A stretch of DNA of 64,000 nt from Chrysomallon squamiferum. Taxonomy: Eukaryota; Animalia; Mollusca. This document shows, piece after piece, positions 1 to 64,000 of this stretch. The number at the start of each line of letters is the position of its first letter. Position 1 is the first letter of the stretch. Position numbers and translations under genes: made by a program. The DNA is taken from NCBI GenBank assembly GCA_012295275.1, contig CM022670.1, positions 5,022,001 through 5,086,000 of the forward strand, given 5' to 3'. The notes beneath the pieces were generated by a model. It was not told the DNA's origin. It did not search any database and was given only the letters and a program-made list of their open reading frames with translations.

Positions 1-1135
1 TAACCTACATCATGCACAGTAATGTGTGATGCAGCAAGCAGTTTCTGTGAGCTCAAGTGAAATTTTCTTTTTTAAATTCTTGTTAGAGGTTTTATGTTCA
101 CATTATTACCTTTGCCACATAAAATAATCATTTAAATGTTTTTAAAAATATTAGTTACAGAGTGGATTACAAAATGTTAAGTTTTTGAGTCGATTTTATG
201 TGTTACGTGAATTAGTCCGAAATAAAAATCTAATAACGCCTTTATTTTTAAATTGATATTAGAGTTTGGTTGCACATCCTATTTCCAAACCTTCAGTCAA
301 AGATTATCCTTAGTGTTGGTGTTATGGTTTAGTTGCATATCATATCTTCATATCTAAAGTCAGATATCATTTTTTTTTAATGTTAGTGTTTTCAAGTTGT
401 TGGTGCACACCTGTTTTCGTACCTTGAGTAATTATTGTTTTAACTCATTTTACTTGACAATGGTCGTGCAGATAAGTTATATGTGCTTTATTTTATTATT
501 ATTTTTTAATATCTAATCGTTTTTAGAATTACTACTACCCTCCTTTGTTTATTTTTTTTTTCTATAGAGGTGACTAATTAGAGCTTGTAGATGTTGTTTT
601 TTAAAAATAAAGTTAAATTTAATGTTATATTTCTTTGTTTTGTTTATTTTAGAACGTGTGTGTGTGTAACACTGTATTAATCAAACTGATGCAAAGATTC
701 AGTCAAGTAGATAACCATACTATAACCATGAAAATATAACTTTTCAGTAATTATTATTGCATATATTTTCAACATTAATGTAATTTTGACATTTTCATTC
801 TAATAATAATAATAATAATATATATATATACATATCAATTGATTTGAAAAAAGTAGGTAAATATCTGATGAGGAAAAAAAGGATTTTGGAGAATATATGT
901 GAATAAATGAATAAACATTTGTAAAAATATGCAATTTTTATTAAATAAAAAATGTTTTGGAAAGTCTTTGATATGTAGTTTGCTGAAGCAAAAATCATAT
1001 GATATTTGATATGCCTATGAAAATATTGACTGGAATGTGAAAAGCTTAATGAACCAAAATGAGGTGAATTGGTTTTGTAGTTCACTGGTACTCAGATGAG
1101 TTAACTATAAGTTAAGATTTAGCTTTATCTGTAGT

Positions 1136-1185
<50 letters not shown>

Positions 1186-1879
1186 GTGATTTTGTGCATT
1201 GGAAATCTGATTTTAAAAATTCATTTTGTTACAATTAAATTCATTATGTTGTGAAATTACATCTGAAAAAACTTCATACATTTCAACACACTTGCATCAC
1301 GTTACACTGAACAACTTAAAATCGTTATATTTCTGGAAATTATTTCACAAACAGAACAGCAAACTATTATTAATATCATCATCATCATCATTATGAAAAA
1401 ATTACAAAAGAAAGAAAAAGTTTACTTTTAAAATTTAATTTTAGTCTAGCGAAAGACACAAAAACTTCTGACGCAATCGATTGTCTAAACAAAGCGAATA
1501 GGATAAATACAAATTAAAAAGGACAGCAATTTCAATGAAAAAGAAAGAAAAAGAAAAGGTCCATACATCAGAACGAAAACAATAATAAAATGACGATATC
1601 TTTGACATTAATTACGTATGACAACAAACGTAAGAAATATTAATATATTTATTTTTTTGTCATGAAAAATTCAGAAAGGGAAACCCAAAAACAGGTGTTT
1701 TCTATATTTAGATTATGGGATTACATCCCTTGTTCTTGACGTCATCGGCATCTTTATATGGTACTAGTGAAACAACTACATACAAGCAATGTTATTCACA
1801 CTCCGTTAATTAATTAAGTATGAAAACAAATAATTATTTAATTTATTTATTTGTTCCTCCACACATTATTTATTTACCA

Positions 1880-1926
<47 letters not shown>

Positions 1927-2561
1927 GTAACAACAACAACAACAAACTTCAGTGCAACTATTACATATAATTTGATGTTAAGTTTATTAACGCTAAAGCA
2001 ATAATTCAATCATTGCTTTGTAAAATAAATTGAATGTGTATTTAATTTTATGTGTGAGTGAATGCATATTTTTGTACGTGTGTATACTAGTATGTAATAA
2101 CTGATAAATAAATAAAATTCAGATATATAGTACTGTTTATGAAGCTGAGTAATCTAGGATTATCACAACTGGTGTCTTTTCTTTGAAGCATTTTTTATCT
2201 GTTATTATTTTAAGGATAATAACGACCATGATACGAAACATTAATCATTTACATTTGTATGCCAGATCACTATCAAATTATCTACTTATTTTCATTTGAT
2301 TCATGCTTAATAAACGTTCTACGGTACGTTCATGACGTTGAAAAAAAGAAAAAGAAAAAATGCTTACTGTTGAGGTATAGCATGCCGACAGACTGTTGTG
2401 TGTAACAGTGGGTGGTTGTGTTTTAGACATTATTGTGTTTTTATACACAACAACCCGGATGTAGACGTCAGGCACAGAAAAGTCGTAGTTGTCATACAAG
2501 GAAAAAACTGAGATAAATAACTTTAAAACGTGTAGACTTTTGTTTTTGAAGTGTTATTAAC

Positions 2562-5500
2562 ATGACTACTCCAGCTAGAAGAAGGCTAATGCGTGATTTT
2601 AAGAGGTATCAATTTCTGTTAACTTAATTTGCAACATTACAGTTATTGTCCTACCGTAATCTCTCCATAACAATCCAAAATGGACGCTTTTGTGTACAGT
2701 CAAGTTATTATGGATAAATCAGCTAGTGTTTTCGGAACTACTCTGTAGAAAAATATGTATGAGAGGTAATGAATTAAATTTAAATGTTAAAGTTTCTTTA
2801 TTCTGTCCTATTAGATTACAAGAAGACCCACCTGCTGGAGTGAGTGGAGCCCCAACTGAGACGAATATAATGGTGTGGAATGCTGTGATATTTGGGTGAG
2901 ATTTTTGATCAATTTAATCACTGTATTTTGTATTGAAAATCCATGTAAACGGACATATTTCGTGTTTTAAATTCATTAATAATATATTTGCTAAAATAGG
3001 TGAAACTATATTAATAACGTTTTATATAAAAAAGAAATTAAAGGAATAATATTAATAATAAGTACAATAATATTACTGTAAGTGTAACTATTAAAATAAA
3101 TATGATGTATTTGATAATTCATTTCATAATTAATTAATCATGTTAGCAGTAACGTTGTAAAATTTCATAAAATGCTGCTGTTTCGGCATATATTTAAGCA
3201 ATTATACTAAACATCATCTAATGTCTTACAAAAATTCTGTTTTTAAATACAAGTTTCACAGTTTGCTGTTGTCATTGTTTTGTCTTTGTGCAAAAGAAAA
3301 TTATTTTATCCATAATAATTAAAATTTAGATTAGTTACTTTCTTTAGTTTCTTCATTCTTGGCATTTTTATTTAGTAAAATTATGTGGTTATTAAAGGTA
3401 GATTTGTCATATTAAAAAAGGACATTGCTAATACAGAACATATATAAAAAAAAATGTGATGACAAAATCTGAATGTAAACTGTTTTGTACTTAGATAAAA
3501 TGGTAATAAAATTATTATGAATAAGCTTTTTCTTTTTGAAAAGGGATACTGTCATAGTAAAACATTAAGGTTATTATAAGAAAAAACTTTTCAAATAATT
3601 ATTTTTAAGTAATTTGATACAACATGAAACTCATGTAAGGTTTTAATTCACGTATTTGTATAAATATTAAAATAAGATTCAACAAAATTATATACTGAAT
3701 TTTCTGTTTGCCGTTATTTGTATGAAATCCATTATAAAAAAGTTAAGATTTTAAGGAATGGTGTAAATGATATAATTCTAATATTTTGTTAAAAATTTTT
3801 TTATTATTTTGGGTTATGATATTGTTTCCTTTCAAACTTTTCATGAAGCCATACATAATTTTGTTTATGTCAGTTTCATAAAACCTTGACAAGTTATATA
3901 ATATTTGTCATTTCATAAAAAAAATATGAAGTAAAAACAAATGAATGCTAAAATAAAACATCGAAATACATCTCATTACAGAATACATGAAATGTGTGAT
4001 TAAAAAGTTGCTTTGAAATTTAATTTTAAATAATAGCATTTGTTATGTTTATATTAACAAAGTCGACAGTTTTGTTTTGAAATGGTTACCCAAATGTTTA
4101 ATTTTTTAAGTACATTTAGAATATTTATATTTTCAAAAAATATATATATTTTGTTTTTTAGTCCACATGATACTCCATTTGAAGATGGCACATTCAAATT
4201 GACAATAGAATTTACAGAAGAATATCCCAATAAACCTCCTATAGTTAGATTTGTTTCAAAAATGTTTCATCCAAATGGTAAGTGTATACTTAGTCAAATG
4301 TTAAAATCTTTTGAAACAATGCATTTACTTGGTAAACTTAGTTTGATGTCTTCATTTCTTCAAACATTCTGATTTAATAATATTTAAAAATAAGAAAATC
4401 ATTCTAAAGATGTTTCAAGTTTCTTTTAATGAATAAAATGTTATGTGTTTTATTAATTTTTATAATTCCTAAAAGGGTTGTTTCAGAATTCAAATATTCT
4501 TTCAAGTCTGAGCTGTGCAGTTCATTAAATAATACAGTTTACAATAATTTATCAACATGATTACCTAGCTATGTGGTAATGGTGGGTTTATTTTTCAGTG
4601 TATGCAGATGGCAGTATATGTTTAGATATTTTACAAAACAGATGGAGTCCTACATATGATGTATCAGCCATCCTTACGTCTATTCAGGTAACTTCATTAA
4701 AAAAATCTTCAATTAAAATTGCAGCTTATTTTATTTAATTTTTTTTTTTTTTTTTTTTACAGAATATAATCTTGGGGAATGTGTCCTTTTTTAAATAAAT
4801 ATTTGGAAAAAAAGAAAGTAATGATTAATTATTGGTGCTTTTATTAATAGTGATTGTATTTTTTTTACCCAGAGTGAATAACATGGTTTTATGTATAACA
4901 ATGACATTTCAGAAAATATTCTTGAAGAAATAGCAGTTACACAATAAAAACACTTATTTATTTATTATTATTATTATTTTTTACAACTTTTATCTTGACC
5001 ACTTTATAAAGGAAACGTTCATTTAATGGAGTTTTTTTTAACATTTTCAACAGGAATTCCATGAATAGTATTTTACAATATTTTGTTTTTGATTTTTTTT
5101 TTGGCCTGCCATCATGTCCAGCTCATCATCATTCATCATTTTCAGTAAAGGATAACAAATTAACACATTTGACAATTCACAGTTAATAGATAGCGTTAAA
5201 AAACTTTATATAAACCATTTAGCATTGTTAATCATAGTGTAATAAATTATTTTTAAAAATATGCAACTGTGAATAATGATAATTTGCCGTAACAAACATT
5301 TTGTTTTTTAATTTCATTTAACAGATGATTTTTAAAAAGTTTTATTAAAGCACTTAGCATTATATAATCATTGTGTAATAAATTATATAAAAATGTACAA
5401 CTGCGAATGATAATAACAATTTCCCTTATTGTCCAACCTTTCATTTTTTTTAATAAGAAGGAAAAGAAACAATTAAATATAGATATGTAATTCTTATAAA

Positions 5501-6548
5501 TATTAATTTATCAATAATTTTCACTTTCTTTACAATTCACAATTTTGTGTTTGTTGTTACTGCACTGTCTTTGTTTGTCAGAAATTTTATAACATTTAAA
5601 ACCTTTTTTGAACTTTAACCGCATAAAATTTTGTATTAAAAATAATTTATAGCACATTTCAAAAGAATAAAAAATGAAAAAATAAAGTGAAAAAAATTAA
5701 TAATAATAAAAGGAGAAGAAGAAAAGAAAAATAATAATAATTTTTGAAAGTAGATTTGATTTTCTTCTTTTCTTCTTGTAGTCTCTACTTCATGATCCGA
5801 ACCCTAATAGCCCAGCCAACAATGAGGCTGCCCAGTTGTATCGGGAAAACAGGCGTGAATATGAGAAAAAAGTAGCCGCAATTGTTCAGGAAAGTTGGAA
5901 TGATGATGAGGAAGAGGACTGCATGGCCTCTTAGCACAAGTCTCAAAATAATTAACTTTTCATGTAACATGGCACATTATTTTGGTAGTGGGACAGACGT
6001 GTAATGTTTTAGCTGTGTAAACTACCAATCCATCTACCAAATGCTTTATTTTTATTATTCTTTTTCTAAATTATTATTATTTTATTATTTTTTAAATTGT
6101 TGTCATTTTTGTCATAACCCACGAAGAAATTGGCACATACTGAACTTTTGGGTAAATCCATTTCCTATTTTCTATGTTTTTATTTTTTATTTGTTTTTTT
6201 AATTATTTCATATTTTTTATTTTTTTTACTTGATGATTATCTGTTATTAGGCATTTATATTTTCACTAGGCCAGCTTAGAGAACTAGATTTTAACAGTCC
6301 ATAGTCCATACTAAGTTCCTATCTTTCATTCATTTTTTAAAATTTTCTTTTTTCTTGTCTGTCTTTTTTTTTTTTTTTTAATTAAGCTTCATTACTTTCA
6401 GTCTTTGTTAGATGAACCTAACCCAAACAGTCCAGCAAATAATTTAGCTGCACAGTTATATCAAGAAAATCGTCGAGAATATGAAAAGAAAGTCAAAGTT
6501 GTTGTTGAAGAAAGTTGGATTTACCTTGGTGAAGTACCAGAACGTTGA
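2562..6548 (+). CDS. UBE2A: Ubiquitin-conjugating enzyme E2 Rad6 (UBE2A/B ortholog) with two alternative terminal exons
   Basis: Exons 2562-2605 ([15 protein letters not shown]), 2815-2895 ([21 protein letters not shown]), 4162-4277 ([17 protein letters not shown]) and 4599-4687 ([22 protein letters not shown]; catalytic Cys88), then either 5782-5934 (160-aa product) or 6402-6548 (158-aa product). All introns are GT-AG and the phases are consistent. Confidence 0.97.
5782..5934 (+). CDS. UBE2A: Rad6 terminal exon 5a (acidic-tail isoform)
   Basis: Acceptor tttcttcttgtag, then [50 protein letters not shown]; phase 0 matches exon 4. Confidence 0.9.
6402..6548 (+). CDS. UBE2A: Rad6 terminal exon 5b (non-acidic isoform)
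   Basis: Acceptor attactttcag, then [48 protein letters not shown]; AATAAA at 6582-6587. Confidence 0.92.
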
Positions 6549-9310
6549 TCCTGTAATTTTTGTTTGTTCTGAAATTTTGTAAATAAATTTCACGCTTTGT
6601 TAGAAAGGCTCATACTCTTTGGAACCCAGCTCAGTTAATATTTCACTAACAACCAAGCCCACTTAAAAAAAGAACAGTTGGGTTCCAGCAAAAGAAGAAA
6701 AAGTTTGATGATCTTTCTTTCTGATTTGTTTTCAGAATTTTAGAATTGTTTTTAAATAATAACAGAGTTTAACAAAATAAACAATACAGACTGGTTTTAT
6801 TTTTTATTATTACTATTAAAGGGAATCTCAGTTCATTAAGCCAAAATTATTATTATTATTATTTTTTTTTTTTCAAAAACCAGACCTGGTGAATTTTGTT
6901 TTAAAGACTTGTCATTATCAGATTATGTGTAAACGTTTTATTAATTTATTATTATTATTCTTTTCCCCACTGACATGGCACAAAAAAATTAAAACGATAA
7001 AATGTAAATTATTAGACAGTAGGCAGGAAACTTTTCTCATGCCACTAAAATTTTCTACAGTTAAGAAAATGAAAAAAAAATGAAAATGAAGGGGGAAAAA
7101 GAAGAAGAAAAAAAAAAAAAGAGTTAAAATTGTGCCATGAATTGTCTGGCAGGACTGATGACTCGACTGCATTATTTATTATAAGAGTTGTGTTCCTGGC
7201 AGATTTCCTAATCATAATTTTCTAATGTTATTTAGCGAGATTTTGATATTGAATGATTTGACTTTTGCTTGTTTCTAAAGATTGGAACAGTTTTTAAAAA
7301 TGAATTATAACAGCGTTTAATGTAATATAAATTTAAAAAAGAAAAGAGGAATGTTTATGCCAGTTTCCATGGCTGCTGCTTGTAGTGTTTCAACTATTGT
7401 CGCGTTAACCAGTGAACATGTTAAGTGGAAGTATTCGTAATTTAGATAGTGAAAGACTGGAGTTAATAAGCCAGTTTGATTTTTGAAAACAATTTTTAAT
7501 GTTAAAAATTCCTAAATTTATATTGTGATGTTACACACAGTCTGTCTTCATCTGCAAGTTCCAATGGCCCATTCTTTTTTTATTTTTTTATTTGTTCTTA
7601 ATGTGTGCCATTATTTTATTACTTCCTTGAGAAAAATACATCGTTCATTATTTATATTTTTGTTGTGATAATAATAGCATATTTTTAATATAAAAAAATC
7701 TGTGTGCTGTTACTAAAAGCAGTGAAAAGAAAGAAATACCTTACACCAAAATAAAATTATTTTAGGATTTATACTGTATTTGGAAAAATAAAATAATATA
7801 TATGTAAACACAAGTCAGATTTAGTTCATGTACATCACTATTAGTGTATTGGAGTATTGGTCATTGGTGCCTTTTAGTTGATATACACAGTGATGTACAT
7901 CAATTATTTGGAAATGTTTTTAAGTGTGCTATGTACATGATGGTGTATTTATTTGCAGATGTTCAAGGGGTTTTGAAAGAATTATATTTTCAAATCAAAG
8001 ATGTAATTATACATGTGTACAGACTGCTTATATACATGTAATCATGTATTTATCAGTTACGTACAAATTGAACAATGTGTATTTGGTGCCATCCTTGTGA
8101 AGTGGTAACCCTTTCCCGATACATACTTGTAACTAACAAGTTTAATTTATATTCTGCAGAAATTGCTTAAAGCTGTTGTTTTTTTTCTATTCTATTCTTA
8201 TGTAATGTTTTTAGTAAATGGATTTCAGGCTAAAAGAGAAATAGTTAAAATCTTATGAGGGTCGTTGCTTTATGTGAACTTGTTTTGTAAATCTGTATGG
8301 AATGCACAGGCAATACTTGTGTTCATAAGACTATAAGTCTTTCTGTAGTACTGTACAAAGTGTAATAAATAACATAACTAATTTTCATGTGTTGTCTTGC
8401 TTTGAAAGCTGGGATGTAGATATCAGCCTGAAGCTGAGTGAATTCATTGATGATCTGTGATAGGGTGGTCAGAGCTGCAGGAAATACATTTGTTCTTATT
8501 GGTAGCACTCACTCAGGATAGGAAGATGACATTCACAAGAAATATTAGTTAATAATAGATCTTTACATATCAAAGGTAGCTTACCAGTTGGATGCGTAAC
8601 CTCGGAATTGTTGAAATTATAACACTTGCACAGTTCTTAAAAGAAGAAAATTTGTAGTCTGACTGCTATTGATTGTTAAAAAAAACGAGAGGATGCAGAT
8701 ATTTACATTTTAATGTTTGACATTATTTGAATTTTTTTTCTAAAAATTGTGGAACTGAAAATTAATTTCTAATGTTAGAAGACTAACAACATCAGAGATC
8801 CATGAAATGGAATTTACTAGTGATATTCATGATGGTTTAAAAAAAAAAAAATAATTTAAAATAAAATGGACAAATAGGATTATGATCCTCTGGTACAACA
8901 GTGTACACTGGAGAATGCAGAGCTGTGAATACTAAAATAATTACAGCTTACCGATGAAGCAGGTAATAACAACTCCATGACTGTTTACTATATGAAACTT
9001 TTTCCTGCACAAATGAAGACAGAAATAAATGTGAATGATAAAGAATCTTCAAACTGCCTCTTTACTTCTTGTAAATGATCCTTGATATCCACTGCAGTTT
9101 TAATTCCTATGTTGAAAGGAAATGATCCAAATTGAAAATGTACGATAAATGCCCTACAAAGGTCTTAAGTGATAAATATTTTTTGTAAGAAAACTAATCA
9201 CAGATTATTAAAAGGAGATGTGCACATATTTTATATCAATAATGTCGTACAATGGTTTGTTAATGTCACATATGTTTGCTATTCAAGTGAAGTAATAAAT
9301 AAATAATGCA

Positions 9311-11362
9311 TCAAATAGCTTTAGGTCTCTGTGGCATGCACAGATTGTAATGAGCTTTGTTGTCCCAGAAGTCTGGTCCCTTCCATCCACACCAACCCTG
9401 CAGAAATAAACACTTCGTCTTTAAATATTGTTTTTAAATATACGGATATACTAAATATGAAATAGCTTTACACTGCAATTCATTCCCAATTTTTTTTATT
9501 ATTATAATTATTATGTCAGATTATTCTAATATAGTTACTTTTTAATTGTGCATATTTATTACTTTTTTTTAAACTATTATTTTTTAAAGGAATTGAGAGA
9601 AACAAATTCAACATTAATACAAATAAACAACACTGTCAGAAAAAGACTTTCTAATGACAAACTAAATTTCATACAGTTTATTGTTTCCCTAAAGAAGAAA
9701 TATAAACTTTTACCAGTATGTTTATTATTATCATCAGTAAAAAATTCAAGGAATCTGGATATAAAATATGTAGTACTCTAATCTAGTCCAGTCTCGAGAG
9801 AAAATCCATTGTATTTTTCTTGTATTCTTCCCATTTTTAGAAGGGCAATCTATATGCATGTAACAAACCAGTATTTTCTTTTTTTTTCATTTTGAAAAAT
9901 TAATCGCCATAATAATGCCATCCTTTTTTAAACTGCTAGACTATCCGAGTATATTAAGCATATTCTCTTTTGTATATTTTATGAGATAGGATAATGAACC
10001 CACCTTCTCTTGTATAACTTTTAAATCCTCTCCACCTGTAAAATGTGGATCAAGAATGAGAAATTTAACATCTCCAGTAACCTCGTTGAAGTCCACACCA
10101 AGTATTGTGTGAGCCAGAACTCCGCCACCTGTCAAAAATAAAAACAACAATATACACAGTAGTATATGATTAAAATTGTAGTTAGTTCTAAAAACTGCCA
10201 TATGATGACGATTGTAACAAAATAATTAAAAATGCTCTTTGTATTGATAAGAGTAGTAAGTAATGAAATTTATTATCATCATAAATTTTTCTCATATATA
10301 TAAAATTATTCTGATAAACCTGTTTGTGATCAAATAAAATTAACAAATATCCTCAAACATGTATGTGTTATATCTGATTTATAAATTTAAGTATTTTGTA
10401 ACACTGTTAAAACTATTTCCATTTGCTATTACTGTTTTGAAAGCAAACATGGATCAAAAATAATAATGCCTTATTCCATAATTAAATACAAATTTAAAAA
10501 TAAATTAAAATAGTATAGCGATAAACAATCCTTATAACTACTAACCTATCATTATCGGCGAGCCTTGAGTGATAAAGTGATTACAGAGTTCTCTCCCTTT
10601 ACCAGCCAATTCTGAACCCTGGCTGACACTCATAATTTTTGATGTCACCTATGTTAAAAACACATAAAAATAGACTTAAAATAAAATTTTATAAAATAAA
10701 ATGAAAATAATAATAATACAGAGCTAATAAAATATTATATATGCATACTATATTCAGATTTCTGGAACATTTTAGTTAAAATTCAGTTATTTATGTAAGC
10801 CTATGGGGCTTTCTTAATTTATTTTTTATTTGTGTTTATTCTTTCCTTTGTTTTATGTGTATTTGATTTTTATCACCTTACTATGTTTTACTGTTAACAA
10901 TGGTTTGAAATGATAAAAAGAGCTAAAGAATGTTCACCACAGCAAGGGCTACTTTAATATATTTACTACACATTTTCCCCATGTCAGTAAATAAACAAAA
11001 AATAGTGTTAGATGAAATAGTCTGGGTAACCTGAATAATCTTTTAATCTTGATATTAACAGAATGATGCTTTATCACTTCTGCAGTTTTCACTGTAACCT
11101 TCAGGGAGATATATAACAAAAAACAAAAAAACAATGCTTCCTATTTTTTGTTCTGCTTTCCATTTCTCTCTTTTCCTGAATTTTGACACTCTTTTGTCTG
11201 TATGTTTGTATGTTTGTAATTTTATGTACCTGTATCAAATGCTCAAGACAGAAGCTGACTTCTAGCGATCCTATCCACTGTCTGCTTCCAACAAATGATG
11301 AATTCTTGTCACCAACATCTACCAGAGCCTGCAGTAATAACAATAACAATAACAATAACATC

Positions 11363-11414
<52 letters not shown>

Positions 11415-14400
11415 GTAAAAATAATAATAGTAAATGGTAATAATAAAAATAAAATATTAATAAATGGTAACAATAGTGATAATAATAATAATAAGATGAA
11501 GAATAAACAAAAATATTACTCTTTTAGCATAAAATTATGGGTAACATTTTGTTCTTACATTAACAAACACTGCACAGACAAATATAAAACCCATGAAATA
11601 GTTACAATCTGCAACTCTTGACCGAGTGAGATAAAAAAGGCATTCGTTTTTTTTCAACAAGATAATTAGAAATTAGAATCCCACTTAACTGCTGTATTTC
11701 TTTATGAGTTGGAACGGGTTTTTCTGTGTAACCTTGGAAACGGAACCACGACACAACGGTCTGAAGAGATCGGTATGCACAGCCCCATTTGTTGTCATCG
11801 AAATGATCCTGCATGTAATGGTGGTACGTGTACTTTCCTTCCACAATACACGGCTGACTGTTCTTCACTGCAATGTTAAACACTCAGTTGTGAAAACTAA
11901 ACAATACAAACAACAACAACAACAATAACAACATTAATAATAATAGTTACAACAACAAACAACAGTAATAACAACATTAATAATAATAGTTACAATAATT
12001 CTAATAATAATAATAATAATAATAAATAGTTTACACTTGTTATTTTTTGGGGTGGAGAGGGGTGTTAAATTTTAAAAACATACAAAATATATTTTACCAA
12101 AAATATATTACGATTAAACAAAAATCTTCATTTGGACTTTTTAAACAATTAATAATCATGTATTTATTATTATAAATAAAGCCAGAAATCATTGATTTAT
12201 TTATTTTTTTGCCTTATTTTAAAATCAGGCTCCTAAATGTTTGAATGGTGCATCCTGATGCCATTCACTGATATTTAACAATATTTATATGTGAAATTAT
12301 CTCAACCAAAGTGGCTTAAGTCTAAATAACAAAACGTGAACCTTGGACATCTTAGTGGTGTTTATGCATATTCAGTGTGACAAGGTATTAGCTGAATCCC
12401 TCACACATGCTGTTTAATTTTTTTTAAATATCAGTGCTGTGATAAGAGATTCTCACCTCCTGAAGGTGGAAGTCCTATGTGTGGGTTGACAAGGTAACCA
12501 CTGAGTAATGTCTCTCCTGGAAACATGAAAACATTGCTCCTCTTAAACACTGGCCTGTCTGCAGCAATACCGAACAGTTCATGTAGATGTCTTCTTTCTG
12601 TTTCTGAATAAGTATTTAAAAAATTAAATAAATAAATAAAAAGGAAAGAAGAATAAAATAACAATATTAATGTTTATTAAAAATTACTATCAGGCAAGCT
12701 TTAATAATAAACTAGATGTCTAAAGTTTATTCTATGAATTATTTTTTTAGGTTTTTATTTTTGAATATTAGATCTTGTAAAGCTGAACAAACAAAAAACC
12801 CCAGAAACAAATTATGATTAGACGAATATACTATTGATGAAAAGAAAATGAAACAAAAAAAAAAAACGTACAAAAATTTATTCTAAAATGTGGCTGAATA
12901 ATTCATGATTTTATTTTATATATTTATACAGGCAGTACTTGTGCTCATAACACTAAAAGATTTACAGAACAATTCAAAACTTTATTTTACATGTTTTCAA
13001 TATGACAACAGTGATCTTAAATCTTTTTATTTGTGAACAAACTAACATGTATTAGTCACAGCAGAACAAGTCACATGGCATGTTAGGACGCTGTTCGTAT
13101 GTTCAAAATGTTAATAATTTAATTCAATCACTAACATAGCTGTAGGTATATGGTAACTTAAACAAATTATTGTTATGATATTCAGCTTACCTAGTTCCTG
13201 TTCTGAAACTCCTTTTGGGTAAACAACAGAGACAAGGAAAGGTAACTCTCTCGGGCGAATGTGAAAGACTTCAGGAGTGTGAAATTTGTCATTCTGAAGT
13301 GTGCATAAGAAAATAATATTTACAGTTACAGTAAACAAAGATGGAGTTGTATACTATTACAAATCAAATTGCTACAAAGAAATATTTGTTCTAATAGTAA
13401 GAATTTGAAACTTATGCATTGCAATAGATATGATTATAAAAAATATTGAAGAATATTATTAATGCTGTAATTGTAAATCATTTTAAATATTCTGAAATGT
13501 TTTTCAAATAAAAATTCCTATTTTTAGGAAAGCTTGAAATATAGCCTTTGATATTCAAGTAAAGGGATACTGGGGAACTACAGGGAATTGGCTTTTCAAG
13601 CAAGTGTTCTATTCTTCTTGAACCATAAGCCAATGACTAAAATTATTTTCAAAAAAGAACGTTTGAATCTTCTTACAAACAAACTATATTTTATTCTAAA
13701 AAAATTGTGGGAACAAAATATAACTACCTTACAAAACTTTAGAATGCATTTCTTCATTGCCTGAATCTGTGACACTATGGTTTTGTCAAATATGTTCTGT
13801 AAACTTTCCATTTTTGTTCCAGACTTTACCAGTGTGGTAACACTGAGAGGCAGATTAATCTTAACACAGTTGAACTTACCTGGAAAAGACAAGCATAAAT
13901 ATTATTACATGTTAACATATTAACAAGCAGAATTTATAACCACAAGTGAAACACATTTTGTAACAAAATTTGAATTGCATTTTAAATCAATTCTGAAATC
14001 AGTATTAATAACACTGTTGATTCAACAACAAAAAATAAAGTTTGAAATAAATTTATTTTACCAAGTTTGCGATAAATGACAGGAGCACAAGTAGGAATAT
14101 CAATGAAAGCAGCATCTCCACTGGCCAGAAAATACATATCCACTTTCACACAGCTCTGAAATTTAAAAAAGAAAAATGAAAAAGAAATCATATTGCGAAC
14201 AACAAAAAAAAAAAATAATCAATGCAACAAAAATGCACTTACATATATCTTTACAAACAGTTGTTTTTGGGGGCTTCTATTTACTTTATTTTTTTAATAT
14301 AAGAAATTATATTCTTTTGTCACTTAAAACCAATGTTTAATAATAACAAAGAATAACATGAGATTATGAGATTTGAATACATTCGGTGCCATTATGACGT

Positions 14401-16959
14401 TTTTTTTGGTTTCTCCATATTTATGACATTCAACCATGGAAATCTTTAGATACTAAGACCCACTGTGTTACTCCTACTAGAAAATAACAACCAGACAAAA
14501 CTTGCCCGTTTCATCAGATCTCTCTGTTTGCTTCTGGTCATGAATCCATCCCCTGCCTCCATGTACTCATATAGGTTGTCACAGAGAGTTTTGCCTTCCA
14601 TTCCCTTCACTGTATCCTTGCCAAGGAGGACAGAACTGTTTCTGATCCCATACATACAACAACCATCTGCGAACTGTTTACACAGTCTGTCCGTTTCCGT
14701 TTCAAAACTGCTTGACCAGTCTTCTGAAATGTGTAATACACATTTTATTTCATTCATTTCAATACATAACAGTTTAATTAATTATAATGGTATTGTAATA
14801 ATAGTTTATCTCATTAATAATAGTAAAACCGATTTTGAAAATTCTTTATTAGTTTATTTCGTTAATTATAATATACAACAGAAGCAGTAATTATAGTTCA
14901 TTTCATTAATGACAATAACAATAATGTTATTTTTTTTAAAATTAATTGTAATAGACCTACATATTACAGATTCATCTGATTATTTACACTCCACAATTGT
15001 TATTATAGTTTATTTGATTAATGACTCTAATGGTAAGGTTTAAAACTTTTACTTACAATACATATTTCAGTAATGGCAATACACAACAGATAGTAGTTAT
15101 TGTTTATTTGTTTAATGAAATTATGGTAAAGATTCTATTAATTGCAATAGGAATAGAAACTATAATTTGTTTGATTAATAATAATAACAGTAATTTAAAA
15201 ATGTTGTATTTAAAATGCAAATTACTGGTTTATTTAATTAACTGCAATGTGCAACATGTATTAATTTTAATTATTTTATTAATGATAAAAAAAAATACAT
15301 TGCATACATTTCTTTTAATTGCAAAATACATTAATGGTTTACAAAATTAATTACAGTACAAAAATTACAAATGCAATAGGTGATGAATTAGTTACAACAC
15401 ACAAAACATACTCCTTGAAGTACTTGATTAAAACATACAGTGCATGTTTATCTAATTAATTACTGTACTACTGGTTTATTTAATTAACCACCATATGCAG
15501 TATCCGATTATGTAATTGATTATTTCTCATCGTAATCAGTGTCCTAGGTAAACTGTGATTTAAATATTAATCCTTGTCTCCTAGAAGTGGAAATAAATTT
15601 TATAGAAACTAGAATTATTACTTTATTTTTCTGGGAAGTAAACCTAGCCTAATATACATGTATAGACATGTTAGTACAAAAAGTTGTAAGCTGCCAAAGA
15701 AACACAGATTAAATATTAGTAAAACAGCAAATTTTAACACTGTGTGTATGTGTGTGTTTTATGTTTATGTATGCATGTATTAGTACGTACTATTGTCTGT
15801 TTCCACAGAAACTGTAATTGGAATATTAGCGTTTATCTGGTAGAACTGGTAGCCTGCCAAAACATCTGCCTGTGTTTCTGTTATTTTCTCTTTCACCGGA
15901 CAATCATCAAACACCATGATGTAGAAATTGTCACTTGTAACTTTGCCATCGTCTTTGATGTGACAAACTACAAGAGGGTCAGAATCTAAGTATTCCTGAA
16001 AAAAAAAAAATAAAAAAATATAGAAAATAAAAAAAATGAAATAAAAAGTAAAGTAAAGTAAAAAGTAAAGTAAAAGTAAAAAAAAGTAAAAGTAAAGTAA
16101 AATAAAATAAAATAAAATAAAATAAAATAAAATAAAATAAAATAAAATAAAATAAAATAAAATAAAATAAAATATATAAAATAAATAAAATTTTAAAATA
16201 AAACCAAAATAAAATAAAATGAGCTTAAATTCTATATATAAGAAATATTTTAAAAATCAAAAGTAGTGGCTTAAATTCACTAAATGTTTAAGAATCAAAA
16301 GTAGTGGGTGTAAAAGATCACTAGTGAATTAAATGATGTGTCTGCAACATGACAATTTCCAGAGAAAACATCCAACATTTTCAAAATTACTGATATAAAT
16401 AATTCTTCACACACCCCCCCCCCCCCCCAAAAAAAAATAATAATAATAAAAATAACAGTAAAAATTTTAAAAAATTTAAATAAATTCTAAATGTTTAAAA
16501 ATATTTTTTTTTTTTTTAAGGTTATAATTGTCATCATCATTATTGTTATCAATTATTAATTATATTTATCATTATTTATAAAAAATAAATAAAAGTTTAC
16601 ATACAACTAGTTCATTTGGTATGGCAACTGGAGTGGTATCAGTTGGATGCATGTTGTGTACAATAACTCCACACACAGACAAACCTAGAATCATCAGTTT
16701 AAAAACAATTTATTCAGTTTCCATGCTCATTCAGTTTCAAATAACAGACAACCCTACTTATATAATGAACACGAATAACAAAAGAGATTAATAAAAATGA
16801 TCATTATTTAATAACTGTAAATCTGTAAATAATTTGCTACAACTATATATACATGTATATATGTATGTATGTATGTATGTAGTTTAGGCTTTTTGAATAT
16901 TTTCTGTCTTATGTACATCTGAATAGACTGTACACAGACAATATCTGTGAATGCACTGG

Positions 16960-17005
<46 letters not shown>

Positions 17006-17273
17006 ATTACTAATAACACTAAAAATGTTTTAGCTATATTAATTAACTATAATTTTTTTTTTAAAAGAAACAAACAGTACTAAATAAATTTACAGCATTA
17101 TAATCTTACCTCCTGGCAGTAACTGCTGTATTTCATTAACATCAGACACAACATTCTGGGTGTCTACTTTAGATCGTACTGTGAATGCAAGAACTGTCCT
17201 GTCTGTACATTCTCCATGACCAACCAAAAAACCACACAAACCTGAATCTTTCCATTTGACATTCTCTAAATCC

Positions 17274-17337
<64 letters not shown>

Positions 17338-17638
17338 TATAAATATATATAAATAATTAGAAAAATAAAGAGAGATTATACACACATATATAGATGAGAT
17401 ATTAATAAAATATTATTTTTATGAAAGCTTAACAGGCCATATTGTTACATATTAATAATAATACGATATCAAATATTATTATCTTTTATTATTATATATC
17501 GGGTATTTATTTCCATATGCAACGAAATAATTCGATTTATCTCCGGAGTCACGACGAATTGTAGGAAGATTATTTTAAAGATTGTAAGAATTGAATTACC
17601 TCAAGCACTCGTGTATGTACTGACACAGACACTTCCAT
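9311..17638 (-). CDS. UFSP2: Ufm1-specific protease 2 (long form, about 597 aa, 14 coding exons)
   Basis: Exons 17600-17638, 17110-17272, 16605-16684, 15791-15995, 14506-14723, 14062-14155, 13728-13879, 13191-13293, 12457-12603, 11689-11867, 11230-11328, 10546-10648, 10004-10128 and 9311-9397. Peptidase C78 motifs [33 protein letters not shown] and GWCGWK are present. One GC donor (14505) and one apparent TT donor (11688). Confidence 0.93.
16020..16220. repeat. (TAAAA/GTAAA)n pentanucleotide tract in a UFSP2 intron
   Basis: Directly visible; it forms the pyrimidine-rich tract upstream of UFSP2 exon 4 on the minus strand. Confidence 0.9.
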
Positions 17639-18767
17639 GATGTTCACGTGTTGACAAAACGAACAGACTTAATGTAGTGACCAGCACAATCACTCTTCCA
17701 TATTGCTCTCCCCTGAATGGCAAGGTAGATAACTGCATTAATGGTATTATATTTTGGGTCTAGTTTACCTTTTTTTAAATTTATTTATTTATTTATAAAG
17801 CATTAAATGTGCTGAAAAAGTAAATATATTAAATAATTAATTAATGGCAAATAAAAGTCAAGTGGCATTTTATAATCGCTATTAATTTTTAATAGACATA
17901 CATATTTCTTCTTCATTATTTTAACACATCCGCCAACTCAAAAGAGAGAAACATCAAATTATTATTAATAAATAAAGATTAGGTTATTCACAGTGATTCC
18001 GTCCCATCTGTAAAATTAATTACTTTTTGTTTTGTGGACTGGGGGAAATCTTAACGTAAACTAAAATAAAACGAATGCAAAATACTTTGAAATAAGGAGT
18101 ACTTAATTTTAATTTAATTTTTACATATGTCAGACATTTTTCAACGCATTGTAAAAACTTATTTAATAGAACTGTTTTCACGCAAATCCACTTCGTTTTA
18201 TTCTCTTAATTGCCCCCTCCCACACCGCCGACTCACACATCCTCTCCTGATTCTGTAATTTTTATTTAAAATATGTAAACTTACATTGGTTTTATTTATT
18301 TATTTAAGATTGTTATATCAGATACGGTGGCTATGGAAGTATTCAAAGTGTACTTAGGTTCTTTGTTCACAGGTACACTTTAAATAATGACCACTCATTC
18401 TTGTATTCTTGGGTCACATAAATAATTTCTAAAATGAATGTAATATATTATAGTTTCTGGTAATACTTCACAACAGATTTTCATTAAATATTCCAATTTT
18501 ATTTATTAAAAAATATGAATTGCATCAATAACAAAGATAAAATTTAAATTAGCACCATGTATAAAATAATTATAAAAATATAAAATCAAATCACATATAA
18601 AAACATTTGGGTTTTTGATTTTTGAAATACAATCCAAATAAAAAAGAAAATGTTTGCTATTATATTAAATATAAACATTTTTGGTTTAAGGAAGAATGTA
18701 ATATAAAATTATTTCTAATGAACCGATGCATATATGTTTTATTAATTTTCGGGTTCTTTTTCATGTA

Positions 18768-20981
18768 TCAGTTTGGCAAAGCATGCCTCCATCCTTTATG
18801 CAAAGCTGCAGACAAAAAATCTCTGAGCTGAACAAACTGTGGTAAATAAGCCACATTATTCACTTCATCTGGATCAGTTTTTTGTTCATACAGCTCTGTG
18901 CCATAAAGTTCAGACCATTTTGGTTTAAACAGGGATGAATTAAACCCAACCCACTCTGTATATCTGTATTCCGAAGTTCTCATGGAGTAGCCCATTATTG
19001 TAATGTCTTTTAAATGTGGCTTGTCGCTGTTGGCTTGTGGTTCTACTGAAGGTCGTGGATACTGACTAAACACAGCTTGTTTCCAGGAAAAAGAATATGG
19101 CCTTTTAGACAGAGAAATATTTTTTATGATAGGGACAAGACTGGAACCTTCAGAACACAGAATAATTTTGTGTGAATTCTGTGGGCAGGTGGTTGGAATG
19201 GGAAGTCCTGCAAGTTCAGACAGTGTTGGAAATATATCTACAAGTTCAACCAAATCATCTGATATCAGTCCTTGTCCATTCACTGGTAACTTGTATCCAT
19301 TAAGTTTAGCTGAAAACTTTTCAACGTATTTGAAATTGGAATATTTATCCATGATCCTAAAATGTTCTTTCTCCAACATGTGGTTTTTGTTTTGAGACAG
19401 ATGTAAATTTACTGCCCGATTTTGTGAATTGCCCTTTTGTTCTTTTGACATTTGCTCTTTCCAGTGAAATGGATCCACATATTTAAACTGTTCTCTTTTA
19501 TTGGAGTTAACAGTTGTTAAACCTGGAACATAGAACATCAGAGGAACACGAACGGAAACATCAAAGTTGCTATATTTAGACCATTCCTGGTGCTCTCCCA
19601 AAGACCATCCTATAAAATGTAAGACAAATGTCATGTAGATAGAAGATTTTCATTTACCTACATTCATCACAAAACAATAAGTAAATTAACATTTCTTATT
19701 AAATTATTTTTTAAGATGTTAAAAGACAAGTTTATTACTTAATACTTTAAGTATTATGTTAAACATGAAAATGTTTTTAAATTTAGTTTCGTAACCACAG
19801 AAAAGAGTAAAAGTTATATTTCTAAAAACTGTTAATCACCATCATTTTTTAAACAAACAATAGAAGCATCCCTCATCTCCAACACAAACCCCCCCCAAAA
19901 AGCCAAGATGTTAAAAATACTGTTATATAATACAAATATAATTAAAAAAATATATATATTTATCCAAAACATAAATTTCAGAATAAAATAAGACTATTTT
20001 ATTATCATTTAAGTTTCATATTTACCATGGTCTCCAACAAGCACTACAACAGTGTTGTTGGAAAATCCATATTTGTCCAGAGCTGACAGAAGAATCCCAA
20101 CCTGACTGTCCATGTATGATGTAGCTGCATAATAACTCTGTCTAATCAACAACTGAAAATATATTTTTATAACCTTTATAATTACTACTGCTAAAGAGAT
20201 CATAATGAATTAATTTGGAAAAACAACCAAAGAGAATTAATTTAGAAAAGATAAGCAGATAAAAAAAAAAATAAATAAATAAAATAAATGAGTATAAACA
20301 AAACAGAATCTTAAATAGAGTTTCTAAATAATTTTCAGTAACAAAATGAAAATGAAAAATGGAACAAAGTTTACAGTACACTGCAAATAATCTCACATTA
20401 ACATTATCAATAAGAGGTTGAAAAGATAATTAGAATGAAGCCTAAGAAAATTCCTTAATAACATAAAAAAGTTACTAAGTTTTGACTAGATCAAAACACA
20501 AAGTGTGACTGAATTTCTAGCCAAGTCTGAATAATTTCATTCTCACAAAAATGAATAATGCATTGCTTGAATGACTACCTTGAAATTAGAAATTTCTTCA
20601 TACCCAAGCCAAAAAGAAAATTGAAATAAATATCTTTAAAAAGTTTTGTTAATCATTTTAAAGTTTATAATGACAAGGTGTTAGAAGAAAGTCAGTTGTT
20701 GTCTTAGAAAACATACTGGGTATTCACCTGGAAATTCTCAGTAACAGGACCAAAAGGGAAACTGAGGTTGAGCTGCTGTACATCGTGGCGCTCTCTGATG
20801 TCAGTCCACGGGTTCCAGGCTACAAGAGGCAGTTCTAGTGGGTAGGTGTGATGATCAGCTAGATGTATCTCATCCAAAGGATACAAATCTAACAACATAT
20901 ACAACTGTTAACTCAAATAAAAGAGAACAGTTTAAATGTGTAGATCCACTTCATATATACACACACACTAACACATGCACT

Positions 20982-21020
<39 letters not shown>

Positions 21021-23585
21021 ATATATATAGACAAACATACAAATATACACACATTCATACATGTACACATAAAAAATAATTTGTATATGCTGAAATGACA
21101 AAAGAATTGTGTTCAATTACATCAACAATATTAGCTATTGAACAATCAAATTCATGTTGCTAAACATTTTATCTTTTACTTATCATTTTAAGAAGAATAT
21201 TCTCAAGTATGTGAAATCCATAATTTATATGTTTTTCATATGAAATGTTTGCAACAATTATTTAAAAATATGGTAAGATCATGGATAGAATCTAGCAAGT
21301 AAACTGACTGACTATCTATCACTTGCATTTTGGTGGATTTTATCATAATGTAAACAACTTACCGAGATATTCTTTGGGGTATTTCAGTGGAATGTGAGGT
21401 TTGTGATACCCAACAGCAAGAAAGAAAGGATTAGTGTGGTTTGAAGACATGTTTTTCAGAAAATAAGTAGCAAACTGAGTTGTTTGTATATCTGGTAAGC
21501 TGCCTCCTGGTTGTTCACTGACATTGACAGGGCAAACAAGATTCATGTATTTTTTGCCATTACGATCTGGACAAACCTGCAAAAATATACAGTTTTAAAA
21601 TAAAGATAATAAAGTTAATGAAATAATTAATAGAAGAACAAAAACTAAAACTAAAATTAAAACTGAAACAGAAAACTAATAAAAGTAATAAAACAAAACA
21701 AAATTTCACTTGTAAAGTTAACAACGTTACTGTGAGTTTTAATGGTGTTTTTTTGATAAATTAAATTTATTTTGACCATTAAATGCTGATAAGTTACAAA
21801 CAACTAGGACTTAAGGCAGCAGAAACAACTCACAATATTATTTTAACAGAAGATGAATATATTTCTAATACTGCTATTATTGTTGTCGCTGTTATTGTTG
21901 AAAGAAATTAATACACTGTTACCTTTGCCATCTTGAACTGTTGTGTTGGTGGGTGATAAGCAGGAAATGACCAGCTATATGGATAATCATCTGTATAATT
22001 GGAAGCAATACCTACAACACCAAAGATAAACAGCCAGTTTTATTGTGTCATAAATATATACACTGTAACTGCTATTTTAGAAAGAAAATCAAAATAAATT
22101 ACTGAATATTTAAAGAAATCAGTGCATTTAAATTTTTATTATTAGAAAATGTTAATCATGTGACTGTTAATGAAAGATGGGAAAGCACCAACTGAAGCCT
22201 TTGATATGTCAATTGTGGTAAATGGCTATAACTGGAAACAGCCCAATAATATTTTCACAGTGTACATGTTGGGCAATTCTTGATCCATCAAACTGTAGTG
22301 AACTCAATGGAAACAGAAAAATTGTTTTTAAAAAAAACAATTATAATAATAATAATGGAAGTTTCTGATAAATTTTTGAAAATAGATTTAAAACTAATCA
22401 AAATATAAATTAATTAATTAATTAATTAAATAAAATAAAATAAAAATATTATAACAAAAAAATAAATATATAAAACAAATTTAAGAACAAATAATTATAA
22501 TTAAAAAAGAAATATAATTTTTTTTTTTAAAAGAAAATTAAGTAATAAATGAATAAACAAAATTACTGGATTATTGAATACAAAATTAAATAATTACTTA
22601 AGTGTAAAAATTTTTTTGCTTTGTTTTTTTAAGGATAGTACATATTTAATTATATGTCAAATAAATAAATAAATAAATAAAAGAAAAAAAAGAAAATACC
22701 AGGATGAAATACTTTTCCAGCTGATTGTGTCAAGTAGCCATTTTCCTTGAAGTGTTGTGGAAGTGTTGTAAAATTTCCTGCAGCTTTTCTCCAGTAGGAA
22801 TAAAAGTCATAGAGTTGAGTTGTATCAGGTCTGCGACTTGTCAAGAATGAAGTACGACTTGGACCACATAGTGCTTGCTATATTAATATATCAGAAAAAT
22901 ATTGGTGCTTGCTATGTTTATATATCACAAAATAATATGTTATGACAAGAACAGTAATATTCCTAAGTCAGTTAGATCAATATATATTATTCAAGAAATT
23001 AAATATAATTTGATTGATAATGGTTTAATCAAGCAGCAGTGAATTTCAAATGATACAGAAATTATTTTAATTTTCTAGCAAATTTATTTCATTATTAACA
23101 GTTTTCAGGCTTCAAACTATTTTTTTCTTTGGTCAAATAATTCTGTGAAAAATAAAATCTGATTCTGCCTTTTCTGGAACAGGAATCTGCAAGATATATA
23201 AAGAGAGAATAATTTTGGGGGACCATCTACTATCCCAGCAGCAGATCAGTATTAAAGGCTATAGCACATAATTTCCTTTCTGTAGTAAGGTGCATATATA
23301 TATATATACATTGGAGTTTTCAAAATAATTCAGTCTAACATGAGTGTACCTGAACAAATGCTTTATTGAAAAGTACAGCATTTTCTTGCCAGGTTGTCAA
23401 TATTTGGTGTAACCATATGTTCATTTCCATAGCAACCAAGTGTTGGTCGAAGATCGTCAACCACAATAAACAAAATGTTGGGTCTAGAGATTCCTACAAT
23501 GAACACAGTTCGGAAGTTCCATAGACATTAAATAATTTTGTTTCAGAAAGTCACTTTATTTAGTCATGAATGTTACTTGACTTCA

Positions 23586-23640
<55 letters not shown>

Positions 23641-23728
23641 CCAGATCAGTGTTTACACATTATCATGAATTGAATGTTCAGACGCAATGAACAAAAACAT
23701 TTTAATAAATAACAATAAATAAAATGAA

Positions 23729-23772
<44 letters not shown>

Positions 23773-23913
23773 TGTGAAATAATAGTGCAAAATAAATAGA
23801 TAATGTAACATAAAAATATAAATAAATTTTATTTAAAAAAAAAAAAAATTCTCACCATAAGTGAAAAGGCATTGTTTTGAAAACAAAATTATTAAAAATA
23901 TAAAATTCGCCAT
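18768..23913 (-). CDS. IDS: Iduronate 2-sulfatase (8 coding exons; +1 frameshift in exon 2 as assembled)
   Basis: Exons 23856-23913 (signal-peptide-like), 23350-23493 ([12 protein letters not shown]), 22700-22877 (sulfatase motif [14 protein letters not shown]; GKVFHPG), 21923-22011, 21363-21576 ([13 protein letters not shown]), 20728-20888, 20026-20152 (GDHG) and 18768-19609 ([30 protein letters not shown]). An extra A near 23380-23384 breaks the frame. Confidence 0.93.
20901..20953 (+). repeat. Inverted copy of IDS coding segment 19465-19517 inside IDS intron 5
   Basis: 49/53 identity to the reverse complement of 19465-19517 by direct alignment. Confidence 0.95.
23589..23638. repeat. (GA)n microsatellite in IDS intron 1
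   Basis: Directly visible. Confidence 0.95.
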
Positions 23914-24397
23914 TGAAGTGGTAAAACACACACAGTTTTATTGTAATATTATTTGCCCTTGGTTGATGTCTCGATAAATAAAATATTTTCAAAAGCAAAT
24001 TCTGGAATGTTACGTATCGAGACTATTAAATTCGAATAGTTTTCATTGGTCAAGGGATATGGCTTAAAACTATATACATTTGTCTCCCTTGAAACATTGC
24101 TGTAGAAACGCATAAAAATAAAGAAAAAACAACAAGGAATTTACGAATTATAAGACGGTAAATATTTGGTTTAAACAGTTAATTTACGTAGTTTTATATT
24201 CATATAACCATCTGATAGTTTCGGCATAAAAACAAAACTAAAATTACGGGTTTTATGTAACGATAAGCCAAAGATGTCATTTGTAAGGTACAATTACTGA
24301 ATTAGCGTTAAAATTGTTTGGTTTTATGCGGAATAGTAATTAAGTAACTTTTAGTAAGTGTTTTATATATTTTTAATAATTTTCAGATCTTTTAAAG
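23914..24397. promoter_or_regulatory. Probable bidirectional promoter shared by IDS and TXNDC9
   Basis: Divergent start codons are only about 485 bp apart (23913 and 24398), with a local rise in CpG. A probable TXNDC9 5'UTR intron ends at ttttcag (24386), with a candidate donor at 24158. Confidence 0.6.
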
Positions 24398-25054
24398 ATG
24401 GAGAAAGTAGTAGAACAGCAGGTGATTCAAGCCACTAAGGTTATCGAAGAACAGCTTGATGCAGAGATTGAACGAATGGAGAAAATGGATGAAGATGATT
24501 TTGAAGTTCTCCGTCAGAAAAGGCTTGATGCGATTAAAAAATCAGCTCAGCAGCAGCAGGAATGGCGAGCAATTGGTCATGGCGAATACTCCGAGATATC
24601 AAATGAGAAAGAGTTTTTTGAAGAGTGCAAGAAAAGCAAAAATGTTGTCTGTCATTTCTACAGATCCAGTACTTTTCGATGCCAGATAGTAGATAAACAT
24701 TTGTCAATTCTTGCACCAAAGCATCTTGAAACTCGATTTTTGAAGATTAATGCAGAGAAGTGCCCATTTTTGGTTCAGAGATTACGAATCAAAGTATTGC
24801 CAACTATCTGTATTGCCAAAGAAGGTAAAACAGTTGATTACATTGTCGGTTTTGATGATCTTGGTAGTGTTGATGACTTTCCAACTGAAATGCTTGAATG
24901 GCGCCTGGGATGTGCGTCATGTATAAATTATCAAGGAGACATTTTGAACCCACCAGCTCTGGATGAAAAGAAAAACAAAAGTATTTTCAATGTGGTGAAG
25001 TCAAAGAAAACAATCAGAGGCAAAGATGACGACAGCAGTGATGATGACTGGTGA
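24398..25054 (+). CDS. TXNDC9: Thioredoxin domain-containing protein 9 (phosducin-like, PhLP3/APACD)
   Basis: Uninterrupted 218-aa ORF with WRAIGHGEYSEI..EKEFF..VVCHFYR..FRCQIVDKHL..LAPKHLETRFLKINAEKCPFL..YIVGFDDLG..LEWRL and a KTIRG..DDSSDDDW tail. Confidence 0.96.
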   Translation: MEKVVEQQVIQATKVIEEQLDAEIERMEKMDEDDFEVLRQKRLDAIKKSAQQQQEWRAIGHGEYSEISNEKEFFEECKKSKNVVCHFYRSSTFRCQIVDKHLSILAPKHLETRFLKINAEKCPFLVQRLRIKVLPTICIAKEGKTVDYIVGFDDLGSVDDFPTEMLEWRLGCASCINYQGDILNPPALDEKKNKSIFNVVKSKKTIRGKDDDSSDDDW

Positions 25055-25544
25055 ACTCAAATACATTTTCAGTGTTACTGTGAAATGTTAAGCACTGCCA
25101 TTGTATAATGCTTATTAACATTACATTATTTATGGCATATATATGAATTAAATATTTCTCAGCTAATTATTTTGAATCATTCTGATTGTATATTTTATTT
25201 ATATCACAAATGTTTTTACATGTGCAAGAAATAATATATGTTCCTTTTCCATTAGTACAATATATTCATTTTATTATTTATTAGATTAAAATTATTATCA
25301 AATTATGTGTTTTTGTTCTCCACATCTTTTATTGAAAGAAAGATGCAATAAAATTGTTTAAAAAAATCAAGATTCATAAAGGAATAAAATACAACTTTTT
25401 TTTTTTTTGTTTTTTAAAACAAATTGTTATTATTGAAATGAAAAGAAATACTATTCTTAACTTAAATGTTTCAAAAGTTAATTTTTTTTTTTTTATTAAA
25501 ACCAAATCTAAAAGATGCTTAGAAAACAAACATTCAGCTTGTTT

Positions 25545-26340
25545 TCTTTCCCTTATGCTTTTTAAAAAAACAGATTTGGTATGCATGAAACAAAATGTTA
25601 TACTGATGCAGTATATTTGGCTTGTAGATTAAAATAAACATTTCAGCCCAATTGTTGTAGGTTAGAGGTTTAATTGTATTAATGTTTTGATTGCTTTATC
25701 AAAGACCATATGTGGTTTACTGTTACTGAGGTGCTGATGTAGTTCATCACATCAGCTGATCTTTCTGTTAACTGCACAATAAAGTATCTTAAGAAGTAGT
25801 GTTTTTGTTTTATTTAATTTTTTTAAAACTCTTAAATGTTCTCTTTATTTATTTATTTATTCTTCTTCTTCTTATTTTTTTTTTTTTTTTTTTTTCACTA
25901 TTTCATTTAGTAATTCATTGAAGTTTATTAGTTCTCCTGTTCTGTTGCTGTGATGTAGATAGGGCGAAAAATAATAATAAAAAAAAAAAAAATTGTAGAT
26001 TAAATTGAATATTCAGTTTGTCCCTTGTGGTTTTTTTAAAATAGACCACAACTTGGTATGCACAAAACAAAACTTATAGATTCAGTAGTTTCATTTTTTG
26101 ACTTGTTCATTAAAAGAATCACTTCAGCCCAGTGGTGATAGGATAAAGGATTAATCCTATTGTTTTGATTGGTTTATTAGACCATATATGGTTTCCTGTT
26201 ATCGAGGTGCTGATGTAGTCCATCACAGAAGCTGGTTTCCATTAACTACACAATACAGCTTCTGTAGATTAAGTAGTTTTTGTTTTCTTATTAATATTTT
26301 TTTTTTTAATTTTTTTGTAAACCCATTCTTTAATGTTCTC
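25545..26340. repeat. Diverged direct duplication of about 300 bp (about 25545-25845 and 26020-26340)
   Basis: Shared blocks in the same order: ttggtatgca, ttcagccca, tgttttgattg, agaccata, gaggtgctgatgtag, catcaca, aagtagt, aatgttctc. Confidence 0.8.
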
Positions 26341-26899
26341 TTCAATTTTTAAATTTATTTTTGATTGTAATTCATTTTGTAATTTATAGAGGTTTAAAAA
26401 GATTTGTGTTGTGTAATTAAAAAAGTATAATTTTTGAATAAATATAAAGAAGAGGCTCTCAAATGGCCAACCATTATTAATCATAACCATTTTTCATCTT
26501 AATTCACAGATACAATTTATAACAGAACACACAATGAAAGAACACCTTTATTCCACTTTGCATACAATTCCATCACATAAACATACAAGAAATCGCAGAT
26601 GACTCCTCCAAAAATAGTAATATATGTATATGAATACTTGTGTATATCATTACTGAATTCCCATCTGGCTGCCAGTGGCAACTGGAAGATATCTCGAAAG
26701 GGTGGGACATATATGACACCACAGACTAGCAGTGTCAAACCTTGTCTGTATTCCGAAAAAGAAAGCTTACAACTTAAAATGTCTAACCAATTACCCCTAC
26801 AATAATTACTGTAAGATACTGGAAATGATATCAACCTGCTTATACTTCTTTATCAACTTCTCATTTATTCATGTAAACTTTCTTTCCTTCTAGACTGGT

Positions 26900-29800
26900 T
26901 CAAGATGTCAAGGAAATAATTTTTCAATGGCTGAAATCTTTTATTTATTCATTAATTAATTACTTTTTATTTATTTACTTTCATAAAAATTGCCTGTAAA
27001 ATATAAAGAGGTAAAAGCAGGTTAGTGTAACCAGTTTATATTGGTCAGTATTAGTAAAGAAATCACAAATATAGTGCAACTAACAATGGAAAAAAAAAAA
27101 AAGGTGGGGGGGAAATCATTAAAAATTATAATATAATCGACTATGGCTTAAAAGGTAATTATAGAGTTAAGATCCAAAAAAAAGCCAACAGACTAAAATT
27201 AAAGACAAACACCCGTATGTAAGCACTAAAATGAGTATGTATATATATATATATACACACAATATACCATGATTGTGCATATTATTGCATGCATGTTTAT
27301 AAACAGCATACTTTAAATCATATTGAAATTATTCTGTACTGATCAAATACTTTATGGTTTAATTATTATGCACCTGGCAGGAGTAAAAGAATTGTTCAAA
27401 TAATAGAAATATTCCATTTTTTCATTTTTTGTTTTGTTTTTTTGTTTTTTAAATAACTGATGGAAGATGAAATATTTCTATTAAATATTAAAAAGTAAAC
27501 TGTATTTTCCTCCCATCCCCCTTTCAATCTACAAAATTATGGTTAATGTATTTGAAAATTAGTTATCTAAAATATGTTCTGAAATGTTTACATTATTATG
27601 CCTTTGTTTTAATTAATTGTATATATATAAAAAACAAAAATAAATATTTTTGCTCAAACTGTGGAGTCTAAACACTGGTATTTTTAACTTAATTTTATTC
27701 TCTATATTTGTTTTTTTATTTTGTTTCATTTTACTGAAAGCAGGTTATTTTTTATGTAAAAAAAAGTTCACAATTTTAGAGGTAAATTATTTTAAGTAGA
27801 CGTCCCAATTTCTTTTAAAGGATCCTAATGTTTAATTATATGAATTTCCTTTATCTGGGGATGGGAGAAAAACTGAAATAAAATTATAAATTAAAAAACC
27901 ACTGTTAATTATAAGATAAACTTGGCTTCACAAATATCAAAAAAGACCTCAAAATAAATGCAGTGTATTATATAAATATGTATAAATATATAAAAACAAG
28001 ATTGTTTTAATATTAGAAATAAGGCACTATTATTATTGTTTTCTAAATAGGTGTACAATTGATTCTGTTTTCTTGCTCACATGGCCATTAAAAACTGCAA
28101 CTGTCAAAAACCAAAGAAATAATTGTTAAAATTATATATATATATTATTTTTTTTTTAAAAGGAAAACATAAATAAAAATAAAATAAAAATAAAATAATA
28201 ATAATAATGAAGAAAAAAATGCAAACAAAAATAAATTTCTGTAATACATTTTTTATCTTTTCTTTTGAGCAATAAGTATAAAAAATAATTATAACATTTT
28301 CTGGCAGTTCAACTATAGTTGCTGCTGCTGAAATACCAGAAAAAGACAAAATATAATATATATATGTATACCTCAAATAAAATCAAACGTTAAAAACAAA
28401 ATAGATTTGTAAATAAACACTAAAATTAAGGTGTATAATAAATAAGTAGTAGCTAATTATAAAACTATCAATGTAAAGCTGTAACAGTTAACAGTTTGCA
28501 CAAAGGCAAGTGTTTCAAAACTTTGATTTGTTTGCACAAAAATATGTTGGAAATAAGATTATTTTACATTTTCACAAACCAAAAAAATACTAGGGATCAC
28601 AAACTTAAATGAAAACTAAAGAATGTTGGCACAATACATAATTTTTAAAAAGTAATTTTACTGTGATAAACCACTTAAATTGCATATTTTCTTTTGCCAG
28701 TAAACTCAAGAATCTGATCTTAACATTTTTATACAGAATAAAAAATATGAAACATAAAAAGAACAGAAGGAAAAACCCCTTAAAACAGTACAATCAAATC
28801 TGCATTAATATTCAAAGTTAGTATATAATTTGTGCAATATATTATAAAATTAAATTTCCAGCAGCGTGTTAACAGATTTAATACTGTAAAATATTAAGTT
28901 TAATTAGATTTTTTTAATAAATTATGTAAACAAAACAGGGTTACTAACATTCTTATTGGTGGTTTAATTCAAGTTTTAACTGATATGCTTCAGATAACTT
29001 TAAGGATAATCTGTCTAATCAGCCAGTTGTTTAGTATTGATCTGAATTTTTAAAAGTTGCTAACCAAAAATATCACCAAAAATATCACTGAAAATTTCTG
29101 AAGAAAAAACAACAAAAGAGTAATTTGTTGTACAGGATTTACAAAAATATTATTTATAATGATCAAGATGATTTGGTAATATCATTTTATCCCCACCCAA
29201 TTTCCAATAGGGACTGTTTTAAATATTAAAAAAATAATATTAGTAAAACTTTAAAAACAACACAACAGTAATAAATTCTAAAATACAAAAATCAAGATGA
29301 AGAAAATGAAGAAAGCAATTTTGCCAGTTAAAAACTGCTGACAAAACTGTTTTTGTGATTGTTCATTTGTTATTGGTTTTTCTTAAGCAGTTGATCAATG
29401 AAACAAACTAATGTGCGTTTAATTAATTTTATCTAAGAGTGTTGTTTCAAGTTATAAATTTGTTAACTACAAAGTTTCAAAATTCAGAAGTTTTATTAAT
29501 ATAATTATCAGAAAATAATTTACATTTAACCTTTGTTATCACAAAAAATCCCAGAAAATAAGCATATATTGTTTCACTTTGATTTTTCAATAGTTTTGCA
29601 AATGCTAATAAAACAATTAAATTTCAGTTAATGGAATGAAATGTAAAATATTAATATGTATCCCTGATTATGAAAATTATCCATGTATATATGTATATAT
29701 ATATAATATATAATAAAAATAGTTAAAACAGTTTAAAAAACTAAAAAGACCAAAAAAAAAAAAAAAAAATAAAAAAAAATAAAAAAGTTGCTTAATGTAT

Positions 29801-32800
29801 CATTTTTAGAGGAATGGACAGATGTATAATTTAAAAAAAGAAGAAAAAAAGAAATGTGTATATATATATATATATATTTATATTACTGAATTAAAAGTAT
29901 ATATATATATTTATGTATTTTAAAAAGTAAATAAAAAAAGAAACAAACACCATACCACTTGCAGGGTAAACATGTTGTTGAAAGAAAAATAAGTTAGCTT
30001 TATTTATATGTTAAGTCTGTTTATGGAACACATTAATGTCACTTAAATGTCAAAATTTAAACATTCAGTGTCATATATCAAATAAAAACCTTTTTGTTGG
30101 CTTGTTAGTTTTTACTTTTCCTAAAATGCATTTTATAACATGAGTCTTAATTCAAAACCAATAGCATTGTTTATTATATTTCTCAACATTTTAAATGTAA
30201 AACTTATGATATTACAGATTGTAACTTGCAGCTGAAAGACATTAATATTATTTTGTTCAAAATATTAACATTTTTTTTTGTTGTTTAAATTGGACGGAGG
30301 AATAATAATAACAAAAAAATATTCTGAAAATAAACAATAAAAATGGAAATTACTGAATTAAAGTATAATCTAATGTTTTAGCAGGGTTATGAAACCAATT
30401 ATATGAACAAGTTCAGATTACTTACACTTTGATCTTTAATTTAAAAAAAAAAAAAATTTATTTGTTGTTACTGGTCTTTTTCTACCATTAACCATTTCAA
30501 TTAACAACATCAAAAAAAGTTTTGTTACAGAAATAGAGAGTAAGTATAAATAAAAAGGGAGCAGTTACAAGTTTCTCTTTTATTTATAGTCATTTTAATG
30601 ATATTCATAATGCTTTCTATTTAATGGTTGCCAGTACTACCTACCAAATTAAAGATCTACCCTGCAATGGTTCTGGGCACTAGATGCAGCAGAATTTTTT
30701 TTTTATCTTTTATTCTTACCCTGTTAATCATGAGCTAAATATAAAATTCAATCACACAAAATAAAAACAAACATCCATACATACATATTTACTAAATCAA
30801 CATTTAAATATGTATATATAAAGAAAAACAAAATTATAAGAACTTATTTCTATTCAGGAGTTATATTTCTTTCTATCTTTTGCTGCACAAACAGGCTTAA
30901 AAAACAAACAATTATAAATAAATTATAAAGGTATAAATGTAAACTATCCTCCCCAAAGAAATATAAAACCAAAAAACATCTGGAAATAAAGGAAAAGTGG
31001 TCTTGACTTCCACACCCCTATAAAACTAGTAACGTCTTATTTGCATAACAAACACTGTGCAGCCATCAGGGAATTCATATTTCTAAGCAGAACAAGTGTA
31101 CAGTAGAAATACACTTGTTATACTCATATAATTATTTTATATATCATTGCAATGTGATTTTCCTAAAAAAAAAAAAAAAAAAAAATAAATAAAAATAAAT
31201 AAAATTAATAATAAATAAATAAAAATAAAAACTAATAATAATTTTATATATATCTATATATGTATATACTAACAAACTAAGGAATGGCAAAAAATTAAAA
31301 TGAAAGCATGTGCTTCAAATCAAAACACAAACAAAACAATTGTGTTAATTATAAAATATTAATAATAAATAAAATAAAAAAAACCTAATAAAATAATAAA
31401 AAAAAATATATAAAAATATTAAAAATAATCTTTTTTCTTCTTTTTTTCTTTGTTTTTCTTTAAATAGGAAAAAACCCAGAAAGTCAACAATCAGTATTAA
31501 CTGGAACAAAGCAGTCCAAACATTTTCATTAAAAATATCAATATAAATCAACATCAAAACTGAGAATCTCTTCAAACACAGTAAAACATTAATCACTGAA
31601 AACAATTATTGAAAGAGGCCCAAACCGGATATTGGAATATTACAACATGGCTAGTGCATGTACAGTGTAAGTGTTAAAACAGAATATTTTTGGGCATTGC
31701 TGCATATATTTTGTTTTTTGTTTTTAAAAAATCAAGATACTGGCAGACAAATTAAAATATTTTAGCAGAGTAAGAAAAACAACATTGCAAAACATCAATT
31801 AAATATATGTATGTATATATAGATATATAATTGTATATGAAAAGTGTAATTAATAGAAAAGATTTTCAAAAATAATACAGAATAATACCAAATAAAAGAA
31901 AAGCCTATTGTCCACAGTTTTTAACCTACCACCAAAGGGTTAAAATCACTGTGCTAAATACTGTATAGGCAACTTGTAAAGTAGTGCACAAGACAACCTT
32001 GAGTGGACAATAGCACTAGCTTGTCAGAAAGAACTTTTAGACTTGCATCCTATTTTCATTTTAAAATATTGCCTAAATACCCCTTTCCAAGATATGTTAA
32101 AAATAAAACAAAAAATAAAATATAAATGTAATCCAGGCTAGTTCCATTGTCCACGTCATGGTAAAAATTTTGTTTCTTTGTTTTTCCTTTAATGGTAAGT
32201 TGTCAATAACAATAATCACAAATGAAATAAAACATTATGGCATATTAATTAAACTAAAAGCTTGAATAGCAATACATACGGTTAGAGCACCAAAAATGAT
32301 ATATGTATAACAATTCCCTGGCTCCAGCATGTTGTGTGCAGAGGGAGAAGACTCCCATATATATATATATTTATATATTTTTTTAAAATGGTCTTTTTAA
32401 CATAACAACACTCAGTTTTAGTCTTCAATAACTGGTTTGACCTCTATCAAGTATCACATTACAACATAGCAATCTGCTGAGAAGAAACCATATTATCTGC
32501 AAATATCACAAACTTGTTTACTAAAAATTCAATTTAAACTGTTATTTTCTTTTTTTACCCCCCTCTTTTACTGTAAGTTTAACACAGCAAACTTCATTCC
32601 CAATAACTGTTAACAAATACAAGTTATATGGATTCTTCAAACAAATGCCATTATTGTAAATGTTATTTGGCCACAAATGCAGTTTTGTTTCTGGAACCAA
32701 TATACGAGATGTGAAAATAAATAGAATAGCTTGTCAGTATTCAAATGAAATTAAATTTATACCAGAACAATATTGGGATCCTTAAACTTCTGTTAAAGGG

Positions 32801-33200
32801 ACATTTTTTTTTAAATTACTGTAAGGTCAGTCATTTCTTTATTCTAGTGGTCTGAATAATTTATCCTGGCAATGACAATGTGCAACTATATATTTTTTCC
32901 TTGTATATATATATATATATACTGGATGATGTACTTATTAGTTCCAGAACCAAACATACATTTAAAGCTTGAATTAGATTGTGCAACTCTTAATGTGTAT
33001 TTTAACATATTTGGATGATAACTGCTCTTTGAACATCCATTTGACAAAACATTTCTTTTTTTTTTTTTTTTTTTTAAATTTTAAAATGTAAATGTTAAAC
33101 GACAAAAATCAATTTCCAAACATTAAATGCAAACATTTCAAAAAAAAAAAAAAAAAAAAATCTTAAATTGGCAATAATAATAAAACATCTCAAAATTAAA

Positions 33201-33241
<41 letters not shown>

Positions 33242-34446
33242 ATATATTACAAGTTAAATTCAAAACTGGAATTGAAAGAACATGAACACTATTAAATTTA
33301 ATGAAAAAAGTCGTTGTGATTCTAAAACTAGATTATTGTCTCTGACAGGCTTGTAACATGTAACCTCAAAGACTAAATATGTGGTAGTGAAAATGTGCTC
33401 AAAAGGGAGCAGCACTTTCTCCATCATTAAACTGCACTCAAAAAATTTGCTGGATAAAATATAATTATGGAATACCTTTGAAAAAACTAAACAATTCAGT
33501 TTTTCCAATTCTTTAATAGCCCTAAGGTAACTCAATCGTATAACTAATATATATGAAAAAAATTAACAGTAAATAATCAACAATCTTTTGATTAGATGCA
33601 AACACTAAAATAAGTATGGTGGGTAGAAGTATTAAATGGTCTTGTATACAAATGCATGTTGCATGAGCAATTTTCGCTTCTAAATATTAGCATTTGCAAA
33701 TAACTGTTAAAAAGGACAAATAATTAAATTAATATAACTAACACAGTATAGATCAACATCACCAAAATATATACTATGGTCTTTACATAAAGCTTCTCAT
33801 TCTATGAACACAGAAAAAAAAAAATAATAATAATAATAATAATAAAATAAAAAGGTACAAAACCAATTTAAAAAAAGTATAATCCCTTAAGGCACAGCTA
33901 AAGAAAATAAGTTTTAAAAAAAAGAAAGGAAAAAAAGAAATATATTTTAAAAAATTACTTTCTGAAAATAAACCTAGAAAAAAAAGGTCATGTTAACACT
34001 GAGTATATGTGACTAGAAATAAGCATACTTGCATATGTATATAATTATATATGGATTGGCAATTGGAGACCACAATTATGTTTATGGTTAAACTGCAACC
34101 CACCCCACTATCAGATGGTGATAATAAAATCTGGAAAATGTTAACAATCTGACTACACAGTATAAGTATACTTATGTATATGTGTATATATATATATATT
34201 TTTTTTTAATAATATATATAGTGTTTCCAAAAAAGCTAACTTATGTTAACAGCGAGATTACCAATGTCAATAATCACTTTTTTTTAATTTTTAGTATAAT
34301 GTGAAAAAAAAAAAAGTTTAAAAAAAAATATAAATATTATAACAATATAAGGGTAAACTGTAAACATAATTATAATATAAACTAAAGGAAGTTAAGGGAT
34401 CCAATAATAAAAAGCCTCAGTAAGGAGGTAACATTGGCACATGAGT
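26900..34446 (-). other. Probable very long 3'UTR of the mei-P26 ortholog (distal end uncertain)
   Basis: About 8 kb without credible exons directly after the stop codon; U-rich on the minus strand; many seed matches to conserved bilaterian and protostome miRNAs. Confidence 0.6.
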
Positions 34447-37400
34447 TTAAGTGATATATAAAGTATTCAGGACCAGCACATGGTGATTATTCTTGGCAAG
34501 TGTGACAATGTAGCCCTCTGAAGTGATTTTCAAACCACAACAGCGACTCACTTTCACATAGGGGCACTGAAATTCACCAATGAGCGATCCGTCACGCTGG
34601 AAAACTGCTACGTGAAATCGGTTGCCGTGGCTGTCGCCGATAAGGACATCTCCTGCATCACTGATGTCAATTCCATTGGGATAATTTGTGATGTTTTCAC
34701 AACCAATACGTCGTGCAAACTGACCATCTTCATTGAAAACAACAACGCAATGACCCTGAAACCAAACAATATCAGTTAATATGTGCATATTTAACAATTT
34801 TGTTATTTCAAAAATCAGTCTAATTTAATAAATAAAATATTTTTTTGATATAATTTTAAATTAAAAAGACAAACAGAAAAGAGAAAGGAAAAAGGAAAAA
34901 AAGAAATAAAAAAAAGTTTGTAGAACTTCCAGATAAGCAAACATTTTCAGATCAATTTTTCAAGAAGCTATTCACAAGAACTAAAGAAAAGAAACTAAAC
35001 AATACTATTATCTTTAATCCTTCATGTAAACTGGACATTCAAATGATAATTTATAAATTAAATGAATTTCAATAAACCAAGACAAATTACCTTGAAATCA
35101 CAAACAAAATATTCTTTTCCACTGACTGCAATGTCAGAAGGTTCTCGCATATAATCGCTACAATCAAACCATTTGATCAGATCCCCTGATTCGGCAATAC
35201 AAAACACTGTAGGTGAAACACTGTCAACAGCAACAACGTGCCCTGAAGGAAACAATTTTTATCTTCAGAAACTACATCACAGAAAACGTAACTAATAATA
35301 ATAAAAAAATGTTCCCACTTGATAAACACAGCATATAATTTATTTTAAACAAGGTCTGGTGCAAACATCTAAAATTTTGTGGTAAACTGTTAAAACCCCC
35401 AAAACAACAACAAACAACTGATGTACCTTGCTGAGTTATTGCCAGTCCAGCAACAATATCGATGTAACGTATGGCTATCTTCTTAATGAAATGTCCATTC
35501 TTGGTAAAAATCTGCATCCTCGAGCGTTCATTTCCTCGGTCACAAACCACAAACTTTCCACTGCTTCTCATCACAGCTACCTTTCTTGGATACCAAAGCT
35601 GACCTTCCTCTCGGCCTGAAAATTTCAAGGAAAATAAGCACAATCTATGCATAAAGTCTTTAAAATATATTTTTGATTCTTAAATAACAGTTATAATAAT
35701 TCTGTCAAGTAATATTAACAGCATGTATATTTTAATATTTTATCAAAGAAAGAAAAGCATTATTATTATTATTTATTTATTTTTTAAATATTATTATTAC
35801 AGTTTTTTTCACTTAATTAAGGATTAATGTTATAATTTTAAAACTAAGGATACCTGGTATTCCAAACTGGTATTTGAACTCTCCAGTCTTTTCAAAGACT
35901 TGTATGCGATGATTATTTGTATCAGCAACAATAATATCCTCATCCAGCCCAAGGCAAAAGCCATGTGGTGAATTGAACTGACCTTTGCCTGGTCCCAGTT
36001 GTCCAAATTTGCATCTGAAAAACATTGGCAAAAATTGCTCTTATCATACAAAAGTTATATATAAAAGTTTATTTCTTTTAATTACGACAAAACAATATAA
36101 TTGAATTATGAAACCATTTATTCATTAAAGTGTATAAGACTATTATATTAATAAGTTTATATCACTGTTGAAAAATAGTGATACAAGAAATTTCAATACA
36201 TTAAATATTATTGTACTATAAAGGGTATCAATTAAAATGCATTTAAATATGTATGTATAAATCTCTAAACAGAGAAAGACTCTTTTTATTTTCTACAAAT
36301 TATATAAAATTACCGTCAGCATTATAATTTATTTACCTTATCTGCATGGCACTCATCTTGGTTGAACGACGCACTGCAGGATATGGCTGGTTAACACTTG
36401 AAGGTTCAAAAGTTGATATTTCACTATCACCTGTAAAATTTTCAATTTTTAAAAAGTGTTTTCACGAAAGTTATAACAATCAAATATTACTACATTAAAT
36501 AATAAATCTGATCTTATGTGATATACTGTAGTAATGTAACTGCATTGTGTAGTTACTATCTAAGCTAAGCTTTTGAAAATAATATTTAATAATGAATTTT
36601 TTTTTTTTTTTTTTAAAGTACTTGAAACTACTACAAAAAAGAACTAATCTTACCTGATGGGCTGATCATATCAAGACTACCAGTGCTGTCCAGGTTGCCA
36701 AAAGAACCCATGCCAAGTAATGGATTGCCCACACCATTGATAGGTGGGGTTGCCTGACTGCTGAATAAACTTGTTAGTGACTCAATGTTCTGGCTACGTG
36801 ATGTTGATGTGTTGACATTCAGCATACTTGTCAAACCAGAATCCTGCTGAAGCAAGTTAGGTGTTGTTGTCCTGCTGCTTGGTGCTGAAGAAATGGGTGG
36901 TGGGATGTTGCTCAAGTTTAAGCCCTGCACCACCTGTCCATTTAATGTCACTTGACCTAAACAAAGCAATACAAAACAACACAAAATATTACGATGATGC
37001 CATTGTAATTCATAGTAAAAGTTAGCAATGAAGACAAACAAAAACTGTTTAAACAATTAAGATTTAATTACTAAAATTTTGAGTTTCAAAATTGTGTTCA
37101 AAACTATTTTGAACATGTCTCCTGTGCAAGTTTAATAGTAATTAAAAATATAACATTGAAATACTTTTTATACATTATTTTTTCACAAACCTTGGCTAGT
37201 GAAACCAACAGAGCCCAGTTTAGCCAGTGCAGCTATGTTCATATTCATCATTGCATTACCCTGGTTGCTTCCAGTACTTCCAGCATCCATCGATATGCCA
37301 CTGTCCGAATTGACAGGACTGTGTGAGTTCCTCGATAGGTTAGCTCCCTCAGGAAGTGGTGGCAAATTAGCAGCAATTGAACTGGCTATTGTTGAAGGAG

Positions 37401-40396
37401 GCGGCATGTTAGCCAAGGACATCATATTTCCAAGGTTGCCTAGATTACCATTAAGTGAGACAGGAGTAATTGCCCTCATCGTTGACATGAACTCGGGCAA
37501 GGGAACAGGTGGCAAAATAGGATGACCTGGACTGAGAACTCCATGTGGCAAAGGGAATCCTTCATTTTCAAATGATGAATGCAAAGACATGTTGGCTTCC
37601 ATCTTAAAGAATAAAAGAAAAAATAAAGTAATAAACTGTACTAATAATAAGCTAAATTTTTTCAAAATTATACATCCTTTATTTCACCAATGAAAGTACT
37701 TCTATTTCTTGTTCCATATATATAGTCTTGAGTACAGTATAAATACTTAAAATTGGCATTAACTTGTTAATTTGGTTAAGTACCGATTACTAACATTAGC
37801 TGCATACATCATTTTTTTTTTAATTAGTCTCTGAGAAACAGCATACTAATTAAATTTGGTTTAGTATCAGAAATTATTTATTACCAGAAACTTACCTTAG
37901 GGTCTTCTTTGACCAATGAGCCAAATGTCTTGTTCACAGCTTCAGTGAAAACATTAGAATCCGTCTTAAATTCAATATTGATGGCAACATCAGGCTTAGG
38001 AGTGTTGTTGATCAGTGACAGAAGCTGTGTTGAGATAAGCTTTTTCAGAAGAACTATCTGAAGATTGTTGCCATTGTTGAGAACATGCGATGTAAAGTCG
38101 CAACCATCTTCCATTTTCTCAACAGTTTTGCCAACATTATGGCACATTTCCATAATGGACAGTTCTTGATGTGAATGTGTCTGCTCAAGTTCCTCAAGGA
38201 CTTCATCCTATAAATACAATTTTAAAAGAACCTTTTTAAAAATATCTTTTAAAGAAAAAATTTCAATACTTCTTTAGAGAATGAATCAATTTTAAAATAA
38301 CAAAAATCAACAAAATATAAAATGCCTAACTTCTCTACTAATAATTCATGTTTCTGCTCAGCAATTTTATTTTTTTATTATTAAAACTGGGTTTTTGTGG
38401 GGTTTTTTGACAGTCTTAACTTAATTGGAATTTGGCATGGGTTTTTTAAAATTATTATATTTATTCTGACAATGACAGTATTTCCAGAATTTCATACTGA
38501 TCAAGGATTTAAAATTTGTTTGAGTCCAGTTGATTCATTAATATTTACTTCCTCATATTGTTTGGACTTTTAACATTTCAGTTTTAATCTAAATGTAGAC
38601 ATTTTTTGTTGCTGTTGTTGCTATTCAGGTTTTACTAAAATAATGTTTTCTGTTATATCTGAAAGACACATTCTTATTAACTGCAAATGGCTGAAAAACT
38701 CTGACCAACCTTTTTCTTTTCCAGTATGGCTTTATAGCTTTGGAATGTTTCCTGAATCAGGCCTTTAGCATTGTCACGCTGAGTCTGTAAATCGGACAGA
38801 GCGTTTTCCAATAGGGTTGTGGCCTCTTGACAGAAGGTTATTTTACTCTTGCATTCAGAGATTAGAGTTTTCAGTTCCTCTTTAACTTCATCTTCTACTT
38901 CCTCAACCTTCTCATGCATATGGTCAGGCTGGCGATGATCTGCAGCCATGCATTCGTTACATATTGCCACCTACAAAAACAAAATGACAATAATAAAATT
39001 AATAATAAAAACAAATTACCAAGCTATACATAAATACTTTTTTATTTCCGTTGTTGTTTAACATATTTCTAATGTGATATAAGATTTTATAAATATATTT
39101 CAAGAGTTGGTATTATTTTTGACATTTTTTATTTCAATACATTTACTCATTTTCCTGAAACATTTTGGAGTTTTTAGGATAAGGTTGGAAAAATGACTAC
39201 TCTTCAAAAATAATACTGATGTTATCAAGTTATAAAAAAAATACTATTAAAAATCTACATTTTATAATGAGATATATTTATGTTGATATTTACCAGCACT
39301 ATTACAAGATAATGAAATTCTAAAATTTTATAAAAAGTGAAACCAACAAGTTATGGCCAACATAAAAGACTGCAAAGACGTACTTGGCAAGTGTTGCAGA
39401 AGAGTTTTATGTTTTCTGTGGGATGCAGGTCACAAAATATGGGTTTGTGCATTTTAACACCTTCACCATTCTGCATATCTTCAAAAGATACCACCTGCAA
39501 ATATAATAATAATAATAAATTTAAAAAAAATATAAACATTAAAAAAAGGTTTGTTTCAAACATCTATACTGCCTTGTTTTATCTAAAGTTATATTACATT
39601 CATTACCATTTCTGTTCATAGTGCAAATATTCAGTGAACAGTTTGTTATAAAACTTCAAGAAATACAAATATGAATACATATAAATACCTTGTGATTTTC
39701 AAAGCATCTCATAAACTGGTGAGCTGTAACACAGTTTGGACACAGAAAATTAGCACAATCTGTGCACCTGGCTACAGCCTTCTCCTTTGCTTTGCAGCTG
39801 GTGCAGACAATCTGCATGTCTTCGATAACAGATGCATTCAGCATATCTGATATGATGTGTTCGGTAGGGAGATCCGAAACTCCCTTGAATGAAAGTCTTG
39901 TTTCTTGTTCGCATGTTGGACATTTTATTACCTGTGGAGGTGGTGTCACTGACTGTGTAGATTCTTCTTTCTTATTTTCATTTAGCTGTGAAAATCAACA
40001 AGATTTACCAATGTCTTTAAGGTGAAACTTAATTTTAATAACAATTCACATCATTATAGCTTTGAAATTTAACTCTTTTCAAATTAGGACACTCTAAAAT
40101 TAATCCTACAGCAAATGTTGTCACTTCAAATACATGTTATCTAAGGATTTTGCTGATATTCTAACATAATCCTTTATGGAAAGGATTAAACTATAATCAC
40201 ATTACAACTTCACATTAAAACCCACCTGTTTTTCAAGACATTCTTTGCAAAACACATGCAGACAGCTGAGAACTTTAGGTTGTTTCAGTTTTTCGGTGCA
40301 TACGGCACACTGCTGTTTTTCATCACCAGGCAGTGGTGAAGAATGCAGAGGAGACGAGGCTGGTGAAACCTTGGGTGATGCTTCTTCAGAGGCCAT
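34447..40396 (-). CDS. mei-P26: TRIM-NHL RNA-binding protein, mei-P26/NHL-2 ortholog (about 923 aa, 12 coding exons)
   Basis: Exons 40226-40396 ([17 protein letters not shown]), 39689-39985 (CPTC, B-box1), 39384-39494 (B-box2), 38710-38970, 37896-38207 (coiled coil), 37191-37602, 36654-36956, 36337-36430, 35854-36014, 35427-35615, 35091-35242 and 34447-34755. The NHL region ([50 protein letters not shown]) matches the mei-P26 subfamily as recalled, rather than brat or lin-41. Confidence 0.93.
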
Positions 40397-41199
40397 TACT
40401 TACATGCTGCAATTAGTTTGGATTTAACAATATATTGTTTTACAACATTTGGTGTAACAAACAATACTTTGTATTCACATTTATTTAAAACAGCTTATTA
40501 CCTGCTTTTAATAATTAATAAGTGTTTAATGCATTGTAATTTGGTAGATGCCAAGATGGTGAGATCCATTTTGTTAATCACTTAATATATTATTTAAAGC
40601 TTTAACTACAACACTGACAAAGTGACATTTGAATTTTTTTATTTATTTTAATCATTATTTACTATTTTAAGTCAACTGCAAGTAAAGTCGTTATTATATA
40701 TTCTATTACAAAATGATGGTTTAAAAATTACTAATACCAGGTGACATCTCCGATGGCATTTAATGGCAGACATCAATTTTTGTGCTGCGATTCGATACGA
40801 CCTTGAACTCCGAAAAATACAAAATCCTAAGAAACTTACTAACAACCTAGTGAATTAGCAAAATGCTATTTGAAATAGGATCTGAATTGTTTTTATGTTT
40901 TTACCACCAGTACTATTTCACTCAACAAATTAATGAATTTACGATCTGCAAAAATTGAATGTATCGATCAATGCGCGTCCAAACAGACGGTTGGTCCTAC
41001 TTCCTGGCTGAAACAGGTTGTTTCCGTTTCTTTTTCTTATATTAAGTCACCTTATTCATTCAAATGCGCATTAGCATTATAAAATATTTACTACGATTAA
41101 ATAAACTTGTTAATATTTTGATAATATATCACCTGATACAAAGATCCACATTGCATATTTATCTTTCGAGTTTTCACAAAATTGTACGTTTACAGAAAT

Positions 41200-41760
41200 A
41201 ACGCTCGACCAAATTCCACAAACCGCATGCGCACGCGCATAAGTCGAATCCGCCCACGAGCAAGACCGATAAACACTTGTTGCATGTCGTTCGTAGGTCC
41301 ATAATATTTAATGGTATAGATTTGCTTTATCTAATCGAGTATGTCATTTTATAATTTTTAATAATCTAGCTAATTTTTATCGTACCTGGCCCAGCATATG
41401 TGACTGTTCTGGTTTTTATTTTTTAATTATTTTTTTTTTTTTATTATTTCTATATGTCCAGGTAGAATCCAGATCATTCGGTAGGTCAATGGCCAAAGAA
41501 AAATATAACAACTCGGAAAATAATCATTAAAACAAAACGAAAATTTATGCATCTTCCTGTCTTCGTTTTTTATAAAAATCTTACCTGGAATGTACTGAAT
41601 GCTGCGAATCGATCCGTATTAAAATACGTTAAATTAAGTTAATAGCGACAAGTATTAGCGAAGAAGCAAACCACATGATCTTCTTCCCGCCATCTTGATA
41701 GATATGATTTCGCTCATGCGCAACTTAGGTTCATGCGGCGGGAAAATATTTGATTACCCG
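41200..41760 (-). promoter_or_regulatory. Probable promoter and first non-coding exon of mei-P26
   Basis: CpG-enriched island; YY1-type CCGCCATCTTG at 41687-41697; NRF1-like GCATGCGC near 41225; strong donor CCAG|GTAAG at 41585/41584; acceptor ttgcag about 10 nt before the ATG at 40396. Confidence 0.55.
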
Positions 41761-42959
41761 TATTTTCAAGTTGCATGTTTTGTTTCTGAAATAATTTATA
41801 GCTAACAAGTATCGCAAACGATATAACATGGGATAAAAAATACCAGTAATCATAATTTGGAAGTCGTTTGACAGTGGAAAATATATGGACACCTCGAGGG
41901 GGCGAGGGCTTGTATATCATATCATCCTACCTAGTCGATATTATTTATTGATTTGTATAATGCTTTTAAAATTACCTGTTTTATTTTGGATCATAACACC
42001 ACAAAAGCATTTTCTTTGGTCGCAAATATTTTATTCGTTGACTCAAACGCAAAGTGAAATACAGATTAGCTGAATTAAAAACTACGTGGTTTTCAGTGTC
42101 CGTTGTATGCATTAAAAAAGTTGAGTGAAAAACTAAAAATATAAAATACGGATATCGTTCCGTACGTTTTCGAAGATTAAAGGTGATTGAAAAATCACAG
42201 TGTGAAGTGACATATAATTTTATAAATATTTTCATTTTTTGCACTTATTTTTAGTAATACATATTAAACTGAAAAACTGTTCTTTAAAAATATATATTTC
42301 AGGTATTACAGTATTCAGGGCTTGTTAGAGGTGGTCGTGGCCCAAGAGCTAAGAAGGGCCCACAGCAACCATGCATAAATAAACAACTTTAAAACTTTGA
42401 TTTTCACTTCGAATAACTGAATTATAATTTATTTTATTATTATTTTTTTTTTAAATCAGATACATATTTCTCTGAAATGTCAGAAACATTTGTTAAAACG
42501 TAAAACATTAACCACATTCATTGAAATAAAATTACTTAACAAGAAGTCAAACGAATGTGTGAACTATCTTAATAAATTACCTCTACTGAAACATATTAAA
42601 TTCGTATTTTATGTAGAAAATTTCACTGCATGCAGGTTGTTTTAATGAATATTCAGTCTGTTTGCTTTTATAGCCATTAACGCCTTGCACATAAATATAG
42701 GACCAGTTTACGAATATTATTTTTATCTGCGCAAGGTCACAGGAGCTGGTGACGTTAAACAAAATCACCTGACATTTAAACTTGCGTAGCATTTACGTTT
42801 TAGTCGCTAATTTACAGCATTGGTGTGGGTGTCGCGTGTGAACCCTCTGCGACAAAACTGCGCTATAGTATTAAGCCTTTGTCAATTGCTATTTATTTAT
42901 TTATTATATCTGTTGCTTTGTGATTGGGGATGGGAACAAAGTGAAATCGTTACATAAAT

Positions 42960-43195
42960 ACTAATTTCCAGTCAGTGCCCCACGATTCATAATTATACCA
43001 GCTGTGATATATTTTCTTTTCTATCAGAAAATCCAAGTTAACTGAAATATCTCTAACCACGTACCTTGGAGCAGCAACGTTGTTGCATTTAAATTATAAA
43101 TATTAAATCTGACGAGGTATCGTTTTTTTTTTTTTATAAAATATTTTTCGGTTTATTTATCTAATATCGAACATTGAAGTTTATCTGGTAGGAAT
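42960..43195 (+). repeat. Left arm of an approximately 230-bp inverted repeat pair
   Basis: ..aaccacgtaccttggagcagcaacgttgttgcatt..aaattataaatattaaatctgacgag.. is the reverse complement of sequence within 46243-46472. Confidence 0.9.
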
Positions 43196-43983
43196 CTCCC
43201 CTCACGCCAGAGTAAAAGCAGACTGAAAAAGACGGAGTAAAATGAATGTCACATGGCTGTTAACTTTGCAGCTGGTACTTGATTTCTCTAGTTGTTAAAA
43301 TCACATGGATCAATAAATCATGCAACAGACGTTCGTCAATTAGGCCACTGTATTAAATTGTTAAAGTGAAAATTAAAAGAACATTTATTCTCTCTCTTTC
43401 TCATATTATTTTTAGAATGCTAGAAAAATAATGTAAAACATTAAAACTTATGTTAAATATAAAAAAAAAATATTAAAATCACTTGAATGTCTCCATCATG
43501 TTTTCTGTTCGCATGCAAAATAAATATGTGAGTCATATGACCTACATGTACACATGGATGGAATTACTTTTCTTCTAGTTTTATGCAAGAACTCTGATCC
43601 ATTTAATTGTGTATGCAATAATAGATCCCATAACAATTTGTGCATGATTTTAAATGAATGAGTCATACTAATGGGAGTAACATAAGTATATATTGTCCTG
43701 AATGAATCTTTTAATAATAAGAAGAAAACTACAACAAAAACAACAACGCGGCCCATTTTTTTTTTTTTTTTTTTTTTTGATTTATAGAAATACCAACGTG
43801 CAGAGTTCATTTTATCCGAAAAGTATATTAACTTGATACAGATATAATAATTTCGTAAAATGAAAATAGGCTTTTGACATTTTTCTGTGTATTTTAAATT
43901 AAACTAAATGTGCTTAAATAATTTACCTTTATAGAACTTAAGAAACACTGAAGTATAAATATAAAATTAAAATATTGATACTG

Positions 43984-43986
<3 letters not shown>

Positions 43987-44075
<89 letters not shown>
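43987..44075. repeat. (CT)n(GT)n microsatellite
   Basis: Directly visible. Confidence 0.95.
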
Positions 44076-44835
44076 TAAATAAGTAAAATTAATTTGTAGA
44101 TCAAGGTAGACCAGTATGTACAAATTAAATAACAATAAATTTAGTTAAATAAACAAATAAACAAGAATCCTTATTATATCTGTAACAAGCACTGTGTATT
44201 TTGCTTTTTAAACTTTTGCTGTTGTCGCTATATAAGTGATTACAAATAAATATGTGAAAATGAACACTCACCTCGAAAATTCCGTATACGAACTTTTGTT
44301 AAGAACAATAACTCCCTATATACAGGATTAAAAGTTCGCCATCTCAGGCATCTGCTGCCTATATTCCAGCAACAGATGACAATATTCAGGTCACGAATTG
44401 CCCATTGACAATAGTGCAAAGGATTAACATTTTCCACGCGTTCACATTTGTATAAATAACAACATTAATGCGCAACAAACCTGACTGGAAGAACGGCAGA
44501 CGTATTTTCGTGATTTGCCGCCAGAACCCAAAAGGAAATCTGGACACGGGAAACAAAAAGCGCTAATCAGACGCACATTTGGATTAAAATAAAAAAAGAA
44601 TTTTGACAACAAGCGACATGTTAAAATCAAGCTGAATGTTATTAGAATTATGTTTTAACCATGTTGTTAAGCTGTATTAAGTGTACTAAAGTAAAATCGA
44701 TTCGTTAAATGGTGTCAAAAGTGGAGGGGCATGCCTAAAACCTAGCACACAAACACTTGGCTAGGATATTTACAGCACTGAAACACCTAAGCGGGTTCAG
44801 GATGGATGAAAATAATCTGGATTCCTTTTAGTTAG

Positions 44836-44882
<47 letters not shown>

Positions 44883-46242
44883 AAAAATATTGGATCAATT
44901 CTTGGTAATTCTGCCATGAACCAAGAAGATAAACCTTTTTCTGGTCTGTTATAATACTTAAATCTTACATTACACGAAAAATGATGTACGTGTAGAGTTT
45001 TAATTAATGCGTTCTGATTGTTACTAGCGAAATTTTACGACTTCCGCAAGTAAACTATTCAGTACTTTTTAAACTTTTCATGCTGTCACACAAATTATTA
45101 AGAATGAAAACAATAAGCGAAATGAGACTGAACGCAAGAAGCCAAACATTCATAGGAACAATAATTATTTAATATAATATAATTTTCTTATAAAATGTAA
45201 CAGCGAACTGTGATGACTTTCAATAATTGTGATTTAAAGTGTCACTAATTATTATTTTTTCCTCGTGGAATTTAGTACGTTAATGCCAGGCAAATAAAAC
45301 AACTTGCAACCAACATTCTTTTAAACTTTTTTTTTTTACTTCACAATATTAAGATTAATGCGTTAATTCAATCTTTAATTTTAATTTTAATAATTATTAT
45401 TATTAAGACAGTTATTATTACTGACCGTTATTATTATTATTATTACTTTTTTTTATCATCACCATCATCATCTATGAGATTGTCTAATAACATATTTTCA
45501 AGGAATAAACAGCACAATGGTTTATTAGACGTTCGAGAGGTGCTGGACCGGTTGGTCACAAAGGAAGATGTTCTGCATAGGCTGATTAATATACACACAT
45601 TTGTCTTTTCCCTTTACATTTTTTTTTTTTTTTCCATCATTCTGAAAACAATAATGACTTTTACTCAGTACAAACAGAAATAAACTTTAAAAATGTTTTC
45701 AGTGAGGTTTCATGAAGAATAATCATAGAGCATTCTAAATTAATGTAATTCAGATGCAAAGCAAACACAGTCGCCATTTAACGCTGTGGCGTTAAATTAA
45801 AACTGATTTCGTTTGCGTCTGCGTTATTATTTATAAGTGAGTATCCTTTATTTGATTTTACTTTGTTTTTCCTGTTTCAAAATTTAGCAAAAGTAAAAAA
45901 AAGCAAAGAGGTTTCGGATCAAAAATTTTCAAAAGTTGTACTTAATAATTATAATATACATTAATATTGTTAGTTTTTAAATCATGTTTTCGAAGAATGA
46001 TATTTCCATTCGATATAAATTTGCAGAAGTATTTAAATTTCCGTTGAGTAATTTAATTTTAATTTTAATTGCATTCAGGTCAAAATAAATGACACTGAAC
46101 CATATTTTAAGTGGAAAAAGAATACCAATAAGACGGTACATATAGATGCCTCCTGTGATATGTCATTGAAACGTGTTTAAAAGAGAGAGACAGATTTAAT
46201 TTTATAGTTGACAGCCATTTTATTCCGTCTTTTTCAATCTGC

Positions 46243-46472
46243 TTCTATCCTGATAAACTGTTCAATGTTCGATATGAGATAAATAAACGAAAAAATATTT
46301 TATATAAAACGAAATCTCGTCAGATTTAATATTTATAATTTCAATGCAACAACGTTGCTGCTCCAAGGTACGTGGTTTGAGATCTTTCACTTAACTTGGA
46401 TTTTCTGATAGAAAAGAAAATATATCAAATCTGACAGTTATGAATTGTGGGGAAATGACTGGAAATTAATAT
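46243..46472 (-). repeat. Right arm of the approximately 230-bp inverted repeat pair
   Basis: ctcgtcagatttaatatttataattt..aatgcaacaacgttgctgctccaaggtacgtggtt..ttaacttggattttctgatagaaaagaaaatatatca mirrors 42960-43195. Confidence 0.9.
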
Positions 46473-46639
46473 ACATAGCTAGATGAACATTTATTTAACA
46501 CCTATAAACGGTTATTATTTATTTATTTGTCTATAATGATGTGTGAGAGAATATCTTTAGCTTGGAAAAAATTTTTTAGTTAGTTTTCTCTGATATATAC
46601 ATTGAAGTGCTATGAGAAGAGCCCAGTGAAAGTAACAAA

Positions 46640-46642
<3 letters not shown>

Positions 46643-46727
<85 letters not shown>
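46643..46727. repeat. (CT)n microsatellite
   Basis: Directly visible. Confidence 0.95.
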
Positions 46728-46730
<3 letters not shown>

Positions 46731-49700
46731 TGAATTCAAATAACCTATATGACTAAATAAGGACTTAGCAATAAAGTTATATGTACCATACTGCAGCCTT
46801 TGATAAAATGTGGACCTATTGCTGGGATAGCAGATGGTCCCCAGATTATTCTCTGGATGTATCCTGTACAAGCACCAGGAAAGGCAGCATCAGATTTCCT
46901 TTTTCATATAATTATTTGATCAAAGAAAAAAAGAAAAATAATGTTTGAGGCCTAAAAACTATTTATAATATAAACTTTGAGGAGTTTGTTACAGTCATAG
47001 TCGAAAGAAAAAAAAAAAAAAATTCTCTATCATTTGAAATTCACTGATAGTCTTCTCTTCTCTCGCTCTCACCATTCCTCTCTCTTACCATATATTTATA
47101 AAAATAAGATTACTAAATTTTATATATATGTTATAAAAAGAATAGGATATGATTTGGGAAATAAAATTTAGGAGTCGGAGAGACTCAGCGAAATATTTGG
47201 ACGCGTAACATTTATTTTAAATTTCGTAATAATTATGTTACTTGCCGAATACATTGATGTTGAGAAATCTACACATCGTTAATTTAATACTTTTGGTTAC
47301 ATCTGGTCTGAATTTTGAGTACATCAAGACTCACCTCGACATGATCCAGTCAAACGATATTTTACGTGTCACGAATACTCAAACCGTGGCTAGATTCTGA
47401 AGTAGTGGAACAACATCACTTAACACACTACTGGATTAATTTCAGGTAACTCTGTCAGCGTCTCACTGTTGCAGCGTATTAACAGAAAAAAATGTGCAGT
47501 CATTTTAATGAGGTTCGTGAGTCGCAAATGCGTAATTTTAGATACACGAACATTGTTCAAGTGAAGCTCGCTATTTTTAATCTGTACTATCATTTACAAT
47601 GACACTTCAAATTACAGAGATAAAATTTTTAGCGTTTGCAAGTGCACGAAGATCAACAGTGTTGAAACTGGAGTTGATTACTAATTAAAGTAAGCGACAT
47701 TAAAATGAAGCAAGAGAACACTATCAGATTCATCCACAAGAGTGCCGTCCTTCGTCAGAATTTCCGTTCATCCGCGGAAAGCTCTCAAAAACACTGACAA
47801 TTTTGTGTAGAATAACAAAACAGCACGATATTTTACACGTTATCATTTACGCCTAGTAATTCTTTATATTCCCAGTCCTATTGATTTTAAATTTTTATAC
47901 AGTAAGTGTAAGAACGAATAATAATAATAATAATAATAAAGTTATTTTTAATTAAGTTTAAAATAAACTACCATCATTTTTAAAACGAAAATGAAAAACG
48001 AACGAGTGAATAATACTTTTAAAGTTCAGAGAGCCCTTTATTTGAAATACAGGACTTGCCATTGCTTTTAATTAATTTCCGCTAAAATTATGTGCAAAAT
48101 AAGCGAAACTCTTTACAGCTGTTTTTGTTTGTTTCCTGACCTGATAAATATTTTCACTCGTCAGATGTTATTGTGTTTCATTATACTGCATACGAATGTG
48201 ACTCACCGTTCATGATTGATTATACCCATTTATTTGGCAACTTTCCACTCATATACGAGGTATTTATCATACTGTAATTACATATTGTGTATTAGTTTAT
48301 TTACTCTATTATTTTTTTTTACATTACTATTGATATACTATTCTCGATATTGCTTATAAAAACTGCAGCAGTTGTTAATTTTAGTAGACGAGGTAGCAAC
48401 ATTAACAGTCACGACAAAAACTATTAAAAAGAAGATTGCAATGTGTCCATGACCTGAAAATTTACATTCTGAATGAATTATCTCTTTTCTCTATCCTGAA
48501 ATATTTCACATTGCCAGACTGCAATTCTGTTGGCCTCCTGTAATATATGCAAAGCAAAATAATGCACACAAAATACTTAAACTTTCAAGTCTATCTCTGG
48601 AAGCCCAAGAGGTGCAACACCTTCAACCCATGCATTAATCTTAATATACAAATAAACCAGTGAACTGGTAAATAAATAAATAAAATAAATAATTAGCTAT
48701 AAATAATTTTTTTAAAGTTGTCACAACTGAAATATTCAATGAAAGATAAGAAAAACAATTCAGGATTAAATAACAAAAATAATTTAAGCAAATTATAAAT
48801 ACATGTGTAAATATAAACTTTGGTTAGTTGTGTTCTGATGACCTTGTAGACATAAAAAGTAATCACACAATTGACTGTTGTCCTACCAGAACTGAAAATA
48901 AACATTTATGTAACGGACAATATTAATAATTTTAGCTATCAGAAAAATGTTTTCATTATAATTTCATTTTTGCCATTTAATAAATGTTATTTGTGCATAC
49001 TGGATATTAAACAAATCATTTTTAATCTTGTTTTTTTTACTCTGAAAAATGATCATAAATATAATCTTAATAATAATATTAACAAATAAGTAATATCAGC
49101 ATTTGTTATTAAATTCTTGTGACTCCTACATTTTATTCACACATTTAAATTACAATAAAGTGGTTAATTTCATGAATCTATAAGGTAAAATATACAGGTT
49201 ATGAATTTCCCAAAAGGAAAACAGACAAAAAAACCCAACAGTATACAATAATAAATTAATTCTCAAAAACTCTGTTGTATTCCTTGCCACATCAAAAGAT
49301 TCAGTTTCTCAAAATATACTAGATGCACACACAAAATGCTTTTCTAAATCCAAAATATACTTAAGTTTTACAGCAACAGAAAAATCTGGAAAGCTGTTGA
49401 GCAAAATGTGTTTTGAATTATATTAAAATAAAATAAATTTAAGAACTAATGTATCATTTGTATGAATTAAATGCATTTATATAACTTAATAATATTTCTA
49501 ATCTGAAAAAAGTTAATGAACACTCAGATCAGAAATAATTTAAGATTAACAACATAACAAAGAATGTTTGAATTAAAAAGAGAATAATTATTTTTAAATT
49601 ATTATATTTTGTTAAAACTGTATAAAATTCAAATTATTCCTAAATAGTGAGGTGATACATTATGAGATTTTTAAGCACATCAGAATACAAAGAAAACTTC

Positions 49701-50470
49701 AAACACCCCATATCTGCTTTAAATGCATAATTGTTTAGAGTTTCTTTAAAGATGACTTATTGACATAGGCACAATTAATGAATAACGCATTAATGAATCA
49801 TATTTACAGTAATTAAATCACATTATTAAAGTGTTTTTACACTGCATGCTGCTTTTAAACAAAACTTACAAACATTAAAAATTTAATGTCAGTGACAATA
49901 ACTGAAAGTTCTCTGTGGATGTTACTGACAAAACTTTCACAAACATTTAGTAATATCTTGACTGATAATAACAGTTGTTTGCTGTCACAAATACGGTTTT
50001 TACAAGGTATTTAGAGGTAAACCTGCTGTTGCATCTACATTGGTTATTCATATAAATAACATATTTTAGGCATGCTAATGACAAACAACAAATAATCATT
50101 TGATGAAAATCTTATGGCATAAACTGGACAGGAAAATGGCCACAATACAGCTTTAAGGAGTTTTGATTTAGTCACCAAATCTTACACAACTGTCTCAGCA
50201 TAAAGTTACTGCCCAAACATAGTTCAGTATTTATTATTAATGTTTAACTTAGATTCAGCCTCACAGTCTTTATCAATCATCAGTTAAATACCAGTTATGT
50301 CCATATTAATAAAATATTTCCAATCAATTATTATATTCACAACTGTTTTGAATAACATAAATTTAATTTAAATGATTTTATTATTCTGTATATTTTTTCT
50401 CTAAAACCTAATAAAAGATTCCCAAGCTTCAGATCTTCAGTAGAGTGAATTTTGTAAAATGGAGATGCTG

Positions 50471-51719
50471 TCAGGAATTATCTGTTCTTTGATTTATGTT
50501 GCGAGATCCCATGGACATTTGGTTTTCTCTTGCCTTTTGAGCTTGTTGTTTTTGTAAGAACTGAATCACTTCAGGAGATCGTAGTAATGCCTGGAAAACA
50601 AAAATAAAACATAACTATACAACAACAATAATAATAATAAATATATTAAATAAAAATATAAAAATAGATAAATGAATAAATAAAATAAGATAAAAAGAAA
50701 AAAATCGCTCATAAAATTTTCTACAAATTGAAATCTCCTTGCATTTCCTGTTTTGTGGTAATGGTTCAGGGGAGGCAACTGTTTCCTGAGGGTTGACTAT
50801 AGTTTCTGGCCTGGATAAATCAAATTCCATTATTATTATTTTTTTTAAAAACATAAATAAATAAAATAAAAGTTAATAAAAAAAATGAAAAAAATATACA
50901 GTTATAAAAATTTCATCCTTCCTAAAACTGTTAATAAAAATACTTTTGTCTAAGTACAAATGTTTTATTTTTTACACTATTTAATATATTAGTATTAATA
51001 CTTCTTAGGCATCAAACATGTATTGTTATACAGAAATATACCAAACTTGCATAGAGGATGCTGGTTTCTTTTACTGTATTTTTTTCTATAATCATAATTA
51101 TTAACTCAAAGTAAATTTAAAAAAAGAAAAGGAAAAAGAAAATTGCAGCATATGATTCAGGATAGTTGGGGTTAAGTTTAATCTTTCTTAGTATTCTGTT
51201 TTGATCAGCTTGCAAAAGACTGCTTGATGATAATCTGTGACAGTAATCAATCAAAAACTAGCAACAGATTTTATCTTTCATACCCTCACCAACCTGTTTT
51301 TTTTTTTTTTTAAATAATAAATTTAAAAGAGAAATGTGTTATGGTATTGATAAATCTGCAATTATTAATTTATTTGAGTTAGATGGAAGCTATATTAAAA
51401 TAAATACCAGTTTCTTTTCTGTAAGTACATCTTCCAACATACTCGAGACAGGAGCATTTTTGAAACCAGGCTCAGCAGATTCTGGAGTTACTGAACCTGA
51501 CAGGTGGCGCAGTGTGTCTTCAACAGAGAAACACTCAACAAAATCTGAAGATGCTCCATTCTGAAAATGTAATTTGTAAAGCGACACATAATTACACTGA
51601 TATTAAAACAATATCATTTTTAATTTAAAAAAAACAAAAAAAAAAACATTTGACTGTGTATTTACTCAGCAGTCAGAAATTTGTTGTAAAACACAAAGAA
51701 ATTGAACCAAACAAAACTA

Positions 51720-51750
<31 letters not shown>

Positions 51751-52189
51751 AACACACACCACATCAAATACTCACCTCACTTTTACTTCTTGGTCGACGA
51801 GACTGATTTGTACTGTTCAGTTTTGAAGACTGCCGTATCTTTTTAGGAGTGGTCTCTGTAGAGTTATTTCCCTTGTCACTCTGACCAGTTTCTGAATCGG
51901 TCTGTGATCTTTTCTTTCCTTGTTCAGAATCACTTCTGTCTTTATTCTGTTCCATTTCAACAGTGATACATGTCACATCCTGTGAAGTGTTCATGTCCAT
52001 GTTATCATCTTTATTTGTTACAGTCAAATTTGTTGTGTCCACATTAGCAACAACCACATAACTCAGCTGAGGAGTATTCACAGTACTCAGAGTCACAGAA
52101 CCAAGAATGGGGTCCTGAGATGGGTTAGTGTCTAAGACCACCATTTTGGATTCTTCTGGTTTAGCTTCAGAAATTTGTGAATCCATCAT
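50471..52189 (-). CDS. RFXAP: RFXAP-like protein (regulatory factor X-associated protein), about 228 aa
   Basis: Exons 51776-52189, 51408-51560 and 50471-50590, all phase 0. The spliced C-terminus SMLEDVLTEKKL|ALLRSPEVIQFLQKQQ matches the human RFXAP C-terminal motif as recalled (LLEQVLNQKRLSLLRSPEVVQFLQKQQ). A basic NLS-like stretch lies upstream. The true start codon is uncertain. Confidence 0.85.
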
Positions 52190-52489
52190 CTGATATCTAA
52201 AGCAGGAATTTTATTAATTTTACTTTTATAATTTGGAAACAGTATTCTTTGGGGTTTTTTTTACTGTTATTTGTGCAAGGTATAATAAATTGAAAAAAAA
52301 AGAAGAAATATGCCTCTGCATATAAACTTTACCCTCCAACAAGCATAAAGTATTCTTAAAACAAACGAACAAAACAATTATTAAAAAATAAGTATCTAAG
52401 TGTATCTGTTGTTATGCATTTTGAATGTACAGTATAAAATGTGTTTTACCTCTTATTTCTGTTAGTGTTATTTGATAAACAGTTTTCAT

Positions 52490-54749
52490 TTAAGCAATAG
52501 CAAGATCAGTTTTTGTTGGAGCATGAACCTTTTCTCCAACCATAAAATCCTCCTAAAAAACAAAAAAACACATCTGAAAATATATTCATAGACACATTCA
52601 CACATATACATATGAAGATTATACTTTATAGCTTTCTGCATTAATGAAATTGAATTATGAGCATTGTTTTTATCTTCTCAAATATCATAAGGGTTAGATT
52701 AATGAGCAGACTGATTATGTACTTTATAAATATAATACACCAAAAAAAGACAAAAAAAAAAAAAAAAAAAAAAATAAATTTCTGCATTAATGAAATTGGA
52801 TATAAATAAGCAGAAAGTGTAGAAAATAAATAAAATGTGCATTAACATAGGTAAAAACTAAGCTGCCATTAAGTCAGTGAACAGCCTTATAAAGCAATGC
52901 TTGTCTGCAGCAACCAGGTCAAAGAATCAATCATCATTTATTTTATTTTGCTACAAGTATCCATCCCATAACATTCTAGTGTATTAACGAGTTATTTAAA
53001 ATTGCTTTTCTATTTTTTATATTATGCATAAACATACTTTAAAATGTTACCAGAATTATCAGTATCTTTATGACTGATGTGGTTATTACCATTTAAGACA
53101 AAGAAAAGGGAACAACAGGAACAGATGATACCCTGCCTGTGCTGTGGATACAAAAACATGATGCATTACACAAGAGATTCTGTTATATATTTCTTTCACT
53201 TAGTATGTTGTGTATTAGTCAAAGTGGTTATTATAAGTGTAGGGGGAAGTAAGAATTGTGAAAGTTGGAGAAATCATGACATGTATACTAAATAGGTTAA
53301 AACTGCATACTTACTGGATCATATATAACTTTGACAAGAAGAGAACAGCTGGGACATTTGGCTACATCTTCACCTGCTTCCAGTTCCTCCTAGAATAATA
53401 AAAATATTACTAATAAAAAAAAATAATAATAATAATAATAAAAAATATATATATGTATATATATAAATGATATACTGAAATCACACATATTAATGACACT
53501 GACATTTGAATACAAATTTATTAGAAAATGTGTGCATGTGTATGTGTTGTTTTCAGTCTAATAATACTGATAATTAACTGAGAACTGAAAAGAAATTTAT
53601 AACATTTTTGGACAAACCACAGAAAGAAATGATTATACAGATTTACTAAAATAAATGTAAATTATTACTTAGTTTATACATAAATGTATTAACATTATTA
53701 TTTAATATATTATTATGACATAAAAATTAATGGCAGTTTAACTGATTTACATAAAGGTAGGTCTTATCATGTTATATATTTATTTCAAGGGAGGATGTCA
53801 AATTGGCATTGCATTTTATGTGCAAATAGATGCTATTTAAAATAATTATATTATTAAATTTATACTAATGCATCCTTTGATGTTAATGATAAAATACTAG
53901 AATATTAATCAAGCCTAATCTGATATATATATACAAACACAATGCAACATTTAGTCTTACTGATTTTTGATTGTAAGTGCAGTTTTTGAGGCCATCACGC
54001 TTAAATGGATTACATGATTTTCAACTGACACTACCTGCATAGATGGTTAATTAACAATAGTTATAACAAAGTAAACTGATACATGATAATCAAAAACTAA
54101 AATAACAAATATTACAGATTTTAGTTTATTTTATAAAACTTTTTTCTTGATTTTCAAAAAAACAATGATAATAATTTATACATTCGTAACATTCACTTTG
54201 ATATGTTTTAATTAAAAAGATAAGGAATTTTAAACAGCATCTAGCTGCACGTAAAATGTATGGCTATTTGGCCCATGCGGAAAATTAATTTACTTTGTAA
54301 TTTAGGCCGATTTCGCCCTTGGCGAGATGATGCTCGGCTAATGATACATATGATTGAATGATTGATGGATCGACTTGGACCGAGATCGATAGATTCCATT
54401 TAAAGTAACTTAGTAAGAACAATAAATGCTGTGACAATGGCAACATAAATGTCTATCACGTTCCATAATTATAAGTACAATACAACGTTAACTGTTATGA
54501 TTGCATGAAGGTTGATCAGTTCATGAAAGTTTTGAAACGATCACTTCACTCATCAATTCAGTCATCAATGTCGATGACACATTAACTGATTCAGTGACAT
54601 TGTAACTTGTTGTAGTTGTTGTATCATCACTGAAACATTACCTTTGTAATTTCAAATTTATCTCCACACGGACAAGGATAGTAATATGTTTCAGTCTCTT
54701 CATCATATTCCATGTCTTCAATTTCGATTTCGTCGTGAAAAACAGACAT
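52490..54749 (-). CDS. DPH3: Diphthamide biosynthesis protein 3 (CSL zinc finger, KTI11), 81 aa
   Basis: Exons 54642-54749 ([36 protein letters not shown]), 53315-53389 ([25 protein letters not shown]) and 52490-52552 ([20 protein letters not shown]). CPCG..CPSCSL signature present. Not shown in the ORF track. Confidence 0.96.
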
Positions 54750-57700
54750 TTTTAAAACTACCTGCTTGTGCGACACATGTCACAGCCATTACATTTCATT
54801 CTTTGTGAATTCGTCCTTCTCGCTGGCGCATCCGTAATAATTATCTTAACTAAAACGTTAGGGTAAGTAGGAATACAAACTTAAGATTTTTAAGACAGGA
54901 AAAAATATTTTATTTAAACAATAATCTCAACCCAAAATCAATTTATAATTATTCCGATGGTTAAAGACCCCATACAGAAACTGAGAAGATTAAGGAAACG
55001 TATTAGATTATTGTTTTGTTAAATATTTTATCTTATTACTTTTTTTATTTTTAAAATGGAAATCCACAAAGAAAGATGGAAATGCTGTTCAGATTCAAAT
55101 AAGCATACAGCGACGGATAAAAGTAATTGTAGCATAGGTGTTAACAAATGTTTATCTTACGATTCAGTATGTGGGTGGTATTTATAAATATACCAAGTAC
55201 AGATAATTAATTAAATTTCTCCTTTGTGTTAAAGATTTTCAAACATTAGTTAATATATTTTGTTAAACATTTTTCTTTACCATGAACAACCATTGATGAA
55301 AGACTTTTGGAAAAATATACATTCAAAAAGTATTCTGTACCAGTGTAATACTGGCACTTATTTGTTTTATTCTTTAGTTATCCTCAGCCACCGTCTCAAC
55401 ATGACAAACAATCTACCAAGTAAAGGCGCCACAGTACTTTTGACGAAAAATTCTTTCCAGGCGCCATCTGACTTCAAATAGATTTTAGATCAGTTGACTA
55501 ATGCACGATTTGCGTGATCTTTCGCTCAAAAACTGTAAACACTGCTAATGCAATTAAATCAATTTTACTACTGAGCCAAACAAAATAATAAAAAAATCTG
55601 ACCTGTTCCTTAAATAGAGCGTCACCTATCGGTTAACGCTAACAAAATTGTAGTGCGCAGCCGATGACTTTAGATTATTTTTGCTATTATTCACTGCCAA
55701 GTTAGGTCGTATCAGTAACGGGGCTTTCTTATAATATGAGACTTCCCGTGAGTTCCTCGTGGACATTTTAAGTTATCTGTTTCGGTTATTCGATAGACAG
55801 ATTAGTTCTCGAATCTTCTTCGTTACAGAGGGTGATTAGGGGAAGTGTGAAACGCCGGTCTCGGCCACACATTTAGTGTATACTCTTTTATATACACGTC
55901 AAGTTGACTAACCCCCAGCTTATGAACAAGAATTAGAAGTGAAATAAAGGATATAACAAAATGTGGCGTTTTGGTATTTTCTTCGTGAAAAATTGTGAAA
56001 AAACAACACCTTCCCCCAACAAAAAGTACGCAGAGATTGCATACTGCTGAGCTTAATCATGTTTTTTCCATTCTAATTTAGTAGAATATACAAAACATTT
56101 CAAATAAATATCATTAATAAAGGAAAAGATAATTGAAATGTATGTATGTATGTGTGTATGTATTTATGTATATTACTGCATGCCTATATTTATTTGACTA
56201 TACGTACACATATGTGTTTTATCCGTACACATATGTGTTTTATCAATGTGTTTGTATCATGTATGTTGTGTATATATAATGAATGAAGATACAGTAATAA
56301 ATAACATCCACATAGAAACGCAAATACAAACATTCTCTGCTGTCAGTTTTAATCTCTAAATGATTAAAGGTGATAACAAAAGTTCCAGATACACCCAATT
56401 ATACAGATCATTTTAAAATTAATAAAAGATAAGCCTCAAACATAAACGGGCATATATTTATACTTTTACCATTTTGATAATGTAATTAACTCTTCAGCTA
56501 TTTTAACATTGTTCGACGGCACACTGTCTAGGACCTCCATTGTGTTGTTGAGGGTCTGGGCAGTTGAGTAGGTCACATATTTGGGCACGCCTACAATATC
56601 AATAAGCTTGACCACTCTGGACCAGTGTGCCCACTATCAAATTAATAATGTGTGTTATTGTGTTCTAGCTGAGCAAATAAACGCCCAGAAACATCAGTAA
56701 TTTAACATCATTTCAAGTGGCTTTAATAGATTTGTTCCGTGTTCATTTGTTTGATTAACGTTTAAGCGGTTTTTGATACTGTTTAACATAGAAATTAATA
56801 TAGATTATTTGTATTCATTAAACGGATATAATTAATTTGCACTCCATTAGAGTTTTCATGTCGATATGTATTTTAATAAATATGGTATCAATCAGTCTAT
56901 ACTACTTTGACGATTCGCATCCAAATAAAAAATCTGTAATAGAAATATTTATTACAGGTGTGTATGTGTGCACAACTTCTGTAATAACATTATATTTAAT
57001 GTTTTTCACACATATGTAGCTGGTTATTCATTAAAAATCTAAATTTGATTCAGTTTATTATTATTATTATTAGTAGTAGTAGTAGTTTTCGTTCTTTCTT
57101 CTCTTTTTTATTTAATTTTTTTTTTTTTTTTTTTTTTTTTTTTGAAATGAGACTCTTTTCTTTCTGATATATTATGCACAGTATTTAGCTTCTTTTTCTT
57201 TTCTTTTTTTTAAAGAAAAACTTCAACGACGGTGGGCAGTTCATTTGAAAATTGATAGACATCGAAATTTTTCGAGTAATCAACCAGAACTCGAACAAAC
57301 GTACACTTAAAGCGTATCATGTGTTAATGATTGGTTATGGACTATTAATACGTCATGGATCTTAAGTACGTCACGTGCTTCATTTCCATGAACTGCCCAG
57401 TTGTTTAGCGCGGACTCTTGATGAAACATGAAATAAGGATATCAAGTAACATTGTTTAACCGGGCGTGGTTTTGTGGGCCATTCACCAACACTGGGTGGT
57501 ACAGTATCGCGTTTTCTTCATGGGTAAAGCTCGGAATAATAGGTACCAACCAGGTTAATGCTGCATTTGTTTAATTTGTTTAAAAACACTGAATAAAAAG
57601 TCATTATTATTTGTTCAAGTTCCTTCGTTTTTATGGCTAGAACTACAATTCAGGCAAAATTTTAGGGGAGAAAGGCTTTTGAATCGCCAAATTTGTTAAA

Positions 57701-58419
57701 GATTTGTTATTTTATATTATTTATCGGAGGATAATGAAAAAATAAAAAATAAAAAAAAATAAAAAAATAAAAAACGTTTTATATGTAATATGTAATTATA
57801 CAGTTTATTATGTTTCATTTTAAATTAACAACTTGCAAGGATTCGAATGGAATTTTCATCATGGCTGTTATATGAATCTTTTAACTGTTAGTAATAATTA
57901 TGCGTGTTTGAATTTTCCCCCCTGTATATGAAAATCAAAAACTGTAGCCACCAGATATTTTACAATTTCAGTTTCAAATTATTGAATAGCAAAGAATATA
58001 AAAATGAAATAAAATATCGTTGAATGTAATAATAAAATATATTCCCATTTTGTTTGAAACGAATAAATAAATATTTATTCGAATATTTTAATACATTTCT
58101 CAATAGCTTCATGGTATTTATCAAACATTTCTCTTATACAAAATTAATAATGTTGATATTTTGTTTTATCCAACTCTCGGGGATTGTAATACATTAAAAA
58201 AAAAACAAAAAAACATTCTCCAATGTTATTACAGATACATGAAAATAATGTCAAGAACGGAAACAAACAGTATATTTAAATTTACAATGAAGAACAAAAA
58301 TGGAACAACCGTTATAAAAATCCTATTTAGCCTGAGTCACTGGTTTCGCAAGCACTTTTTCACTAGCGCGGTATCAAAAGATTCTTGATTTACCTTTTTA
58401 TTTTTAAAATTTGAAACAT

Positions 58420-58910
58420 ATTTATTTTATTGGATGGTTTTTTAATAAACGGACCAATGACATACGCTGTATAAAAATGACCTGACAGCTGATAGACTTG
58501 AAGAATGATGTATCTTCGTGAATGTATTTCTTTATTTTGCCGTTCCAGCCAGATACACACGAAAAGACATAAAGTTGATTTGTTATCCTTTTATTTCCAC
58601 TTTAAAAAACGTTTTGCGGAGGCTTCAGCTAAAATAATTTGTTTAGATCAGTACAGAGAACTATGTATCACATGGCAGTTATTTTACACTGTATGAAGCT
58701 AGCGTTTATCAGCCAGTGTGTGTTTATTTTAGACGAATAAACAAAAGAAATAATTATTTTACTTACTACAGGTCGTTTTTTTCTTCTTCGATACATCTCA
58801 AATTTCTTTCTTTCTATTTTTCTCTGTCGCACACGGATGCATACACGCACACTAACCACAGATGCATGTACGCACATTACCATGTAACTAACATTCAGGT
58901 TAGGTAACTG
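58420..58910 (+). promoter_or_regulatory. Possible CCAAT/TATA promoter and non-coding first exon of an unidentified + strand gene
   Basis: ATTGG near 58430, CCAAT near 58454, TATAAAA near 58470, CAGCTG near 58486, and donor-like CAG|GTTAGGTAAC near 58898. No downstream coding exon was identified. Confidence 0.25.
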
Positions 58911-59392
58911 GGTGTACTGTTGTCATCTGTTTTGTACTGTTTCAAAGAAAGAGCTTATTAAAGAAAATGAGTTGCAATTATAATGTCAACTCTTATGCAT
59001 TAAAAAAATATCTAAATAAAACGTGTCAAATTTGAATTTAACTATAAAGATACATATTTTTAGCATTAACAGCTAGAGGCTGAAAATTAAAAAAAAAAGA
59101 AAAACTTGTTAATTATTTCTGATTGGATATTGTAAATACTATTTTCACATAAACCTATATTGTCTTAGAAAAGCCAGGGGAAAGAATTAACTGTATGAGG
59201 AGGAATGCTGTCGTAATTGTTATTAAAATTGTTCTCAATATGGGAGCGTGTAATGATAATAAACGTATAGCATTTTTGACGTGCCAAAGACCTGTGTTCG
59301 AAACAAGCTAGACCTTGTTTAAAATCTGCTGAATCAGAAGCGACTGGGCATAAACAAGCCGTGTTATGAGGTCTTTTCAAAAGTATCTTCTT

Positions 59393-59432
<40 letters not shown>

Positions 59433-59904
59433 ATTGGGGGGTATTTTATTATTATATATTATGCATTTTCTTTCCTTAATGGTACATCTCATGTTTCAGA
59501 ACCTCGTGGATCAGCGAGCAGTGATCGACTTTGTTGATAATAAATGGTAAAGAAGACACACAGCGCTTCAACTATTCAGCAGACTCAGGGGTGGTTCATT
59601 GTGTAGAGTCCTCTTCCCGTTTACCGGTTCCTAGGCAAACTGAATAATCTTTTAGTAAGAAGGATAACTTGAGATCGCCTACACTCAAAACTGTAACTCT
59701 TCAAGCGGAACAGTTATGCGAAGTGGGACAATCCCCGAGTCCATTTTAATAAAAGATATAACGTAGATTGTCCAATACAGAAACAAAAGAATGCTGTCTG
59801 CGTGCTTTAAATTATTAATCATCCGTGATCCTCGATTAAAACGGAGTCAAGAAGATTTTGTCTTATAGTTATCGTTATTTTATTACATATGTCTATTGTT
59901 GCTG

Positions 59905-59907
<3 letters not shown>

Positions 59908-59974
<67 letters not shown>

Positions 59975-60125
59975 CATTATTATTATTATTATAAAAGTTA
60001 GGAATTCTCTTTGTCTTTGTGTGTGATCCTCTCTCTCTTTCTACAATTTTAAAGCTTGCAACAAATTATATTTCTAAACTTTAATTCCTCTTAAATTAAT
60101 GTATGTATATATGTATGTATGTGTG

Positions 60126-60190
<65 letters not shown>
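59908..60190. repeat. (ATT)n and (TG)n microsatellite cluster
   Basis: Directly visible; similar (AAT)n runs occur near 1138, 1881, 11335, 17275 and 23735. Confidence 0.95.
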
Positions 60191-60857
60191 GTTCGCATCT
60201 GGACACTGTCGGTACAATCTGAAGTAGTTTCAAACTTGAGCCCCATCAATTATTAACCCCGCATTGAAGAAAGAAAAAGACTTAACAGGTTCAGTTATCG
60301 TACTGTTAATATTCTTCATAATGCCGCGATTTATTGGCCATTCAAATTTAAAAACGGGATTTATAACTGAACAGAAATCATAAACCGTAAAAAGTTGGTG
60401 TAGTTTTTCATTGCAATAACAATAATCACAGCTTGAGTGAGGGAGAATTTCTTTCTAGGTTAATACGATGGACAGTAAAATAATAATTATTTTTTAACAG
60501 TAAGTTCAAAACTTCATCATTTTGCCGTACAAAGGCTTAACAGGATTATCTGACAATAAAAATTTAATTGGATATAATTTATTTGACTTTATTTTTTATT
60601 TCATATTTATTTTATTTTATATCATTTTATTTTATTTTATTTTATTTTATTTTATTTTATTTTATTTTATTTCATTTTATTTTATTTCATTTTATAGATA
60701 TATTTATTTCATACTTAATTTTTTTGTTACTAATTTAATTAAATTAACTAATTATTTTTCATTATTCATTTATTAGTTTTACTTATTTGTTGATTTAGTT
60801 ACTTATATATTTATATTTTTATTTATTTAGGTAAATTCTTTCTTTCTTTAATTAATT

Positions 60858-60888
<31 letters not shown>

Positions 60889-61988
60889 ATACAAATAATA
60901 TTTCTGGCTATGAAATAACTTTTATAGAGGTTTTTTCTCAATTTTTTCCTGAATGGTTACAGAGTCAGTGTCTCACGGTGTATCCACCAGTTTGTCCATT
61001 GCAGCCAGAGAGTGGACGTGTTGTGCTTTGTCCACAGCGAACTGCTTGATGCTTTATTTCAGGTTTTGTCGACATCATCTTCCTCGCATTTTACACAAGT
61101 AAAAGATACAAGCACTTTTATTTTTTTTTTATAGTAGAAACTTTAGAAATGTTTATTTATTTATTTATTTATTTAGGTAAAACAGATTTCTAAAAAATTT
61201 GAGAACTTTTTTTTTCTTTTGTCTTCTGTTTTCGCCAGTATGGCTGCTGTTAGAGTTAATGTGATCGCAAATCCGTGACGTCACCAGCAGGGTTTCTATC
61301 GTAGATCTCAACGCGGCAGTTTCTCACAAAAATAAGAAATTGTGATTATGAAAGATTATAGGTAATAAAAACTAGATGTGAAATCATCTTTTTTTTTTTT
61401 TTTTTTTAAATAATAAACTGTTTGCCACATCGGTGACGATGCGTCTCGAAAAGAAAAAACCAGACATGGAGCCAGTCGTATTTTTTTTTTTTTTGTTCTT
61501 TTTTTTGACGTAAGTCAGAAGAAACAAAACAATGAGGCGAGGCAGTCAAGGTGATTCTAAGGACTCAAAGCCGCTTTCATGCTATTAATGGAGATCTTAA
61601 ATTTTATTCACATCCGTAAGTATTGAACAATATAGAGCGTGCTGAATCTTTCTAGAATAAATAAGCACTTATTTCGTACAATTAATACTGATATGAAGAG
61701 ATGCACATGTTATATGTGAAAGTCCTACACGTAATTTCGATCGTAAGGTTATAATTCTAAGCTTGGTTTTGTTATCAGTGGCCCACTAACCCGTACGTTC
61801 AGTGAAGAGAAGCTCTTTGCGGTTCACAGCAGTGTTTAAATATTACAAAGTGGTGTTAAGTTTAATATTACATCCACAGTGATATCACGTAACGTTAATA
61901 CTTAAAATAAATCAGCTGATCGTATATAATGTGCATATGATCCAACGCCGTATAAACGCGGCTAGATCAGTCTTGTTTAATAGAAAAA

Positions 61989-62076
61989 GATAGAAATAAA
62001 CGTACTGATAGATAGAAATAAACGTACTGATGGATAGAAATAAACGTACTGATAGACAGAAATAAACGTAATGATA
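61989..62076 (+). repeat. 22-bp minisatellite, 4 copies (gatagaaataaacgtactgata)
   Basis: Four head-to-tail near-identical units with no spacers. Confidence 0.9.
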
Positions 62077-64000
62077 TTTCGCTACTGTAAACTTTACTAC
62101 AGACATGTTAAGGCTTACTGAAGACAAATGAATCTTGATGAAATTCAAAGTATTTAATTGTTACTATGAGTATACAGCTGAACACTGTTAAGTATACTAA
62201 CAGCTTATACTCACACAGAGCAACACACTCGTAACTACACGTCAGTAATATATCATTTATGAATATTCTTCAAAGAGAAAAAACGTTTCCTTTACGGTTT
62301 ATGAAGCTGATTAAAACAAATATTATTCTTTTGCACTGTGGCATGATAACCTTTTTCTCGTTTTAATTTTGTTCTTTTGTTATTCTGTCATGACACAAAC
62401 ACATGGTGGTCCGTACAAAACTACAAAACGTCCTATGTAACTGCAGTAAACTTCATTATAAATATATTTTTTTTGGATTGTTTGTTTCTTGTATCATCGT
62501 GCTTTTATTACGGACATAAGAGAAGTTGTGAACAGACGTATTGCGAGAAGACATCGGTCATTAACTATCCCGTTTTATAGAGTCAGATGAATTTCTACAT
62601 CGGCGATACGGAACATTATCTACATACGCATAACAAACCACTGCATGACTTGGCTTAAAATGCGTTCAAAATTTATTTCAGAGGACAGGAGTTTTCAGCT
62701 TTTCACAAATGCTTTAGAAAATTAGTTAAGTGCTCTTCTGCCTTCTAAGGGTTAAATGCTCTGCCTCAAGACAGAGCTAAGATCTTAGATGCAGTGGTTG
62801 CAGTATGCATTTCCAGTCTACACTGTTAAATGCTTTCTTTACGTGAACATAGATTTCGAGTGGAAAAAACAACAGTTAGATGCCTGTCGGATGTTTAAAT
62901 TCTTGTATTTGTGTTGTAATTTAATTTTAACATTTTAACATGTTAGCAGTTTTAAAAGTTCTCGCGGTGACTGCATTAAAAATGATAAACTAAAATTTGT
63001 TTGAGTAAATCAGTCAATGTCTGTCGTTGTATTAGTTACATGTAGAAATACGCAAGCTCAAATCAAATAATAACCTTCATTTAAATTGGTTGAATATAAT
63101 TATACTAACAACTGCAAGGCGTGGACCTTTATTCCTTTATTTTTCAGGCAGCTGATATAAGTTATATTTTTTACCCTTGAAAACTCGAACGTTCCAAAAA
63201 CTGGTGATGGCTTTTAAACATTTGTTGTGAATGACGCAAGTCAGTTTCTCGCCTAATGGTAATCCACGCCATTAAATTAGAAATTGTAAAATGATACCAT
63301 TTCATACAAATTTCGGTATGCTTATTAACAAAGACGTTTTTTTTTTTTCTTTATTAAAAAAGAAAAACGACATATAAATATTTGCCGGTATTTTATTACC
63401 ATATGCACAATTTCTGTATTAAGTGCACACATTATTAACGTGAAAGGTGGAATCTCAGTGATTTAAAACACGGAGAGGTAAATTATATGCTTCGAGGCCG
63501 GCAGCGAATTGCAGTTATGTTAGGTCGACATCTCTATAAGCGGCGCAATTTATTATATTAACAATAAACATGTTGTTTAGGGCGTTGTCAGTGACAAACA
63601 AATTGTCCTTGCGCAGTGTAAAAATAAAAATGTGTTTTTTGAAAAGCTATAGTAAATACTGAATTTTTTACTGTTAAGGAAGAACAAAAATAAAAAATAA
63701 AAAATAAAATAAAACTAAAAATAAAATAAAAAACTAAAAATAAATAATAATAAAAAAATCAAATAAAGAAAGAAATGAAAGAATATGTCATTGTGTATTT
63801 AACAAACAAGTCAAATTTTAAAATTATTTCGTAAAACCATTATTAAGAGTAAAATAATATAATAAGTACAAAATTGATATCTAACAAGAAATATGAACAA
63901 AATGATTTATGCTCTCTTGCTATCAAGTGCACCTTTTGTTTGGTTAATAATTACACACCTAACCTATGTGTAGGAAAACACAAAACTTAAAAATACAACC

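What the first reader, a model, noticed from the sequence alone, without database searches (positions are those of the whole stretch)
50471..54749. DPH3-RFXAP: apparent spliced bicistronic mRNA joined by a stop-start relay
Seen in sequence (minus strand): the DPH3 stop TAA (52492-52490) is immediately followed by ATG (52489). There is no AATAAA before a splice donor GAG|GTAAAA only 40 nt later (52450/52449). The 253-nt intron ends at ctgctttag (52197), 7 nt before the RFXAP ATG. After splicing, the linker ORF reads MKTVYQITLTEIRDIR*, and its TGA (52188-52186) overlaps both tandem RFXAP start codons (A-TGA-TG, giving both AUGA and UGAUG overlaps). The roughly 300-bp gap lacks the CpG-rich patch seen at other promoters here. 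Established: AUGA, UGAUG and UAAUG overlaps are used for termination-reinitiation in caliciviruses and influenza B BM2, and animal bicistronic mRNAs with a small upstream protein exist (SNURF-SNRPN, ASDURF-ASNSD1, MOCS2). Inference: RFXAP is translated as a second cistron, by reinitiation or leaky scanning, from a transcript whose first cistron is the diphthamide/Elongator cofactor DPH3. I know of no description of this pairing but cannot search.
Basis: partly seen in the sequence, partly recalled or inferred. Interest (0 to 1): 0.88.

Follow-up and report, generated by a model that had tools for sequence, protein, structure and literature searches.

The report
DPH3 leads a two-gene messenger RNA
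In this animal, probably a snail, RNA data show the last exon of the small housekeeping gene DPH3 spliced onto the gene for the transcription cofactor RFXAP, so both proteins are likely made from one messenger RNA, and DPH3 appears to lead similar two- or three-gene RNAs with different partners in other invertebrates.

Summary
All coordinates check out. RNA contigs confirm the junction: one run joins DPH3 exon 3 to the RFXAP exon across the 253-nt GT-AG intron; a second shows 13 RFXAP letters on a DPH3 contig; a third reads on into the intron (one study, depth about 5, no long reads). The RFXAP frame aligns end to end with a Gigantopelta orthologue. So a shared transcript is well supported. 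The linker relay is not: no TURBS core, 0.4-2% by chance, absent from 0 of 7 comparable contigs' spacers. Nine intervening AUGs argue against plain leaky scanning; reinitiation is inferred, untested. An RFXAP-only splice form is not excluded. Wider result: 7 of 8 uninterrupted animal-type DPH3 contigs carry a second gene 14-253 nt downstream, with five different partners (PDCD2, NICE-3, TEX10, RPC31, RPP14/POP5), two with a third ORF; only contigs over 1.1 kb were seen, which favours this. The scan noted DPH3-POLR3G earlier on other DNA. Fly-type dicistrons are known; I found no paper on DPH3 as one.

The parts
54100..55900 (.). CpG-rich region round the DPH3 start, the only promoter-like stretch of the unit
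   Evidence: 53 CpG, o/e 1.12, against 0.09-0.22 downstream
54750..54814 (-). DPH3 5' UTR as far as an RNA contig likely reaches; holds 4 upstream AUGs
   Evidence: inferred from 248 loose letters of X4 contig 9; AUGs
54756..54764 (-). candidate alternative splice donor (54762|54761), 12 nt before the DPH3 ATG; use not shown
   Evidence: 7 of 9 consensus matches, as good as the used donors (6-8); 0.13 such sites expected per 65 nt
54642..54749 (-). DPH3 coding exon 1
   Evidence: PF05207, 51 bits
53315..53389 (-). DPH3 exon 2
   Evidence: joined to exon 3 in X1 and X4 (loose ends)
52450..52552 (-). DPH3 exon 3: last 20 codons, TAA 52492-52490, then 40 nt that begin with the linker ATG
52197..52449 (-). 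253-nt GT-AG intron between the two cistrons; X1 contig 5 reads into it as far as 52385
   Evidence: tables 5 and 8
52186..52489 (-). 16-codon linker ORF across the intron, in the DPH3 frame; its TGA overlaps both RFXAP ATGs; function not shown
51776..52196 (-). RFXAP exon 1 (7 nt leader, ATGs 52189 and 52186, 138 codons)
   Evidence: 59 of 137 identical to Gigantopelta P0257, whose Met1 aligns with the ATG at 52186
51408..51560 (-). RFXAP exon 2
   Evidence: joined to exon 1 in X1, X2, X4; 41 of 51 identical to P0257
50471..50590 (-). RFXAP last coding exon (RFXANK-binding helix, TGA stop)
   Evidence: PF15289 24.6-25.3 bits, cut-off 26.1; human 2kw3_C E 0.003; 23 of 28 identical to P0257

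Best explanation
DPH3 exon 3 is spliced onto the first RFXAP coding exon, giving a likely two-gene mRNA from the DPH3 promoter on which RFXAP is probably made by ribosomes that reinitiate after finishing DPH3. Shown: the junction in RNA contigs; two intact ORFs in different frames, 47 nt apart after splicing, with an in-frame stop that rules out a fusion protein; a conserved RFXAP N-terminus. Inferred: that single molecules span both ORFs; that a small share of post-termination ribosomes resume scanning, mostly pass the linker AUG (0 nt from the stop, too near to reload initiator tRNA) and start at the RFXAP AUGs 47-50 nt on; that the linker is incidental; that an unspliced or intron-terminated form gives DPH3 alone. 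The same layout with other partners suggests DPH3 is a first cistron that repeatedly picks up a downstream passenger.
For: Junction 52450-52196 in X2 contig 6, which by length also holds the whole RFXAP ORF, and in X4 contig 9, which holds DPH3 exons 2-3 and by length exon 1. No other sequence was seen joined to 52196. No CpG-rich patch between 54100 and RFXAP. Full-length orthologue P0257 passes PF15289 at 41.4 bits. Nine AUGs between the two starts, out-of-frame AUGs not depleted (6 seen, 5.3 expected). 7 of 8 uninterrupted animal-type DPH3 contigs have a Pfam-recognised second ORF within 253 nt; spacers are AUG-poor (6 seen, 14.5 expected, P about 0.0006). Distance needed to reload initiator tRNA: PMC5972666, passages.
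Against: Contigs are not molecules; depth is about 5; the three RNA runs laid come from one study; 1 of 3 (X1) lacks the junction and reads into the intron. Reinitiation after protein-coding ORFs is called 'presumably a very rare event' (PMC5972666), and 81 codons exceeds the 12-60 codons over which eIF3 is reported to stay bound (PMC10275272). A good candidate donor before the DPH3 ATG could give an RFXAP-only mRNA; it lay outside the stretch laid. AUG-poor spacers are also what ordinary 5' UTRs look like, and most of that signal comes from L001. All 80 loci were at least 1146 nt, which favours two-gene contigs. DPH3-RFXAP adjacency in a second species was not tested. No ribosome or protein data.
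Confidence: 0.45

Rival explanations
1. Shared locus, separate messages: RFXAP protein comes mainly from an RFXAP-only mRNA, made by splicing from the donor 12 nt before the DPH3 ATG or from a start site inside DPH3; the two-gene RNA is a minor or untranslated form.
For: Candidate donor at 54762|54761 scores 7 of 9; joined to 52196 it would leave a 60-nt leader with two AUGs in the RFXAP frame. FlyBase dicistronic loci often have monocistronic alternatives (PMC4528330 passages). X1 holds DPH3 and RFXAP on separate contigs.
Against: The only sequence seen joined to 52196 is DPH3 exon 3, in both contigs that reach it. Such a donor arises by chance 0.13 times per 65 nt. No CpG-rich patch inside DPH3.
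Confidence: 0.25
2. Stop-start relay: ribosomes restart at the AUG directly behind the DPH3 stop, read the 16-codon linker and restart again at the overlapping RFXAP AUG.
For: The geometry is exact and occurs in only 0.4-2% of null spacers; the ATG that aligns with the orthologue's Met1 is the one in the UGAUG overlap. Cellular UGAUG overlaps are reported for GAD and SLAMF1 (PMC5972666 section 16).
Against: No TGGGA, TGGG or GGGA in the spliced DPH3 ORF or spacer; no stable structure; 0 of 7 other DPH3-first contigs have it; two successive restarts multiply two low yields (inference); pattern chosen after the fact.
Confidence: 0.15
3. Leaky scanning, shunting or internal entry brings ribosomes to RFXAP without translating DPH3.
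For: Crosby et al. suggest internal entry for many fly dicistrons. Two arthropod-like contigs have few out-of-frame AUGs in DPH3 (L002 1 vs 3.6, L005 2 vs 5.3).
Against: In this window the DPH3 start has A at -3 and nine more AUGs follow, two in-frame ones with G at +4; no depletion here or over all 8 (34 vs 38.1, P 0.19).
Confidence: 0.1
4. Operon resolved by spliced-leader trans-splicing at the 52197 acceptor.
For: Operons with trans-splicing exist in several animal groups (search listing).
Against: The acceptor is used in cis by DPH3 exon 3 and no foreign leader was seen there; Dimorphilus, whose gene model fuses DPH3 to GatC, is reported to lack operons and trans-splicing (PMC7854359 passages).
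Confidence: 0.05

Closest known systems
Drosophila dicistronic and polycistronic loci (FlyBase 6.04; Crosby et al. 2015, PMC4528330; passages and part 1 of 6 of File S1 seen)
   Same: Two unrelated ORFs on one processed mRNA, small gene in front, stop-to-start distance within the -34 to 319 nt range, optional monocistronic forms.
   Different: Here a gastropod-like lophotrochozoan with a spliced intron in the spacer. Dph3 and CG14701 (id recalled) were not found in the 12 supplementary files searched (file 1 unreadable). The same first gene recurs with at least six partners.
TURBS-dependent termination-reinitiation of caliciviruses and influenza B BM2 (PMC5972666, PMC10275272; passages)
   Same: AUGA and UGAUG overlaps at the RFXAP start.
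   Different: No UGGGA core, no stable fold; the overlapping stop belongs to a 16-codon linker, not to the upstream protein.
Cellular termination-reinitiation after long ORFs: CASQ2 (Asp-rich C-terminus), GAD, SLAMF1 (as reviewed in PMC5972666 section 16, PMC10275272 section 17); induced 80S reinitiation in yeast (PMC11952965, abstract only)
   Same: A second ORF reached without a viral element; DPH3 is acidic (27% D/E).
   Different: DPH3's acidic residues are N-terminal, only 5 of the last 30; its stop does not overlap the second start.
Vertebrate bicistrons MOCS2, SNURF-SNRPN, ASDURF-ASNSD1 (recalled; MOCS2 named) and green-algal polycistrons (PMC7896298, listing and supplement search)
   Same: Small upstream protein on a spliced mRNA.
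   Different: Those are recalled as fixed pairs read by leaky scanning through AUG-poor first ORFs; here the first ORF is AUG-rich and partners change.

Membership tests
Dicistronic mRNA (FlyBase sense) | Processed transcript joins both coding regions | tested here: met
   Junction in X2 contig 6 and X4 contig 9; contigs, not single molecules
Dicistronic mRNA (FlyBase sense) | Two intact, conserved ORFs that are not one fusion frame | tested here: met
   in-frame stop upstream of RFXAP in the spliced RNA
Dicistronic mRNA (FlyBase sense) | No separate promoter or RFXAP-only isoform accounts for the second protein | tested here: inconclusive
   CpG-poor, no other join seen at depth 5, but a candidate alternative donor exists
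Dicistronic mRNA (FlyBase sense) | Both proteins translated from the same molecule | not testable with these tools
   Needs long reads with ribosome profiling or reporters
TURBS termination-reinitiation | Stop and restart codons within about 20-30 nt | tested here: met
   Met for DPH3-linker (0 nt) and linker-RFXAP (overlap); DPH3-RFXAP is 47 nt
TURBS termination-reinitiation | UGGGA motif 1 upstream of the stop | tested here: not met
   None in the spliced ORF or spacer
TURBS termination-reinitiation | Structured element presenting motif 1 | tested here: not met
   Exon 3 folds no better than shuffles, z -0.95; only these 103 nt were folded
Leaky-scanning bicistron | Few AUGs between first and second start | tested here: not met
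   9 AUGs; out-of-frame 6 vs 5.3 expected
SL trans-spliced operon | Leader added at the downstream acceptor | tested here: inconclusive
   None seen at 52196, two contigs only
RFXAP family (PF15289) | C-terminal RFXANK-binding domain above cut-off | tested here: met
   The single exon falls just short (24.6-25.3 vs 26.1); the orthologue P0257, 64 of 79 identical over the last two exons, scores 41.4
DPH3/KTI11 (PF05207) | CSL zinc finger | tested here: met
   51.1 and 34.3 bits for exons 1 and 2

The most novel reading that the evidence does not exclude
DPH3 is a portable first cistron of invertebrate mRNAs: its AUG-rich 81-codon ORF lets ribosomes restart efficiently after termination, without a viral-type RNA element, so lineage after lineage has parked a different essential gene behind it (RFXAP here; PDCD2, NICE-3, TEX10, RPC31, RPP14/POP5, probably GatC elsewhere, at times a third gene), tying that gene's output to translation of a cofactor of diphthamide and Elongator.
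Probability: 0.3. Interest if true: 0.8.

Novelty: new variant of a known kind. Interest (0 to 1): 0.6.

Why it matters
How animal ribosomes reach the second ORF of cellular two-gene mRNAs is open, and reinitiation after a real protein-coding ORF is held to be rare. One small, AUG-rich first gene with many natural partners and spacers of 14-253 nt is a ready comparative and reporter system for that question. It also warns that annotations will miss or fuse the gene behind DPH3 (as the Dimorphilus DPH3-GatC model seems to), and that DPH3 knock-downs in invertebrates may hit a second gene.

Tried and rejected
Fusion protein by splicing: rejected, RFXAP is in another frame and has an in-frame stop upstream. 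TURBS and leaky-scanning signatures: not found. Asp-rich C-terminal coupling: not matched. A poly(A) hexamer near 52385 for a DPH3-only form: none of 12 hexamers inside the intron's first 120 nt, so X1 contig 5 may be unspliced RNA. DPH3-PDCD2 as an old pair: rejected; in 10 of 10 named species present in both lists with comparable records the two lie on different contigs or have distant locus tags (B. glabrata not comparable; contig lengths may come from different assemblies). RFXAP relatives: word search with the last exon found none, ESM Atlas gave no hit, the HMMER search gave 2 hits, one real (P0257) and one repeat protein (P0256, dropped); no Gigantopelta DPH3 was among the 120 listed of 467, so adjacency there is untested. 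RFXAP exon-1 variants (4 replacement, 1 silent) show no purifying signal, but are few and partly from low-depth contigs. No genome is held for the window. Literature: DPH3+RFXAP 1 unrelated paper; bicistronic+DPH3 2 papers, 1 listed, unrelated; DPH3+dicistronic 0; diphthamide+polycistronic 14, none on topic by listing; looser searches gave nothing on DPH3; no DPH3 terms in PMC2276209 main text or PMC7896298 supplements (these may list genes by id only). Subscription journals and bioRxiv supplements were not searchable.

Full report
Observation. DPH3 has three coding exons and 81 codons (Pfam CSL zinc finger). Its TAA (52492-52490) is followed at once by ATG; a donor follows 40 nt later; a 253-nt intron ends 7 nt before tandem ATGs at 52189 and 52186; the spliced linker of 16 codons ends in a TGA that overlaps both. 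The downstream gene has three exons and 228 codons with canonical splice sites.

The RFXAP label. The last exon matches PF15289 just under cut-off and human RFXAP in the PDB (E 0.003). A HMMER search found 2 proteins; one, Gigantopelta aegis XP_041359093.1, aligns over all three exons (59 of 137, 41 of 51, 23 of 28 identical), starts at the Met of 52186 and passes PF15289 at 41.4 bits. So the frame is real and conserved from its first residue, and the window is probably from a gastropod (inference from this one orthologue and from DPH3 neighbours).

RNA. Five runs hold the stretch; four were laid on 51775-52720: three RNA runs of one study and one run of unknown kind that covers the intron without a joint, as DNA would. 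X2 contig 6 (882 nt) skips exactly 52449-52197 and goes on into RFXAP exon 2; by length it holds the whole RFXAP ORF. X4 contig 9 holds DPH3 exon 3, 248 letters on the exon-2 side and the first 13 letters of the RFXAP exon. X1 contig 5 has DPH3 exons 2-3 spliced but runs into the intron to 52385, with no poly(A) hexamer nearby: unspliced RNA or a DPH3-only form. Depth is about 5 and contigs are not molecules. CpG o/e is 0.09 between 54100 and RFXAP, against 0.91-1.36 at three gene starts.

How RFXAP would be read. Not as a fusion: other frame, in-frame stop. Hardly by plain leaky scanning: nine AUGs lie between the starts and are not depleted. The relay geometry is uncommon (0.4-2% of null spacers) but lacks a UGGGA core and a stable fold. 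Reviews state that a scanning 40S needs distance to reload initiator tRNA, and that reinitiation after long ORFs is presumed rare (PMC5972666, passages and section 16; PMC10275272, passages and section 17). I infer that a minority of ribosomes resume scanning after DPH3, pass the adjacent AUG and start at RFXAP (0.45). A serious rival came up late: a 7-of-9 donor 12 nt before the DPH3 ATG could splice straight to RFXAP; it lay outside the stretch laid, and the two contigs that reach 52196 show only the DPH3 join.

Relatives. A scan of metagenome contigs with a DPH3 alignment gave 345 relatives, of which the best 80 were kept. Most are fungal-like genes with introns. By eye and by nearest named sequence, 8 hold an uninterrupted animal-type DPH3. 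Seven carry a second same-strand ORF: PDCD2 at 253 nt (L001), NICE-3 at 105 (L002), Ipi1/TEX10 at 15 and 23 (L003, L004), Rpc31 at 14 and 20 (L005, L057), Rpp14/Pop5 at 221 (L007); L003 and L007 add a third long ORF after 96 and 63 nt. The eighth (L014, nematode-like) faces a convergent gene. Left out of this count: L021 and L048 (animal-like, with introns; L021's next gene starts about 1 kb on), L006 (ends 8 nt after the stop), and L010 and L015 (fungal-like, spliced, no ORF of 100 codons behind). That these contigs are RNA is inferred from long intron-free ORFs and an A-run at the end of L002; the records do not say. L003's two proteins share the same longest-contig length in other assemblies. 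The Dimorphilus model DgyrCDS3376 fuses DPH3 to GatC, as a predictor would with close ORFs (inference), in a species reported to lack operons and trans-splicing (PMC7854359, passages). None of the seven has the relay; spacers are AUG-poor. Partners are lineage-specific: DPH3 and PDCD2 are apart in 10 of 10 named species compared.

Limits of the wider claim. All 80 loci were at least 1146 nt, so short one-gene DPH3 transcripts could not appear, and 7 of 8 is an overestimate. No control with other small genes was possible. In flies 2.5% of genes are polycistronic and 23% of those of 25-45 codons (PMC4528330, passages), so part of this may be general small-gene behaviour. Partners could also have their own start sites inside DPH3.

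What is known. Dicistronic mRNAs of unrelated genes are well catalogued in Drosophila; this locus works like them and meets the two features that could be tested fully. It fails the TURBS and leaky-scanning tests. Searches found no paper on DPH3 in a di- or polycistron. This scan had noted DPH3-POLR3G in two arthropod genomes; I saw these notes after finding the same pair in L005 and L057, and they are unchecked AI notes. What is added here is RNA support for a gastropod-like DPH3-RFXAP unit and the pattern of changing partners.

Verdict. Observation confirmed; shared transcript about 0.85; RFXAP made mainly from it about 0.65-0.7; relay 0.15. New variant of a known kind, interest 0.6.

Noticed in passing
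L003 59-3547; L007 152-3432: Three long same-strand ORFs on one contig: DPH3-TEX10-HflX-type GTPase (gaps 15, 96 nt) and DPH3-Rpp14/Pop5-STELLO-like (221, 63 nt); candidate tricistronic RNAs.
   Followed up: partly
P0066 (Dimorphilus DgyrCDS3376): Gene model joins 78 residues of DPH3 to a complete GatC; probably two close ORFs fused by the predictor.
   Followed up: partly
window 54782-54767 (-) and L001 19-34: A 16-nt motif, 14 of 16 identical, in the DPH3 5' region of this window and of a distant gastropod-like contig; possible promoter element. Chance not tested.
   Followed up: no
window 50810-50720 (-): A G+C-richer, exon-like stretch after an AG inside RFXAP intron 2; not needed for the alignment with the orthologue.
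   Followed up: no
window 20799-21098 (+): A frame on the opposite strand repeats a 16-residue piece of the last sulfatase (IDS-like) exon at 18768-19649 (-): an inverted partial copy in an intron.
   Followed up: no
window 24380-25054 (+): A 224-codon thioredoxin/phosducin (TXNDC9-like) ORF in one exon, starting in a CpG-rich patch next to the IDS-like gene on the other strand.
   Followed up: no
window 2278-40000: Other genes: ubiquitin-conjugating enzyme (+), peptidase C78/UFSP-like (-), sulfatase (-), NHL-repeat brat-like (-).
   Followed up: no
P0257 and P0140: Gigantopelta RFXAP and PDCD2 both lie on a 102,884,749-nt record; may be chance.
   Followed up: no
P0001 (Glossina): A 173-aa model with two CSL zinc fingers in tandem.
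   Followed up: no
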